Below are positions 1 to 64,000 of a stretch of DNA of 64,000 nucleotides, in pieces. The position numbers were made by a program, and so were the translations under genes. The DNA lies in contig SKHG01000036.1 in the NCBI GenBank assembly GCA_007117035.1, positions 7,595 through 71,594 on the forward strand, read 5' to 3'. This DNA is from Candidatus Campbellbacteria bacterium (GTDB taxonomy: Bacteria > Patescibacteriota > Minisyncoccia > Phycocordibacterales > CSBR16-193). Under the pieces are notes generated by a model. That model had not been told where the DNA came from. It searched no databases and saw nothing but the letters and a program-made list of their open reading frames with translations. Numbering within the stretch: the stretch's first letter is position 1; every line of letters begins with the position of its first letter.

Positions 1-1541
1 TTTTACGTTCGATAGACTCAGTTCTCTTAGTTGTTGATGCACAAGAAGGACCTATGCCTCAAACCAGATTCGTTTTGAAAAAATCATTAGAGATCGGTCA
101 TAAACCAATTGTTGTCTTGAACAAAATAGATAAGCCAGCGGCTGATCCTGCACGTGCTCACGATCAGATTTTAGAACTGTTTATGGAGTTGGGAGCAAAT
201 GATGAGCAACTTGATTTTGTCACAGTCTATAGTATTGGGAAAGATGGTGTAGCAATGAGGTCATTGGATGATGAGAAAAAAGACATCACTCCTTTGTTAG
301 ATGTTATTTTGGAACATGTCTCACCAGCTGAGCCAAAAAATGACTTGCCGCTTAAGGCTCAACCTTTTAACCTAGCTTATGATAATTTCTTGGGTCGAAT
401 GGCAGTCGTTAGAGTTTACCAAGGTGTTCTAAAGAACGGGTCTAGGGTTTTAATAAAAAAACAAGACAATGTTGTTTTAGAAGAAAAAGTAACCAAGATT
501 TTTACATTTGAAGGAATAAAAAGAAAAGAAGTAGAAGAGGTTAGTTCTGGAGATATTGCTCTAGTTGCAGGTTTGGGGGATATATTTATTGGTGACACTG
601 TTTGTGACGATATGGATACAGAAGTATTGCCGACAATTAGTGTTGACGAACCAACCATCTCTTTAAATATTTTAGTTAATGACTCTCCGTTTGGTGGTCG
701 AGATGGAAAATTTGTAACAGGACGACAGATTAGAGATAGGCTTGAAAAGGAATTGGAAGTTAATGTTGGTCTGAAGGCAAATCTTGATGATAAGGTCATG
801 AAAATTCATGGTCGAGGAGAGTTGCATGTAGCGGTACTTTTGGAAAATATGCGTCGAGAGGGTTTTGAGATGTCTGTCTCTCAGCCTCAGGTAATTATTA
901 AAGAGATTGATGGAGTAAAGTCTGAACCGTTTGAAGAGGTGACTGTTGAGATTCCAGCCGAAGCCCAGGGTGCTGTTATAGAAAAACTTGGACGACGAGG
1001 TGTTAAAATGATTGATATGAAGTCAGAAGGGCCTATAGTCAGGATGATTTTTGAAGGTCCGACTCGAGGTTTACTTGGTTATCGTGGCCAGTTTATAATT
1101 GACACTAGAGGTGAAGGAATCATGGCTAGCCGAGTTATTGGTTTCAAGCCGTACGTTGGTGAAATAGAGAAAAAAGTGACTGGCTCGATGGTTTCGATGG
1201 CGACCGGAAAAACCTTAGGATTTTCATTGGTAAATCTTCAAACTCGTGGTGTTTTGTATATTGGGCCTGCTGAAGATGTTTATGAAGGTATGGTTATTGG
1301 GAATACTACAAAAGGTGAGGAAATGACAGTTAACCCAACCAAAGGTAAACAGTTGACCAATATGCGAGCTTCTGGTTCTGACGAGAAGACTTATTTAACT
1401 CCTCCTACACCTATTGATATTGAAGTGGGTCTCGAGATAATTTCTGATGATGAGTATCTTGAGATTACACCAAATAATATTCGTCTACGAAAAAAATACT
1501 TAACTGAGTCTGGACGCAGTAAAGCCAAGCGATCTAGTTAA
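1..1541 (+). CDS. typA: GTP-binding protein TypA/BipA (5'-truncated at window edge; frame continues from nt 3)
   Basis: In-frame translation from nt 3 gives LLVVDAQEGPMPQTRFV, the translational-GTPase G3/G4 region; remainder matches the TypA C-terminal domains; no stop before 1541. Confidence 0.8.
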   Translation, partial: LRSIDSVLLVVDAQEGPMPQTRFVLKKSLEIGHKPIVVLNKIDKPAADPARAHDQILELFMELGANDEQLDFVTVYSIGKDGVAMRSLDDEKKDITPLLDVILEHVSPAEPKNDLPLKAQPFNLAYDNFLGRMAVVRVYQGVLKNGSRVLIKKQDNVVLEEKVTKIFTFEGIKRKEVEEVSSGDIALVAGLGDIFIGDTVCDDMDTEVLPTISVDEPTISLNILVNDSPFGGRDGKFVTGRQIRDRLEKELEVNVGLKANLDDKVMKIHGRGELHVAVLLENMRREGFEMSVSQPQVIIKEIDGVKSEPFEEVTVEIPAEAQGAVIEKLGRRGVKMIDMKSEGPIVRMIFEGPTRGLLGYRGQFIIDTRGEGIMASRVIGFKPYVGEIEKKVTGSMVSMATGKTLGFSLVNLQTRGVLYIGPAEDVYEGMVIGNTTKGEEMTVNPTKGKQLTNMRASGSDEKTYLTPPTPIDIEVGLEIISDDEYLEITPNNIRLRKKYLTESGRSKAKRSS

Positions 1542-1598
1542 AGATATTTAGAGCCACATAATTTTGTGGAAAAAGTGATTTTGAAATTTTTGTGTTAA

Positions 1599-2729
1599 AT
1601 GTTTAAATTTCTTAAAAATATAAATTCTGAGAAAGGAAAACAGAAAGTTTTTTTTGATCAAGTTAGTCGATGGTACTCCAAATATGAAAGGTATTTGATT
1701 CCCGGTTCACTTTTAGCTGGAGTAATCACTGATTTTATTTTGTTTCAACAGATAAATCTTTCTTTAGCTTTTTCTATTTTAACTTTCCATATTGTACTTT
1801 CTGGTTCAATTATTGCTTATCGCAATCTGTATGATTCTCATTGTTTTGGACATCAAAGAAGGATCCTTCAATACCTTCGATTATTTTCCTCGATGATTCT
1901 TCAGTATAGCTTTGGTGCTCTTTTGAGTGGTTTTTTTGTTTTTTATTGGTTCAGTGGAGTTTTTTCAGCAAGCTGGCCATTTATTTTAATAATAATTTTT
2001 TTGATGCTTTCCAACGATCTTTTAAAACGTTATTACTTACGTTTAAGTGTTCAGATTGCAGTATATTATTTTGCAGTTTTTTCGTGGTCAGTTTTGATAC
2101 TACCTTTCTTATTTAGATCTATTACGGTCTGGATTTTTTTACTGAGTGGAATGTTGAGTTTAATAATTATTTATCTGTATATATTTGCACTAAAGAGTAA
2201 GGTAGCAAAAATTTATCAGAAAAAAACAACTATAGGTTATTTAGTAATATCTATATTTATTTTAATGAACGGAATGTATTTTTTAAATATTATTCCGCCG
2301 ATTCCGCTGTCGATGCGTGATGCTGGAGTCTATCATTTTGTAGAAAGAGTAGGTGGGGAATATAAGATAATGACTGAAAGTAGAAGTTTTTTGCAAAATC
2401 TTTTTACAGGTAATAAGATTAGTTTGACACAAGGTCAACCAGTCTATGTTTTTAGTTCTGTTTTTGCTCCAGCTAGAATGGAGGTCGATCTTTCTCACCA
2501 TTGGCAAAAATATGATAAAAATTTAGGTTGGGTTAGTCGAAATAGGGTTCCTTTTAAAATGACTGGAGGTCGTGAGGAAGGCTTCAGAGGATACTCTTTT
2601 AGTAGAAACATTACGAGCGGGCTGTATCGAGTTGATGTTGAAACCTCTCGAGGTCAAGTGATTGGAAGAATAAAATTTGAAGTTTTGATTGTGAACAGTT
2701 CTCCAAAACTAGATGTGGATTGGAAATAA
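1599..2729 (+). CDS. hypothetical polytopic membrane protein with soluble C-terminal domain
   Basis: 376-aa ORF; multiple hydrophobic helices in the N-terminal 230 aa; no recognisable catalytic motif. Confidence 0.5.
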   Translation: MFKFLKNINSEKGKQKVFFDQVSRWYSKYERYLIPGSLLAGVITDFILFQQINLSLAFSILTFHIVLSGSIIAYRNLYDSHCFGHQRRILQYLRLFSSMILQYSFGALLSGFFVFYWFSGVFSASWPFILIIIFLMLSNDLLKRYYLRLSVQIAVYYFAVFSWSVLILPFLFRSITVWIFLLSGMLSLIIIYLYIFALKSKVAKIYQKKTTIGYLVISIFILMNGMYFLNIIPPIPLSMRDAGVYHFVERVGGEYKIMTESRSFLQNLFTGNKISLTQGQPVYVFSSVFAPARMEVDLSHHWQKYDKNLGWVSRNRVPFKMTGGREEGFRGYSFSRNITSGLYRVDVETSRGQVIGRIKFEVLIVNSSPKLDVDWK

Positions 2730-2806
2730 AAAAAAGTTGTCCACCTTTTTGTCTTGAAAAAACGTTTTAAAATAGTATACTTATATTAGGAAGGGGGTGA
2801 TAATGA

Positions 2807-3037
2807 ATGAGCGATAAAAAAATGAGTGTGAGTACTAGAAAACTCTCAGATTGTTTTTTAGCTGGTTGCCTGAAACAAAGATTGCTTCTTCAAATTGAAG
2901 AAGCTCTTGGTCCAGAAAACCGTTGGTATGCCGGAGAGAAGTTAGGACGATCTCCAACAGAAAGTGAAGCTATTCTGTACTATATCGAAAATGGCGGAGC
3001 AGAGTCCTTTTCTAAACGATATTGTTCTGTAGATTAA
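2807..3037 (+). CDS. hypothetical small protein (76 aa)
   Basis: ORF preceded by GGGGGTG RBS-like element and followed immediately by a strong intrinsic terminator. Confidence 0.4.
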   Translation: MSDKKMSVSTRKLSDCFLAGCLKQRLLLQIEEALGPENRWYAGEKLGRSPTESEAILYYIENGGAESFSKRYCSVD

Positions 3038-3067
3038 GACCCTTCAGTTTTTGAGGGGTCTTTTTTT
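3038..3067 (+). terminator. rho-independent terminator (8-bp GC-rich stem gacccttc/gaggggtc plus T7 run)
   Basis: Hairpin and U-tract read directly from the sequence. Confidence 0.7.
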
Positions 3068-3151
3068 ATTTAATATATTTGAATTTTATTTTTAATTTGG
3101 TGTATAATTATTAAGGTCGATAATTATTAGATTTAATTAAGTAAAAATAAT

Positions 3152-3352
3152 ATGAAATTAAATGGAATTACTTGGACAGCTCTTGTACTAACTGTCGTAG
3201 GTGGTCTTAACTGGGGTTTGGTTGGTGCTTTTCAATATAACCTAGTAGAGTCAATTTTAGGTGGTATGGAAGGTCTTGAAAGAACTATCTATGTTGTAGT
3301 TGGTTTGAGTGCTTTGTACCTATTTATCGCTGCAGTATCAAAGAAGTCCTAA
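3152..3352 (+). CDS. DUF378-family small membrane protein
   Basis: 66 aa, two TM helices, GLNWGLVG motif typical of DUF378. Confidence 0.5.
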   Translation: MKLNGITWTALVLTVVGGLNWGLVGAFQYNLVESILGGMEGLERTIYVVVGLSALYLFIAAVSKKS

Positions 3353-3428
3353 TATTTTTAGTCTTCGTTTGAAATACAAAGCCCTCTTTAATTCTTAAAG
3401 GGGGTTTTGTTGTGTTAAGATTATTGGT

Positions 3429-5090
3429 ATGACTCAAAAAGAAGCACTTGAGGTAATGAAGATGGGGGTTAATGTTTTTTTGACAGGTGAACCTGGCTCA
3501 GGTAAGTCTTTTGCAATTAATAGTTATGTTAAGTACCTAAAAGATCATGGTGTTGAACCAGCGGTAACTGCTTCGACCGGCATCGCTGCCACCCATATCG
3601 CTGGTTATACTATTCACTCCTGGAGTGGAATCGGAATTCGTAATCATCTAGACATGTACGAGCTTGAAGCTCTGAATGAAAAACAATACTTAGTTAAGAG
3701 AATTAGAAAAACTAAAGTTTTAATAATTGATGAGGTTTCGATGTTGGATGGAAGGATTTTAGATACTGTTGATATGGTTATGAAGACCATAAAACAGAAT
3801 GAACTCCCGTTTGGTGGAGTTCAGGTTATTTTAGTCGGTGATTTTTTTCAACTACCACCAGTTTCTAGAGATAGATCAGCTTTTTTTGCTTTTGAGTCTG
3901 AGAGTTGGACGAAGGCTAGGTTGGCCACCTGCTATTTGACCGAACAGTTTCGGCAGGAGGATGAAAATATCTGTGAGTTACTTTCAGCTTTTCGCCGATC
4001 TGCTTTAGAGAGAGTTCATTATGAGATGATAGAGTCTCGAATCTGTACAGATGAAAGTTTGGTCCCAAAAGAGTCACCCAAACTTTTTTCGCACAACAAT
4101 GATGTGGACAGAGTTAATGATCTTGAGCTAGAAAAGATTGACGAAGAAGGAAAACTTTTTGTGATGGATTCAAAAGGTAGATCTAGTTTGGTGGAGCAAT
4201 TAAAAAAAGGGTGTTTGTCACCAGAAAGGCTGAACATTAAAATTGGCGCTGTAGTAATGTGTACTAAGAATAATTTTGAGGCAGGTTTTGTGAACGGAAC
4301 AGTTGGAGTTGTCGAGTCTGTTGATCGTCGAACTGGACATCCAGTCATTAAAACTAAAGATAATCGAAGAATTTTAGTTTCGGCTATGGAGTGGTCAATA
4401 GATGAAGACGGCAAGGTTTTAGCTAAAGTTACTCAGATTCCACTTCGTTTAGCTTGGGCTATTACGGTCCACAAAAGTCAGGGAGTGAGTCTTGATTCGG
4501 CATTAATAGATCTGTCTCGTTCTTTCGAATTTGGTCAGGGTTATGTCGCGCTCTCTCGACTTCGAAGCCTCGATGGTTTGTTCTGTTTGGGATATAACGA
4601 AAGAGCTTTCGAGGTTAACCCAAAAATTTCTGAAGTAGACGAAGATTTTAGGAAAAGTTCTCTAATTGCTAGTAAAAGGTTTGGGGTTATGAAAAATGAG
4701 GAGGTGATAAAAAAACAGGATGATTTTTTGTTATCTTCTGGTGGATGTAAAGATATTGAAACAAAGCAAAAAACAAAAAAGAAAACTACTTATGATGTTA
4801 CGGCTGAGATGGTAAAATTTGAAGCTGGTCTAGAATCGGTTGCGAAGGCTAGGAAGTTAACTGTAACCACTGTACTAGGCCATCTGGAGAAGTTAATTCA
4901 GTCTGGATCTATAAAGACTAAAGACATAAAACATCTTTGGAATGATCGTGGTCGTAATGAACGAGAGCTACAAGAGATTCTTAAGGTTTTTACTAAATCA
5001 AAGGATGGAAAACTTCGTCCTGTTTATGATAAATTAAATGGAAAGTATGATTTTGTAGACCTGCGTTTAGCCAGGATACTTCGTAAATAG
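3429..5090 (+). CDS. PIF1/RecD-like ATP-dependent DNA helicase with C-terminal helicase-type HTH (HTH_40-like) extension
   Basis: Walker A GEPGSGKS; DEVSM Walker B; VGDFFQLPPV motif; PIF1-family order of motifs; extra ~110 aa C-terminal domain. Confidence 0.7.
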   Translation: MTQKEALEVMKMGVNVFLTGEPGSGKSFAINSYVKYLKDHGVEPAVTASTGIAATHIAGYTIHSWSGIGIRNHLDMYELEALNEKQYLVKRIRKTKVLIIDEVSMLDGRILDTVDMVMKTIKQNELPFGGVQVILVGDFFQLPPVSRDRSAFFAFESESWTKARLATCYLTEQFRQEDENICELLSAFRRSALERVHYEMIESRICTDESLVPKESPKLFSHNNDVDRVNDLELEKIDEEGKLFVMDSKGRSSLVEQLKKGCLSPERLNIKIGAVVMCTKNNFEAGFVNGTVGVVESVDRRTGHPVIKTKDNRRILVSAMEWSIDEDGKVLAKVTQIPLRLAWAITVHKSQGVSLDSALIDLSRSFEFGQGYVALSRLRSLDGLFCLGYNERAFEVNPKISEVDEDFRKSSLIASKRFGVMKNEEVIKKQDDFLLSSGGCKDIETKQKTKKKTTYDVTAEMVKFEAGLESVAKARKLTVTTVLGHLEKLIQSGSIKTKDIKHLWNDRGRNERELQEILKVFTKSKDGKLRPVYDKLNGKYDFVDLRLARILRK

Positions 5091-5174
5091 GCTTGACTTG
5101 TTACTGATTTAGGTATAGTTTTTGATAAGTTAGTTCTGTTTCTTTTACATAAACAAAAAACAAAAGGAGTTATT

Positions 5175-5663
5175 ATGGCAATGTGTGATGGTTTACCGGT
5201 TCAAAATACTGAAATAAAAAGTTCAGCTAAAATCTGTGTCGACAAAAATCCTGATTTATTTAGCTTGCTTAAGCTAAAAGAGCTCAGGATTATAAGTCCA
5301 TTAGCGGAGTCTTTTTTCCAGGTTATAAATACTGTGGGAGAGAGTTTTGTTGATAGATACTCTATTCCGAGTATTTCTGAGGTAACTGGTTTTACGATTC
5401 CGTTAATGGATGAAGAGCCACAAAAATTCAGTCCAGATCCTGAAAATGGTTTCAGACATGCAACTCTTAGAGAGTTGTTGTCATATCCTTGCTCCACAAC
5501 TCCGGTCCTGTCTCTTTGGTTCATTGTCTCTAGATGGGGACAAACAGAGTTTTGTTTTATGATCTATAAAGAAAAACTCTTGGGTCCAAAGATTCTTGAC
5601 CTTGTTCCGATTAATCTGAAGATCGCTCGTCGATCAGAAATATTATTAATCAAAAAGGATTAG
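5175..5663 (+). CDS. hypothetical protein (162 aa)
   Basis: AAGGAG RBS 8 nt upstream of ATG; followed by a strong terminator; no recognisable domain. Confidence 0.4.
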   Translation: MAMCDGLPVQNTEIKSSAKICVDKNPDLFSLLKLKELRIISPLAESFFQVINTVGESFVDRYSIPSISEVTGFTIPLMDEEPQKFSPDPENGFRHATLRELLSYPCSTTPVLSLWFIVSRWGQTEFCFMIYKEKLLGPKILDLVPINLKIARRSEILLIKKD

Positions 5664-5684
5664 TGCGTATAAGGCAATTTACAA

Positions 5685-5720
5685 CCCCTCGCTAGTATGT
5701 TTGAGCGAGGGGTTTTTTTT
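5685..5720 (+). terminator. rho-independent terminator (cccctcgct...agcgagggg plus T8)
   Basis: 9-bp GC-rich stem and T-run seen directly. Confidence 0.75.
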
Positions 5721-5736
5721 ATACATTGTTTTTTAA

Positions 5737-7020
5737 GTGTGGTATTATATTTATATGAAAAATCTAAAAGATGAACTTCAGGCACGAGGTCTTATAGATA
5801 TATCCTCTGTAACTGACATTTCTGAAATAACAGAGGGCCAGAAAAGAACTCTGTATATCGGTATTGATCCAACTGGAGATTCACTACACATAGGGCATCT
5901 TTTACAGTTTGTTTTGGCTAGACATTTTTTGACCTTTGGACACAAAGTGATTGTTTTGATTGGTGGTGCTACGGGAATGATTGGTGACCCTTCTGGTAAA
6001 AGTGAAGAAAGAATTCTTTTAGATGAGGACACTTTACTCAAAAATTCAAAAAGTATTTGTAATCAGATAAGTTCAATCTTCAATAAAACTGAATTCGACT
6101 TAGTTAACAACAGTGACTGGATTAGTGACCTGAAGTTTGTTTCTTTTTTAAGAGATGTTGGTAAACATTTTACAGTTGGTGCACTTCTGCAAAAAGAGTC
6201 AGTAAAGACTCGTTTGGAGTCAGGGAATGGTATTTCCTACACCGAGTTTAGTTACTCACTAATTCAATCATATGATTATTATCATTTATATAAAAATCAC
6301 GGATGTACTTTGCAGATAGGTGGTTCTGATCAGTGGGGTAATATTTCTACCGGAATAGATTTTGTTCGTCGAAAGACTAGTGATAAAGTCTTTGGCCTGG
6401 CTTCTCCTTTAGTTGTTGATAAGGATGGAAGAAAGCTTGGTAAGACCGCACCCGGAGGAGCAGTCTGGCTTGATTCGCAAAAGACATCACCGTATAAATT
6501 TTATCAGTTTTGGTTGAATGTTGATGATGAGATAGTCTGTAAGTATCTTAGGTTGTTTACATTTGTTCCTGTAAGTGAGATTGATCAGATTGAAAAGTCT
6601 CATAAAATTTCACCACAAAATAGATTAGCCCAACTAACACTGGCTCAAGAAATGACATCTATGTTACATGGAGAGGAAAAAAGTCAGACTGTAAAGAGGG
6701 TCTCTGAGCTACTTTTTGGTTCTACAGAGTTTTATAATCTTTCAGCAGATGAACAAAATATTTTAGCTGATGAGATATCAACTGTTAATGTGTCCAAGTC
6801 GGAAGTTGAGATTGGTGTTCCTTTAGTTGATGTTTTGACTAGATCGGGTCTTGCTAGTTCTAAGACTGAAGCAGGTCGGTTAATTAAGGAAGGTTCTATA
6901 TCATTAAATAACACTAAGAAAACAGTTCAGGATGCAGTCGTTAGTATGGGTGATTTTGCTGGTAGGATACTTCTTTTGAAGAAGGGAAAGAAAAATTTTG
7001 CCTGCGTAAAGATTAAATAA
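5737..7020 (+). CDS. tyrS: tyrosyl-tRNA synthetase (probable true start at ATG 5755)
   Basis: HIGH motif region GIDPTGDSLHIGH; KMSKS-equivalent KLGKT followed by GGAVWLD; C-terminal S4-like domain. Confidence 0.85.
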   Translation: MWYYIYMKNLKDELQARGLIDISSVTDISEITEGQKRTLYIGIDPTGDSLHIGHLLQFVLARHFLTFGHKVIVLIGGATGMIGDPSGKSEERILLDEDTLLKNSKSICNQISSIFNKTEFDLVNNSDWISDLKFVSFLRDVGKHFTVGALLQKESVKTRLESGNGISYTEFSYSLIQSYDYYHLYKNHGCTLQIGGSDQWGNISTGIDFVRRKTSDKVFGLASPLVVDKDGRKLGKTAPGGAVWLDSQKTSPYKFYQFWLNVDDEIVCKYLRLFTFVPVSEIDQIEKSHKISPQNRLAQLTLAQEMTSMLHGEEKSQTVKRVSELLFGSTEFYNLSADEQNILADEISTVNVSKSEVEIGVPLVDVLTRSGLASSKTEAGRLIKEGSISLNNTKKTVQDAVVSMGDFAGRILLLKKGKKNFACVKIK

Positions 7021-7081
7021 TTAGTTTTTTAATTTATTGTATATTAAAAAGTGTGTTATTATGTATAAATAGTAAATAATT

Positions 7082-7738
7082 ATGGATAGTAAAATAAAAG
7101 ATGAATTAGGGTCAAAAAGTGTTAAACAAGCCTGGATTTTTGTCTTTATACTTTTAGCTGTGGCTGTAGTGGTCTTCTTTGTTGTCGATGAGGCAGAACC
7201 AAAGCCAAGATCAGTTTCAATTGAGGATGGAGTTTTAATGTCTAGCACTGGGTCTGTTCTGCTAAAAACAGAAGACCTACCAGATGAGATTTCTGTAACT
7301 CAAGATTCTTCTTTTAGTGTTGACGGTGAAATAACTGGAGCAATTCTTTCTCCTGACAGAAGCTGGGTCGCTATATCTACTAGAGAGGTTACCCATGATA
7401 TTGGCTGGTTGCTTGAGGTAGATGGTAGGAATTTGTACCCAGTTGCTTTTCAGTACGGTGGTGAGGTTTTTGTGGGAGGATGGAGTTTGAACAGTCAATA
7501 TTTTGATTTTGCTATATCAAATCCTGTGCCTCAACAAAGAATAAAGATAATCGATCGTGAAAATATTAATGATTTTGTTTCTGAAACTGGTATAGATATT
7601 GTTATGGAAGGTGAAGTAGACATGCAACCTGAATTTGTGGTTTATGAACGTGGTGCTTGGCAGAACGATGAATTTTGTTTGGTCTTTAGAGAAAGCGAAC
7701 ATTGTTTGACTATTGAAGAAATCGCTTCCATGCGTTAA
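7082..7738 (+). CDS. hypothetical secreted/membrane-anchored protein
   Basis: 218-aa ORF; N-terminal TM helix (WIFVFILLAVAVVVFFVV). Confidence 0.45.
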   Translation: MDSKIKDELGSKSVKQAWIFVFILLAVAVVVFFVVDEAEPKPRSVSIEDGVLMSSTGSVLLKTEDLPDEISVTQDSSFSVDGEITGAILSPDRSWVAISTREVTHDIGWLLEVDGRNLYPVAFQYGGEVFVGGWSLNSQYFDFAISNPVPQQRIKIIDRENINDFVSETGIDIVMEGEVDMQPEFVVYERGAWQNDEFCLVFRESEHCLTIEEIASMR

Positions 7739-7767
7739 TTTTCCCTCAACTTTGTTTTGTTTGTTAT

Positions 7768-8049
7768 ATGGTACAAATATCGGCTATAAAAATGATTGAA
7801 GACGAGAAGGGTTGGGTTTTTGATGTTTTAGTACAATCTGAATTGGAAAAAACCAGACATACTGTGTCTTTAAGTAAGGATGATTATATTAGTTTAACAA
7901 CTAAAAAAATTTCTACTGAGGATTTTGTTAAGAGATGTTTTCAGTTTTTACTGGATAGGGAAAGTGCATCTCAAATAAAAGAAAGTTTTGATATCAGTGA
8001 AATTTCAAAATACTTTCCTGAGTTTGAAAATAAAATTAAAAATATATGA
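7768..8049 (+). CDS. hypothetical protein (93 aa)
   Basis: ORF with ATGA stop/start overlap to the next gene, consistent with translational coupling. Confidence 0.4.
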   Translation: MVQISAIKMIEDEKGWVFDVLVQSELEKTRHTVSLSKDDYISLTTKKISTEDFVKRCFQFLLDRESASQIKESFDISEISKYFPEFENKIKNI

Positions 8050-8723
8050 TTGCTGGTTTTAGGAGTCTAACTTTCTGGGAAAAAATTCAAGTTGGTACTA
8101 GTTTTTTTCTGCTTTTAACTTTAGTTGGTGCTATTGTTTGGTCGGCTTTAAATTTCCAATGGCTGACTTTATTTATTAGTGTGTTAGCTTTTATAGCATC
8201 CACTGTTCCCTTTATATGGTTAAAAAAACGCTACCACTTGTTTTTGCCTGTAGAGTTCCAGTTTGCAGTTGTTCTTTTTGTCTACGCCTCACTGTTTTTA
8301 GGTGAACTTGGTTTCTATGAAAGATTTTGGTGGTGGGATATGGTCCTGCATACTGGAAGCGGTTTTGCTATAGGATTTTTGGGTTTTTTAATTCTCCTCC
8401 TTTTGCATTTGAAGGGTAAGTTTTCTGTCAGTCCTTATTTGTTTGCTTTCTTCACATTTAGTTTTGCTCTTTCTTTAGGGGCTTTGTGGGAAATTTTCGA
8501 GTTTGCTATAGATGTTTTTTTTGACACCAATATGCAGAGAAGAGAAACAGGTGTGGTTGATACAATGAATGATCTCATACTTGATGCAATCGGAGCTTTG
8601 ATTGCTTCGGTCTTTGCATATGAGTATATAAATCATGAGAAAAAAGATCATCAAAGACCAATGCTCTTTAGGTATTTGGTGGTAAAATTTCTAAAAAAGA
8701 ATCCAAAAATTTTAGATAAATAA
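8046..8723 (+). CDS. hypothetical integral membrane protein (possibly DUF2238/YjdF-like)
   Basis: 225 aa, 5-6 TM helices; family assignment is tentative. Confidence 0.45.
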   Translation: MIAGFRSLTFWEKIQVGTSFFLLLTLVGAIVWSALNFQWLTLFISVLAFIASTVPFIWLKKRYHLFLPVEFQFAVVLFVYASLFLGELGFYERFWWWDMVLHTGSGFAIGFLGFLILLLLHLKGKFSVSPYLFAFFTFSFALSLGALWEIFEFAIDVFFDTNMQRRETGVVDTMNDLILDAIGALIASVFAYEYINHEKKDHQRPMLFRYLVVKFLKKNPKILDK

Positions 8724-8784
8724 GAGTATTTAAAATAGTGTGTTAGAATAAAAAACGTGCTTGTAAGTTAATATAAATAATTTT

Positions 8785-9498
8785 ATGGATAAAAAAGGAG
8801 TTTCAATATTTATTGGTGTTTTAGTTTTACTTTTTGCGCTTTTGTACTTTTTTAGTGTCAGGATGCAAGAGCCGAAGGTCTCGATTGATCCAGATACTCA
8901 ACTACCAGCTTTTGAGATTGAGCAAGACGATTTAATTAAAGGTAATCCAGAGAGTCAGATTGTTTTAATGGAGTACAGTGATTTCCAGTGTCCTTCCTGT
9001 AAGTCTGTGTATCCTTTTATCTCTAGCTTAGTAGAGGATTTTGAAGATGAGATGGTTTTTGTGTACAGACATTTTCCACTACCACAGTTTAGCAATGCTC
9101 GTCTGTCTGCCTCAGCTGGAGAAGCTGCTGCTATACAGGGAGAGTTTTGGGCTATGCACGATATGATATTTGATGGTCAAGAGAATTGGTCTAGACTTGG
9201 TCGCAGTTCTGCTGAAGATGTTTTTGTGGGATATGCCGAAGAGCTTGGTTTGGATGTTAGTAAATTCCGGTCTGATTTAAGTTCACAAGTGGTTCGAGAA
9301 AAGATTGAAAAGGATAGACTGTCTGGTGTACAGCTAGGAGTAAGAGGTACACCAACATTCTTTTTAAACGGTCAGGTTATTGATTTACAGTCATTAACAC
9401 AAACACTAGAAAGTTTGATCAGAGATAGTGTGGAGATAGATGTTGATGATTTAGAGTCTGAAACTGACACAGAACCTGATCTAGAAGATGAGTACTAA
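8785..9498 (+). CDS. DsbA-family thiol:disulfide oxidoreductase (membrane-anchored thioredoxin fold)
   Basis: N-terminal TM; CPSC active-site CxxC; C-terminal GVRGTPTFFLNG typical of DsbA/Trx-fold. Confidence 0.75.
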   Translation: MDKKGVSIFIGVLVLLFALLYFFSVRMQEPKVSIDPDTQLPAFEIEQDDLIKGNPESQIVLMEYSDFQCPSCKSVYPFISSLVEDFEDEMVFVYRHFPLPQFSNARLSASAGEAAAIQGEFWAMHDMIFDGQENWSRLGRSSAEDVFVGYAEELGLDVSKFRSDLSSQVVREKIEKDRLSGVQLGVRGTPTFFLNGQVIDLQSLTQTLESLIRDSVEIDVDDLESETDTEPDLEDEY

Positions 9499-9946
9499 TA
9501 TTTTAAAAAGTAGATTTCTTTGGCCAGTCTTTTTTGCGTCTGGAACATTTGGTGCATTCGACGCCTTCTATTTAACGTGGGAGCATTTTAAGGGTGTCGT
9601 ACCTCCTTGTACTATTGATGGATGTGAGCAGGTTTTGACTAGTGAGTACGCGACTCTGTTGACTGTGCCAATTTCTCTATTTGGTTTCTTGTTCTACTTA
9701 ACCGCTTTGGTTATAGCTGCATGGTATATTAAAAGATCTAGCACAAAAAAATTATTTTTGTTGCTAGTACTTACAACTTCAGGTCTTTTTGTTTCATTCC
9801 TTTTAATCTACGTACAGTTATTTGTTTTGGAAGCGATATGTCTTTACTGTATGTTTTCTGCCTTCAGCACTTTCTTGCTGTGGACAATTTCTTTCGTGGT
9901 ATACTTTTTAGATAAGAGGGATTTACAAAATAGAATTTCTTTTTAG
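9488..9946 (+). CDS. vitamin K epoxide reductase (VKOR) family protein
   Basis: Loop cysteine pair CTIDGC and TM4 active site CLYC; 4-5 TM helices; adjacent to DsbA-like gene. Confidence 0.7.
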   Translation: MSTNILKSRFLWPVFFASGTFGAFDAFYLTWEHFKGVVPPCTIDGCEQVLTSEYATLLTVPISLFGFLFYLTALVIAAWYIKRSSTKKLFLLLVLTTSGLFVSFLLIYVQLFVLEAICLYCMFSAFSTFLLWTISFVVYFLDKRDLQNRISF

Positions 9947-9970
9947 ATTCTGTTTAAATTAAAATAATTT

Positions 9971-10456
9971 ATGGCAAAAAAAACAAAAATATCAATAGCT
10001 CTTTTAAGATTGGCAATGGGTTGGATATTCCTTTGGGCCTTTATTGATAAGTTGTGGGGTCTAGGATACAACACTGTAGCAGAACGGTCTTGGATTGAGG
10101 GTGTCTCTCCAACACTTGGTTTTCTTTCCAATACATCAGGTCCTTTTGCTGATTTTTTTCAACAATTAGCAGGACAAGGCTGGGTTGATTGGCTTTTTAT
10201 GTTAGGTCTTTTAGGTATCGGACTAGCTCTTATTTTAGGGATTGTTGTCCGGATCGCTTCAGTTTGTGGAATTGCTTTACTTATTATGATGTATTTAGCA
10301 TCCCTACCACTTTCACACAATCCTTTCATAGATGAACATATTTTGTATGTTTTGGTTTTATTGTTGTTAATGTTTGAGAAAAGTGGAAACTGGATTGGTT
10401 TTGGGAAGTCCTGGTCTAGAACCCGATTGGTTCAGTCAATGCCATTTTTCAAATAG
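9971..10456 (+). CDS. DoxX-family membrane protein
   Basis: LLRLAMGWIFLWAFIDKL N-terminal motif characteristic of DoxX; 4 TM. Confidence 0.6.
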   Translation: MAKKTKISIALLRLAMGWIFLWAFIDKLWGLGYNTVAERSWIEGVSPTLGFLSNTSGPFADFFQQLAGQGWVDWLFMLGLLGIGLALILGIVVRIASVCGIALLIMMYLASLPLSHNPFIDEHILYVLVLLLLMFEKSGNWIGFGKSWSRTRLVQSMPFFK

Positions 10457-10475
10457 TTAATTTTATATTACCTAG

Positions 10476-13229
10476 ATGGCTGAAAATGAAAAATTAAGAA
10501 ATGAAGAAACTCAATGGCAAACAATGTCGGCCAATGAAGTTTTGGATGTTTGGCAGTCATCATCTGAAGAGGGGTTAAGTAAGTTTGAGTCTGAGCAACG
10601 CAGGGATATTTACGGTCTAAACAAATTACCCGAGCCACCATCTGACACTCTTTTAAAGATATTCCTTACTCAGTTCAAAAGCCCGTTGATCTATCTTTTA
10701 CTTGTTGCCGCATTAATTATTTTGGCTCTTGGTGAGTATACTGACGCTGGTATTATATTTTTCCTTTTAGTTTTTAACTCAATAATTGGAACCGTTCAAG
10801 CTAACAAGGCTCAGAATACATTACTCGCTTTAAAAAATTTCTCACAGACCCAAGCTACAATACTAAGGAATGGTGAGGAGATAATCGTGTCTGATGTTGA
10901 GGTTGTGCCTGGGGATATAATTATTCTTCAGGAGGGAGAAAAGGTTCCGGCTGATGCTAGGATACTGGAAGCGAAGAATTTTTCAGTAAACGAGGCCGCT
11001 TTAACTGGAGAATCAGATTCTGTTAAAAAGCAGGTTGATATTATTGTTGGTAAAAAAATCAGTATTGGAGATAAGAGGAATATGATTTTTAAAGGAACCA
11101 ATGTAATTTCCGGAAATGCTAGAGCGGTTGTGGTTTCAACAGGACTAAATACATACATTGGAGACATCTCTATAAAGATTGGACAGATACGAAAGGAAAT
11201 ACCATTACAGAGAGATATTAAAAAACTTTCTCATATAATCATCCGGGTAGTTTTGTTTTTAGCTGTTGTGATATTCTTCTATGGAATTTTTAGTGGTGAG
11301 ACAGCACACGATATGTTTAAGTTATCTGTTGCAGTAATTGTTTCTGCAATTCCGGAGGGGTTGCCAATTGTCCTAACATTATTGTTAGCAACAGGTGTTT
11401 GGCGAATGGGTAAGAGAAATGTTTTGATTAAACAGCTTCAGGCGGTGGAAGGTTTGGGCCAAGCACAGGTTGTGGCTGTTGATAAAACTGGAACTATCAC
11501 AAAAAATGAATTAGTTGTTCAAAATATATATTCTCGTGGATCAGAGTATGAGGTAAGTGGTGTCGGTTATGAGCCAGAAGGTGATGTTAAAAAAGACGGA
11601 AACATTCTTTTAGATCCACAAAATGACCAAGCATTGATGAGAGCGATTGAGTTAGGAGTTTTTAACTCAAACGCTCGTCTTAATTACAATAAGGAAAATA
11701 AGGAGTGGCAGATTGCAGGAGACCCAACGGAGGCTGCTCTTTTAGTTTTGGCTAAAAAAATTGGTATAAGTAAGGTGGATATTATTTCTGAATTTCCGCA
11801 GTTAGATGAAATACCTTTTGATTCTAAGAATAAATACCACGCAGTTTTGCATGAAATAAAAAAAAGTAATCTACTTGTTTTACTTGGTGCTCCAGAAGTT
11901 GTGTTGAAGCGCTGTACACATTACTACGAAGGGAATGAGAAAAAGGAAATGACTTCTGATGCTATGAAGGATCTGGAAGATAAATTTTTACGTATGTCTG
12001 AGGATGGAATTCGAGTATTAGGTTTTGCTTCAAAAGAAAGTTCTATAGAAAAAATAAATGAAGATGATCTTAATGATCTAGTTTTCGAAGGTATCTTTGG
12101 AATGCGTGATGCTCTGCGTAGTGAGGTTCGTCGATCTGTTATGCAGGCTGGTCAGGCTGGGATTAAAGTGGTGATGATAACTGGGGATTTCAAAACTACA
12201 GCTGTAGCTATCGCTAAAAGAGCGGGAATTTATAGAGAAGGAGATGAAGTTATGGAAGGCTATATGCTTGATGATTTAACAGACGAAGAGTTGTCTGAAA
12301 AAATTGGTTCAGTTACTGTTTTTGCTAGATTTTCACCAGATCATAAGTTTAGAATAGTAAATGCATATAAGGCGCGAAAAGAAACTATCGCAATGACTGG
12401 CGATGGTGTAAATGATGCACTGTCTTTAGTTGCGGCCGACTTGGGTATGGCAATGGGACGAATGGGAACCGAGGTTGCTAAAGAGGCTGCAGACCTTGTG
12501 CTTTTAGACGATAACTTCTCAAGCATCATCTCTGCTATTGAAGAAGGTAGGAGTATCTATAAGGGAATTCGTAAAGTTTTACTTTTCCTTTTCTCTACCA
12601 ATCTTGGTGAGATTATGGTAATTGTGGGTGCATTATTCTTTGGCCTGCCGTTACCGATTCTAGCAGCGCAGATAATTTGGTTGAACTTCGTAACGGATGG
12701 TTTTTTGGTGGCAACTCTAGCTATGGATCCAAAAGAGAAAGGTCTTTTGAGGGGTAGATTTAAAAAACCTAGCAAATGGGTTATTGACAAATTTATGCTT
12801 CAGAGAATGTTACTAATGTCTTCGGTAATGGCTGTCGGTACACTTTTGCTTTTTGTGTACTTTAATCCAACTGAAAGTTCAGATAGCTACGCAAAGGCTA
12901 TAACAGTTGCTGTAACAGCAATGGCTTCTTTTGAGTGGTTTAGAGTATGGAGCTGTCGTTCTGATCGTCTGTCAATATTCCAGATGAGTTTTTTCAATAA
13001 CTGGTATCTGCTTGGAGCATTCTTCTTCACCATTGCACTTCATTACTTTGCGGTCAACACACCAATAATGCAGGAGATCCTAAGTTTTGTACCTCTTTCA
13101 TTCAATGAATGGATTATGATACTTTGGTTGGCGTTAACTGTTGTACTAGTTGATGAACTTTGGAAACTCGGTCGTTATGTTGTTGAAAAACGTAGAAAAA
13201 AAATGAAAAAATATGATCATTTCGTCTAG
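10476..13229 (+). CDS. P-type cation-transporting ATPase (type IIA-like, Ca2+/Mg2+ class)
   Basis: DKTGTIT phosphorylation motif, TGDFKTTA, MTGDGVNDALSL hinge, 10 TM topology, N-terminal cation-ATPase domain. Confidence 0.85.
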   Translation: MAENEKLRNEETQWQTMSANEVLDVWQSSSEEGLSKFESEQRRDIYGLNKLPEPPSDTLLKIFLTQFKSPLIYLLLVAALIILALGEYTDAGIIFFLLVFNSIIGTVQANKAQNTLLALKNFSQTQATILRNGEEIIVSDVEVVPGDIIILQEGEKVPADARILEAKNFSVNEAALTGESDSVKKQVDIIVGKKISIGDKRNMIFKGTNVISGNARAVVVSTGLNTYIGDISIKIGQIRKEIPLQRDIKKLSHIIIRVVLFLAVVIFFYGIFSGETAHDMFKLSVAVIVSAIPEGLPIVLTLLLATGVWRMGKRNVLIKQLQAVEGLGQAQVVAVDKTGTITKNELVVQNIYSRGSEYEVSGVGYEPEGDVKKDGNILLDPQNDQALMRAIELGVFNSNARLNYNKENKEWQIAGDPTEAALLVLAKKIGISKVDIISEFPQLDEIPFDSKNKYHAVLHEIKKSNLLVLLGAPEVVLKRCTHYYEGNEKKEMTSDAMKDLEDKFLRMSEDGIRVLGFASKESSIEKINEDDLNDLVFEGIFGMRDALRSEVRRSVMQAGQAGIKVVMITGDFKTTAVAIAKRAGIYREGDEVMEGYMLDDLTDEELSEKIGSVTVFARFSPDHKFRIVNAYKARKETIAMTGDGVNDALSLVAADLGMAMGRMGTEVAKEAADLVLLDDNFSSIISAIEEGRSIYKGIRKVLLFLFSTNLGEIMVIVGALFFGLPLPILAAQIIWLNFVTDGFLVATLAMDPKEKGLLRGRFKKPSKWVIDKFMLQRMLLMSSVMAVGTLLLFVYFNPTESSDSYAKAITVAVTAMASFEWFRVWSCRSDRLSIFQMSFFNNWYLLGAFFFTIALHYFAVNTPIMQEILSFVPLSFNEWIMILWLALTVVLVDELWKLGRYVVEKRRKKMKKYDHFV

Positions 13230-13294
13230 TTTTTCTCAGAAAACTCTTTTGTGATATTTCCTTGTGTGTTATAGTTATTAAATAAAAATTATTT

Positions 13295-13846
13295 ATGTAC
13301 GATTTTTCTAAACTAAAAAATAAATCTAAAGATATAAAAGAATGGCTACGAGGAGAGTACTCTGGCATTAGAACTGGTAGGGCTACTCCTGCAATTCTGG
13401 ATAAGATTAAGGTTGATGCATATGGAAATAAAATGCCGTTAAACCAAGTTGCAACAATAACTGTAGAGGACTCAAAAAGTTTAAAGATTAATACGTGGGA
13501 TGAATCATTACAAAAGGCAGTTGAAGGTGCGTTGCGTCAAAATGATATGGGCCTTTCAGTTGTGGCCGACAGTGCTGGGATCAGAGTCAAATTTCCTGAC
13601 CTTACTCACGAAAGACGTGAGACTTTGAATAAAGTTGTTCGCCAGAAAAGGGAAGAGGCTCGAGTTTCCTTACGTACTGAAAGAGAGGAGATTTGGGATG
13701 ATATTCAAAAAAAAGAAAAATCTGGTGATATATCAGAAGATGAAAAATTTCGTTTCAAAGATGAGATGCAACGATTGGTTGAGGAATTTGGTAAAGAACT
13801 AGACGATATGACCGTTAATAAAGAAAGAGAAATCTTGGAAGATTAG
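13295..13846 (+). CDS. frr: ribosome recycling factor
   Basis: IRTGRATPAILD, ATITVEDSKSLKIN and VKFPDLTHERRE align along the length of E. coli RRF. Confidence 0.9.
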   Translation: MYDFSKLKNKSKDIKEWLRGEYSGIRTGRATPAILDKIKVDAYGNKMPLNQVATITVEDSKSLKINTWDESLQKAVEGALRQNDMGLSVVADSAGIRVKFPDLTHERRETLNKVVRQKREEARVSLRTEREEIWDDIQKKEKSGDISEDEKFRFKDEMQRLVEEFGKELDDMTVNKEREILED

Positions 13847-13848
13847 TT

Positions 13849-14946
13849 ATGACTATTCTTATCTTCATAGCTGTATTGGTGGTTTTGATTTTAGTCCACG
13901 AACTAGGTCATTTTCTGGCAGCTAAATATTTTGGAATTAAGGTTGATGAGTTTGGTATCGGTTTTCCTCCAAAGATTTTAAAAATGTTTAGGTGGGGTGA
14001 AACTGATTTTACTTTAAATGCTATTCCTTTTGGTGGTTTTGTGAAAATCTTTGGTGAGAATCCTGATGAAGAATCAATTTCCGGCGAGGAGAGTCAAAGG
14101 AGTTTTGTAAATAAACCACGCTGGATACAAGCTATTGTTTTGCTCGCTGGAGTATTTTTTAATTTTCTTCTAGCTTGGCTGTTGTTCTCGGTTGGTTTTA
14201 TGATGGGTGCGCCAGCTATTGATAATCAGTTTTCAGATAAATACTTTGAACCAGAAACTGTTTTGATAATTGGAGTTATGAAAAATTCTCCAGCTGATGA
14301 CTCAGGATTGGTTTCGAGGGATCAGATAGTTCAGGTCGCTTTCGAAGATAAGATATTAATAGCTCCATCAACTACTGAATTTACTGAATTTATCGATTTA
14401 TACGTAGATCAAGAGATTAAACTGTCTGTTTTAAGAGATGGTCAGATCTCTGATTTCGTAGTTGTGCCTACACAAGGGATATTCGGTGATAGTGTTGGTA
14501 TTGGAATAGAATTTAGGACTACAGGTTCAGTAACTTTTCCTTTTTTTGTAGCAGTTTCAGAAGGTTTTATTTTCTCGGTTGAGTTAACTAAAATGATTGT
14601 TGTAGCCTTTGCCGATTTTATTTCACAGATAGTTCAAAGGGAAGCTAATATGGAACAAATTGCTGGGCCTGTTGGAATTGTCTCTATGGTTGGAGAGGCT
14701 GCTGATCTTGGAATAGTTCATTTACTTTGGTTCACTGCTATTATCTCACTACACCTGACTATCATTAATCTTTTGCCATTTCCAGCTCTGGATGGTGGAA
14801 GGTTACTTTTTGTGGCTATTGAGTCTATGATTCGCCGACCGATAAACCCAAAAATTACGAATGCTTTAAATGCTATCGGTTTCATACTCCTAATTCTTTT
14901 GATGATTTTAGTAACAATTAATGATATTGGAAATATAATTAGCTAG
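13849..14946 (+). CDS. rseP: RIP site-2 zinc metalloprotease RseP
   Basis: HELGHF HExxH in first TM; central PDZ-like region; C-terminal LDGG motif. Confidence 0.8.
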   Translation: MTILIFIAVLVVLILVHELGHFLAAKYFGIKVDEFGIGFPPKILKMFRWGETDFTLNAIPFGGFVKIFGENPDEESISGEESQRSFVNKPRWIQAIVLLAGVFFNFLLAWLLFSVGFMMGAPAIDNQFSDKYFEPETVLIIGVMKNSPADDSGLVSRDQIVQVAFEDKILIAPSTTEFTEFIDLYVDQEIKLSVLRDGQISDFVVVPTQGIFGDSVGIGIEFRTTGSVTFPFFVAVSEGFIFSVELTKMIVVAFADFISQIVQREANMEQIAGPVGIVSMVGEAADLGIVHLLWFTAIISLHLTIINLLPFPALDGGRLLFVAIESMIRRPINPKITNALNAIGFILLILLMILVTINDIGNIIS

Positions 14947-15042
14947 AGGTATATACCAAAGCTGATTTGTATTCTTTTACTATCCTAAAGCTAGATTTTG
15001 CGTAAGTTGGACTCAAGGTCTTTTTTTGTGTAATATAGAGCC

Positions 15043-16305
15043 ATGAAACAGAGTATGCTTTTCACTAAAACTAAGTTTGAGGCTCCGAAAGATGAAGTCT
15101 CAAAAAACGCTCAATTATTGATTCGCGCAGGTTTTGTCCATAAAGAGATGGCTGGTGTTTATGTATACTTACCACTAGGTTTGAGGGTTTTAAAAAACCT
15201 TACAGAGTTGATTCGAAAAGAGATGAACGATTTAGGGGGTCAGGAAATTCTTTTAAGTTCCTTGCAAAACAGGGTGTCTTGGGAAAAGACTGGTCGTTGG
15301 AGTGATCAAGTGGTTGATAATTGGTTTAAAACCAAACTAAAGAATGGTTCTGAGGTTGGTTTGGCTACTACTCATGAAGAACCGTTAACCGAACTTCTTT
15401 TAGATCATATAAATTCATACAGAGATCTTCCTGTGTATATTTATCAGTTCCAGAATAAATTTAGAAATGAGGAACGAGCTAAGAGTGGAATACTGAGAGG
15501 TAGAGAATTTTTAATGAAAGATCTTTATTCTTTTTCTGAATCTGAAGCTGAACATAATAAATTTTATGAAAAAGCGATAGATGTATACCATAATATTTTT
15601 AGTAAGGTTGGTATTGGAGACAGAACCTATCTAACTTTCTCAGATGGTGGAAGTTTTTCTGATTTCTCGCACGAATTTCAGATGATCACAGATGCAGGAG
15701 AAGATACAATATATATTGATAAAGAAAAGAAAATCGCTGTTAACGAAGAGGTTTTGAATGACGATGTTTTGAGTTCATTGGATCTTAGTAGAGAGAATCT
15801 TGTAGAGGAGAAAGCAGTTGAAGTTGGTAATATATTTACCTTGGGTAATAAATTCTCCTCAACTCTCGGACTTTCTTTTTCGGCAAAGACTGGTGAAAAG
15901 AATGATGTTTTTATGGGCTGTTATGGAATTGGTATCAGTAGATTGATGGGTTCGATTGTGGAAGCTCTTTCAGATGAAAAAGGTTTAGTTTGGCCCATGT
16001 CTATTGCACCTTTCTCGGTTCATATTTTACAAGTTGGATTAAACGAAAGCGTCTCTCAAACTTCTACTGATATCTATAACACTCTAGTTCAAGAAGGTGT
16101 TGATGTTTTACTAGATGACAGACAGATAAATGCTGGAGAGAAGTTTGCGGACTCTGATCTAATTGGTGTTCCTGTTCAGATGATAATCAGTGAAAAGAAT
16201 ATCTCGTCTGGTGAAGTTGAGTTAAAGGAGAGGGCAACTGGTAAGGTTGTGATGGTTGATGAAGCGCAGGTTCTGGACACAGTTTTAAGGATGATTAAAG
16301 AATAA
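15043..16305 (+). CDS. proS: prolyl-tRNA synthetase, compact form without editing domain
   Basis: N-terminus LFTKTKFEAPKDEVSKNAQLLIRAGFV matches ProRS; class II motifs; 420 aa. Confidence 0.75.
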   Translation: MKQSMLFTKTKFEAPKDEVSKNAQLLIRAGFVHKEMAGVYVYLPLGLRVLKNLTELIRKEMNDLGGQEILLSSLQNRVSWEKTGRWSDQVVDNWFKTKLKNGSEVGLATTHEEPLTELLLDHINSYRDLPVYIYQFQNKFRNEERAKSGILRGREFLMKDLYSFSESEAEHNKFYEKAIDVYHNIFSKVGIGDRTYLTFSDGGSFSDFSHEFQMITDAGEDTIYIDKEKKIAVNEEVLNDDVLSSLDLSRENLVEEKAVEVGNIFTLGNKFSSTLGLSFSAKTGEKNDVFMGCYGIGISRLMGSIVEALSDEKGLVWPMSIAPFSVHILQVGLNESVSQTSTDIYNTLVQEGVDVLLDDRQINAGEKFADSDLIGVPVQMIISEKNISSGEVELKERATGKVVMVDEAQVLDTVLRMIKE

Positions 16306-16307
16306 GC

Positions 16308-17360
16308 ATGATAAAAAGACTTTCAAAATGGCTTTCTTGTGATATTGGAGTGGACTTAGGAACTGCTAATACTTTAGTTTATGTGGAAAACCGAGGAATA
16401 GTAGTGAATGAACCCTCAGTTGTTGCGGTTAATCTAAAAACTGATCGAGTTGTTGCTGTGGGCGCACAAGCTAAGCAGATGCTGGGTAGAACCCCATCGC
16501 ATATTAAAGCGGTCCGACCTTTAGTTGATGGAGTTATTTCTGATTATGAAATAACAGAAGAAATGATGCGGTACCTTTTAAGTAAGGCTCTAAGTGGGAA
16601 AAAGACAATTTTTGGACCTAGGGTTTTGGTTGGAGTACCGTCGGGTATAACCAATGTTGAAATTAGAGCGGTTCGTGATGCTACTCGAAGTGCTGGTGCA
16701 AGAGAGGTTCATATTGTAGAGGAACCTATGGCAACAGCTATTGGTATAAGATTGCCAGTTAAGGATCCGGTTGGAAACATGGTGATTGATTTAGGTGGTG
16801 GAACTTCCGATATTGCAGTTATTTCATTAGGTGGAGTGGTTCAATCAAAAAATCTAAGAGTAGCTGGAGATCAACTCAATCAGGATATCATTAACTATGT
16901 TAGGAGTGAGTTTAAAATTTTAATTGGTGAAAAAACAGCTGAGAGTGTGAAGATAGCCATAGGCTCTTTGATTCCGGCTGAAGAACCATTGGAAGCTGTA
17001 ATCAAGGGTCGGGATTTAGTAACTGGATTGCCAAGAGAGGTGATAATAACAGATGCTGATATTCGTGAAGCGATTGCTCAATCAATTGACAGTATAATAG
17101 AATCAACAAAAGAAGTGGTGGAAATTACTCCTCCTGAAATTCTTTCAGATATAATGCAAAGAGGAATTTATTTATCCGGTGGTGGCGCGCTTATTAAGGG
17201 TCTACCTGAAATTTTACAGGAACATATTATGATACCAGTTCAGGTAGCTGATGATCCTTTGTCAGCAGTTGTTCGTGGAACTGGAATAATTTTAGAAAAT
17301 TTAGAAAAATATCGAGAAGTTTTAATTGAGAACGAAGATGAGTTACCTTCCAAGAAGTAA
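16308..17360 (+). CDS. mreB: rod shape-determining protein MreB
   Basis: DIGVDLGTANTLVYV, actin-fold phosphate and adenosine motifs. Confidence 0.9.
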   Translation: MIKRLSKWLSCDIGVDLGTANTLVYVENRGIVVNEPSVVAVNLKTDRVVAVGAQAKQMLGRTPSHIKAVRPLVDGVISDYEITEEMMRYLLSKALSGKKTIFGPRVLVGVPSGITNVEIRAVRDATRSAGAREVHIVEEPMATAIGIRLPVKDPVGNMVIDLGGGTSDIAVISLGGVVQSKNLRVAGDQLNQDIINYVRSEFKILIGEKTAESVKIAIGSLIPAEEPLEAVIKGRDLVTGLPREVIITDADIREAIAQSIDSIIESTKEVVEITPPEILSDIMQRGIYLSGGGALIKGLPEILQEHIMIPVQVADDPLSAVVRGTGIILENLEKYREVLIENEDELPSKK

Positions 17361-18156
17361 AAAAAGATCGCCATTAAAATTAGTGATTATTTGGTCAATT
17401 TTTATATTGACAGTTCTTTTTATTTTGTTTCGTCTAGTACTTCCTTCTGTTGATTCATACTTGGTCCATAAAATTGCTTCACCGATTTGGTCTATTGAGC
17501 AGTCTATTAACTCAAAAGTTTCTGATTTTATTGGTTATTTTTCATCGAAGGCTTCACTTCGAGAACAAAACCAAAAATTAACGCAAGAAATTGTTAGGGC
17601 TAGAATTGATCTCCTAACTTCTAATATTTTAGAGTATGAAATATCTGAGTTAAAGGAAATTTTTGAACGCCAGCAAGAGGAAGATATACCTGTGGCTATA
17701 GTTAGTCGATGGGGTGGAAGATCATCAAGTCAGATTGTTATAGACATTGGATCAAAACATTCATTATCAAAAGGTGATTTAGTTTTTTCAAGTGAAAGAG
17801 TTGCTATTGGAGAGTTGTCTAATGTTTTCACTCGTTCAGCTACAGTGAGGCTTTTTTCTGAATCAGGTCGTGAGGTTGAAGGTTTTTTGATCCCAGCGGA
17901 ATTTTCCGTTACTTTACATGGTCGAGGTTTTGGTGGCTTCTTTTTTGAGATGTCGCGTGAGGACATTGTTGATATAGGAGATCTTGTTCTTTTACCTGCT
18001 TTTTCAAGTACTGTCTTAGCTGAGGTTGTTGAAATTGATACTCCAGAAGGTAGCGCTGTTCACAAGGTTTTTGCTCGTCTGCCTGTTGATCTTTCTAGGA
18101 CAAGCTATTTGTTTGTTCGTCCAGGTTCCAGTCTAGAAGTGATTGAAGAAAACTAA
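17326..18156 (+). CDS. mreC: rod shape-determining protein MreC (probable start 17338)
   Basis: N-terminal TM, coiled-coil segment, beta-rich C-terminal domain; position after mreB. Confidence 0.65.
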   Translation: MRTKMSYLPRSKKRSPLKLVIIWSIFILTVLFILFRLVLPSVDSYLVHKIASPIWSIEQSINSKVSDFIGYFSSKASLREQNQKLTQEIVRARIDLLTSNILEYEISELKEIFERQQEEDIPVAIVSRWGGRSSSQIVIDIGSKHSLSKGDLVFSSERVAIGELSNVFTRSATVRLFSESGREVEGFLIPAEFSVTLHGRGFGGFFFEMSREDIVDIGDLVLLPAFSSTVLAEVVEIDTPEGSAVHKVFARLPVDLSRTSYLFVRPGSSLEVIEEN

Positions 18157-18164
18157 AACTCAAT

Positions 18165-18443
18165 ATGAACAAAGTAGACACTAAGATTATTTTCATTCGC
18201 ATTGTTACGATTTTATTGATTTTACTTTCAGTATTAATTTTGCCTTGGTACATAACAATTATGTTTTCAATTCTAGCAGCTTTTTATTTTGAAAGATTTT
18301 ATGAGTTTATACTGATTGCGTTCTTTTTGAATTCCTTGTATGTTGGTTCGGGATTTAGTTGGGATGGTTATTTGTTTATTATACTTGCAACATTTATTTT
18401 TATTTTTATAGAGTGGATAAAGACAAAATTGGTTTTTTATTAA
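18165..18443 (+). CDS. small polytopic membrane protein, possibly a minimal MreD
   Basis: 92 aa, 3 TM, positioned between mreC and the PBP2 gene. Confidence 0.3.
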   Translation: MNKVDTKIIFIRIVTILLILLSVLILPWYITIMFSILAAFYFERFYEFILIAFFLNSLYVGSGFSWDGYLFIILATFIFIFIEWIKTKLVFY

Positions 18444-18502
18444 ACCCAAACCATATATTTATATTACTGGATACTGACTAATAAATACTATATACTGGCC
18501 GT

Positions 18503-20194
18503 ATGTGGTCACTATTTAAAAGAAAAAGACGCTCTGTAGATATCTACCCAGATGAGGTTCTGGCTGATACTCAACAGATATATCCTGAGGATATTTCTGG
18601 TGGAGAAAGCAGGATAAACATACCACTCTCCTCTGTTTCGGTTTTAGTGTTGGCTGGTATATTCCTACTAATAGGCCTGCTTTTGTTATCTAAAATTTGG
18701 TTTGTACAGATTGTTCAGGGTGAGGATTATTTGCTTAAAAGTGAAAGAAATCGTTTAACTTTCCAACCAATATTTGCCGAGCGTGGGGTGATATATGACA
18801 GACTTGGTGAGATGTTGGCTTGGAATGGTTTTAACTCCGATGACGATAGTTTTTTTGTGCGTAGGTATACAGATACTTTAGGTGTCGCTCATGCGGTTGG
18901 TTACACTAACCCACCACTAAAAGATTCTTCTGGTTTTTATTATCAAGATTATTATAAAGGTGTTGATGGAGTAGAGAAGTACTTTGATGAATATTTATCA
19001 GGAACTAATGGTTTAGTTTTTCGCGAACGTGATGCACTCGGCCAAATTCTTTCAGAGAATATTTTTGAAGAATCTTCTTCTGGAAAAGCACTGCATCTTT
19101 CAATAGACTCTAGACTTCAAGAGGAACTATACTTAATAATTAAAAGTCTTGCAGATGATGTTGGTTTTAAGGCGGGTAGTGGTGTTTTGATGGATGTGAA
19201 AACTGGTGAACTAATCACGATGGTTAACTATCCAGAGTATGATCTTAGTGTTATGGCATCAAGAGATTCCAAGTCGATCGATCAGATGATTCTAGAATTA
19301 AACATGCCCTTTCTTAATCGAGCAATTTCAGGGCAGTATACTCCTGGTTCAGTTGTTAAACCGTTTGTGGCTATAGGAGCACTCGAGGAAAATGTTATTG
19401 ATCCAAAAAAGTACCTAACCAGTACTAAAACAATCACAATTCCAAATCCATACAATCCATCCCAACCTTCTGTTTTTAGAGACTGGAGAGTTCATGAGCA
19501 AGTTGATATGGTTCGAGCCTTGGCAGTCTCTTCCAATGTCTATTTTTATAAAATTGGGGGTGGTTTTGGTGCTCAGGAAGGAATTGGTATTAATAAGATA
19601 AAAGAATATATGGAGTTGTTTGGTTTTGAAAGTGAGACCGGTATCAATTTAAACGAGGAAAAGTCTGGAGTAGTTCCAGATCCTACTTGGAAGGAGAAAA
19701 TCTTTAATGATGTTTGGCGAGTTGGAGATACATATAATACTGCTATTGGTCAGTTTGGTTTTCAGGCCACTCCACTTCAGGTTACGAGAGCTGTTTCTGC
19801 TTTGGCAAACGGTGGTTATTTAGTAACTCCAACCATATTAAAACAAGACAATAATACTGATAATTTTGTTGGAAATTCAATAGGTGTCTCGTCTGAAAAT
19901 ATTAAGGTAGTTAACGATGGTATGCGTAGTGCGGTTGTTGATGGTACTGCAGGAGGTCTAAACCTTCATTATCTACCAGTCTCAGCTAAAACAGGAACTG
20001 CGCAGACAGGAGCAACTAAAAGAGTCCACTCGTGGATTACTGGTTTTTATCCTTCTGATGATCCAAAATATGCCTTTACTATTTTAATGGAGGATGGATC
20101 TGAAGATAATCTTATAGGAGGTGTTTTTGTTATGAGACAGTTTTTGGACTGGATGCATAAAAATACTCCAGAATATGTATTATTTGAAGATTGA
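18503..20194 (+). CDS. mrdA: penicillin-binding protein 2 (peptidoglycan D,D-transpeptidase)
   Basis: SVVKP (SxxK), SSN and KTGTA transpeptidase motifs; N-terminal TM; follows mreBCD. Confidence 0.8.
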   Translation: MWSLFKRKRRSVDIYPDEVLADTQQIYPEDISGGESRINIPLSSVSVLVLAGIFLLIGLLLLSKIWFVQIVQGEDYLLKSERNRLTFQPIFAERGVIYDRLGEMLAWNGFNSDDDSFFVRRYTDTLGVAHAVGYTNPPLKDSSGFYYQDYYKGVDGVEKYFDEYLSGTNGLVFRERDALGQILSENIFEESSSGKALHLSIDSRLQEELYLIIKSLADDVGFKAGSGVLMDVKTGELITMVNYPEYDLSVMASRDSKSIDQMILELNMPFLNRAISGQYTPGSVVKPFVAIGALEENVIDPKKYLTSTKTITIPNPYNPSQPSVFRDWRVHEQVDMVRALAVSSNVYFYKIGGGFGAQEGIGINKIKEYMELFGFESETGINLNEEKSGVVPDPTWKEKIFNDVWRVGDTYNTAIGQFGFQATPLQVTRAVSALANGGYLVTPTILKQDNNTDNFVGNSIGVSSENIKVVNDGMRSAVVDGTAGGLNLHYLPVSAKTGTAQTGATKRVHSWITGFYPSDDPKYAFTILMEDGSEDNLIGGVFVMRQFLDWMHKNTPEYVLFED

Positions 20195-20252
20195 TTCATT
20201 TGCGATTTTATCGTACAATTGAACTTATTGTCAGTTTAAATTTATATAATAT

Positions 20253-20720
20253 ATGAGCGATGAAAAGGAGTACTTAACACAGGTTAAATACGATGAATTT
20301 GAAAAGGAATTACTTAATCTAAGAAAAGAAAAAAGAAAAGAAATTGCTGAAAAACTCGAGTACGCAAAATCATTGGGAGATCTTTCTGAAAATGCTGAAT
20401 ATCAGGAAGCGCGAGAGGAACAAGCTCATGTTGAGAGTCGAATCGCTTATTTAAAATCACTTCTGCAGTCAGCAGAGATCGTATCTACTAAAAAGACCGA
20501 CACATCAACTGTTGGTTCAAAAGTTACAGTTGTTAGGGGTGGATCAAGTACATCTGAAGTTTTTAGTCTTGTTGGTTCAGAGGAGATTGATACTGATGCT
20601 GGTAAAGTTTCTGTAAACTCACCGATTGGTAGAGGTTTGTTAGGTAGGAAGAAGGGAGATGAGGTTACTGTGCAAACTCCAAAAGGAGATATTGTTTTTG
20701 CTGTAAAAGAAATCAATTAA
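20253..20720 (+). CDS. greA: transcription elongation factor GreA
   Basis: N-terminal coiled coil with DLSENAEY acidic finger; FKBP-like C-terminal domain. Confidence 0.85.
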   Translation: MSDEKEYLTQVKYDEFEKELLNLRKEKRKEIAEKLEYAKSLGDLSENAEYQEAREEQAHVESRIAYLKSLLQSAEIVSTKKTDTSTVGSKVTVVRGGSSTSEVFSLVGSEEIDTDAGKVSVNSPIGRGLLGRKKGDEVTVQTPKGDIVFAVKEIN

Positions 20721-20728
20721 ATATTCAT

Positions 20729-22192
20729 ATGTCAACACTGGAAGAGATTCGTTTAGTTAGACTAAAAAAACGTCAAAAATTCTTCGATGACGGTTCTTGT
20801 CCTTACCCCAACAAAACTAACAGAGACACAACTATACAAGAAGCAGTAGAAAGGTTTACTGAACTTCTGGAGTCAGGTGAAAAAAAAGTCCTAGTTGGTC
20901 GTGTTATGTCTGTTCGTGGACAAGGGGCTATTTCTTTTGTAAACATTTCTGATGGAACTGGTGATTTTCAAGCTGTTCTACACAAGGGGGAGATAGATGA
21001 CGAAAAGTTAAAAATGTTCAAAGACTTAGTTGATCTAGGTGACTTTATTGAAATTGACGGAGAATTTTTTCTAACCAAACGCGGTAGCCCAAGTCTTAAA
21101 ATTAGAGACTGGAAAATGCTTTCTAAAAGTATTCGTCCTTTACCAGAGAAATGGCACGGATTGAAAAGTAATGAGGAAAGATACAGAAGAAGGTATCTAG
21201 ATATTCTAATGAATCCTGATCTGAAGGATGTTTTTCAAAAAAAATCAGAATTCTGGCGATCGATAAGAACTTTTTTGGAGAAAAGGGATTTCTTTGAAGT
21301 TCAAACTCCGAGTCTAGAGTTAACTACTGGTGGAGCAGAGGCTAGACCATTTAAGACACATCACAACGACCTAGATCTTGATTTATATCTTAGAATATCA
21401 GTTGGTGAACTTTGGCAGAAGCGTTTGATGTCTGCGGGTTTTTCTAAAACATACGAGATTGGAAGAGTTTATCGTAATGAGGGTTCTAGCCCAGAACATC
21501 TTCAGGAATTTACCAATATGGAATTCTATGCTAGTTACATGAATTTTGATGATGGAAAAGAAATGGTTAAAGATCTGTATCGTACAGTTGCGCAGGAAGT
21601 TTTTGGAAAAACTGCATTTGAAACAAGAGGACATAAATTTGATCTAGCAGATGAATGGCCTGATCTAAACTACGTTAATACTATAAAGGAGATGACAGGA
21701 GTTAATGTCTTAGAAAGTTCTGAGTCAGATCTTCAGAAAAAGTTATCAGAACTAGAAATTGAGTATGAGGGGTCTGGTCGTGAAAGAATGATAGATTCAC
21801 TTTGGAAGTATTGTCGTAAACAAATTAGTGGACCAGCATTTTTGGTTGATCATCCCAAAGAAGTCGCACCGCTTTCTAAAACACACGAGGATGACCCGAG
21901 ATTGACTAGAACTTTTCAGATAATTCTAGCTGGTAGTGAAATTGGCCGAGGACATGCTGAACTAAATGATCCTGTTGATCAGGCTGATCGTTTTGCAGAG
22001 CAACAAAAATTAATTGAGGCGGGTGATGATGAGGCGATGATGCCAGATTGGGATTTTGTTGAGATGCTCGAGCACGGCATGCCACCGACTTTTGGATTTG
22101 GAGTAGGGGAGAGGTTGTTCTCATTTTTAGTTGATAAACCTATTCGAGAGGTAACCCTTTTTCCATTGATGCGTCCTAAAGATGATAAGTAG
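20729..22192 (+). CDS. lysS: lysyl-tRNA synthetase, class II
   Basis: OB-fold N-terminus (GRVMSVRGQGAISF); class II motifs FEVQTP and YEIGRVYRNEG. Confidence 0.85.
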   Translation: MSTLEEIRLVRLKKRQKFFDDGSCPYPNKTNRDTTIQEAVERFTELLESGEKKVLVGRVMSVRGQGAISFVNISDGTGDFQAVLHKGEIDDEKLKMFKDLVDLGDFIEIDGEFFLTKRGSPSLKIRDWKMLSKSIRPLPEKWHGLKSNEERYRRRYLDILMNPDLKDVFQKKSEFWRSIRTFLEKRDFFEVQTPSLELTTGGAEARPFKTHHNDLDLDLYLRISVGELWQKRLMSAGFSKTYEIGRVYRNEGSSPEHLQEFTNMEFYASYMNFDDGKEMVKDLYRTVAQEVFGKTAFETRGHKFDLADEWPDLNYVNTIKEMTGVNVLESSESDLQKKLSELEIEYEGSGRERMIDSLWKYCRKQISGPAFLVDHPKEVAPLSKTHEDDPRLTRTFQIILAGSEIGRGHAELNDPVDQADRFAEQQKLIEAGDDEAMMPDWDFVEMLEHGMPPTFGFGVGERLFSFLVDKPIREVTLFPLMRPKDDK

Positions 22193-22257
22193 ACCACTCT
22201 TTTTTTAGGATCTATTTTAGATATCCATATGTCTATTACGTAAACTATTAATTATCG

Positions 22258-22902
22258 ATGAAACTGAGTTTATATATAACAACAGTTGTACTAATAGTTT
22301 TGTTGATTTTATTCCATCTTAATTTTTTTGATTTATGGCAGATCTCTCCTGAAACGATTGAAGATTATGTGAAAGGTTTTGGTTTTTGGGGGCCTGTAAT
22401 TTTGATCGGATTATATATTTTCACTGCAGTTTTTATGTTACCTGTTTTACCACTTACTGTGGCAGGTGGTGTACTGTTTGGTTTTGTGCCTGGATCACTC
22501 TATAGCATGATAGGTATGATTATTGGTTCAGCTTTAGTTTTCTTTTCGGCTAGGTCGTTTGCATCTATTCCGATAAAGAATTTTTTACTTAAGTATACTG
22601 AAAAATTTTATTATTATTATCAAAAACTAGGCCAAAGTGGTTTTCCGGCTGTTTTTGTTTCTCGCTTGATTCCTGTAGCGCCTTTTAATATTTTGACCTT
22701 GGTCTTAGCTTTAACATCGATAAGATCTAAGGATTTTGTTTACGGAACTATTGTGGGAGTTTTCCCGGCTACCTTACTATATAGTTATGTTGGTTTGTCG
22801 TTGATGACTTTTGATGTACTACAAATAATTTTTGCTTTTTTGCTTTTAAAACTGTTTTTAATTCTGGTTTATAAATATCGTAAGGAGGTTTTTAAACTCT
22901 AG
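22258..22902 (+). CDS. DedA/TVP38 (SNARE-associated) family membrane protein
   Basis: VSRLIPVAPFNILTLVLALTSI motif; ~6 TM. Confidence 0.65.
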   Translation: MKLSLYITTVVLIVLLILFHLNFFDLWQISPETIEDYVKGFGFWGPVILIGLYIFTAVFMLPVLPLTVAGGVLFGFVPGSLYSMIGMIIGSALVFFSARSFASIPIKNFLLKYTEKFYYYYQKLGQSGFPAVFVSRLIPVAPFNILTLVLALTSIRSKDFVYGTIVGVFPATLLYSYVGLSLMTFDVLQIIFAFLLLKLFLILVYKYRKEVFKL

Positions 22903-22975
22903 TTTCTTATCTCTATTTAAGCTAATAAACAAATAAAATTAATGGATTTTTACGAACCGCTCTATCTATTAGGGT

Positions 22976-23043
22976 GTGGATAACTGTTTTGTATTGTGGG
23001 ATAAAGTGGTATATAATTGTAGCTAAGTGGGATGAAGTGGAAT
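22976..23043 (+). promoter_or_regulatory. putative MraZ operator: five GTGG(G/A)AT direct repeats with ~10/21-bp phasing, overlapping a TATAAT -10 (23012-23017)
   Basis: Repeats at 22976, 22997, 23006, 23027 and 23037 read directly; MraZ proteins bind phased GTGG/TGGG repeats upstream of mraZ. Confidence 0.5.
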
Positions 23044-23062
23044 AATCTCACAATAAGCGCTT

Positions 23063-23497
23063 ATGTTAATAGGAGAGTACACTCACACTTTAGATAGTAA
23101 AAAACGGAGTTCTCTTCCGTCGCGTTTTCGCAAAGAACTTGGTAAAAAGTTAGTTGCAACACACGGACTTGATCACTGTCTTTTTCTATATCCACAGAAA
23201 GAGTGGGATAAAATCTCTTCTAAAATAGCAGACCTTGGTATGGCACATGCTGACACACGAGGTTTCAACCGTTTTATCCTAGCTGGAGCGGTTGAGTTAG
23301 AGGTTGATAGCGCTGGTCGAATTCTTCTTCCTGAGTTTTTGTGCAAATTCGCTGGTTTGAAGGATAAAGTTGTTTTTGCCGGAGTACATAATCGAGTTGA
23401 AGTCTGGGATAAACTACGATGGCAGAAGTATAAGCAACAGATCGAGGATCAGGCTGAAGAGATGTCAGAAAAGTTGGGTCAGGCTGGGATGCTTTAA
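23063..23497 (+). CDS. mraZ: transcriptional regulator MraZ
   Basis: Two-repeat architecture; N-terminal YTHTLDSKKRSSLP; DxxxR motifs. Confidence 0.85.
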   Translation: MLIGEYTHTLDSKKRSSLPSRFRKELGKKLVATHGLDHCLFLYPQKEWDKISSKIADLGMAHADTRGFNRFILAGAVELEVDSAGRILLPEFLCKFAGLKDKVVFAGVHNRVEVWDKLRWQKYKQQIEDQAEEMSEKLGQAGML

Positions 23498-23499
23498 TC

Positions 23500-24390
23500 A
23501 TGCACAAACCTGTTCTTTTACATGAAGTAGTTGAGGGTCTTGATATCAAAGATGGTGATACAGTCCTTGACGCAACAGTTGGTAGTGGTGGGCATTCATT
23601 TGAAATTTGTTCAAGTTACAAAGATATTAATTTAGTAGCTTTTGATGCAGATTCGGAAGCCATCGAGAGATCGCAAAAAAAACTAGACAATTCTAGTTGT
23701 CAGAATATTTTGTTTTCAGTCTCACATTTTAATGAAACCGAAAAGAGTCTTAATGATCTAAGTATTGAGTATTTGGATAGAGCAATGCTAGATCTCGGGT
23801 TAAATTCGGAACAGTTAGAGGCTTCTGGTAGGGGATTTAGTTTTCAAAAAGATGAACCGCTTTTAATGACATTTGGAAAGTCAGCTAAAGATGATTTAAC
23901 TGCAAAGGATGTTGTTAATGATTGGTCTGAAGATTCCATAGAAGCAATTCTTTCTGGTTATGGAGAAGAGCGTTTTGCAAAGCGTATTGCAAAAGGAATT
24001 GTTTTAAGAAGAGAACTGAAGCCGATTGAAAAAGTTTTCGAATTAGTAGAGATAATTAACGAGAATACACCCACATGGTATCACCACAGGAGGATTCACC
24101 AAGCGACAAAAACTTTTCAAGCAATACGAATGGCAACAAATGACGAGATTGAGAGTTTGAGAAAAATTTTAGATGTTGTTTATCGAAAGCTTCGAGTTGG
24201 TGGACGAATTGCAGTCATTTCTTTTCATAGTATAGAAGACCGATTAGTTAAAAGATATTTCCGGTCACTAGCTGTTGAAGGTAATGTTTTAATAATTAAA
24301 CCGTTTCCAATTGTTCCATCTATAACTGAGATAAAAGAAAACTCGCGAGCCAGAAGTGCAAAATTAAGAATAATTGAAAAAATAAAATGA
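23500..24390 (+). CDS. rsmH: 16S rRNA (cytosine1402-N4)-methyltransferase RsmH
   Basis: DATVGSGGHS SAM motif; position after mraZ. Confidence 0.85.
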   Translation: MHKPVLLHEVVEGLDIKDGDTVLDATVGSGGHSFEICSSYKDINLVAFDADSEAIERSQKKLDNSSCQNILFSVSHFNETEKSLNDLSIEYLDRAMLDLGLNSEQLEASGRGFSFQKDEPLLMTFGKSAKDDLTAKDVVNDWSEDSIEAILSGYGEERFAKRIAKGIVLRRELKPIEKVFELVEIINENTPTWYHHRRIHQATKTFQAIRMATNDEIESLRKILDVVYRKLRVGGRIAVISFHSIEDRLVKRYFRSLAVEGNVLIIKPFPIVPSITEIKENSRARSAKLRIIEKIK

Positions 24391-24710
24391 CAACATTAAC
24401 ATTAAGTAAACTTAAAATAGACATCTCAACCAGCCCATCAAATATATGGATCCTAGGTTCCTTTTTTATAATTATGCTTTTCCTATATACGATCTTAATG
24501 ATAGGTGTTGCTTCAAATACATCTGAAAGAGGTAATCTTGGTGTTTATCTGCCTATAATTTCAGCTGAAGTTAGTGATCTGGAGTTTAGTCACCTTGCTC
24601 TTAAAGGTGGAATCAATCGATCTTTGGTCGAGGAACGTGGGTTGGTTTTGGTTGATAATGTTGATTTTGTTTCTAGTTCGGCTTTGGGTCATCAGATTGA
24701 TTCATTCTAG
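24387..24710 (+). CDS. putative cell-division protein FtsL-like (single-pass membrane protein)
   Basis: 107 aa, one TM; position between rsmH and ftsI as in dcw clusters. Confidence 0.35.
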   Translation: MTTLTLSKLKIDISTSPSNIWILGSFFIIMLFLYTILMIGVASNTSERGNLGVYLPIISAEVSDLEFSHLALKGGINRSLVEERGLVLVDNVDFVSSSALGHQIDSF

Positions 24711-24735
24711 TTTTTTCTTACAGTAAAGGATTAAT

Positions 24736-26433
24736 ATGAATCTCAATGTGAGAATATGGATACTTTTTTCGGCACTTGTGTGTTTTTCCTTCTTATTGGT
24801 TGGACGCCTCTATTGGATTCAGATAATTTCCGGTCAGGAATTTGTCCAGCTGGCAGAGAATCAATTTGTTGTTCCAAACTATCATAACTACAGTCGTGGT
24901 GACATAGTTTTTAGTACAGTTAAAGGTGAACGTGTACCTATGGCTACTTTACGTTCCGGAAACATCCTAGCCTTAAATCCTCTTCTGATTATTGATCCTG
25001 AATATGTTTATAAAGAACTCTCATCTGTTATTGATGTGGATAAGGAGCGTTTTGATGTAGTTACATCACGAGAGGTAAACTATGTTGAGTTAAATAATCA
25101 TCTGAGTCTCGATGAAGGGCAAGCAATAAGGAAACTTGAACTAGAAGGAGTAACTCTACATCCTCAGTCTTGGCGATACTACCCAGGTGAGTCTATTGCA
25201 GCTCAGACAGTTGGTTTTATTGGCTTTCAAGGTAATGAACTAGCTGGAAGATATGGACTCGAAAGAAACTACGAAAGTGTACTAAGTCGAAGAAGCGATT
25301 CATACACTGTTAATTTTTTTGCTGAGATTTTTGCAAACATGAGTCATGAGATGTCTGATATGTCACACGTTGAAGGCGATGTTATTACATATTTAGAACC
25401 ATCACTACAATCAATGGTCGAGAATCGGTTACTAGAGTTTATGGATAAATGGCATGCGGAAGAAGTTGGTGCAATTGTTATGGATCCTGTTACAGGTTCA
25501 ATATTTTCATTCAGTTCTCTGCCTTCGTTTGATCCAAACGATTTTCGTAATGCGAAACCAGATCGTTACGCCAATCCTTTAGTCGAGAACGTTTATGAAA
25601 TGGGTTCAGTGATTAAAGCACTTACAATTGCTTCAGGTATAGATGCAGGAGTTATTTCACCACAGAGTAAGTATTACGATCATGGTTCGGTTAGAATTGA
25701 TGGATTTACTGTTTCTAACTTCGATGGTCGCTCAAGAGGTGAGATCGATATGCAGAAGGTTTTAAATGATTCAGTCAATACAGGTGTAGTTCATATTATG
25801 GAACTAATGGGGACTAATAGATTTGCACAGTATATGAAGGATTTTGGTTTTAGTGAAAAAACAGGAATTGACCTTCCGAACGAAGCAGAAAATATTATAA
25901 ACAATTTTGACAGCCCAAGGCGAATTGAGTATGCTACTGCTTCGTTTGGTCAAGGAATTGCTTTGACACCAATTGGTACAATAAGGGCGTTGTCTGCTCT
26001 TGCTAATGGTGGATTGGTTGTGGAGCCTCGTTTAGTTGAAAGGATAGAGTATAGTGATGGAACAATAGAGGAAATTGAAAAACCAAACCCGCGTAGAGTA
26101 ATATCTGAAGAAAGTTCAAGGTCTATAACTAGAATGCTGGTTAACACTGTTGACGAAGCTCTGGTTGGTGGATCATTTAAGAAAGATAGGTACTCGATAG
26201 CAGCAAAAACCGGAACAGCTCAAGTTGCTCATAAATTTGAGAGAGGTTACCAAGATGATGTTTTTCTCCACTCATTTTTTGGATATTTTCCAGCATATGA
26301 TCCTGAGTTTATAATCTTTCTTTATGCGGTCAATCCTAAAGATAGTCTGTATGCATCGCAAACATTAACAGAACCGTTTATTGACATCACAAATTTTATT
26401 ATTAACCATTACTCGATCTCACCAGACAGATAA
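24736..26433 (+). CDS. ftsI: penicillin-binding protein, FtsI-like transpeptidase
   Basis: N-terminal TM; SVIKA (SxxK) and KTGTA motifs; dcw position. Confidence 0.75.
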   Translation: MNLNVRIWILFSALVCFSFLLVGRLYWIQIISGQEFVQLAENQFVVPNYHNYSRGDIVFSTVKGERVPMATLRSGNILALNPLLIIDPEYVYKELSSVIDVDKERFDVVTSREVNYVELNNHLSLDEGQAIRKLELEGVTLHPQSWRYYPGESIAAQTVGFIGFQGNELAGRYGLERNYESVLSRRSDSYTVNFFAEIFANMSHEMSDMSHVEGDVITYLEPSLQSMVENRLLEFMDKWHAEEVGAIVMDPVTGSIFSFSSLPSFDPNDFRNAKPDRYANPLVENVYEMGSVIKALTIASGIDAGVISPQSKYYDHGSVRIDGFTVSNFDGRSRGEIDMQKVLNDSVNTGVVHIMELMGTNRFAQYMKDFGFSEKTGIDLPNEAENIINNFDSPRRIEYATASFGQGIALTPIGTIRALSALANGGLVVEPRLVERIEYSDGTIEEIEKPNPRRVISEESSRSITRMLVNTVDEALVGGSFKKDRYSIAAKTGTAQVAHKFERGYQDDVFLHSFFGYFPAYDPEFIIFLYAVNPKDSLYASQTLTEPFIDITNFIINHYSISPDR

Positions 26434-26436
26434 TAT

Positions 26437-27727
26437 TATGTATAAATTAAAAACAATATTTAAGGCAGTTGTACTAAAAATTCTGGAATGGGAGGGGCGT
26501 TTGGTTATAAAAAAATATAAACCAACCATAATTGCAATTACAGGTAATGTTGGAAAGACAACCACTAAAGACGCAATATATGAAGTCCTAGAAAAACTTT
26601 TCGATAATGTTAGAAAGAGTCCCAAAAGTTACAACAGTGACTTTGGTGTACCTCTTACAATTTTAGGTCGTAATACTGGCTGGAACAGTCCTTTAGCTTG
26701 GATTCTAAATATTCTAGCACCTATACCTCTCTTACTGTTTCCGATGAAATATCCAAATAAAATTGTACTTGAAGTTGGAGCTGATAAGCCGAATGATATA
26801 AAAAAAATATCTAGTTGGTTACATGCAGACAGGGTCGTGGTAACTCAAATGAGCTCCGTTCCTGTTCATATTGAAGCATTTGGTACTGTCGAAAGAATTA
26901 TTGAAGAAAAATCTGAGTTAATTAAAAGTATAAAGCGTGGTGGTTTGGTAATACTTAACGCAGATGACGAACACGCTCCAAAGTTTGCAGTTTTTTCAGA
27001 GAATAAACCGTTTTATGTTGGTTTTAGAAATTCAGCAGATCTTCAGGCTTCAAACTATCAAATAAACTATAATTCTGATGGTAGGCCTAGGGGTATAACC
27101 TTTAAAATTAATCATCGTGGAAGTTGTGCTCCAGTTTCAATTGATGGAGTGATTGGTAAGGGTTTTGTGTATCCAATTCTTTTTGCAACTGTTTTAGGTC
27201 TAAAAGAAGGAGGTAATTTAGTATCTGTTGGACAGGCTCTGTCTTCATTTAAGACTACACCTGGAAGAATGAGAATCCTAAAGGGGCAAAACGACTCTTC
27301 AATCATAGATGACTCATACAACTCATCTCCGCTTGCAGTTTTAAACGCACTAGACTGCTTGAGTGAGTTGCAATGTAGTGGACGTAAAATTGCTGTGTTG
27401 GGGGATATGCTGGAGCTTGGTGAATACAGTGAGGATCAACACCAAAAGATTGGCCGTTTATCTGGAGAAGTTGCAGATCTGGTAGTTGGAGTTGGAAAGA
27501 TGTCAGAAATTATTGTCGCTGAAGCAAAATTAGCTGGAGCTGAAACATTACTATTTAAGGACTCAAAGCAATCAATTTTAGGTTTGAAAGATGTTTTAAA
27601 ACCTGGTGATATTTGTTTAGTTAAAGGTTCTCAGTCTGTTCGTATGGAAAGATTAGTCTATGAGTTGGTAGAAAAGGAAGAAAGGGTAAATTTAGTTCGA
27701 CAAGATTTGGAATGGCAAAAAAAATAG
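26437..27727 (+). CDS. murF: Mur ligase family protein, most likely MurF
   Basis: ITGNVGKTTTKD P-loop of Mur ligases; central and C-terminal Mur ligase domains; ATG 26437 preferred over the track start 26381 (which overlaps ftsI). Confidence 0.6.
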
Positions 27728-27776
27728 TTAGTAATTCTTTTTACAACCAAAGAATAAGCTTGTTTTGATGCTCGTG

Positions 27777-28187
27777 TTAAAAAGTGAGTATGTTTTTTGG
27801 TAAAAGGTTTACACAATTTATTTCATTCAAATCAACCCATTTGAAGTCTATATGATCTTCTTGGGATATTATTTCAAGCCCGTCCTTTATTTCAGCCTCA
27901 AAAATTAAATTAATTTCATGATGCATTTTTTTATTTTCTTCATATGTATGTTCAAAATAATTTCTGAAGGAAATGTTAAATAGATCATCTTTTGATAGGG
28001 CTAGTTCTTCATTCATTTCTTTGTAAATTGTTTTTTCCACGGAGTCACCAAACTCAATGTGTCCTCCAGGAAGATAATAGTGTCCAGATTTTTTACTCAG
28101 ACATAATAAAATTTTTTTTTCTTTTTTTATAATAAGTCTGACTATGTTTTCAATATTGTTCATATGTATGAATACTATACTCTTCAT
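27777..28187 (-). CDS. NUDIX hydrolase
   Basis: Nudix box GGHIEFGDSVEKTIYKEMNEELAL (GX5EX7REUXEEXGU-like). Confidence 0.7.
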   Translation of the reverse strand: MKSIVFIHMNNIENIVRLIIKKEKKILLCLSKKSGHYYLPGGHIEFGDSVEKTIYKEMNEELALSKDDLFNISFRNYFEHTYEENKKMHHEINLIFEAEIKDGLEIISQEDHIDFKWVDLNEINCVNLLPKNILTF

Positions 28188-28233
28188 CTCTTATCTTGTA
28201 TCTAATTATGATTAGTTTGCATGTACATGGTTT

Positions 28234-29049
28234 CTATAGAACCATTAAGATAAATGGCAGACATACATATATAATTATGTCTGCAGAGAAATGGGCAATC
28301 ATTGCTGACTCTAATCCCTTTTTCCAATAAAGCCAACCAAAAACTATTCCAGCAATTCCGTTAAGTAACAGCGCACGGAAAATTATTAACGGAGTTATTG
28401 TTACTAATTCTGAAGTAATGGGTAAGTGCCCTATGCCAAACAAAAGTGCTGCAACAATAATTGCTGTCCATACAATTAAATTGTTTTCAATAATTTTACC
28501 TTTCGAACCTATTATTTTAGTGAGCAACCAAACTATGAATGTCATAAAAAATAATCTCATAACGATCTCTTCGTTAATGCCGCCATAAAATGATGCGAGG
28601 AATCCTTGCCAGATTGGAACGGAAATTTCTTTAAATATACTTTCTAAACCAACTCGGGATAATATTAAGTCAAACAATATAATAGCAACACCAGTTAAGG
28701 AACCAAGTATGACGGAAATTTTAATGAGTGGTTTTACATTGAAATCAATTTTTTCTTTGGCAACAAGTTTTTCGACAATAGGTATTTGAAAACCTAATTT
28801 GGTAGATAATTTTAATCCAATAAAAATCAGAATGGCAAATAATAAAGCACTCTGCGCTACTATAATTAGCATTGTAAGCGGTAGCGGCATAGGTACATCG
28901 TTTAATAACTCACCTTGAATGTTCAAAATAAAAGGTATTATTGCGAGAATAGAAATAATACTTGCAGATAATATAGTAAAATACAATTTCCAATTAACTA
29001 TGGTTTTGATGTTCATAAATATTAATTTTAAAATAAAGTCTTTAATCAA
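28234..29049 (-). CDS. CPBP-family intramembrane metalloprotease (CAAX protease/Abi-like)
   Basis: EEIVMRLFF (EExxxR), FGIGHLP (FxxxH) and HFSADII motifs; ~7 TM. Confidence 0.7.
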   Translation of the reverse strand: MIKDFILKLIFMNIKTIVNWKLYFTILSASIISILAIIPFILNIQGELLNDVPMPLPLTMLIIVAQSALLFAILIFIGLKLSTKLGFQIPIVEKLVAKEKIDFNVKPLIKISVILGSLTGVAIILFDLILSRVGLESIFKEISVPIWQGFLASFYGGINEEIVMRLFFMTFIVWLLTKIIGSKGKIIENNLIVWTAIIVAALLFGIGHLPITSELVTITPLIIFRALLLNGIAGIVFGWLYWKKGLESAMIAHFSADIIIYVCLPFILMVL

Positions 29050-29145
29050 CTTCTTAGGAAACTATACTACATTTTAAAGATTATGCACTTCTCTCGTGCA
29101 CCCTTAAAAGCTATGTTTTTAGTGCGTTTGAATAGCGCACGACTC

Positions 29146-29219
29146 GGTGACCCTACCGGGAATCGAACCCGGATTTCAAGCTTGAGAAGCTTACGTCCTA
29201 ACCGTTAGACGATAGGGCC
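29146..29219 (-). tRNA. tRNA-Glu (anticodon CTC)
   Basis: Reverse complement GGCCCTATCGTCTAACGGTTAGGACG-TAAGC-TTCTCAA-GCTTG-AAA-TCCGGGTTCGATTCCCGG-TAGGGTC-ACC folds as a cloverleaf: 7-bp acceptor stem with one G.U pair, Glu-like D-loop, T-loop GGTTCGATTCC, anticodon loop TTCTCAA. Confidence 0.85.
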
Positions 29220-29579
29220 ATATGACTTTCAAGAAAATTGAAAGCAAAAAAATAATAACACATATTGAACTAAAGATAAATAACACTATCAACAGATTTG
29301 GATTGACAAATATCTATTTTAATATATTTTATAATAGATGGAATACATGAGCCGAAAGCTAAATAATATGAAGAACACCTCAAGAAAATGTGGTGTGTAT
29401 TTCTCTGGTCTAACATCAGGCCATATCACAGGCATCTTTTTAGCCAAGGTTTTTGTATCTAACTGTAAAAATATTTAAATATATATTTAATAAAAATAGA
29501 AAAACCTCGGCTGAACAGAAGTCGAGGTTTTTGTTTAGTAAGGTCTTATTAGTCAGTTCTTTAGAAAGGAGAAAATATT

Positions 29580-30170
29580 ATGAATCAGGATACAAAGTCA
29601 GTTGTCTTCCTGCAAGGCCCAAATGTGGTCTTGCGACCTATTATGAGAGACGATATACCAGATTTATTGCATTGGATCAATGATCCGAAAGTTAATAGAT
29701 ATATATCGTCGGTTATGCCGATAATGGAGGTTGATGAAGAAGAATGGTTTGAGAAACTTCCTAAACGTAAACCTAAAGATATAGTCTTAGGTATTGTCGT
29801 GGAAGGAAAGTTGATTGGCAATATGGGTCTACACGATATTGATTCAATTGCTCGAACTGCCACAACCGGTGCTTTAATTGGCGAAAGCCAGTACTGGGGT
29901 CGAGGTTTTGGAACTGAAGCGAAGATGATTCTGTTGAACTATGCTTTCAACACTCTTAACCTTCGCAAGATCTGTTCCTCCGTCATCGCTTTTAATGAGC
30001 GGAGTCGTCGGTATAGTGAAAAGTGTGGTTATACACTTGAAGGTATTAGAAAGCAACAGTTCTATAAAGAAGGGCAATATTGGGATGAGATCATGCTGTC
30101 TGTCTTTAAGGATAGTTGGACACCGTTATGGTCAGAGTTTTTGAAACAAAACGGAATGATTCAACAATGA
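29580..30170 (+). CDS. GNAT-family N-acetyltransferase (RimL/RimJ-like)
   Basis: GAAAGGAG RBS; acetyl-CoA binding region QYWGRGFGTEA; ~190 aa GNAT fold. Confidence 0.75.
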   Translation: MNQDTKSVVFLQGPNVVLRPIMRDDIPDLLHWINDPKVNRYISSVMPIMEVDEEEWFEKLPKRKPKDIVLGIVVEGKLIGNMGLHDIDSIARTATTGALIGESQYWGRGFGTEAKMILLNYAFNTLNLRKICSSVIAFNERSRRYSEKCGYTLEGIRKQQFYKEGQYWDEIMLSVFKDSWTPLWSEFLKQNGMIQQ

Positions 30171-30175
30171 CACCA

Positions 30176-30210
30176 AGAGTCTCCACAAATGTGGAGACTC
30201 TTTTTTTTTC
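30176..30210 (+). terminator. rho-independent terminator (agagtctccacaaatgtggagactct plus T9)
   Basis: 11-bp perfect stem and T-run read directly; lies inside the 5' extension of the track ORF 30116, arguing for the 30239 start. Confidence 0.75.
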
Positions 30211-30238
30211 AATTTTGATATGTGATATAATCACAAGT

Positions 30239-31204
30239 ATGGAAAATGCAATTTTAAATTTTAACAAACAGTTTTTGTTTCATCCTGAAGTGATTAATTC
30301 TGAAAATCTACAAACTCCTCCTGAAATGTTGGTAATAATCGGAATGGGGGGTTCCCATCTTTCTGGAGATGTTTTAAAAACTTTACGTCCATCTATTCCA
30401 GTAATAATCCATAGTGACTATGGTCTACCAGCGTTGCCTGAGAGTTCAATGAAAAAGACATTGTTTGTAGTTAGTTCATACTCTGGAAACACTGAAGAGA
30501 CTGTTGATGCTTTAACAGAGGCTATGAATAAGGGTTTGCATGTTGTAGTCATCACTACAGGAGGTAAGTTGCTAGAAATAGCCCAAGCTAACTCTTTACC
30601 GCATATCATTTTACCGGATGACGGTATCCAACCTCGAAGCGCACTGGGTTACTCAATCAAAGCTCTTGCTGAAATATCTGGGGATAGTAGTTTGAAAAAT
30701 GAATTAAACGATTTGTCTAAGTTAGAACCAGAAAGTTTCAAAAAAAAAGGTGTTCGTTTGGCAAAATTAATAAAAGGTAAAATTCCGATAGTTTACTCTT
30801 CAGTAAGATATCGTTCTGTAGCTTATAACTGGAAGATTAAATTTAATGAGACTGGTAAAGTTCCAGCATTTTATAATGTCTTTCCTGAACTTAATCATAA
30901 TGAGATGACAGGTTTTGATGTTCTAGATAGTAATAGTTTTTTGAGTGAAAAGTTCATCTGGTTATTTATTCAAGGTGGCGAAGAGCATCCTCAGAATCAG
31001 AAAAGAATCAAGGTTACTTCGGAACTATTAGAAGAGAGGGAATTGGAAACCATTTTGATTAAACTTCAAGGTTCTTCTGTCTCAGAAGAAGTCTTCTCAT
31101 CTCTTTTGATTGCTGATTGGGCATCACTCCAGAGTGCGAACTTCTATGGAGTAGAAGCAGAGGAAGTGCCAATGATTGAAGAGTTTAAAAAAAGGATTCA
31201 GTAG
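30239..31204 (+). CDS. bifunctional phosphoglucose/phosphomannose isomerase (archaeal-type SIS-domain PGI/PMI)
   Basis: IIGMGGSHLSGD and VVSSYSGNTEET SIS motifs; ~320 aa. Confidence 0.65.
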   Translation: MENAILNFNKQFLFHPEVINSENLQTPPEMLVIIGMGGSHLSGDVLKTLRPSIPVIIHSDYGLPALPESSMKKTLFVVSSYSGNTEETVDALTEAMNKGLHVVVITTGGKLLEIAQANSLPHIILPDDGIQPRSALGYSIKALAEISGDSSLKNELNDLSKLEPESFKKKGVRLAKLIKGKIPIVYSSVRYRSVAYNWKIKFNETGKVPAFYNVFPELNHNEMTGFDVLDSNSFLSEKFIWLFIQGGEEHPQNQKRIKVTSELLEERELETILIKLQGSSVSEEVFSSLLIADWASLQSANFYGVEAEEVPMIEEFKKRIQ

Positions 31205-31206
31205 TT

Positions 31207-32034
31207 ATGTATATACTTTTTGATATTGGAAGTAGTAAGACACGTGTATCTCTAACTGATAAAAAAACAGAAGAGGGTTTTTTAGATCCAGTTATATTTG
31301 ATACACCACAGAGCTTGGAGGAGGTCGCTGAACAAATTTCTTTATCAGTTGAAAACTTTGGTGTTTCTGGAAAAGTTGAAGGTGCTTTTGGGGGTGTAAG
31401 TGGTGTACGCGATGAAACTCATAGTATTGTTCATTACTCAGTAAACCGACCTTCTTGGTCAGGTCAGCCTGTGAAAGATATTCTAGAAAAAAAGCTGGGT
31501 GTCGAAGTCAATCTAGAGAACGATGCCGATCTTGTTGGTTTGGGTGAGGCGGTTTCAGGTGCGGGTATAAATCATAGTGTGGTTGTTTATATAACAGTCA
31601 GTACTGGTGTTGGTGGAGTTAGGATTGTTGACGGGCGAATTGATTCAGCGATTTATGGTTTCGAACCTGGTTTTCAAATAATTGATTCTCGTAAACCACA
31701 TGAATATGAAAGCACACTAGAAGGGAAGATTTCTGGAACAGCCTTTGAGAGAAAGTTTGGTTGTAAAGCATATCAGGTAACCAACAATGCACACTGGGAG
31801 CAGGCCTCACTAGACTGTGCGATTGGTTTGTATAACTCAATTCTACACTGGTCACCAGAGTTAGTAGTTTTGGGTGGTTCTATGATTGTTGGCACTCCTG
31901 GTATTCCCGTTGATCTTATAGCTAAAAATTTTCACGAACTAGGATCACACCTTCCCAATATACCGGAAATTAGAAAAGCTGAGTTAGGAAGTATTGGAGG
32001 TATATATGGAGCTTTAGCTATATCGAATTTTTAA
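31207..32034 (+). CDS. ROK/BadF-type sugar kinase-like protein (ASKHA fold), putative glucokinase
   Basis: N-terminal LFDIGSSKTRV phosphate-1 motif; ITVSTGVGGV phosphate-2-like motif; adjacent to PGI/PMI. Confidence 0.45.
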   Translation: MYILFDIGSSKTRVSLTDKKTEEGFLDPVIFDTPQSLEEVAEQISLSVENFGVSGKVEGAFGGVSGVRDETHSIVHYSVNRPSWSGQPVKDILEKKLGVEVNLENDADLVGLGEAVSGAGINHSVVVYITVSTGVGGVRIVDGRIDSAIYGFEPGFQIIDSRKPHEYESTLEGKISGTAFERKFGCKAYQVTNNAHWEQASLDCAIGLYNSILHWSPELVVLGGSMIVGTPGIPVDLIAKNFHELGSHLPNIPEIRKAELGSIGGIYGALAISNF

Positions 32035-32109
32035 ATAAACATAAAGGTTGTCGCAATGTTGTTGCTTGTGATATATTGATAGACATAATTATTCGTAATA
32101 AATATCTAT

Positions 32110-32337
32110 ATGGGAATGAAAAGTTTTTTAATGAAGAAGATGTTGAAGTCTAAACTAAAACACCTTCCTCAGGATCAGCAAGATAAAATAATTGCGGCTA
32201 TTGAAAAAAATCCGCAGTTGTTTGAAAAAATGGCTAAAGAAATCAAGCAGTTGACAAAAGAAGGACAGAACGAAACCGCTGCCTCAATGCAGGTTATGCG
32301 AAAGTATCAGGCAGAACTTCGTGATTTGATGATGTAA
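32110..32337 (+). CDS. hypothetical small basic protein (75 aa)
   Basis: ORF followed by an intrinsic terminator. Confidence 0.35.
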   Translation: MGMKSFLMKKMLKSKLKHLPQDQQDKIIAAIEKNPQLFEKMAKEIKQLTKEGQNETAASMQVMRKYQAELRDLMM

Positions 32338-32361
32338 ATTCTTTAAAGTTAAAAACAAAAA

Positions 32362-32385
32362 AACTCTGCTCTCAGAGTTTTTTTG
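32362..32385 (+). terminator. rho-independent terminator (aactctgctctcagagtt plus T7)
   Basis: Hairpin and T-run read directly. Confidence 0.6.
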
Positions 32386-32427
32386 TTACAAAGTTGAAAA
32401 GTTTTGTAGAACTGGCAGAATATAATA

Positions 32428-33297
32428 ATGAGTAAAAATAAAAATCGTTTCTGGCTTTGGTTTTTGGTAATAATTACAATAGTTGTTTTACTTGCTGTTA
32501 TATTAAATCGTTCCGGAATAGAACCAAGGATGATAAGTGGTATTCAGATACCTGAAATTTCAGATCATAACTCTGTTCATTTTACTGAGGTTTCAGACAG
32601 AATTGGAGAAAACTTATGGGTATATGGTAATCTAGACCATGTTTTTGTGTCTTCTAACAATAATTATTTTCTGAATTTCTGTGAAGATTTCAGAGACTGT
32701 CCGTTTAACTCTGTAATTTTTTCAAATCATGCTGATCAGTTTAATGATATAGAAGGATGGGTTGGTGAGATCTATATATATGGCAATATTTCTTATTATC
32801 AAAATCGAGCACAAATCGTCATAGAATATTCAGAGCAGGTTCGAATTGAAGATATAGATAATGAACAAGTAGAAAATAACTCCCTATTGTTTGAAGTCAT
32901 GTCTGTAATCGACGGTGATACAATCGTGGTTCGCGTTAATGGTTCATCTGAGTTTGTGCGTCTAATCGGAATAGATACTCCAGAGGTTTCTGGTCCGCAT
33001 ACTTCACAGGAATGTTTCGGTGAGGAAGCTAGTGTAAGAGTAATGGAGCTTTTGGAAGGTCGAAGGGTTGTTCTACTTTCCGACCCTCAAGGAGATGATT
33101 ATGATAAGTATGGTCGTCTCCTCCGTTATGTTTTTACAGAGGATGGTCAACATGTAAACGCTATGTTGATTGAAGATGGGTATGCCTTCTATTTTCCATA
33201 TAAACCTTTTGTTTTTATGGATTACTTTGCAAGGTTGGAAAAAGGCGCAAGGAAGGATATGTTGGGACTCTGGGGTGATGTTTGCGATTATAGGTAA
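32428..33297 (+). CDS. membrane-anchored thermonuclease (staphylococcal nuclease/SNase fold)
   Basis: N-terminal TM; SNase-like core IDGDTIVVR...RLIGIDTPE...YGRLLRYVF. Confidence 0.7.
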   Translation: MSKNKNRFWLWFLVIITIVVLLAVILNRSGIEPRMISGIQIPEISDHNSVHFTEVSDRIGENLWVYGNLDHVFVSSNNNYFLNFCEDFRDCPFNSVIFSNHADQFNDIEGWVGEIYIYGNISYYQNRAQIVIEYSEQVRIEDIDNEQVENNSLLFEVMSVIDGDTIVVRVNGSSEFVRLIGIDTPEVSGPHTSQECFGEEASVRVMELLEGRRVVLLSDPQGDDYDKYGRLLRYVFTEDGQHVNAMLIEDGYAFYFPYKPFVFMDYFARLEKGARKDMLGLWGDVCDYR

Positions 33298-33363
33298 ATT
33301 TTTATTACAAAAAATTATTTAATTTAGTAATATTTAGCCTTAGGTTTGATGCAGTATTAATTT

Positions 33364-33762
33364 ATGCCTTATAAATTTCCAAAACCAACTAGTTATTTAT
33401 TAAAAGTTAAAAGAACAAAGGCTGGTCTTGGTTTGTTTGCTGACGAGTCAATTCCGCGCACGCAGTTCGTTATAGAGTACTTCGGAAGGATCTTAAGGGA
33501 CGAAGAGGTCAATTATAGGTCTGGTAAGTATCTTTTTGAGATTAATAATAATCTAACTATCGACGGTCGAACCCGGGAGAACAAAGCTAGGTACATCAAT
33601 CACTCTTGTAAACCAAACTGTCGAACTGATGTGTTTGGAAAAAGAATGTTTGTTTTTACTAAAAGAATGATAGAACCTGGTGAAGAATTAAGTTATGACT
33701 ACGGCAAAGAATACTTTGATGAGTTTATAAAACCTAACGGATGTAAGTGTGGAAATCATTAA
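33364..33762 (+). CDS. SET-domain protein (putative protein lysine methyltransferase)
   Basis: RYINHSCKPNC (NHSCxPN), ELSYDYG (ELxxDY) and post-SET cysteines GCKCGNH. Confidence 0.75.
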   Translation: MPYKFPKPTSYLLKVKRTKAGLGLFADESIPRTQFVIEYFGRILRDEEVNYRSGKYLFEINNNLTIDGRTRENKARYINHSCKPNCRTDVFGKRMFVFTKRMIEPGEELSYDYGKEYFDEFIKPNGCKCGNH

Positions 33763-33991
33763 TCTAATTATTCACAATTAGACCTTGTTAAATATAATTT
33801 TGTTAGTATAATTAAAATATGAAGCAAGCAAGAACAATTAAGGTCGTGAGTGTGATTGTTATTTCCACCAGAGGTGGAGGACTTGCTTATGTCTCTTAAA
33901 TAAATAAAAGTTTAGAAATATCAGCCAGCTCTTCACTAAAGATCTGGTTGTTCTTTTAATAAACAATCACAACCAAACGAAAGGAGTACCA

Positions 33992-34231
33992 ATGAAAGAA
34001 AAAATAAATAGTAATGAGTGTTCAGGCACTAATGGAAGTCACGACAGTCCTTTTCTTGCAAAAGGGGACTGGTGTAAATCAGATGATACTACCGGACTTC
34101 TTGATGTTTTTGGTGGAATGTGTCGAGCTCCGGCTCCGGCACAGTTTGCCACTAGCCTAAACAGTGATTCCAACCCTGAAACCCCATCATGGGAGTCTCC
34201 AAGAGGGTATGGATTAGTTTATGATGATTAG
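33992..34231 (+). CDS. small cysteine-containing acidic protein (79 aa), unknown function
   Basis: AAAGGAG RBS; own upstream promoter-like element and structured leader; strong terminator downstream. Confidence 0.45.
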   Translation: MKEKINSNECSGTNGSHDSPFLAKGDWCKSDDTTGLLDVFGGMCRAPAPAQFATSLNSDSNPETPSWESPRGYGLVYDD

Positions 34232-34246
34232 TTTATTCAATCATCC

Positions 34247-34300
34247 CCGCACAATTTTTTTATCCTGTAACAGGATTCATAAAATTGTGCGGTTTTTTTT
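34247..34300 (+). terminator. rho-independent terminator, long compound hairpin (ccgcacaatttt...aaaattgtgcgg with internal palindrome atcctgtaacaggat) plus T8
   Basis: Read directly. Confidence 0.7.
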
Positions 34301-34369
34301 AAAAAATATAATAACTTTGTTATCTTAAAATAATATTTTGTATGCATGTATTTACTCCGAATATTCTTA

Positions 34370-34399
34370 TTGACAAACATAATACTTATGTTATATAAT
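34370..34399 (+). promoter_or_regulatory. sigma70-type promoter: TTGACA, 18-bp spacer, TATAAT
   Basis: Consensus hexamers read directly, ~60 nt upstream of the AGGAGG RBS of ORF 34459. Confidence 0.55.
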
Positions 34400-34458
34400 A
34401 TAAAAGGAATTCAAATCATTCTGGTTTGAAATGAAAACAAAAAAAGGAGGAAGGGTAA

Positions 34459-34794
34459 ATGAAGTCATTACGTAACGCAAGAAGAATAGGTATTGATCAA
34501 AACGACTCCATACTAATTGCAATGTGCATCACAGCATTAGTTGTAGCGATATATTTTATTCAGTCTGACGATCGCCAACCGGTAGTTGTTTATGCTGAAT
34601 ATATAATGCAGGGAGGAGATCCTGGAACCGCAGTGGATGACACTCTCACACTACGTGGGTTAGTGAGATATGTTGAGGTTGATGGAAAAAGGTACAATCG
34701 GAAGTGGTACCTAGAAAATTATGATAACCTTCGCTTAGTCGACTTGATCTGGATAGAACCACAGTTCAACGAAAGAGACGAAAGTCTCTACTAG
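34459..34794 (+). CDS. small membrane-anchored protein (111 aa), unknown function
   Basis: AGGAGG RBS; one TM (ILIAMCITALVVAIYFI); flanked by consensus promoter and terminator. Confidence 0.5.
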   Translation: MKSLRNARRIGIDQNDSILIAMCITALVVAIYFIQSDDRQPVVVYAEYIMQGGDPGTAVDDTLTLRGLVRYVEVDGKRYNRKWYLENYDNLRLVDLIWIEPQFNERDESLY

Positions 34795-34808
34795 GATTAA
34801 AACAAACA

Positions 34809-34839
34809 CCCGAACTCAAAACTGAGTTCGGGTTTTTTT
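34809..34839 (+). terminator. rho-independent terminator (cccgaactcaaaactgagttcggg plus T7)
   Basis: Read directly. Confidence 0.75.
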
Positions 34840-35132
34840 GTAATTTTCTCGTACTTGATTAGTTTGTATCATTTTGGACTAGATAGTTTAGTACCATCAA
34901 GTATTGATGATTTTCCAGCCACTATACAAAAAATTCTTGAAAGGCATATTACACACCTCAAACCTAGATAAAAATTTATTAGAACATTAGAAAAAAATCT
35001 AAATCAAAAATATTATTTTTTCAGATATTACTTGAAAAATGAATAGTAATAATGGTATGGATAATAAAAAAGAATACAGATAAATTTATAATTTTGCCTA
35101 ACGAAATTGTTCCTTGTTAAAGAATGTTAGGT

Positions 35133-35160
35133 TTGCAAATTAATTTCGTGTTGGTATGAT
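35133..35160 (+). promoter_or_regulatory. candidate promoter for ychF: TTGCAA -35, 16-bp spacer, extended -10 TGgTATGAT
   Basis: Read directly, ~50 nt upstream of ychF ATG. Confidence 0.4.
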
Positions 35161-35208
35161 ACTTTAGTATCTTAAACCCTTAAATCCTAAATCTAGAATC
35201 AAAAAAAT

Positions 35209-36306
35209 ATGTCATTATCTATCGGAATTGTCGGACTACCGAATGTTGGTAAGTCAACACTTTTTAATGCGCTGACCGAAAAGGCAGTGCCAGCTGAAAA
35301 TTACCCATTTTGTACTATTGATCCTTCTGTGGGGGTCGTACCAGTTCCAGACAGACGCTTGGAAAGTTTAGCTGATTTTAGTAAATCTGAATCGGTAGTT
35401 CCTGTTGTGGTGGAGTTTGTTGATATTGCTGGTTTGGTCCGTGGTGCTTCTAAAGGTGAAGGCTTGGGTAACGAGTTTTTGCAGAATATTAGAGATGTAG
35501 ATGTGATTGCACATGTGGTACGAATCTTTGACGATGACTCTTTGATACATGTTGAGGGTTCGGTTTATCCTGCTCGTGATATTGAGACTATAAACACTGA
35601 GTTATTGCTATCAGATATTGATACTGTTCAGAGAAGAATAGCGAAAACAGAACGAGATGTAAAAAAAGGTGATAAAGATGCTGTAGCTGAAAGCGAGAGT
35701 TTAAAGAAGGCTATTAATCTTCTGTCAGAAGGTTTGAGACTTTACGGGTCAAATCTTACTGACGATGAACGGAAAAGATTGAAACCTTTAAATCTTTTAA
35801 CTCTAAAACCAATGTTGTATGTTTTAAATAAAAAAGCAGGAGCCATTAATCTCGATGAAGTACGAGATGGCCGAATTGAAGACCTTGAGATGCAACTGGA
35901 CCGCGAAAATGCGCCTCAAGTTAAGATAGACGCTGGAATAGGTTCAGAATTACAAGGAATTGATCCTGCTGAGAAAGAAAGTTTTCGTTTGGAGCTGGGT
36001 GCCCAAGACGACGGTGTCGATTCATTAATTAAAAAAGGCTACGAAATGTTGGATTTGATTACATATTTTACAACAGGTGAAAAGGAAACTCGTGGTTGGA
36101 CTATTAGACGGGGATCCTCAGCTCCAGAAGCAGGATCAGCTATACACTCTGATTTTCAGGAAAAATTCATTAAAGCTGAAGTGGTGGAGTGGCAGAAATT
36201 ATTAGAAGCAGGTTCTAAATCAGAAGCTAGAGATAAAGGTTTGATAAGAACTGAAGGTAAGGAATATATTGTTAAAGACGGTGATGTAATTGAGTTTAAG
36301 ATATAG
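35209..36306 (+). CDS. ychF: ribosome-binding ATPase YchF (Obg-family)
   Basis: GIVGLPNVGKSTLFNALT G1; NxxE G4 variant; C-terminal TGS domain. Confidence 0.85.
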   Translation: MSLSIGIVGLPNVGKSTLFNALTEKAVPAENYPFCTIDPSVGVVPVPDRRLESLADFSKSESVVPVVVEFVDIAGLVRGASKGEGLGNEFLQNIRDVDVIAHVVRIFDDDSLIHVEGSVYPARDIETINTELLLSDIDTVQRRIAKTERDVKKGDKDAVAESESLKKAINLLSEGLRLYGSNLTDDERKRLKPLNLLTLKPMLYVLNKKAGAINLDEVRDGRIEDLEMQLDRENAPQVKIDAGIGSELQGIDPAEKESFRLELGAQDDGVDSLIKKGYEMLDLITYFTTGEKETRGWTIRRGSSAPEAGSAIHSDFQEKFIKAEVVEWQKLLEAGSKSEARDKGLIRTEGKEYIVKDGDVIEFKI

Positions 36307-36387
36307 TTTGACATATTTATTTATTTGTGCTATTGTATTTTTGGATTCTTGGTTCATAAACAAAAACAACAAAAAGAAAGGTAAAGA

Positions 36388-37458
36388 ATGAGAAAAGGAA
36401 TGCTACGTAACGTACTGTCGAATCTGAAAAGAATCGCAGTGCATTCGCGCATCCACCTCGATGAGGTGGTTGCAGTCTGGTTAATTTTCAAGTTTGGTGG
36501 AGATTTGATTAAAAATCTTCATGAACTTGAAATTATTGTCTGGCCGTCTGGTAATTCAACACCAGATGGCAAATCTGTAAGGAATCACATCCTTGCAGGT
36601 CTGCTACCGATAGGAGTCGGTGGAGGTGTAACAGACGAACACTCTCGCAACGGGAGTGGTCACTACGGTAAAAGTTCTGCAGAAATAATTGCAGAGCTTC
36701 TGGGGGTTCAGAATTTACCTGAACTTAAACAGATTCTGAAGATGGTTCACAGTGACGATGTCGAAGGATCCTCTAGTTTTGATCAGCTTGGACCATTGGT
36801 TCTTGCTTTGTCAAACGAGTGGGCAGATTCGCCAAAGTCTGTTGTAGACTACTTCAGCATTCTGTTAGATGCTCTATATGAAAGGCAGTGCCGATTTGTG
36901 GAGGGTAGAAAAGAGATTGCTCAGATTGAAAAGGAAGCACGGAAGGAAAGAGATGACTATCGTGTCCAATCAATCTGGATTCATGGTGAGAAGCTACGCC
37001 TTATAACAATTGAATCTGATAATGATCAAATTGTAAACTCGGCATGGAGCCGAGGATATGATGCGGTTATTAAAAGGTGTTCATCCGGACACACTCAGGT
37101 TTTGGCCAACAAAAGAGTAACGCTGGCAGAGTTAGATCGGGTTGCAACTCGATTAAGAATTAATGAGCTTCACCGGAGAGGAAAGGGTAACCAGATAAGA
37201 AAGACTAACCTTTCTTTGGACGGTCACCTTTCAGTAGCACCTGAGTGGTATTACCAGCGCGAGGCTGGAAGAATTATGAACGGATGCCATTCTGCTACCG
37301 GAGTCTCACCAACTCGCCTTTCACTGGAAGATATTCGCAAGATCGTTCTTGCGGCAATTAATCCTCCAGGAAGGAAGACTGTTCAAATAAAAAAGAGGGA
37401 AGAAGGGGGTTTATCCATAAATCGCGTCGCTGACGCAATGGAAAAAGTCTCTGTCTGA
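36388..37458 (+). CDS. hypothetical protein with MYG1/UPF0160-like (DHH-superfamily metal-dependent hydrolase) N-terminal motifs
   Basis: HSRIHLDEVVA resembles the FHxDEALA motif and GVGGGVTDEH the GGG..D..H motif of UPF0160; GC visibly higher than neighbours; family assignment tentative. Confidence 0.3.
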   Translation: MRKGMLRNVLSNLKRIAVHSRIHLDEVVAVWLIFKFGGDLIKNLHELEIIVWPSGNSTPDGKSVRNHILAGLLPIGVGGGVTDEHSRNGSGHYGKSSAEIIAELLGVQNLPELKQILKMVHSDDVEGSSSFDQLGPLVLALSNEWADSPKSVVDYFSILLDALYERQCRFVEGRKEIAQIEKEARKERDDYRVQSIWIHGEKLRLITIESDNDQIVNSAWSRGYDAVIKRCSSGHTQVLANKRVTLAELDRVATRLRINELHRRGKGNQIRKTNLSLDGHLSVAPEWYYQREAGRIMNGCHSATGVSPTRLSLEDIRKIVLAAINPPGRKTVQIKKREEGGLSINRVADAMEKVSV

Positions 37459-37468
37459 TAACTCTAAA

Positions 37469-37509
37469 ACCCCAACTATTATATTAATGTATTAGTTGGG
37501 GTTTTTTTT
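37469..37509 (+). terminator. rho-independent terminator (ccccaacta...tagttgggg plus T8)
   Basis: Read directly. Confidence 0.7.
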
Positions 37510-37603
37510 GTAGAAGATTGCTGGCTGTGGTATTGTAATATAATACTTAAGTTAATTTTAGATTTATATAATAATGTTTCTATCGAGTTTAATTTAGAAA
37601 ATT

Positions 37604-40600
37604 ATGCGTCAATACGATCATAAAAGAGTTGAGAAAAAATGGCAAAAAAGCTGGCAGAAAAGTAATCTATACAAGACTAAGGAAAGTAAAAAGAAAAAGT
37701 TTTACTGCTTAGATATGTTCCCTTATCCTTCAGGTGAAGGTCTGCACGTAGGTCACCCTAAAGGATATATTGCTACTGATATTATTTCTAGATACAAACG
37801 TATGACCGGTCATGATGTCTTACACCCAATGGGATGGGATGCATTCGGTCTACCAGCTGAAAATTATGCAATTAAGAACAAGATACATCCTGAAATGGCT
37901 GTAAAAAATAACGTAAAAAGATTTAAAAATCAGGTCTCAATTTTAGGTTTTGACTACGATTGGTCTCGCGAGATAAACACAACAGACCCAGAGTATTACA
38001 AATGGACTCAGTGGACATTTTTGCAGATGTACAAAAAAGGTTTAGCTTACGAATCAAATGAGCCTATTAATTGGTGTCCAAGTTGTAAAACTGGTTTAGC
38101 TAACGAGGATCTGGAGGATGGTAAATGTGAGAGGTGTAACTCTGAGATAGAACAACGTCCTATTCGTCAGTGGGTTCTTTCAATTACTAAGTATGCAGAC
38201 CGGTTGCTGAAAGACCTTAGTGGTCTTGATTGGCCAGAACATATTAAAGAACTACAAAGAAACTGGATTGGTCGATCTGAGGGATCTTTTATAAACTTTC
38301 AAGTAGGGGAAAAACTTCATTTTATCTTATTACATGGATACAAAGGTTCACCTCAAAAGAATTTTTTCCCGTGGTTAAAACTAGAGTTGGAAAAACAAGG
38401 TCACACTGTCGAAGTCCCTAAATTACCTAAAGCTGATAACCCCGATGTTTTAAAACAGGCTGAGTTTGTTTTGGATAATTGTAGATTAAACAAAGACACA
38501 GTTATTTTAGGACACAGTCATGGTGGATCAGTAGCTATGAAGGTTGTTGAGTCATTGAAAACTCCAATCAAGAGGCTTGTCCTGGCGGCTTCGTTTTTGG
38601 AGCCGAAAAGAAAGTATCAGACTGATTTTAATTGGCAGTATAATTTTGAAAAAATTAAAAAAAATTCTCAAAGAGTTACTGTTTTAAAAAGTCTTAAAGA
38701 CAGTGTTGTTCCTCCATCTGAGTCTGATAAAATTTCGGAAGTAACAAGTGGTGATTTGGTTATTATTAATCCTGAAGAAAACCATATTTGTGGTAAGGTG
38801 GAACCTAAAATTTTTAACGAACTTTCAACGGAGATTAAGATTTTTACAACACGTCCTGACACGATATTTGGTGCCACATACCTTGTTTTATCACCAGAAC
38901 ATTCTATGTTGAAAAGTTTGTGGGATAGAATAAAAAATAAAAAAGAAGTTCAGGTATATATAGACCAAGCTAGAAAAAAAACAGAGCTACAACGCACAAC
39001 CGAGGCAAAAGAAAAAACTGGTGTAGAATTAAAGGGAATCTTTGCTGTAAATCCAGCTACTAAGAAGCAAATACCTGTTTGGATTGCCGATTATGTTCTG
39101 ATTGGATATGGAACAGGAGCTATTATGGCTGTTCCAGCTCACGACGAACGTGATTTTGAGTTTGCTAATAAATTTAAATTACCTGTAAAAAAAGTGATTG
39201 AACCAAAGTTTACTGCTCTCTCAGGTGATGATGCAGTCCGTAAGGGTTTAGACTTTATTAAAAGAGAAGCTGTGTGTGCTGTTGTAAGAGATCCTAAAAC
39301 TGATAAATATTTATGTATCAGCTGGAAGGGAATTAATATGAATGGTTTGGTAACTGGTGGACTTGATGATGGAGAAGATTTGGTGGATGCTGGCCGTCGT
39401 GAAGTCTTTGAGGAAACTGGATATAAAAACTTAAAATTAATTAATGATCCTGATATTGCAATCCATAGTCTCTTTTATCATCGAGTTAAAAAAGTTAACA
39501 GGTGGGCCAGATTTCGTTATGTATTTTTTGAATTAGAAGATTACAGTAGAGAAGATGTGGACGATGTTGAAGCTTCATTACATGAAGTTGTTTGGAAGAG
39601 TAAGGAAGAAATGTCTAACTTTTTTTCGGTTGTTGAGGGTAGGTTTCTATTGAAGATTCTGGAGAATTCAGAAAATATTTATTTAAACGACGGTGTTTTA
39701 ATAAATTCTGGAGAGTTTACAAACCTAGACTCAGAAACAGCTCGAAAGATAATAGTTGAGAAGATTAAGGGGGAATTTACTGTTACTTATAGGCTGAAAG
39801 ATTGGGTGTTTTCTAGACAGAGATATTGGGGTGAACCAATACCATTGGTCCATTGTGAAAAATGTGGCGTTGTTCCTGTACCAGAGAATGATCTACCTGT
39901 TAAGTTGCCAAAGGTTAAAGACTATGAGCCTACCGGTACAGGTGAGTCACCTCTAGCTAATATCTCTTCTTGGGTAAATACAAACTGTCCAAAATGTAAC
40001 GGACAGGCACGTCGTGAGACTAATACTATGCCACAGTGGGCTGGTTCGTCTTGGTATTATTTGCGATACATTGATCCTGAAAACAAAAAAAGTTTAGTGT
40101 CATTAAAAAAAGAAAATCGGTGGATGCCTGTAGATGTTTATGTTGGTGGAGTTGAACACGCTACTCGTCATTTAATATACGCTAGATTTTGGCATAAGTT
40201 TTTGTATGATATTAAATCTGTTAGTACACTTGAACCGTTCCAGAAACTTAAGAGTCAAGGAATGATAAGTGGTCCAGATGGTCGAAAGATGAGTAAACGT
40301 TTTGGTAATGTAATTAATCCAGACACGGTGGTCTCTAATTACGGGGCTGATTCATTGCGTCTTTATGAAATGTTTATGGGACCTTTTGAGCAAGGTGGTT
40401 CCTGGAGTGATAAAAACATTATGGGTGTTAGAAGGTTCTTGGAAAGAGTGTGGAAGATATCTGATAAGATTAGTAAAAGTGCAGTTACTGAGGAGGCTGA
40501 CGAAGTTTTACTAAACAAAACGATTAAACAGGTAACCAAATCCATAGAAGATTTTTCCTTCAATACAGTGATATCTGATTTAATGATTTTGTCCAACAGA

Positions 40601-40957
40601 TTCTGGGACAAAGAAAGTATTAAGTTAAAGGAGTATGAGTCCTTATTGATACTTTTGGCTCCATTCGCACCACATATTACAGAGGAGCTTTGGCAGATGA
40701 TTGGTAAGAAGAAAAGCATTCATGTTGCTAAATGGCCAAGCTTCAACCCAGATAAATTGAAGGATAAAAATGTTAGTATTGTGATTCAAGTTAACGGAAA
40801 AGTTCGCGCAAAAATAGTAGTCGAACAGGGTTCTCAAAAAGGAGAAATACTTGAAAAGGTTAAAAATTTACCAGAGATATTAAAATGGATTCCTACTGAA
40901 AATTTAATTAAAAAGGAAATTTTTATCCCTGATCGATTAATTAATTTTGTAATTTAG
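37604..40957 (+). CDS. leuS: leucyl-tRNA synthetase (bacterial type), 1117 aa, with two inserted hydrolase domains: alpha/beta serine hydrolase at ~38315-38840 and Nudix at ~39200-39690
   Basis: HIGH region (PYPSGEGLHVGH), zinc knuckle CPSCKT...CERC, CP1 editing TTRPDT, AHDERDFEF, VLINSGEF, RLKDWVFSRQRYWGEPIP and KMSKR all in LeuRS order; extra domains described in findings. Confidence 0.9.
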   Translation: MRQYDHKRVEKKWQKSWQKSNLYKTKESKKKKFYCLDMFPYPSGEGLHVGHPKGYIATDIISRYKRMTGHDVLHPMGWDAFGLPAENYAIKNKIHPEMAVKNNVKRFKNQVSILGFDYDWSREINTTDPEYYKWTQWTFLQMYKKGLAYESNEPINWCPSCKTGLANEDLEDGKCERCNSEIEQRPIRQWVLSITKYADRLLKDLSGLDWPEHIKELQRNWIGRSEGSFINFQVGEKLHFILLHGYKGSPQKNFFPWLKLELEKQGHTVEVPKLPKADNPDVLKQAEFVLDNCRLNKDTVILGHSHGGSVAMKVVESLKTPIKRLVLAASFLEPKRKYQTDFNWQYNFEKIKKNSQRVTVLKSLKDSVVPPSESDKISEVTSGDLVIINPEENHICGKVEPKIFNELSTEIKIFTTRPDTIFGATYLVLSPEHSMLKSLWDRIKNKKEVQVYIDQARKKTELQRTTEAKEKTGVELKGIFAVNPATKKQIPVWIADYVLIGYGTGAIMAVPAHDERDFEFANKFKLPVKKVIEPKFTALSGDDAVRKGLDFIKREAVCAVVRDPKTDKYLCISWKGINMNGLVTGGLDDGEDLVDAGRREVFEETGYKNLKLINDPDIAIHSLFYHRVKKVNRWARFRYVFFELEDYSREDVDDVEASLHEVVWKSKEEMSNFFSVVEGRFLLKILENSENIYLNDGVLINSGEFTNLDSETARKIIVEKIKGEFTVTYRLKDWVFSRQRYWGEPIPLVHCEKCGVVPVPENDLPVKLPKVKDYEPTGTGESPLANISSWVNTNCPKCNGQARRETNTMPQWAGSSWYYLRYIDPENKKSLVSLKKENRWMPVDVYVGGVEHATRHLIYARFWHKFLYDIKSVSTLEPFQKLKSQGMISGPDGRKMSKRFGNVINPDTVVSNYGADSLRLYEMFMGPFEQGGSWSDKNIMGVRRFLERVWKISDKISKSAVTEEADEVLLNKTIKQVTKSIEDFSFNTVISDLMILSNRFWDKESIKLKEYESLLILLAPFAPHITEELWQMIGKKKSIHVAKWPSFNPDKLKDKNVSIVIQVNGKVRAKIVVEQGSQKGEILEKVKNLPEILKWIPTENLIKKEIFIPDRLINFVI

Positions 40958-41038
40958 GGTTTTTTACAAATTAGTTTTGACTAATTATGATAATAGTGCT
41001 ATAACTACTGTATAGAAAAAATTGAAAAAGGAATAACT

Positions 41039-42121
41039 ATGCCAACAAAAAATAAAACAAAAAGTCAGGTAAAGGTGAGTGGTCAGCAGATGGCTATTAT
41101 TGCCTTTAAACCAAAAAAAGTTACCAAAGATTTGCTTTCTGTTCTTTCAGACAAAGCAAGGGATATTATAATTGCACGTTACGGTTTAGGTACTACTGTT
41201 AAAAAAGAGACTCTAGAATTAATTGGTAAAAAATACGGAATTACAAGAGAGAGGGTTCGTCAAATCGAAAACCACTCCCTAGAGTATATTCGTCGTTCTG
41301 AAGTGACTCTTAAAAATAGTAATATATTTGATGAGATTAAAGATGTTATTAAGAAACTTGGAGGAATGGTATCTGAAAAGGATCTTTTGAATAGTATCTC
41401 TAATAAATCTGATATTCAAAACCATATTCATTTTCTCTTAGTTATTGGTGATTACTTTATAAAAAGACGGGAAGACCAAGATTTTCACCATAGATGGCAT
41501 ATAGATGAAGATCTTTCTGGCCAGATTCATATTTCACTACAAAATTTATACCAAAGTCTGTCTGATGATGACTTAATCTCAGAACCTGATATGATTAAGT
41601 TGTTTTTAGAGGATCTAAAAGGTGTCTCAGAAGAATATCGTCAAGATGAAATTGTTCGTAGATGGCTTTCTTTGTCAAAAAAACTTGGAAAGAATCCTTT
41701 GGGTGAATGGGGAAAATCACAGTCGCCAAATGTTAAGGCAAAAGGTATTCGTGACTATGCTTTCTTGATAATGAGAAAACACGGAACACCAATTCATTTT
41801 AGAGATATTGCTAAATCAATCGAAAAAGTTTTTAACAAAAAAGCTCACGTTGCTACTACACACAATGAGTTGATTAAGGACCCAAGGTTTATTTTGGTGG
41901 GCCGAGGTCTTTATGCATTAAATGAATGGGGTTTTTCTGGTGGAGTGGTTAAGGATGTTATCCGTGATGTTTTATTAGAACATGGTCCACTTACAAAAAA
42001 AGAGATTATTGAAATTGTTTTGAAGAAAAGATTTGTAAAAGAAAACACTGTATTAGTTAACCTCCAAAATCCTGCTTATTTCCGTAAGGACAAGCAAGGG
42101 AAATATTCTGTGGTACAATAG
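41039..42121 (+). CDS. DNA-binding protein with N-terminal sigma-70 region-4-like HTH and C-terminal HARE-HTH-like winged helix
   Basis: ITRERVRQIE (sigma r4 recognition-helix signature); C-terminal GRGLYALNEWGF resembles the HARE-HTH of RNA polymerase delta/restriction-system proteins. Confidence 0.5.
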   Translation: MPTKNKTKSQVKVSGQQMAIIAFKPKKVTKDLLSVLSDKARDIIIARYGLGTTVKKETLELIGKKYGITRERVRQIENHSLEYIRRSEVTLKNSNIFDEIKDVIKKLGGMVSEKDLLNSISNKSDIQNHIHFLLVIGDYFIKRREDQDFHHRWHIDEDLSGQIHISLQNLYQSLSDDDLISEPDMIKLFLEDLKGVSEEYRQDEIVRRWLSLSKKLGKNPLGEWGKSQSPNVKAKGIRDYAFLIMRKHGTPIHFRDIAKSIEKVFNKKAHVATTHNELIKDPRFILVGRGLYALNEWGFSGGVVKDVIRDVLLEHGPLTKKEIIEIVLKKRFVKENTVLVNLQNPAYFRKDKQGKYSVVQ

Positions 42122-42141
42122 GAGGTGTAAGAAATTACACC

Positions 42142-43380
42142 ATGATCGAAAGTTTTTTAATTGAAAAATTTGGCGAAGGAGCTATTTTAGCTTATCAAGT
42201 GTTTTATATTTTATTGGCTATTTTAGTTCCTTCAATGTTACTTTTTTTTGCGTGGCGTTTTCGTCTAGCTTATTTAAAAAATGTTTTTTTTCGTAAAGAA
42301 GGTTGGACGCTTTTAGAGATACATATCCCAGAAGAAATAAAGAAGACTCCTCAGGCTATGGAAATGGTTTTGGAGTCTATGAATGTTGGTAGTGGAGAAA
42401 GTAACTTTATTATGCGTCTGTGGCACGGTATGACACGTCCTTGGTTTTCTCTAGAAATAGTTTCGTTTGAAGGACGAATAAGTTTTTTTATATGGACTCG
42501 AAAGCGTTGGAAAGCAGGTGTTGTTGCGGCAATCTATTCACAGTACCCCACAGTTGAGATTAACGAAGTTGATGACTACACCAAACAACTACCGACTGAT
42601 TTAGAAAAATATATCGTCTGGGGTTCAGAGATGGATCTTAAAAAGCCAGATCCTTATCCAATAAAGACATACAAGTATTATGAAATGGATAAAGATCAAG
42701 ATGAAGACCTGCAACCAAAGACAGACCCGTTGAGTTCTTTTATAGAAGCGCTTGGAAGCATTGGTCCGGGTGAGTATTTCTGTTTTCAGATTATAATAAG
42801 GAAACATAAAAAAGAAAAAAAGGTACAAGGTAGTTTGTTTAAAAAACAGAGCTGGCGTGAGGAAGGAAAAGAGATTGTTAAAAAATTAAAGACTGGTGAT
42901 CAGGTTAAGTCTGTTGGTGAGGATAATCAACCGATTATTATGCTTTCTAATATGGAACGAAGTTTTATTGAATCAATGGAAAGAAACCTCAGTAAACACG
43001 CTTTTGATTGTGGAATGAGAATTTTGTACATTACTGAAAAAAATTCCTTTGATGTGACTAGGCTTTCTACCATTCCTGGAGCATTAGGGCAGTTTGGAGA
43101 TGAAATACATAATTCTTTTGATAAAGCTCGAGGGCATGATCCTATGAACTGGTTTTGGCAGGATGTTGATAGAATACGAGGAGCAAGAATATCTAAAAGA
43201 ATATTTGATGCCTATAGATTTCGTGCATATTTTCATATGCCATACATATCTCCGCACTTTACGTTAAGCGCTGAAGAAGTGGCGTCTGTATTTCATTTTC
43301 CTGGAAAAGTGGTCACAACTCCAACTTTTGAGAGAATACGATCTAAAAAAGCTGAGGCTCCTGTAAACATTCCTCAGTAG
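42142..43380 (+). CDS. hypothetical membrane-anchored protein (412 aa)
   Basis: GGAGG RBS 8 nt upstream; N-terminal TM; likely co-transcribed with 41039..42121 (20-nt gap). Confidence 0.5.
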   Translation: MIESFLIEKFGEGAILAYQVFYILLAILVPSMLLFFAWRFRLAYLKNVFFRKEGWTLLEIHIPEEIKKTPQAMEMVLESMNVGSGESNFIMRLWHGMTRPWFSLEIVSFEGRISFFIWTRKRWKAGVVAAIYSQYPTVEINEVDDYTKQLPTDLEKYIVWGSEMDLKKPDPYPIKTYKYYEMDKDQDEDLQPKTDPLSSFIEALGSIGPGEYFCFQIIIRKHKKEKKVQGSLFKKQSWREEGKEIVKKLKTGDQVKSVGEDNQPIIMLSNMERSFIESMERNLSKHAFDCGMRILYITEKNSFDVTRLSTIPGALGQFGDEIHNSFDKARGHDPMNWFWQDVDRIRGARISKRIFDAYRFRAYFHMPYISPHFTLSAEEVASVFHFPGKVVTTPTFERIRSKKAEAPVNIPQ

Positions 43381-43384
43381 GTAA

Positions 43385-44362
43385 TTGTTCAGTATGTATA
43401 AATTAAAAGAGAAGATTAAATTAATTTTAACCGTTGTTATAGTATTTGTTACGCTTACTGTATTAGGAACAGTTATTTTTTTAATTTTTTCTTTACCACC
43501 AAAAGATTTTCCTTCAGACACTCTGATTACGATTGAAAAAGGTGACACATTGTCTGATATTTCAGAGAAACTTCATAATGAAGGTTATATTAAATCACAG
43601 TTAATTTTTAGGAACCTTGTGATTTTGATGAAAGGTGAGCGTTCAATCAATGCTGGTGACTATTATTTTTCAGGACCTGAATCTGTATTCTCAGTATCAT
43701 TTCGTTTTAGTTCTGCTCGTCATGGTTTAGACCCTGTAAGAGTTATAATTTTTGAGGGTTGGAACATTTTTCGGATTGCTGAGGAACTCGACAGAAATTT
43801 TGATAATATAAAATTTGACGAAGTAATAGAATTTGGTAGAGAAGGATATCTTTTTCCTGACACATATTTTATAACGCCAAACATTGATTCATTAAGAATG
43901 GTTGAGTTAATGGAAAGAAACTTCCAAAATAGAATTGAACCGCTACTGGACGAAATCGAAAACTCACCTCGTACTCTTGAAGAAATTTTGATTATGGCTT
44001 CAATTTTGGAGACTGAAGCAAACACAGTTGAGTCAAAGAGAAAGATAGCAGATATTTTGTGGAAGAGATTTGATATTGGTATGCCACTACAAGTTGATGC
44101 ATCATTTTCATACGTTAATAATAAAAATACTTATCAACTAACACTAGATGATCTAAAAATTGAACACCCGTACAACACTTATCGTAATGTTGGTTTGCCA
44201 CCGACCCCGATTTCAAATCCTGGACTGGATTCTATAAAAGCTGCAATCGACCCAATAGAGAATGATTATTGGTACTTCCTTTCAGATCTTTCGGGTAATA
44301 TGTACTACGCTCGAGATTTTGATGAACATCAATACAACAGAGTTAACTTTCTAAGGCAATAG
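43385..44362 (+). CDS. mltG: endolytic murein transglycosylase MltG (YceG-like)
   Basis: N-terminal TM, LysM-like segment, conserved YceG catalytic region. Confidence 0.7.
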   Translation: MFSMYKLKEKIKLILTVVIVFVTLTVLGTVIFLIFSLPPKDFPSDTLITIEKGDTLSDISEKLHNEGYIKSQLIFRNLVILMKGERSINAGDYYFSGPESVFSVSFRFSSARHGLDPVRVIIFEGWNIFRIAEELDRNFDNIKFDEVIEFGREGYLFPDTYFITPNIDSLRMVELMERNFQNRIEPLLDEIENSPRTLEEILIMASILETEANTVESKRKIADILWKRFDIGMPLQVDASFSYVNNKNTYQLTLDDLKIEHPYNTYRNVGLPPTPISNPGLDSIKAAIDPIENDYWYFLSDLSGNMYYARDFDEHQYNRVNFLRQ

Positions 44363-44381
44363 ATTTTTTTGATAGGTTTTT

Positions 44382-45467
44382 ATGGTGGATACAGATAAAA
44401 AAAAGGTTTGGGTTGCAATGTCTGGTGGTGTTGATTCTTCAGTTACAGCATGGTTGTTGCAAAAAAAAGGTTATGATGTAACCGGTGCTTTTATTGAAAC
44501 ATGGCAACCTGATTTTATTGAATGTACAGCTAGGGACGACCGAAGAGATGCGATGAGAGTTGCGAGTGAACTTGGAATTGAACTAAAAGTTGTTGATTGT
44601 CGTCAGGAGTACAAAAAAAATGTAGTAGATTATATGGTAGAAGAGTATCGTCGAGGGAGAGTACCTAATCCAGATGTGATGTGTAATAGCTATGTTAAAT
44701 TCGGCGCTTTTTTTGAAAGAGCTATGTATGAAGGAGCTGGTATGGTTGCAACTGGGCACTATGTTCAGAATAATGAGAATGAAAAAAAAGAGTTTTTTTT
44801 AAGTAGGGGAGTTGATCGTGAAAAAGACCAAAGTTATTTTCTTTGGAACATACCCTCAAAAATTTTACCGAGTTTGCTTTTTCCGGTTGGTGGATTTAAT
44901 AAAAATGAAATACGTCAAATAGCTAAAGAGGCAGGTCTTTCAAATGCTGGAAAAAAAGATAGTCAGGGAATATGTTTTTTGGGTAAGACTGATTTAAAAA
45001 AGTTTCTTTCACACTATATTAAACCTAAGACCGGAGATGTTTTAGATGAGTCTGGTGAGTTAATTGGTAAACACCAAGGTGTCTGGTTTTATACCATAGG
45101 TGAGCGTAGAGGTTTTGAGGTATCAAAAAAAACTCCTTCTAGTGGACCCTTCTATATCTTAGATAAGGATTTAGAAAATAACACCTTGACTGTAACAGAA
45201 AATAAAAAAAATCTTTCTTTGTCTCAAAAGGTGTCAGCTAGTAACTGTAATTGGTTTCTGCCTATAGAAGAAGGTTGTGAGTATGATTTACAAGTTAGAT
45301 ATCGAGAAAGAACTTATCGAGCAGTTCTTGCAGAAAAAAATACAGAAAATTTTATTTTTGAATTCACTACAGAAAGACCGCAATTAGTTCCTGGGCAGTC
45401 ACTCGTTGTTTATGATCGAGAGGTTTGTGTTGGAGGAGGTGTTATAGATAATAAGTTACCTTTGTAG
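44382..45467 (+). CDS. mnmA: tRNA-specific 2-thiouridylase MnmA
   Basis: PP-loop VAMSGGVDSSV; catalytic cysteines; C-terminal beta-barrel. Confidence 0.85.
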   Translation: MVDTDKKKVWVAMSGGVDSSVTAWLLQKKGYDVTGAFIETWQPDFIECTARDDRRDAMRVASELGIELKVVDCRQEYKKNVVDYMVEEYRRGRVPNPDVMCNSYVKFGAFFERAMYEGAGMVATGHYVQNNENEKKEFFLSRGVDREKDQSYFLWNIPSKILPSLLFPVGGFNKNEIRQIAKEAGLSNAGKKDSQGICFLGKTDLKKFLSHYIKPKTGDVLDESGELIGKHQGVWFYTIGERRGFEVSKKTPSSGPFYILDKDLENNTLTVTENKKNLSLSQKVSASNCNWFLPIEEGCEYDLQVRYRERTYRAVLAEKNTENFIFEFTTERPQLVPGQSLVVYDREVCVGGGVIDNKLPL

Positions 45468-45510
45468 TGAATTTTTTTATGATAGAATATACTGGTTAAA
45501 ATAAAAAATT

Positions 45511-46359
45511 ATGAATAAATTTAGTAATATAGATGTAATAAAGGCAAGTGGTCTAGTTGAGGAATTTAAAATTGAAAAACTTGAGAATTCTTTAAGAAAC
45601 TCAGGTGCATCAGAGAGTGACATATCTGAGGTTGTTGAGGATATTGAAGGGATTTTACGACCAAGGATCAGTACTCGTGAAATTTATCGTGAAGCGTATA
45701 GGTTTTTAAGAGAAAGACATAAAAATACTGCGTATAACTACTCCTTGCGTGGAGCAGTTATTGATCTCGGGCCAACAGGTTATCCCTTCGAGGATTTAGT
45801 TGCTGGTGTTTTAAGGACTATTGGGTACAAGACTGAGGTTCGTTTAATGATGTCTGGAAAATGCATATCACATGAGGTTGATGTCTACGCATATAAGGAA
45901 AATTCACCAGAAGCATTTATTGTTGAAGCAAAGTTTCATAATGATCAAGGTACTAGAAGCGGTCTACAAGACAGTTTATCGGCTAAAGCTCGTTTTGATG
46001 ATGTGTCTGGTGGAGACCATCATAATTTTTCAGGATATTTACCAAAACAAATGTGGTTGGTAACTAACACTAAGTTTAGTCACACAGCACTTGAGTATGG
46101 AAAATGTGCTGGATTAAAAATGATTGGCTGGAACTATCCTAAAGTTGGAAATCTGCAAAATCTTATAGAAGAAAATAAACTACATCCGATTACTGCACTT
46201 AATACATTAAGTAATTCTCAAAAACAAAATATTCTCAAAAAAGGTGTGGTGTTCTGTCGCGACCTTAAGAAAAACTTTGGTCTTTTTGAGGAGTATGGAA
46301 TTCATAAAACAAAACAGAAAGATGTTTATGAGGAGTTAGAAAAAATAACTGGAATTTAG
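45511..46359 (+). CDS. ATP-cone domain fused to Mrr-like (PD-(D/E)xK) restriction endonuclease domain
   Basis: N-terminal ~90 aa with NrdR-like ATP-cone pattern; HEVDVYAY...IVEAKF gives a D...ExK catalytic core. Confidence 0.55.
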   Translation: MNKFSNIDVIKASGLVEEFKIEKLENSLRNSGASESDISEVVEDIEGILRPRISTREIYREAYRFLRERHKNTAYNYSLRGAVIDLGPTGYPFEDLVAGVLRTIGYKTEVRLMMSGKCISHEVDVYAYKENSPEAFIVEAKFHNDQGTRSGLQDSLSAKARFDDVSGGDHHNFSGYLPKQMWLVTNTKFSHTALEYGKCAGLKMIGWNYPKVGNLQNLIEENKLHPITALNTLSNSQKQNILKKGVVFCRDLKKNFGLFEEYGIHKTKQKDVYEELEKITGI

Positions 46360-46425
46360 GTTTGTTTTTTTTGTAAATTAAAGTAGAATGAAAAAAAGTG
46401 TTTATAAGTTTATTTTAAGATTAAT

Positions 46426-47040
46426 ATGAAAAACTATAGTAAAGCGAATAAAAATAGAGGTACAGCTGATTCTAATAATGGAAACAATAAAACTATATGG
46501 ATAGTTAGTATTTTAATCATTATTGGCTTGTTGTTTATCTTTAATCGAGGACAAGAGACTACCACTGATGATGTAATTGATGAGATTGATGTGGATGAAA
46601 ATGGTTCTGAGATAGATAACGAGCTATCTGAAGACGTTGTTGAGACACCTATAGTTATTTCCAACGGAGAAGAAATTGACGTTCTAGATCAGACTGCTGG
46701 AGAAGTTGTGATAATAAACTCTATATCATTTCCTGAATCAAGATGGGTTGTTATACACGAAGAATTGGACGGTAAACCTGGAGCAATTTTAGGCGCTAGA
46801 CTTTTTAATCAGGAACAAACAGAAGGTCAAGTTAACTTACTTCGTGACACTGTCCCTGGACAAAGTTACTACGCACTGGTTTATCACCTAGCTGAAAGAG
46901 AAGAAGAGCAAGGACGAGTGTTTGATCGTAATCGAGACGTTCCTCTAATTGATGAGAGTGGAGAGGTATTAGTTTTTAAGTTCCAAACTTTTTCTGAATC
47001 TGAAACAGATCAAGACCAGAATGACTCTGACACAGAATAA
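46426..47040 (+). CDS. hypothetical acidic secreted/membrane-anchored protein
   Basis: N-terminal TM followed by highly acidic D/E-rich repeats. Confidence 0.45.
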   Translation: MKNYSKANKNRGTADSNNGNNKTIWIVSILIIIGLLFIFNRGQETTTDDVIDEIDVDENGSEIDNELSEDVVETPIVISNGEEIDVLDQTAGEVVIINSISFPESRWVVIHEELDGKPGAILGARLFNQEQTEGQVNLLRDTVPGQSYYALVYHLAEREEEQGRVFDRNRDVPLIDESGEVLVFKFQTFSESETDQDQNDSDTE

Positions 47041-47174
47041 AGGAACTTCCTGTATTTATTTAAAAGTAGGTATCCTTCTTGAAACAGATTGTGTTTGTTA
47101 TGTTCTGTGCTATGGGTTATAAGGCATAACAATACTAAAGTCATTTAATACGAAGGTGTAATTTTAGAAATTAT

Positions 47175-47819
47175 ATGTTGGAAAACAATCAACAGCTTCT
47201 AGAGCATCTTATACACAACACTCGAGTAGTCGAGGAGTCTTCTAACCTTGCAAAAGCTTTTAGTTTAATTAATCGTCGATATTTTGTTCCGCCAGATTAT
47301 GAAGCTGAGGCATACGAAGACTATTCCTTACCAATCGGTAACGGGCAGACTATTTCTCAACCTACAACAGTAGGTTTAATGCTTTCGTTGTTGGATCCCA
47401 GAAAAGGGGAAAGAGTGCTTGATGTTGGTTTTGGATCTGGATGGACATCTGCCATATTAGGAGCTTCGGTTGGCAAAGAAGGTGAGGTTGTTGGAATTGA
47501 TGTCTTTGATGATTTTTTGGAGGCTGGACCAGTTCATCTTGAGAAATATAAGGATAAAGTAGCACCAACATTTTTTTACTCAGCCAGTGATAAGAAAAAT
47601 ATATTTAGCAGGTCATACGACAAAATCTTAATCAACGCATCGGTGGTAAACGAGGTACCCAAAGAATTTAAGAAAGCCTTAAAAGAAGGTGGTATGTTGG
47701 TCGCTCCGATTGATGATAAGTTATGCCTTTTTCGACTTCAAAATAAAAAGCTGAAGCAAGAAAAGTGTCTTGAAGGATTTTCTTTTGTGCCATATATTTA
47801 TGAACAACCTCAAAAATAG
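47175..47819 (+). CDS. pcm: protein-L-isoaspartate O-methyltransferase
   Basis: GQTISQP motif and VLDVGFGSGW SAM motif. Confidence 0.8.
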   Translation: MLENNQQLLEHLIHNTRVVEESSNLAKAFSLINRRYFVPPDYEAEAYEDYSLPIGNGQTISQPTTVGLMLSLLDPRKGERVLDVGFGSGWTSAILGASVGKEGEVVGIDVFDDFLEAGPVHLEKYKDKVAPTFFYSASDKKNIFSRSYDKILINASVVNEVPKEFKKALKEGGMLVAPIDDKLCLFRLQNKKLKQEKCLEGFSFVPYIYEQPQK

Positions 47820-48402
47820 AGAAAGAAAGTTGAAACAGATTGAGAAAGAAGTTATAGCACTGAACAGTTCTCCTTTATGTTGTGAGCGAATTTTGTCTGG
47901 ATCTAAGCCTGTTATAGGTGAAGGTTCTGTGATGTCCGAGATCATGTTTATTGGAGAAGCTCCAGGAAAAAAGGAAGCACTGACCGGAAGACCTTTTTGC
48001 GGATCAGCTGGTCGTGTTCTTGATGAGCTACTGAGCTATATTAATATCTCGCGAGATGATGTTTATATTACAAACATCGTTAAAGACCGACCAGAAAACA
48101 ATCGAGACCCATCACCAGAGGAGATAGTCATGTACGCTCCTTTTTTAGATCGACAGATTGAGATTATCCAGCCACGAATAATAGTAACCCTTGGTCGTTT
48201 TTCAATGGATTATATCCTGAAAAGATTTTGTAATGAAATTTCAATACCAAGTATTGGAGAAGCACATGGTCGAAAATATATAACCAAGCTTTCCTATGGA
48301 GAGGTTGTGATTGTTCCTTTATATCATCCAGCAGCATCAATATATAACCAAAAACTCAAAAAAACCCTACTTAGAGATATAAAAATATTAAAGAAAATGT
48401 AA
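47770..48402 (+). CDS. uracil-DNA glycosylase family 4 (likely start at ATG 47800)
   Basis: GEAPGKKEA...GRPFCGSAG motif A of family-4 UDG; C-terminal HPAA motif. Confidence 0.75.
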   Translation: MKDFLLCHIFMNNLKNRERKLKQIEKEVIALNSSPLCCERILSGSKPVIGEGSVMSEIMFIGEAPGKKEALTGRPFCGSAGRVLDELLSYINISRDDVYITNIVKDRPENNRDPSPEEIVMYAPFLDRQIEIIQPRIIVTLGRFSMDYILKRFCNEISIPSIGEAHGRKYITKLSYGEVVIVPLYHPAASIYNQKLKKTLLRDIKILKKM

Positions 48403-48478
48403 AGTTCTGTGTGTCTGGTTTTTATTGAAAAATTAGCGAAATATGATATAGTCCATTCATAATAGTCATTAAATAAAT

Positions 48479-49270
48479 ATGTCTACAAACAAAATATTCC
48501 TATACTTTTTCGCCGTTATATTGATTTCTGCAGGGCTGTATTTTGCTCTAGACAGATATGTCTACGGTGAAAAAAGTCAGATCAATGCTGTTGTTTCTGT
48601 TTTGAGTGAGCGCTTTCCTGAATCAGATTTCCCGTCACTCTATCAGTCAATCCAGACTGTTGAAATTCCAGAGAAATATTCAGAGCTATTGGACTTAAGT
48701 GTTGTTGAGACACAAGATTACACTTTTAGTGTATTGGATCGATATAGAGTTTCAGTTCGTCATACTGCTGTGACTGATGGTCTGGGTCAACCTGAAGTTT
48801 TGATTGCAGACATATCTGAAGAGAACGTATTTCAGGTTTGGAGAACTGAACACTTTGATTTTTTTGAGATAATTCAAAGTTCTCTTTTGGAGAAAAGTGT
48901 AGAGATGATTGAAGGTAATTTTGATACTGAGCTTATTTCATCCAGTTATAAATTATTACAGGAAACTTATAGTGTAACGATCGATGACGTTAGAAATGCC
49001 ACCAGTCTAGATGAAGCTAACGCCTTGGCTAGGTTATTAACCTTAAAGGTAATTTTATCTGATGGTGAAATAGATATTTCTGGTGGCGTTGGTAAGTTTG
49101 AGACAGATAAGGTTCGCGGATATGTTTTGATCGGTAAGGAAGGAAATCATAATATACAAATATTTCCAGTAGATGAGGAAAATAGAGTTTTCTGGTTTAC
49201 TAAAATTGACGGCCAAGTGACACTGGAAGATGTTTTAGTTATAATTTCTTCATTCCAGTTTATTAATTAA
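48479..49270 (+). CDS. hypothetical membrane-anchored protein
   Basis: 263 aa, N-terminal TM. Confidence 0.4.
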   Translation: MSTNKIFLYFFAVILISAGLYFALDRYVYGEKSQINAVVSVLSERFPESDFPSLYQSIQTVEIPEKYSELLDLSVVETQDYTFSVLDRYRVSVRHTAVTDGLGQPEVLIADISEENVFQVWRTEHFDFFEIIQSSLLEKSVEMIEGNFDTELISSSYKLLQETYSVTIDDVRNATSLDEANALARLLTLKVILSDGEIDISGGVGKFETDKVRGYVLIGKEGNHNIQIFPVDEENRVFWFTKIDGQVTLEDVLVIISSFQFIN

Positions 49271-49280
49271 TATTATTTAT

Positions 49281-50120
49281 ATGAAAAATTTAATTTTAAC
49301 CATATTGTTCATTGTTTTGTTAGTACTATCATATGTTTGGTACCAGTCTTCTGTTACCGAGGAACCTTTGACCCAGCCTGAGTTAACTGGTTATGTTCTC
49401 TCAATTGATGGTGAAAGAATTTTAGTAGCTGAAGGTTTAGATGAAGGCTATGATTCATATAGTGGATCATTAGAAGAGCTTTTAGGCTCAGCTGTTTGGT
49501 TAACAATCACAGACGAAACTGAAATAATTGACAGTGAAGGTAATTCAGTATCTTCTGACTCACTTAACCTTAATTTGGAGGTTATGGTTTATGCTTCTGG
49601 CCCATGGGCAATGTCTCATCCTGCACAAGGTGCAGCAGAAAAACTTGTTTTAACAGGTAATACATATTCAGATAGAGTAGCTCTTTATTTTTCACCTTGT
49701 GAAGTCGATGAATCTGGTCAGACATCTGTAATTGCTAGCGTTGAATCTAATTGGAATAATTTAAAAGCTGGTATTACTCACGAAACTTATGGAACATGGA
49801 ACTCTCCCGAACACTATCAGTTTATTGGAAACAATCGTCTAGTTATAAACTTTAACGAAGGACACATTATGTTTATGGGTGTTATAGAGTTTGACTGTGT
49901 TGATGGAAATGTGTCTGATGTTGAGTTTTTAGTTGATGATATAGGTCAACCTGATGGATTTCCGTTCGCTGATGAAAGTTCATGGAACGAGGTCTACGAA
50001 ACATATGGAAATGAATCCTTCACACCTGTAAACTACGTATCACACGATATAGTAGATGGGGAGCTAGTTGATTTCGACGGTTGGACTAGTGTTGATCGAA
50101 ATGTATTCGTTTCAAACTAA
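49281..50120 (+). CDS. hypothetical secreted protein
   Basis: 279 aa, N-terminal signal/TM, acidic. Confidence 0.4.
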   Translation: MKNLILTILFIVLLVLSYVWYQSSVTEEPLTQPELTGYVLSIDGERILVAEGLDEGYDSYSGSLEELLGSAVWLTITDETEIIDSEGNSVSSDSLNLNLEVMVYASGPWAMSHPAQGAAEKLVLTGNTYSDRVALYFSPCEVDESGQTSVIASVESNWNNLKAGITHETYGTWNSPEHYQFIGNNRLVINFNEGHIMFMGVIEFDCVDGNVSDVEFLVDDIGQPDGFPFADESSWNEVYETYGNESFTPVNYVSHDIVDGELVDFDGWTSVDRNVFVSN

Positions 50121-50170
50121 AAATCTTAGTTAAGTAGAAGTAAGGTTTTTAAATCTTAATTTAGATTATT

Positions 50171-50599
50171 TTGAAATATTTAGTAAATAAATACACCATA
50201 GGTCTTTTAACGTTTGGATTTTTTCTATTGGTTGTAAATTTATATTATCTTAATCAGAGTGAAGTTAATGTTGTGTATAGTGGTTCGATTGAGGTACAGA
50301 ATTTTTATTCAATAACCAATGAAAAAGATTCATTGGTTATTGATATTCGTACTCCAGAAGAGTACTCCATAGGACATCTTCCTGGAGCTATTAATATTGA
50401 TTATCAGAATTCAGATTTTTTAGAAAATCTATCAGAACTTGATAAAAAGGGAAACTATGCAATCTATTGTCGGATCGGCACAAGGAGTGCTGATGCGCTT
50501 TTAATTATGCAGGAGATGGGTTTTGAAAATGTTGTTGAACTATCAGGTGGTATTGAGGCCTGGGCTAGAGGAGGTCATACAGTCTGTTTAGCTTGTTGA
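50171..50599 (+). CDS. rhodanese-domain sulfurtransferase (membrane-anchored)
   Basis: Active-site loop YCRIGTRS (CxxGxR); IDIRTPEEY motif. Confidence 0.7.
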   Translation: MKYLVNKYTIGLLTFGFFLLVVNLYYLNQSEVNVVYSGSIEVQNFYSITNEKDSLVIDIRTPEEYSIGHLPGAINIDYQNSDFLENLSELDKKGNYAIYCRIGTRSADALLIMQEMGFENVVELSGGIEAWARGGHTVCLAC

Positions 50600-50629
50600 T
50601 TTTATTTTTATAATTAATTAAATCTGAAT

Positions 50630-51256
50630 ATGAATAATAAAAGTGGTAGGTTTATTGTTACTCGTCATCATGAATCAGTGTGGAATAAAACCGGAAGATG
50701 GACAGGTATTAAAGATGTAGGTTTAACAGAATACGGAAAGGAGATGGCTGTAAAGATGGGTAAATTCCTGAAAGGCCAGTCAATTGATAGGGTTGTCTGT
50801 TCTGATTTAATAAGAACACATGAAACCCTAAACGGAATCCTTAAAGGTATGGAGGTTTTAGAAATACCAATTCAGATGTCATCAGAGTTTAAGGAGAGAG
50901 ATTATGGTGATTATACTGGTAAGAATAAAGCAGAGATGGAAAAGATTTTTGGTAAAGAAAAATATAACTGTGTTCGAAGGGAGTGGGACTGTGAAATTCC
51001 AAATGGAGAAACTTTAAAGATGGTATTTAACAGAATGGTACCTTACTATCAAAAAAATATTATTCCAGATTTAGTTTCTGGACAGAATATACTTTTAGTT
51101 TCTCATGGAAATACAATTAGAGCTTTAATTAAATATATTGAAAATATTCCAGATACTCAGATAAGATTTGTTGAGATGCCGTTAGGAACCATTATATTCT
51201 ACGAAGTTGATGAGAAAGGTTTGATGTTATCTAAGGAATTATTTGAGATAGAATAA
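50630..51256 (+). CDS. histidine-phosphatase family protein (phosphoglycerate mutase-like)
   Basis: RHHESVWN matches the RHGESxWN catalytic motif of dPGM-type phosphatases; HG near C-terminus. Confidence 0.6.
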   Translation: MNNKSGRFIVTRHHESVWNKTGRWTGIKDVGLTEYGKEMAVKMGKFLKGQSIDRVVCSDLIRTHETLNGILKGMEVLEIPIQMSSEFKERDYGDYTGKNKAEMEKIFGKEKYNCVRREWDCEIPNGETLKMVFNRMVPYYQKNIIPDLVSGQNILLVSHGNTIRALIKYIENIPDTQIRFVEMPLGTIIFYEVDEKGLMLSKELFEIE

Positions 51257-51295
51257 TCACTCTGTGTTAAAAGATTCTTTGGTAATTGGTAGCGT

Positions 51296-51592
51296 TTATT
51301 TGATAAATTTTTCGTTTAGTTTTTTGATTACATCACTTGCCTGATCTGTGTAGATTCCAATCTCTTGTATGCTGTTGTTACCTCTAACTGTTAGTAGAAA
51401 ACCACTAGGTCGTTGTTTGGTCTTCAGATAACCTTGTCCTTTTGAAGGGCAACTTGCTTTTATTATTCCGAGTGAAATCTTTTTTACATCATTTAGGTTG
51501 TCGAGGAAGTCTAAATATTTTTTTGAAGCAGGAATTGCTGAGCTGTGACTTTTAGTATATTTGCCTCCAGCTTTTGTGATTTTCTTACTCAT
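51296..51592 (-). CDS. hypothetical small basic protein (98 aa)
   Basis: Only sizeable minus-strand ORF in a 25-kb plus-strand run; no recognisable motif. Confidence 0.35.
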   Translation of the reverse strand: MSKKITKAGGKYTKSHSSAIPASKKYLDFLDNLNDVKKISLGIIKASCPSKGQGYLKTKQRPSGFLLTVRGNNSIQEIGIYTDQASDVIKKLNEKFIK

Positions 51593-51708
51593 AAAAATTT
51601 TATTTATCTTAGAATTAATCTTAATTTTAATTTTTAAATATTAACACACATCCTATTTCTATAGGATCGAGTTTTTCGAATAGGCAATATATGTTATGCT
51701 CTTAGCTT

Positions 51709-53208
51709 ATGGCTAGAGATGAAGTAATTTTACGCTTTGATAAAGTAGATTTCCAATATGAACCAAACAAACCTGTTTTGGAGGAGGTTTCTTTTACTGT
51801 GCGTAGAAACTCAAAAATTACTGTTATGGGTCAAAATGGCGGAGGTAAGAGTACAATTTTTGGCCTTATAACTGGTGGTCTAAAACCTGAGTCCGGTAAT
51901 GTTTTTCTTTCTAATGGAATGTCAGTAGCTATTGGTCGTCAAGTAATATTACGCGAAGAACTAGATTTAACAGTTCGAAAGTTTTTTGAAAGAGCCTTAA
52001 TAAGTCTATCTAAGTTTAAAAAAGGTCCTAGCGTTGAAAAGGTTTATAACATTGATCCAAAAATAGATGCTGTTTTGGATATTGTGAATCTTCAACAAAG
52101 TGAAGGAATTCATGATAAAAAAGTCGGTTCATTTTCTGGAGGACAACAGGCCAGACTTCTGTTGGCTTTTGCTTTGATACAGGATCCAGATCTTTTATTA
52201 CTTGATGAGCCAACCAATAACCTGGATCGTGCTGGTGTAGAACATTTAACGGAGTATTTGAAGCAGTACAAAAAAACATTAATGGTTATTTCACATGATG
52301 CTGATTTCTTAAACTCATTTACTGATGGAGTTTTATACCTTGATATCAATACCAGAAAGGTTGGTCAGTATGTTGGTAACTATTTTGATGTTCTAGAGCA
52401 GGTTTCTAGTCAGGTTGATAAGGAGCAAAAAAAGAATGCTCAACTGTCTAAGAAAATTCAAGAAAATAAGGATAAAGCAAACTTCTTTGCAAACAAGGGT
52501 GGGCGAATGCGTCTTCTAGCTAAGCGAATGAGAACCGAGGCTGAAGAGCTCGAAGAAAACAAAGTAGACGTTCGAAGAGATGATAAGACTATCCGTCCTT
52601 TCTCTATACCTATTCAGGAAGGAGTTGTTGGCGAAATTCTAAAAGTAACTGAGTTTACAACAATCAATCCAAAAACTCATAAACCAGTTATCCGTAAAAA
52701 AAGTCTTGTTGTTAAAAAAGGTGAACATTTGCTACTACAAGGACCAAACGGAATTGGTAAAAGTACCTTGTTGGAATCAATTGCTCAAAAGAAAACATCA
52801 GGATCAGAAATAAAGAATGGAGTTAAGGTTGGTTACTATCGGCAGGACTTTTCGAACCTTGATTTTAATCAGACTGTCTATGAATCCTTAATATCAATAA
52901 TGGAAAGACCGAGAGAAGAGACAATGCGCTCAACTGCTGCAGGTTTTTTAATAACAAGTGAAATAATGAAAAGTAAAATTGGTAGTCTGTCTGAAGGTCA
53001 GAAAGGTCTAGTAGCTTTTGCTCAGCTGGTTCTACTAGAGCCTGGTCTATTGATCTTGGACGAACCAACTAATCATATTAATTTTCGACATATTCCGATA
53101 ATTGCAGAAAGTTTGAGTAAGTATGAAGGTGCAATGGTTTTGGTAAGTCACGTTCCAGAGTTTGTTTCAGATGTTCGAATTGATGAAATTCTGGATTTAG
53201 AGAAATAG
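51709..53208 (+). CDS. ABC-F family ATPase (tandem ABC domains, no TMD)
   Basis: Two Walker A (GQNGGGKST, GPNGIGKST) and two signature motifs (LSGGQQ, LSEGQK) with a charged linker. Confidence 0.75.
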   Translation: MARDEVILRFDKVDFQYEPNKPVLEEVSFTVRRNSKITVMGQNGGGKSTIFGLITGGLKPESGNVFLSNGMSVAIGRQVILREELDLTVRKFFERALISLSKFKKGPSVEKVYNIDPKIDAVLDIVNLQQSEGIHDKKVGSFSGGQQARLLLAFALIQDPDLLLLDEPTNNLDRAGVEHLTEYLKQYKKTLMVISHDADFLNSFTDGVLYLDINTRKVGQYVGNYFDVLEQVSSQVDKEQKKNAQLSKKIQENKDKANFFANKGGRMRLLAKRMRTEAEELEENKVDVRRDDKTIRPFSIPIQEGVVGEILKVTEFTTINPKTHKPVIRKKSLVVKKGEHLLLQGPNGIGKSTLLESIAQKKTSGSEIKNGVKVGYYRQDFSNLDFNQTVYESLISIMERPREETMRSTAAGFLITSEIMKSKIGSLSEGQKGLVAFAQLVLLEPGLLILDEPTNHINFRHIPIIAESLSKYEGAMVLVSHVPEFVSDVRIDEILDLEK

Positions 53209-53218
53209 TCCTGTTCTA

Positions 53219-54481
53219 CTACCTCACCACATTCTTCCCAGCAACAAATCCAGTAGTCCAACAAAGCTGAAGGCTGTATCCTCCAGAAGGACGATCAATA
53301 TCTAAAATATCACCAACAAGATAAAGGTTGGGATGAAGTTTAGAACGCATAGTTTTAAAGTCTACTTCGTCTGTGGAAACTCCGCCGCTTGTGATGATTG
53401 CTTTATCAACACCCAAGAGACCAGATATCTGAATTGGCAGGTTTTTGATAGTGTTAATAATCTTAATCCTGTCTTCTCGACTGACACTGTTACACTTAGT
53501 CTCCCTATCAATGTTTGAAAGTTCCGTCACTACTTTTACAATAGCTTTTGGGATTATATTAGATATAGTGTTACAGAGCTTTTTTCGATGATTTTCTCTA
53601 AACTCCTCTTGAAGTTTAAAGTTAAGTTCTCCATGGTCTAGGTCTGGTCGAAGATCAATTGATAAAGTAACCTCTCCATATTTTAGAAGTTCACTTACAT
53701 CCTTACTCATATTCAAAATAGTTGGACCTGTAACCCCAATGTGTGTAAAAAGAATTTTACCTTTTGCAGTGTTTTGTTTTTGTTGATTTTGTAGGATAGT
53801 AATTTTAATGTTTTGTAGAGTAACTCCTGAAAGTGTTTTTGTCCATTTTTCTTTTGTTTTGAGTGGTACTAATGATGGTTCGGGCTCGTTTATAGTATGT
53901 CCTATTTTTCTAAGCCAGTCGTAAGCGTCACCGGTTGAACCAGTCTCGGGACGAGAGGTGCCACCTGTAGCAATAACAATGGATTTTCCATATATTTTTT
54001 TTCCATTTTTAATAATCACTCCCTTTATCTCATTGTTAGAAATAATTAAATCAGTAACAGGAGATTTTTGTAGAACTATAACACCTGTTGTATCTAATTT
54101 TTCAACTAAAGCAGTCCAGACCGATTCTGCCTTGTTTGAAACAGGAAAAACTCTTAGTTCGTTTTCAATCTTTGTTGGTACTCCGTTGCTGTGAAAAAAA
54201 TTAAGTGTTTCTTTTACACCCCATTGTGAAAAAGCTGAGAAAAGAAATTTATTACTGTTTTTAAATTTAGCTAGTAGTTTGTGGTTGTTTGTTTCTGCAT
54301 TGGTTATGTTGCACCTGCCACTACCTGTGATCAATAGTTTTTGCCCAAGATCTTTGTTTTTTTCAATCAACAAAACTTTAGCACCAGATTCTGACGCTGT
54401 ACTAGCGGCCATCATTCCTGCTGGTCCACCTCCAATCACAATTAAATCCCAAATATTGATTTCTTTCATTATGGAAATCAT
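53219..54481 (-). CDS. HI0933-family FAD-dependent oxidoreductase (BaiN-like flavoprotein)
   Basis: VIGGGPAGMMAA dinucleotide fold; TGSGRCNITN HI0933 signature. Confidence 0.75.
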   Translation of the reverse strand: MISIMKEINIWDLIVIGGGPAGMMAASTASESGAKVLLIEKNKDLGQKLLITGSGRCNITNAETNNHKLLAKFKNSNKFLFSAFSQWGVKETLNFFHSNGVPTKIENELRVFPVSNKAESVWTALVEKLDTTGVIVLQKSPVTDLIISNNEIKGVIIKNGKKIYGKSIVIATGGTSRPETGSTGDAYDWLRKIGHTINEPEPSLVPLKTKEKWTKTLSGVTLQNIKITILQNQQKQNTAKGKILFTHIGVTGPTILNMSKDVSELLKYGEVTLSIDLRPDLDHGELNFKLQEEFRENHRKKLCNTISNIIPKAIVKVVTELSNIDRETKCNSVSREDRIKIINTIKNLPIQISGLLGVDKAIITSGGVSTDEVDFKTMRSKLHPNLYLVGDILDIDRPSGGYSLQLCWTTGFVAGKNVVR

Positions 54482-54595
54482 AGCAGAAAAATTTTCTTGT
54501 ACCTAACAGGTTTTGTGTATGTAAATTTAGTTGGAAATCTTAAACATTTGTGACTAATTCGAGATAGGATTTATTATTTTTAAAAATCTATTTAC

Positions 54596-56194
54596 TTAAA
54601 ATATGAAAAACGATAACACTAAGCCAATTATTCCAGCTAGGGTTGAGTACAACAAAACAGTGGGAAGTGTTTTCCGTAAAATTGCACCTTCTTTTCCACT
54701 AAGCCCAACTGCACTCTGAGCTGCAATTATGTTGTGAATCGCAACCATGTTTCCGATAGAACTACCAACAGCCTGTAGGGCAAGGATTAAAACAACATTT
54801 AGTCCTGTTGCTATCGCGGTTGTTCCTTGTAGGGTTGAGAACAGAAGATTAGAGACAGTTGAGCTACCAGAGATGAAAGAACCCAGCACACCAACAAAAG
54901 GGGCCAAGAAAGGCCATGCAGAGCCTAGATCAGTCAACGAACCAGCAAGTTCCATGGGCATACTCTCGTAACCAGAGAGGTTATTTCCAGAAAAAATCAT
55001 TATTTGTACAATAGCCAAAACAAATAACAAACCAATAAATGGTAAACCTATTTTGTATACTGATTTTTGAAATGAGTTTCTAAACTGGGTGAAGTTAATG
55101 TATCCCACAAACAACCCAAGAAAAACAACAGCAATAAATATTGTTCCGGGTGAGTAAAGAATTGAGAGTTCGTGTGAAGTTGGCAGGTTTAGAATGTCAG
55201 GAATTGAAAAAGAAATACTTTTTAATTTTTCAGAAAAACCAAATGTTTCTAATCTTGTAAGTAGTAATAGTACTATTATTAATATATAAGGAAGTAATGA
55301 TTTAAATATTTGTTTTGTTGAGAATCCGTTTTCATTCGAAGACAAAGTTTCTTCCAGTGTTTCTTTTTTATAGGAGTAACATTCCTTTGGTTGGAAGAGT
55401 CCTCTCCTCAAAAGAAATATCATAATTCCTCCTCCGACCAGAGCTCCAATTATTGAAGGAAATTCTGGAGTTAAAAATTTTGCTACTAAATATGATGGAA
55501 TTGTAAACAGGAGTCCCGAGACTAAAGCAAATGGCCAGAGTTGTAAGTTCTTTCTGAAAGATATACCAAGATTTATACCAACCATTAGGATTAGAATAAA
55601 TGGAATGATCGGACTTAAAAGCATGTGAATCAAGGAGGCTGTCTCTCCGACAACCAGAGCTGAAACAGCTACAGGAAATGTGTCTCCAACACCTTCTGCA
55701 ATACCTATAGTTATAGGGACTCCTACTGCTCCAAAGGTTACTGCAACACTGTCTCCGATTAATGTAATCACAACGGACAGAACAATTGGAAAACCAAGTG
55801 CTATTAAAATTGGCGCAGCCAACATAGCCGGAGTACCAAAACCAGCAATTCCCTCAATGAAACTAACAAAGAACCAACCTATAATGACTGCCTGAATTCT
55901 TGAATCAGTACTTACTTTTTGAAACATCATCTCGATCGGTTTAAATACTCCAACAGACCGAAGAGCAAATAGTAAAAATATTGCTCCAAAAATTATTAAC
56001 ATTATCTCAATGGTTACAGAAAAAGACCTAACAAATGATCCTAGTATCCACTGAGCGTCCATCTGCCAAATATATATAGATAGTATTAATGTTATAAAAA
56101 AAGTGATTGGTGCTGAAATGTATGCTGGTTTTTCAAGAACAACCATTAAAACAAGAAGTATAATAAAAGGAGTTAAGGCAAAAAAAGTTATCAT
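54596..56194 (-). CDS. LctP-family (lactate/glycolate) permease
   Basis: 532 aa, ~14 TM, N-terminal topology and size typical of the LctP family. Confidence 0.6.
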   Translation of the reverse strand: MITFFALTPFIILLVLMVVLEKPAYISAPITFFITLILSIYIWQMDAQWILGSFVRSFSVTIEIMLIIFGAIFLLFALRSVGVFKPIEMMFQKVSTDSRIQAVIIGWFFVSFIEGIAGFGTPAMLAAPILIALGFPIVLSVVITLIGDSVAVTFGAVGVPITIGIAEGVGDTFPVAVSALVVGETASLIHMLLSPIIPFILILMVGINLGISFRKNLQLWPFALVSGLLFTIPSYLVAKFLTPEFPSIIGALVGGGIMIFLLRRGLFQPKECYSYKKETLEETLSSNENGFSTKQIFKSLLPYILIIVLLLLTRLETFGFSEKLKSISFSIPDILNLPTSHELSILYSPGTIFIAVVFLGLFVGYINFTQFRNSFQKSVYKIGLPFIGLLFVLAIVQIMIFSGNNLSGYESMPMELAGSLTDLGSAWPFLAPFVGVLGSFISGSSTVSNLLFSTLQGTTAIATGLNVVLILALQAVGSSIGNMVAIHNIIAAQSAVGLSGKEGAILRKTLPTVLLYSTLAGIIGLVLSFFIF

Positions 56195-56301
56195 TATATT
56201 TTAATTTATCTTATATGTGAATATTTATGTATATAGATATGATATCATTAATGGATATTCAGACAATCTGATTAAACATTTTATTAAAATTTAATTTTAT
56301 A

Positions 56302-57585
56302 ATGACAATAATAAAAAACATCGATGAACTTCGTTCAGAATCAAAGATTAGAAAAGATGCTTTAGAGATTATTGAGGTTGGGTACGAAACAATAAAGACA
56401 GAGACTGTGCTTGGTAAAAAAATATCAATGCAAGGAGATGATATTTTTATAGATAATAATACATATGCTTTTTCTGATTATGAAAATATATATTTTATAG
56501 GAATTGGAAAGTGCGCTTTTGAGGGAGCAAAAGTTATTGAGGGTATTATGGGCGAAAAAATTACAGACGGTGTAGTGCTTGATGTTTATGCTGGAATTTT
56601 GAAGAAAATAAAATCATTTAAGGGTACACATCCTCTACCTTCTAATGAAAATATTTCTGTTACAAAACAAATGGTTGAACTTTTGGGTAATGTTACTGAA
56701 AAGGATTTGGTTATAGTCTTAATATCAGGTGGTGGATCGGCTTTGCTGTGTTTACCACACAGTATAGATTGCGACGCTTTAATTCAGATAACTTCTGAGC
56801 TTATGAAGTCCGGAGCAGACATTAATGAAATAAATACTGTAAGGAAACATTTGTCTGAGATTCAAGGTGGTCAGCTCGCTGAGTTGGTTTACCCAGCTAA
56901 TATTGTGTCTTTAATATTTTCTGATGTACCAGGTGATGATATTTCTGTAATTGCCTCTGGCCCAACTGTTAGAGACGAGAGTACTTCAGATGATGCAAGA
57001 GCTGTCTTGGATAAATATAATATTTTAGAAAAGTGTGGAATTGATAACATAAAAATTAAGGAGACTCCTAAGGACAAAAAATATTTTGAAAAAACAAAAA
57101 ATATTTTAGTTGTTAGCAATAATGATGCGCTGAACGCTATGTCGGATAAAGCTAAAAATTTAGGTTACGAAACTGAGATAAGAACATCGGAGCTGTCGGG
57201 TTATGCCCGTGATGTTGGTCGAGTTTTTGCCGAAGAGAAAAAAAGGTCGAAATACTGTTTACTTGCTGGTGGTGAGACCACTGTTAAAATTGAAGGGAAA
57301 GGAAAAGGGGGGAGAAACCAAGAGTGTGTTTTGGCAGCGATTCCTTATTTACCCGAAGGTCGAATTTTTGCATCAGTTGCGTCTGATGGAATAGACAACA
57401 CAGATGCTGCAGGAGCTATAGGAGATACTGATATTTTCCGTAAATCTAATGATATGAATATCAACATCGATGATTATCTTCAGGAAAATAATTCCTATGA
57501 GTTCTTTAGAAATGTAGGTGGACAAATCAAAACTGGTTCAACTGGTAGCAATGTATCTGATTTGTTAATATTATTAGATGATTAG
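56302..57585 (+). CDS. glycerate 2-kinase (DUF4147/MOFRL family)
   Basis: GIGKCAF, ISGGGSALL, LAGGETTV and GGRNQE motifs of MOFRL glycerate kinases. Confidence 0.7.
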   Translation: MTIIKNIDELRSESKIRKDALEIIEVGYETIKTETVLGKKISMQGDDIFIDNNTYAFSDYENIYFIGIGKCAFEGAKVIEGIMGEKITDGVVLDVYAGILKKIKSFKGTHPLPSNENISVTKQMVELLGNVTEKDLVIVLISGGGSALLCLPHSIDCDALIQITSELMKSGADINEINTVRKHLSEIQGGQLAELVYPANIVSLIFSDVPGDDISVIASGPTVRDESTSDDARAVLDKYNILEKCGIDNIKIKETPKDKKYFEKTKNILVVSNNDALNAMSDKAKNLGYETEIRTSELSGYARDVGRVFAEEKKRSKYCLLAGGETTVKIEGKGKGGRNQECVLAAIPYLPEGRIFASVASDGIDNTDAAGAIGDTDIFRKSNDMNINIDDYLQENNSYEFFRNVGGQIKTGSTGSNVSDLLILLDD

Positions 57586-57600
57586 TTAATATTTATAATT

Positions 57601-60012
57601 ATGAAAAAGAATAAATCTTTAGTTTTGTGGTTTGGTGATGTTGGTAATGATGAGGTTGAACTCGTTGGAGGTAAAAATGCATCTTTAGGTGAGATGTACC
57701 AGGTTTTATCAAAGACAGGAGTTAGGGTACCAAACGGTTTTATAGTCACAGCCTATGCGTATAGGGATTTTATTGAAAAAGCTGGACTATCAGAAAAAAT
57801 TAAAACATTACTTGAGTCAATGAATATTGACGATATTAAAAGTCTTAGCAAAACAGGTGCAAAGATTAGGGAGATGATAAGAAATGCAGAATTTCCAGCA
57901 GAACTGAATAGTGAAATTATAGAAGCTTACAAAAAAATATCAAAAGAGATCGGAGAAAAAAATGGAAGTGTGGCTGTGCGGTCTTCAGCAACTGCAGAAG
58001 ATTTACCTGGAGCCAGTTTTGCTGGTGAACACGAAACATATCTAAATGTATCAGGAGATAAATATGTTTTGAGAGCTATTAAAATGGCAATGGCATCATT
58101 GTTTAATGATAGAGCTATATCATACAGAGTTCATAAAGGTTTTGGACATCTAGATGTTGCGCTATCGGTTGGTGTTCAGATAATGGTTCGTTCAGACAAG
58201 GGATCATCAGGGGTTATGTTTACAGTAGACACCGAGAGTGGTTTTGAGAATGTTTTGCAAATCAGTGCAGCGTGGGGTTTGGGTGAGATGGTTGTGCAAG
58301 GAAAGGTAAACCCAGATGAGTATTTAGTTTTTAAAGCTAAGTTGGGTGATAAGTTTTCACCAGTCATTAAAAAAACATTGGGAGCCAAGCGAAGAAAAAT
58401 GATCTACAGTAAAACAGCTGCTAGGCCTGTTAAAGAGGTTCCAAACACACTAGCTGATAGAAATTTATACGTATTGAGTGATCAAGAAATATTACAGTTA
58501 GCAAAGTGGGGAGTGATTATAGAAAATCACTACAGTAAAAGATATAAGAAATATACTCCAATGGATATTGAGTGGGCTAAGGATGGAAAAACCGGCGATA
58601 TTTATATTGTTCAAGCTCGACCTGAAACAGTCCAGTCCGAGGAGAATAGGCTAAGTATAAAAGAGTACTCACTAAAGACCTCCGAAAAACCATTGGTAGA
58701 GGGTATTGCTGTTGGTACCAAAATTGCATCTGGTAGAGCAAAAGTCATTGCTTCAGTTAAAGGGATTCAGAATTTTAAAGAAGGTGAAGTGTTAGTAACG
58801 AAGATTACTGATCCAGACTGGGAGCCTATAATGAAAAAAGCTTCTGCAATTATAACTGAAAGAGGAGGAAGAACATCTCACGCTGCGATAGTTTCAAGGG
58901 AACTTGGTATACCAGCTGTTATTGGTGCAAGTGGGGCGATGAATAGGATAAAAGATGGTCTTGTTGTTACAACTGACACCTCAAGTGGAACAGTTGGGTA
59001 TGTCTATCCTGGTAAATTGGATTGGAAAGAGACTGTTCATGAACTGTCCTCTATTCCTAAAACAAAAACAAAAGTATCTATGAACGTTGGAAGTCCTGAG
59101 GGTTCTTTTATTCATGCAAGAATCCCAAATGATGGAGTAGGTTTGGCTCGTGAGGAATTTATCATAGCATCTCAGATAAAAATACACCCTAACGCACTTA
59201 TTGATTATAAAAAACTACCAACTCAATTAAAGAAAAAAATTGATAAACTAACTCTTGGTCATTCCGATAAGAAAAAATACTTTGTCGACAAATTAGCCGA
59301 GGGAGTTGGTCAGATTGCAGCTGCTTTTTGGCCTAAACAGGTCATTGTGAGATTCTCTGATTTTAAGACTAATGAATACGCAACTTTGGTAGGAGGAAGT
59401 CTTTATGAACCAGAAGAGGAGAATCCAATGATTGGTTGGCGAGGAGCATCTAGATATGCACACCCAGATTTTGCTGAAGCGTTCAAACTTGAGTGTCAGG
59501 CTATGTTAAAGATTAGAAATGAATTTGGTCTTGATAACCTGGCAGTAATGGTTCCTTTCTGTCGAACTCCAGAAGAAGGGAAAGGGGTTCTAGATATAAT
59601 GAAGGAGGCTGGTTTGGGTCGAGGGAAAAATGGGTTGAAGGTTTACGTGATGTGTGAACTACCAACTAATGTTATCCGTGCAGATGATTTCTTAGATATC
59701 TTCGATGGATTTTCTATAGGCTCAAATGACCTAGCTCAACTTACCTTGGGTCTTGATAGAGACTCTGCAATTGTGGCAGGAATATCAAATGAGAATGATC
59801 CAGCGGTTAGAGATTCTGTATCTAGGGCTATTAAAGCATGTAAACGTAGAAAAAAATATATTGGTTTTTGTGGTCAGGCACCTTCTGATTACAGTGACTT
59901 TCTGAGATTCTTGATAAAAGAAAAAATTGATTCTGTTTCATTGATTCCAGATAGTGTTATACCGATGAAGTTTGAGATTAGTAAAGAGGAAAAACTTAAT
60001 GATTCAAAATAA
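57601..60012 (+). CDS. ppsA: phosphoenolpyruvate synthase (pyruvate, water dikinase)
   Basis: N-terminal ATP-grasp GGKNASLGEM; phospho-His GGRTSHAAIVSRELGIPAVIG; C-terminal PEP-utilising TIM barrel. Confidence 0.9.
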   Translation: MKKNKSLVLWFGDVGNDEVELVGGKNASLGEMYQVLSKTGVRVPNGFIVTAYAYRDFIEKAGLSEKIKTLLESMNIDDIKSLSKTGAKIREMIRNAEFPAELNSEIIEAYKKISKEIGEKNGSVAVRSSATAEDLPGASFAGEHETYLNVSGDKYVLRAIKMAMASLFNDRAISYRVHKGFGHLDVALSVGVQIMVRSDKGSSGVMFTVDTESGFENVLQISAAWGLGEMVVQGKVNPDEYLVFKAKLGDKFSPVIKKTLGAKRRKMIYSKTAARPVKEVPNTLADRNLYVLSDQEILQLAKWGVIIENHYSKRYKKYTPMDIEWAKDGKTGDIYIVQARPETVQSEENRLSIKEYSLKTSEKPLVEGIAVGTKIASGRAKVIASVKGIQNFKEGEVLVTKITDPDWEPIMKKASAIITERGGRTSHAAIVSRELGIPAVIGASGAMNRIKDGLVVTTDTSSGTVGYVYPGKLDWKETVHELSSIPKTKTKVSMNVGSPEGSFIHARIPNDGVGLAREEFIIASQIKIHPNALIDYKKLPTQLKKKIDKLTLGHSDKKKYFVDKLAEGVGQIAAAFWPKQVIVRFSDFKTNEYATLVGGSLYEPEEENPMIGWRGASRYAHPDFAEAFKLECQAMLKIRNEFGLDNLAVMVPFCRTPEEGKGVLDIMKEAGLGRGKNGLKVYVMCELPTNVIRADDFLDIFDGFSIGSNDLAQLTLGLDRDSAIVAGISNENDPAVRDSVSRAIKACKRRKKYIGFCGQAPSDYSDFLRFLIKEKIDSVSLIPDSVIPMKFEISKEEKLNDSK

Positions 60013-61012
60013 TATGAACATAGCTTATATCTACTCAGAAGAAAAATGGAGAGATCACATAAAGGAAACTTTTTCTGATCATAATCTTACTATAGGTACC
60101 TCACTTGAAGAGATTAAGGATCAGTTGAGTGAGGTTGAGATCCTTTCTGTTTTTGTTAGTCACCAAGTTACCAAGGAATATCTAGATTTGATGCCTAATC
60201 TAAAACTAATCGCTACACGTTCAACTGGATATGACCATATTGATGCAGTAACAGCGAAAGAAAAAGGAATACAGATTGCAACAGTTCCAAGTTATGGAGA
60301 GAACACAGTTGCTGAGTTTGCTTTTGCCCTACTTTTGACACTTTCGAGGAGAGTTTATGAATCATACAAACAGGTTTCAGAAACTGGTTCTTTCGAGAAA
60401 GATGGTTTGAGAGGTTTTGATCTTTTTGATAAAAAAATTGGAATTATCGGTACCGGGAAAATAGGTTTAAACGTTATTAAAATTGCTAAGGGTTTTGGTA
60501 TGGATGTTCAAGCTTACGATCTTTTTCCAAATGAAGAAGAAGCATCCAAGATTGGTTTTTCGTATGTGTCTTTTGAGGAACTCCTCTCTTCATCTGATAT
60601 CATATCCATTCATGCTCCATACAATGAAGATACTCATCATCTAATAAACAAATCTAACATTACCACTGTTAAACCAGGTGTTTATATTATAAACACTGCT
60701 AGAGGTGGTTTGGTTGAAACCACTGCTTTAGTAAATGGTCTTGATGCGGGTCTCGTTGCGGGTGCTGGTCTTGATGTTTTGGAGGAAGAAGGTTATCTCG
60801 GTGATGAACTACAGTTGCTAGAGGATGATCATCCAAACGCAAAAGAATTAAAGATAACATTATCTAATCATTATCTTATTGATCATCCTAGAGTTATTAT
60901 TACACCTCACAATGCATTCAACACCGAAGGTGCTATGAGAAGAATAATTGACACAACCGTAAACAACATTAAATCTTTTATCAATGGTCAACCACTAAAC
61001 ACTCTTAAATAA
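59999..61012 (+). CDS. D-isomer-specific 2-hydroxyacid dehydrogenase (D-lactate/glycerate dehydrogenase-like)
   Basis: NAD-binding GIIGTGKIGLNV; catalytic R/E/H pattern; start chosen at ATG 59999. Confidence 0.75.
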   Translation: MIQNNMNIAYIYSEEKWRDHIKETFSDHNLTIGTSLEEIKDQLSEVEILSVFVSHQVTKEYLDLMPNLKLIATRSTGYDHIDAVTAKEKGIQIATVPSYGENTVAEFAFALLLTLSRRVYESYKQVSETGSFEKDGLRGFDLFDKKIGIIGTGKIGLNVIKIAKGFGMDVQAYDLFPNEEEASKIGFSYVSFEELLSSSDIISIHAPYNEDTHHLINKSNITTVKPGVYIINTARGGLVETTALVNGLDAGLVAGAGLDVLEEEGYLGDELQLLEDDHPNAKELKITLSNHYLIDHPRVIITPHNAFNTEGAMRRIIDTTVNNIKSFINGQPLNTLK

Positions 61013-61013
61013 A

Positions 61014-62246
61014 ATGCCGAAAATTAAAGATATTAAAGCAAGAGAAATAATTGATTCTAGGGCAGTACCAACAGTCGAAGTAGATGTTTTTTTTGAGGAT
61101 GGCGCAATTGGTCGTGCTTCGTCCCCATCAGGTGCGTCAACAGGTAGTTTTGAGGCTCATGAGTTGCGTGATGGGGGTTCTGAATATTCAGGAAAAGGAG
61201 TAACGAAAGCAATTGATTTTTTGGAGGGTGTAATTAAAGAATCATTAGTTGGAAAGGAGTTCGAACAAAAGGATATAGATAATTTTTTATGTGAACTTGA
61301 TGGAACAGAAAATAAAAAAAATCTAGGAGCAAATTCAATCTTGGCAGTTTCTTTAGCTTTTGCTAAAGCTTGTTCAGTAAATCAAAGTGTTCCACTTTTT
61401 AGATATATTTCTAGTATCTCAAAAAGAGAACCTCAAATGCCACATGGGCTTTTCAACGTCATAAACGGAGGTGTTCATGCTGATAGTGGAATAGCCTTTC
61501 AGGAGTTTATGATAGCCCCTAGTCACCCTAGAGGCTGGAGAGAAGAAGTTAGAATGGCTGTTGAAATATATCAGACACTAAAGTCTGAACTCAGTGATCA
61601 AGGTTACTCTACATCTGTGGGTGATGAAGGTGGTTTTGCTCCAAAACTTAGTGGGAACAGAGAGGCTCTGACCTTCCTGGTTCGTTCAATTGAAAAAAGT
61701 GGTTATAAGCCGGGTCAGGATGTTAAGATAGCTCTTGATGTTGCAGGTAATGAATTAATAGATTCTGAAGGTCTATATCAAGTCGACGATCAGAAATATT
61801 CAACTGCTTTGCTGGTCGATTACTACAAAGATATAGTTAAAAATTTTCCTATTTTTTCCATAGAGGATCCTTTTTCAGAAGATGATGAAGAAGGTTTTAT
61901 TCAACTAACTTCAGAAATAGGTAGTGAGATTAATATTGTTGGTGATGATTTGTTCGTAACAAACAGATCAAGGCTAAAAGACGGAATTCAAAACAAATCA
62001 GCTAACTCTATTATTATTAAGCCAAATCAGGTTGGTACATTAACAGAGACATTAGAAACTTTAGACTTGGCTGTTGAAAACAATATAGTTCCAATAGTTT
62101 CGCATCGCTCAGGTGAGACAGAGGATGTCTTTATTTCGCACCTATCAGCAGGATTTGGTACGTCATTTATTAAATCTGGAGCACCAGCAAGAGGCGAGAG
62201 GACATCAAAGTACAATGAGCTTTTAAGAATTCAGGAATTACTTTAG
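61014..62246 (+). CDS. eno: enolase
   Basis: REIIDSR, SGASTG..EA.ELRD and C-terminal SHRSGETED motifs. Confidence 0.9.
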   Translation: MPKIKDIKAREIIDSRAVPTVEVDVFFEDGAIGRASSPSGASTGSFEAHELRDGGSEYSGKGVTKAIDFLEGVIKESLVGKEFEQKDIDNFLCELDGTENKKNLGANSILAVSLAFAKACSVNQSVPLFRYISSISKREPQMPHGLFNVINGGVHADSGIAFQEFMIAPSHPRGWREEVRMAVEIYQTLKSELSDQGYSTSVGDEGGFAPKLSGNREALTFLVRSIEKSGYKPGQDVKIALDVAGNELIDSEGLYQVDDQKYSTALLVDYYKDIVKNFPIFSIEDPFSEDDEEGFIQLTSEIGSEINIVGDDLFVTNRSRLKDGIQNKSANSIIIKPNQVGTLTETLETLDLAVENNIVPIVSHRSGETEDVFISHLSAGFGTSFIKSGAPARGERTSKYNELLRIQELL

Positions 62247-62315
62247 TAGTAATTCTTTCGCTCAAATTTTAGTTTTTGTTTCAGTCAGAGAAAATATTTG
62301 TTAGAATAAACAATA

Positions 62316-64000
62316 ATGAAATCAGGAGAGATAAGAAAGAGATATTTAGATTTTTTTGAAAAAAGAGGACATAAGGTTATTCCCTCGTCATCACTTGTTC
62401 CAGAGAATGATCCTACAACTCTCTTTACAGGAAGTGGTATGCAACCCATGGTGGGTTATCTTTTAGGTGAAAAGCATCCGTACGGAACACGTTTAACTAA
62501 CTCACAACGTTGTTTTCGTAGTGTTGATATTGAGGAGGTTGGAGACAATCGTCACACCACTATGTTTGAAATGCTAGGAAACTGGTCACTTGGTGATTAC
62601 TTCAAAGATGAACAACTTGATTGGATATTTACTTTTCTTACTGACGAACTTGGTATAGATCCAGAAAGACTTTACGTAACTGTTTTTTCTGGGGATAAAA
62701 AAAATAATCTGCCACGAGACACAAAATCAGTAGACATTTGGAAGACGTTGTTTCGTAAAAAGGGGATAGAGGCTACAGATGTTGAGATGGGTAGTGAAGA
62801 AAGCGCCTCAGTTTGTGGTATGCAAGAGGGTAGAATATTTTATTACGATTCAGAAAAAAATTGGTGGAGTAGAGCAGGTAAACCTGAAAAGATGCCAGCT
62901 GGTGAACCAGGGGGACCCGATTCAGAAATATTTTTTGAGTTTACTGATGTTGAGCACGATGAATCATTTGGTAAACACTGTCACCCTAACTGTGACTGTG
63001 GAAGATTTCTTGAGATAGGCAACTCAGTTTTTATGGAGTATCGAAAGAGAGAAGACAGCTCATTTGAAAAACTACCTCAACAAAATGTTGATTTTGGTGG
63101 TGGTTTAGAGAGGTTGGTGATGGTGAGTGAAAACACATCAGATATAATACTTACCAACCATGATTCAATTTTAGAATTTCTCGAAAAAAATTCGTCTTTT
63201 AGCTATGAAGATAATGATAAAAAAACGTCGTTTCGGATAATTGCTGATCATATGAAAGCAGCTGTATTCTTGATAGCTGATGGAGTTAAACCGTCCAACA
63301 CTGATCAGGGATATTTTGTTCGTCGTCTGATAAGAAGAAGTGTTAGGCATGCTGACACACTTGGTATAAAAGAATCTGTTCTTTCAAAGATATCTTCTCC
63401 TGTAGCCTTGATGTATAAGGATTCATATCCTGATATTGAAAACAAGATAGTTGATATTGAAAAAACTATTAAGACTGAAGAGGTACGATTTAGAGAAACT
63501 TTAAACAAGGGACTTAAGGAGTTTGAAAAAGGAAATGTTGATCCTTTTGTGCTTTTTACAACATATGGTTTTCCATTTGAATTAACAAAAGAATTAGCAG
63601 ATGAAAAGGGTATCGAAGTTAGTGAGGAAATGTTTAAAGAAAAACTAAAAGAGCATCAAGAAATGTCTCGTTCTGGTTCTGAAGTTAAGTTCAAAGGAGG
63701 TCTCGGAGACACAAGTGATATGTCTGTTAAGTATCACACTGCAACCCATCTTTTGAATGCAGCCCTAAAACAAATTTTAGGTACTGGAATCTATCAGAAA
63801 GGGAGTAATATTACATCTGAAAGAATGAGGTTTGATTTCTCCTACCCCAAAAAACTTACAGATGAACAAAAAAAAGAGGTTGAGCATTTAGTAAACGAAA
63901 AAATACTAGCTGATCTTTTGGTTTCAGTTGAAGAGATGGATTTGCAGGAAGCCTATAATGTTGGAGCAACTGGGGTTTTTGGAGAGAGTTACCCTGATAG
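62316..64000 (+). CDS. alaS: alanyl-tRNA synthetase (3'-truncated at window edge)
   Basis: N-terminal FFEKRGHKVIPSSSLVP..NDPT; RFLEIGNSVFMEY core; HTATHLLNAALKQILG HxxxH motif; open frame to end of window. Confidence 0.85.
   Translation, partial: MKSGEIRKRYLDFFEKRGHKVIPSSSLVPENDPTTLFTGSGMQPMVGYLLGEKHPYGTRLTNSQRCFRSVDIEEVGDNRHTTMFEMLGNWSLGDYFKDEQLDWIFTFLTDELGIDPERLYVTVFSGDKKNNLPRDTKSVDIWKTLFRKKGIEATDVEMGSEESASVCGMQEGRIFYYDSEKNWWSRAGKPEKMPAGEPGGPDSEIFFEFTDVEHDESFGKHCHPNCDCGRFLEIGNSVFMEYRKREDSSFEKLPQQNVDFGGGLERLVMVSENTSDIILTNHDSILEFLEKNSSFSYEDNDKKTSFRIIADHMKAAVFLIADGVKPSNTDQGYFVRRLIRRSVRHADTLGIKESVLSKISSPVALMYKDSYPDIENKIVDIEKTIKTEEVRFRETLNKGLKEFEKGNVDPFVLFTTYGFPFELTKELADEKGIEVSEEMFKEKLKEHQEMSRSGSEVKFKGGLGDTSDMSVKYHTATHLLNAALKQILGTGIYQKGSNITSERMRFDFSYPKKLTDEQKKEVEHLVNEKILADLLVSVEEMDLQEAYNVGATGVFGESYPD

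What the first reader, a model, noticed from the sequence alone, without database searches (positions are those of the whole stretch)
45511..46359. ATP-cone regulatory domain fused to an Mrr-type PD-(D/E)xK endonuclease
The N-terminal ~90 aa follow the ATP-cone pattern (seen in NrdR and RNR allosteric domains). The C-terminal half has an Mrr-like restriction endonuclease core, HEVDVYAY...IVEAKF (D...ExK) (sequence-derived; family knowledge).

An ATP-cone would make nuclease activity responsive to (d)ATP levels, as in NrdR-style allostery. One possibility is a nucleotide-pool-sensing defence or DNA-degradation nuclease; this is inference.

It is a standalone gene with no adjacent methyltransferase.
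Basis: partly seen in the sequence, partly recalled or inferred. Interest (0 to 1): 0.5.

Follow-up and report, generated by a model that had tools for sequence, protein, structure and literature searches.

The report
ATP-cone-gated nuclease, uncharacterised widespread family
The gene is real and encodes a three-part protein (an ATP/dATP-sensing ATP-cone, a DNA-cutting PD-(D/E)xK core and a helix-hairpin-helix tail) from a large, already catalogued but never tested family, and its genomic setting looks like housekeeping nucleic-acid recycling or repair, not anti-phage restriction.

Summary
ORF 45511..46359 (+, 282 aa) carries three domains:
- an N-terminal ATP-cone;
- a PD-(D/E)xK nuclease core with invariant E94, D124, E139 and K141;

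It is an ordinary member of a big family, with more than 3,200 homologues in Patescibacteria, Bacteroidota, Chlamydiota, Archaeoglobi and DPANN archaea. NCBI already names its members 'ATP cone domain-containing protein' or 'restriction endonuclease'. The nuclease half was solved in 2004 as AF1548 (PDB 1Y88). That structure came from an N-terminally truncated ORF and so hid the ATP-cone.

'Mrr-type' holds only in the broad Pfam sense. The two signatures that define Mrr proper (an extra Asp in motif II, and Q-x-K) are not met.

The defence reading is not supported:
- the gene is absent from phage and viral collections;
- it has no methyltransferase or defence neighbours;
- its composition is native;
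- in Patescibacteria it sits in a conserved slot after mnmA;
- its tree follows phylum.

In the Bacteroidota/Chlamydiota sister clade it frequently heads an operon with a beta-CASP nuclease, an AMP/thymidine-phosphorylase-family enzyme and PRPP synthetase. My best reading is an adenine-nucleotide-gated endonuclease for nucleic-acid recycling, with DNA repair as the main rival. No family member has been tested biochemically.

The parts
45511..46359 (+). Complete ORF (282 aa plus stop): ATP-cone, PD-(D/E)xK nuclease, HhH-like C-terminal domain
   Evidence: ORF list and sequence. Identical protein P0001 sits on a 114-kb ENA contig. 3,267 homologues found. AF2 model pLDDT 89.1.
45535..45741 (+). 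ATP-cone domain (aa 9-77). Predicted site-1 ligand residues: K11, E17, F19, K23, L24, T55, I58, Y59.
45739..45792 (+). Conserved linker and motif I: Y77-S78-L-R/K...L86-G-P-x-G-x-P-F-E94 (motif I Glu at 45790-45792)
   Evidence: Invariant columns in A1. E94 is invariant in 76/76 sequences. The F-E motif I matches the definition in PMC2790908. This segment is missing from the 1Y88 construct.
45778..46107 (+). PD-(D/E)xK nuclease core (aa 90-199): H121-E122-x-D124 (D at 45880-45882), E139-x-K141 (45925-45933), R161, D164, T185-N-T-K-F
46186..46347 (+). C-terminal AF1548-like helical domain (aa 226-279), (HhH)2/SAM-like, probably a nucleic-acid backbone-binding module

Best explanation
The gene encodes a chromosomal, vertically inherited, single-polypeptide endonuclease whose activity is set by the adenine-nucleotide pool.

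**Proposed mechanism.**
- The N-terminal ATP-cone binds ATP and/or dATP at a conserved site 1. This is inferred from conserved ligand residues.
- As in every studied ATP-cone protein (RNRs, NrdR), nucleotide identity would change oligomeric state or domain packing (inferred by analogy).
- That change would switch the classical E...D...ExK metal-dependent nuclease core on or off. The active site is shown to be intact; activity is inferred.
- The C-terminal HhH-like domain would hold the nucleic-acid backbone without sequence specificity (inferred).

**Proposed role.** I think the most likely role is the first, gated step of the cell's own or imported nucleic-acid breakdown for nucleotide and pentose recycling. 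The products would pass to exonucleases, nucleotide phosphorylases and PRPP synthesis. It is not restriction of foreign DNA.

The polarity of regulation (ATP versus dATP; on or off) and the substrate (DNA or RNA) are unknown.
For: **Architecture and residues.**
- The three domains are confirmed.
- The catalytic residues are invariant in 76 sequences across two phyla.
- ATP-cone site-1 residues are conserved: K11 75/76, K23 75/76, T55 75/76, Y59 74/76, F19 73/76, E17 61/76. They are in register with E. coli NrdA K9, K21, T55, H59, I17 and E15, whose roles in binding adenine, ribose and phosphates are known (PMC11447812).
- The architecture is fixed at about 260-290 aa in bacteria and archaea.

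**Operon evidence in the sister clade.**
- In RefSeq plasmids of Pontibacter and Criblamydia the homologue heads a tight four-gene operon: ATP-cone nuclease, MBL/beta-CASP nuclease, thymidine/AMP-phosphorylase family, ribose-phosphate diphosphokinase.
- The same order is seen in L044, and partial versions in L048, L076, L079 and L089.
- In an independent metagenome sample, 28 of 60 loci have the beta-CASP gene just downstream. Eight of 40 have all three partners.

**Other nucleotide-metabolism hints.**
- An HD 5'-deoxynucleotidase (YfbR-like) lies downstream (+1/+2) of the gene in 6 Patescibacteria loci.
- Patescibacteria/CPR and DPANN, where the family is common, are reported to rely on nucleotide salvage through an AMP-phosphorylase/RuBisCO route (PMC5113843, PMC6389311; abstracts).

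**Non-defence evidence.**
Against: - The operon association is seen only in the Bacteroidota/Chlamydiota clade, which is about 38-42% identical to the window protein. None of 59 Patescibacteria-type loci, 4 archaeal loci or the window itself has these partners within the DNA fetched.
- In Patescibacteria the variable downstream neighbours are mostly DNA-repair genes: UDG, Cas4-like PDDEXK_1, DinB, Ogt. That favours the repair rival.
- The window protein's ATP-cone HMM score is just under Pfam's cut-off.
- The phosphate-binding Arg of NrdA (R10) is Ala, Gly or Asn in the bacterial clades.
- No member of the family has any published biochemistry that I could find.
- Gene neighbourhood is circumstantial, and synteny within one phylum is not a set of independent observations.
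Confidence: 0.45

Rival explanations
1. It is a DNA-repair or maintenance endonuclease. The ATP-cone licenses incision only when the adenylate/dNTP supply can support repair synthesis. The HhH domain binds duplex DNA, and the core cuts damaged or branched DNA.
For: - Among 100 genes at +1/+2 in Patescibacteria loci: UDG 13, Cas4-like PDDEXK_1 12, Y-family polymerase (IMS) 4, Ogt 2, HD 5'-deoxynucleotidase 6.
- UDG is present in 22/59 loci, and in the window at 47770..48402.
- Some sources name archaeal members 'Holliday junction resolvase', and two carry weak Hjc hits.
Against: - Repair neighbours are seen only within Patescibacteria, where gene order is inherited as a block from leuS to alaS. 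They may therefore not be functional partners.
- Bacteroidota, Chlamydiota and archaeal contexts contain no recurrent repair genes.
- Geoglobus has a separate Hjc gene 2 kb away.
- The query has no Hjc match.
Confidence: 0.25
2. It is a stand-alone (Type IV-like) restriction or abortive-infection nuclease. It would attack foreign or modified DNA, or the cell's own DNA, when phage infection perturbs ATP/dATP pools.
For: - The Mrr_cat HMM matches above threshold.
- The fold is close to the Type IV enzymes AspBHI and MspJI and to the ligand-gated defence nucleases Can2, Card1 and NucC.
- There are weak PADLOC matches: PDC-S02 in 13/22 members (best 1e-5, partial) and ZorD in 3/22.
- A sensor domain fused to a PD-(D/E)xK core is a common defence design (family knowledge).
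Against: - No match in 50,697 phage records or in IMG/VR. Only domain-level structural matches in BFVD.
- Only 2 of 72,556 plasmids carry it, and both sit in a metabolic operon.
- mnmA lies directly upstream in 40 of 55 Patescibacteria loci, at only 38-49% protein identity.
- GC content equals the flanks.
- Bacteroidota sequences form a single clade.
- No methyltransferase or known defence gene recurs among 176 neighbours scanned.
- The Mrr-specific motifs are absent.
- The PADLOC hits cover only about 60 profile positions of 334.
Confidence: 0.08
3. It is an RNA (tRNA/rRNA) processing or decay endonuclease, controlled by ATP level and acting with translation-related genes.
For: - It is constantly adjacent to mnmA and embedded between leuS and alaS in Patescibacteria.
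- The partner in the sister clade is a beta-CASP enzyme with the RNA-specificity RMMBL domain, related to aCPSF1.
- AMP-phosphorylase-type partners act on ribonucleotides (family knowledge).
- This rival overlaps the best explanation if the recycled polymer is RNA.
Against: - HhH modules and this PD-(D/E)xK subgroup (NucS, Type IIS/IV enzymes) are typically DNA-directed.
- The adjacency to mnmA is restricted to one phylum.
Confidence: 0.12

Closest known systems
AF1548 of Archaeoglobus fulgidus (PDB 1Y88, structural genomics, 'protein of unknown function')
   Different: The crystallised ORF is N-terminally truncated: it starts at 'VARLL'. It therefore lacks the ATP-cone and the motif-I Glu. 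A full-length version (P0269, 265 aa), 99% identical to AF1548, begins with a canonical ATP-cone 'VRKRDGRLEEF'. No function has been determined.
NrdR and the ATP-cones of ribonucleotide reductases (NrdA, NrdB, NrdD)
   Different: The output domain here is a nuclease, not a Zn-ribbon DNA binder or a reductase. The NrdA R10 equivalent is lost in the bacterial clades, and H59 is replaced by an invariant Tyr. Nucleotide binding is untested.
Mrr / LlaGI-type (Mrr-family) and MspJI/AspBHI Type IV restriction nucleases
   Different: It lacks the Mrr-defining extra Asp (D-G-x-x-D) and has E-x-K instead of Q-x-K. It has no DNA-modification reader domain, and it is not in a mobile or defence context.
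Ligand-gated PD-(D/E)xK nucleases of defence systems (Can2/Card1, NucC)
   Different: The sensor is an ATP-cone reading bulk ATP/dATP, not a CARF domain or allosteric pocket reading cyclic oligoadenylates. There is no CRISPR or CBASS neighbourhood.
NucS/EndoMS
   Different: No NucS N-terminal DNA-binding domain. Only 17% identity. Different domain partners.

Membership tests
ATP-cone (PF03477) | Match to the Pfam model at or above its gathering score | tested here: inconclusive
   The window protein scores 23.5 bits against a 25.8-bit cut-off, E=8e-5. All 22 aligned homologues match at E<=1e-3, best 3.6e-9. Most homologues carry a precomputed PF03477 hit.
ATP-cone (PF03477) | Fold: beta-hairpin plus four-helix bundle superimposable on RNR/NrdR cones | tested here: met
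ATP-cone (PF03477) | Conserved site-1 nucleotide-contacting residues (NrdA K9, R10, E15, K21, I22, T55, I58, H59) | tested here: met
   hhalign register, conservation counts and residue roles. Seven of eight positions are conserved or conservatively replaced (H59 to Tyr). The R10 equivalent is Ala in this protein.
ATP-cone (PF03477) | Binds ATP/dATP and changes oligomeric state | not testable with these tools
   Needs binding and hydrodynamic experiments.
PD-(D/E)xK nuclease superfamily | Core fold with motif I Glu, motif II Asp and motif III (D/E)-x-K | tested here: met
Mrr family in the strict sense (Mrr, LlaGI-type) | Pfam Mrr_cat match above the gathering score | tested here: met
   26.3 bits against 21. 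20/22 homologues match.
Mrr family in the strict sense (Mrr, LlaGI-type) | Supplementary, 100% conserved Asp four residues N-terminal to the catalytic Asp, linked by a Gly (PMC2790908) | tested here: not met
   Position 120 is variable (S/E/G/A/P/K). The family instead has an invariant H121-E122-x-D124.
Mrr family in the strict sense (Mrr, LlaGI-type) | [quoted passage not shown] | tested here: not met
   E139-A-K141, with the Glu invariant in 76/76.
Mrr family in the strict sense (Mrr, LlaGI-type) | Modification-dependent DNA cleavage | not testable with these tools
   Biochemical property.
AF1548 family (1Y88; PF22357 C-terminal domain) | Sequence and structural homology across the nuclease and C-terminal domains | tested here: met
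Restriction-modification / anti-phage defence system | Cognate methyltransferase or other defence genes adjacent; defence-island or mobile-element context | tested here: not met
   No methyltransferase or defence gene within +/-8 kb. None recurs among 176 neighbour proteins. No phage or IMG/VR occurrence. Synteny is conserved.
Restriction-modification / anti-phage defence system | Full-length match to a known defence protein model (PADLOC) | tested here: not met
   Only partial, weak hits: PDC-S02 at 20.3 bits covering profile positions 173-235 of 334; ZorD in 3/22 members.
Hjc Holliday-junction resolvase (PF01870) | Match to the Hjc model | tested here: not met
   No Hjc hit for the query at E<=1. 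Only 2 of 120 archaeal relatives carry a precomputed hit.
NrdR | N-terminal Zn-ribbon DNA-binding domain before the ATP-cone | tested here: not met
   The ATP-cone starts at residue 9. There is no Zn-ribbon and no NCBIfam match.

The most novel reading that the evidence does not exclude
This family would be a third functional class of ATP-cone proteins, after ribonucleotide reductases and NrdR. It would be an adenylate/dATP-sensing gatekeeper nuclease that couples the cell's nucleotide status to the breakdown of its own or imported nucleic acid. The products would feed a beta-CASP exonuclease, NMP/nucleoside phosphorylase and PRPP route. In genome-reduced Patescibacteria and DPANN archaea it would be a core part of how they live on scavenged nucleic acids.
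Probability: 0.35. Interest if true: 0.7.

Novelty: new member of a known kind. Interest (0 to 1): 0.45.

Why it matters
ATP-cones are discussed in the literature I could search almost only as regulators of ribonucleotide reductase activity and of NrdR. A conserved, catalytically intact nuclease under ATP-cone control would extend that allosteric switch to nucleic-acid degradation.

The family is fixed in architecture across Patescibacteria, Bacteroidota, Chlamydiota and several archaeal lineages. It would give a testable link between nucleotide or energy status and nucleic-acid turnover, in organisms that depend on nucleotide scavenging.

Two practical points follow:
- The only solved structure of the family (1Y88) represents a truncated ORF, so a full-length structure with nucleotides is needed.
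- Culturable carriers with the four-gene operon (e.g. Pontibacter actiniarum) make the hypothesis directly testable.

For genome annotation, the name 'restriction endonuclease' is probably misleading for this family.

Tried and rejected
- **NCBIfam:** no model matches the protein.
- **Foldseek afdb50:** the library was not available.
- **Aravind, Wolf & Koonin 2000 (ATP-cone paper):** could not be read. From memory alone I cannot say whether it already lists this fusion.
- **Literature searches:** terms covered ATP-cone with endonuclease, nuclease or Mrr, plus AF1548 and 1Y88. They found only two 2007 papers predicting AF1548's catalytic residues, and nothing on the fusion.
- **Promoter and terminator scan around the gene:** no more sites than in shuffled sequence.
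- **Composition:** no sign of recent transfer.
- **Second copy:** none in the window.
- **Bacteroidota neighbourhoods, apart from the operon:** heterogeneous metabolic and transport genes.
- **Archaeal neighbourhoods:** no recurrent partner.
- **Holliday-junction resolvase replacement:** rejected, because there is no Hjc match and a separate Hjc gene sits next to the Geoglobus homologue.
- **NrdR-like repressor:** rejected, because there is no Zn-ribbon and the nuclease active site is invariant.

Full report
**1. The observation**

The ORF 45511..46359 on the + strand (ATG start, 282 aa) is real, and it is the only long ORF there. An identical protein is on record from a 114-kb ENA metagenome contig.

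Pfam results for the window protein:

| Model | Score (bits) | Cut-off (bits) | Residues |
|---|---|---|---|
| Mrr_cat | 26.3 | 21 | 90-199 |
| ATP-cone | 23.5 (E=8e-5) | 25.8 | 9-77 |
| AF1548-like_C | 18.9 | 23.9 | 226-279 |

The two sub-threshold calls are secured independently:
- All 22 aligned homologues match the ATP-cone model (best 3.6e-9), and 10 match AF1548-like_C.
- An AlphaFold model built on that alignment is confident (pLDDT 89.1, pTM 0.73).

**2. Conserved residues**

I compared 76 sequences from Patescibacteria and Bacteroidota, at 38-58% identity to the window protein. The nuclease residues E94, H121, E122, D124, E139, K141, R161, D164 and T185-N186-T187 are invariant. D124, E139 and K141 correspond to the D38/E51/K53 predicted for AF1548 in two 2007 papers.

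A profile-to-sequence alignment with genuine E. coli NrdA (sequence fetched; alignment) puts the ATP-cone residues in register:

| Window protein | E. coli NrdA |
|---|---|
| K11 | K9 |
| E17 | E15 |
| F19 | I17 |
| K23 | K21 |
| L24 | I22 |
| T55 | T55 |
| I58 | I58 |
| Y59 | H59 |

In NrdA these residues bind the adenine (E15), pack the base (I17, I22, I58), contact the ribose 3'-OH (H59) and neutralise the phosphates (K9, K21) (PMC11447812). They are conserved in 61-75 of the 76 sequences. One difference is that NrdA R10 is Ala here, although it is Arg in the archaeal relatives. The sensor therefore looks functional, but binding is not shown.

**3. How large and how old the family is**

- The word-indexed search gave 3,267 homologues. 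Nearly all are 270-295 aa with the same precomputed domains.
- The exhaustive search of 50%-identity representatives gave 1,089 clusters, 388 of them at E<=1e-30. The top 150 are essentially all full-length.
They lie in Patescibacteria and, as a distinct group, in Bacteroidota plus Balneolota.
- Searching with the AF1548 sequence showed the same three-domain, 260-280-aa architecture in Archaeoglobi, Nanoarchaeota, Aenigmatarchaeota and Hadesarchaea.
- Sources already name members 'ATP cone domain-containing protein', 'Restriction endonuclease/ATP cone domain', 'restriction endonuclease', 'ATPase', or sometimes 'Holliday junction resolvase'.

A by-product concerns the crystallised AF1548. It starts at 'VARLL', inside the first nuclease helix. 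A 99%-identical full-length protein (P0269, 265 aa) begins with a canonical ATP-cone, 'VRKRDGRLEEF'. The only solved structure of the family is therefore of a truncated ORF, and the ATP-cone was invisible to the papers that analysed it.

**4. Is it 'Mrr-type'?**

It is only in the broad sense of the Pfam model. Smith et al. define the Mrr family by three features (PMC2790908):
- an F-E motif I;
- a 100%-conserved extra Asp four residues before the catalytic Asp, linked by Gly;
- Q-x-K in motif III.

The family here has the F-E motif. However, position 120 is variable, the motif before the catalytic Asp is an invariant H-E-x-D, and motif III is a classical E-x-K. Two defining features are tested and not met. 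I therefore file it as a classical PD-(D/E)xK enzyme of the AF1548 family, near the Hjc/NucS/Mrr subgroup, and not as an Mrr-family member.

**5. Is it a defence gene?**

The evidence is against it.
- There is no DNA methyltransferase or defence gene within +/-8 kb of the window gene. Its neighbours are LeuRS, a sigma-70-like protein, DUF8128, YceG/MltG, MnmA, then the gene, then DUF7282, PCMT and UDG.
- The same block is conserved across Patescibacteria whose proteins are only 38-49% identical. MnmA lies directly upstream on the same strand in 40 of 55 loci with enough sequence. YceG is present in 43/59 loci, DUF8128 in 40/59 and the sigma-like gene in 34/59.
- The GC content of the gene equals that of its flanks.
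- In a neighbour-joining tree (midpoint rooted, no bootstrap), the 21 Bacteroidota-type sequences form one pure clade.
- There is no match in 50,697 phage records and none in IMG/VR. BFVD gives only domain-level structural matches.
- Only 2 of 72,556 plasmids carry it.
- PADLOC gives only weak, partial hits.
- Caveat: the phage and plasmid collections are poor in Patescibacteria hosts.

**6. What the neighbours suggest**

Two themes emerge from the neighbourhoods.

*(a) Patescibacteria.* The upstream side is fixed and the downstream side varies. Among 100 genes at +1/+2, the recurrent families are UDG (13), MgtC (12), a Cas4-like PDDEXK_1 nuclease (12), an HD 5'-deoxynucleotidase of the YfbR type (6), Y-family polymerase (4) and Ogt (2). 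This is a DNA-repair and nucleotide-hygiene flavour. However, these loci are related by descent.

*(b) The sister clade.* The two RefSeq plasmid hits are from Pontibacter actiniarum (Bacteroidota) and Criblamydia sequanensis (Chlamydiota). In both, the homologue is the first gene of a tight operon with overlapping stops and starts:
1. ATP-cone nuclease.
2. MBL-fold beta-CASP nuclease. It is related to the catalytic part of aCPSF1 and to Cas14, below their cut-offs.
3. A 'thymidine phosphorylase family' protein of about 500 aa. It scores above cut-off for TIGR02645 and PRK04350, and 480 bits against the AMP-phosphorylase model (cut-off 535).
4. Ribose-phosphate diphosphokinase of the PRK07199 subfamily.

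The same four genes occur in L044, and partial sets occur in L048, L076, L079 and L089.

I tested this association on an independent sample of 80 metagenome loci of the same clade:
- Of 60 loci with at least 1.4 kb downstream, 28 have the beta-CASP gene downstream on the same strand, usually within 0-340 nt.
- Of 40 loci with at least 4.5 kb downstream, 20 have the beta-CASP gene, 10 the phosphorylase, 9 the PRPP synthetase, and 8 all three.

The trio also exists without the nuclease. In Bradyrhizobium diazoefficiens it is induced at transcript and protein level under microoxia (bll3115-3117; PMC6515984). None of these partners is present in the Patescibacteria loci, the archaeal loci or the window.

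**7. Most likely mechanism**

- *Shown:* a three-domain protein with an intact metal-dependent nuclease site and a conserved adenine-nucleotide pocket.
- *Inferred by analogy with RNRs and NrdR:* ATP/dATP binding alters oligomerisation or domain packing and thereby gates the nuclease (PMC9110341, PMC5794259, PMC11447812).
- *Inferred from fold:* the HhH-like tail gives sequence-independent binding to the nucleic-acid backbone.
- *Inferred from the operon in the sister clade, and from the reported dependence of CPR and DPANN organisms on nucleotide salvage (PMC5113843, PMC6389311):* the enzyme starts the breakdown of nucleic acid for nucleotide and pentose recycling.

I give this overall reading 0.45. 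The molecular part (a nucleotide-gated nuclease) is more likely than that, and the biological role is less certain. The rivals:

| Rival | Confidence | Note |
|---|---|---|
| DNA-repair nuclease licensed by nucleotide supply | 0.25 | Best supported by the Patescibacteria neighbours |
| RNA-directed decay or processing enzyme | 0.12 | Overlaps the main reading if RNA is the substrate |

The polarity of control and the substrate are unknown.

**8. Comparison with what is known, and novelty**

The window gene is a typical member of a family that databases already recognise and name, and whose nuclease half has a deposited structure. The finding as written is therefore a new member of a known kind.

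Some things I did not find in the searchable literature:
- any experimental work on the family;
- any mention that AF1548 is really an ATP-cone fusion;
- any description of the operon link to a beta-CASP nuclease, a phosphorylase and PRPP synthetase.

I could not read the original ATP-cone paper, so the fusion may have been listed there.

Interest is moderate at 0.45. The gene itself is ordinary for its lineage, and the defence idea fails. The family as a whole is an untested, widespread candidate for extending ATP-cone allostery to nucleic-acid degradation, and culturable carriers make it directly testable.

Noticed in passing
PDB 1Y88 versus P0269; corresponds to window aa 1-94 (45511-45792): The crystallised AF1548 construct starts at 'VARLL', inside the first nuclease helix. 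A 99%-identical full-length protein (265 aa) has a canonical ATP-cone and the motif-I Glu upstream. The only solved structure of this family is therefore from a mis-called, truncated ORF.
   Followed up: partly
L099:1972-6597 (Pontibacter plasmid NZ_CP021236.1), L098:6001-10608 (Criblamydia plasmid NZ_LK031773.1), L044:5980-10636: A four-gene operon: ATP-cone nuclease, beta-CASP MBL nuclease, thymidine/AMP-phosphorylase-family protein, ribose-phosphate diphosphokinase. The last three also occur alone as bll3115-3117 in Bradyrhizobium, where they are induced by microoxia (PMC6515984). I found no functional study of this module.
   Followed up: partly
window 37604..40957 (+): The leucyl-tRNA synthetase (1117 aa) carries a NUDIX domain hit (PF00293) within it, per the precomputed Pfam hits. 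The same hit appears in the LeuRS genes of related Patescibacteria loci L007 and L009.
   Followed up: no
window 41039..45467 and loci L005-L012: A deeply conserved Patescibacteria gene string: leuS, sigma70_r4/HARE-HTH protein, DUF8128, YceG/MltG, mnmA, then the nuclease, often ending near alaS. DUF8128 is always wedged between the sigma-like gene and mltG.
   Followed up: partly
L014 and 11 other Patescibacteria loci (+1 gene); L094:3958-5001; L098:1-1845; Bacteroidota cluster c10: Ion-transport genes recur next to family members in different phyla. MgtC is found in 12 Patescibacteria loci. CorA abuts the gene in Ferroglobus. P-type ATPases lie near it in Bacteroidota and Criblamydia. A link between Mg2+ and ATP is conceivable but unexplained.
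   Followed up: no
window 47175..47819 and 47770..48402 (+): The PCMT (protein isoaspartyl methyltransferase) ORF and the family-4 UDG ORF overlap by about 30-50 nt, depending on the UDG start. In related loci, Ogt, PCMT and UDG form a variable repair cluster downstream of the nuclease.
   Followed up: no
L061 versus L056: The MAG labelled 'uncultured Citrobacter sp.' (L061) has the same gene order and ORF lengths around the homologue as the Terrimonas ferruginea MAG (L056). Several loci labelled 'Gammaproteobacteria' or 'Saccharibacteria' group with Patescibacteria-type sequences. The taxon labels of these bins look unreliable.
   Followed up: no
L015:7984-8769 and 15 other Patescibacteria loci: A 261-aa PDDEXK_1 (Cas4/AddB-like) nuclease with a C-terminal Cys cluster lies 1-3 genes downstream of the ATP-cone nuclease in 16 loci. 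This places a second PD-(D/E)xK nuclease in the same neighbourhood.
   Followed up: no
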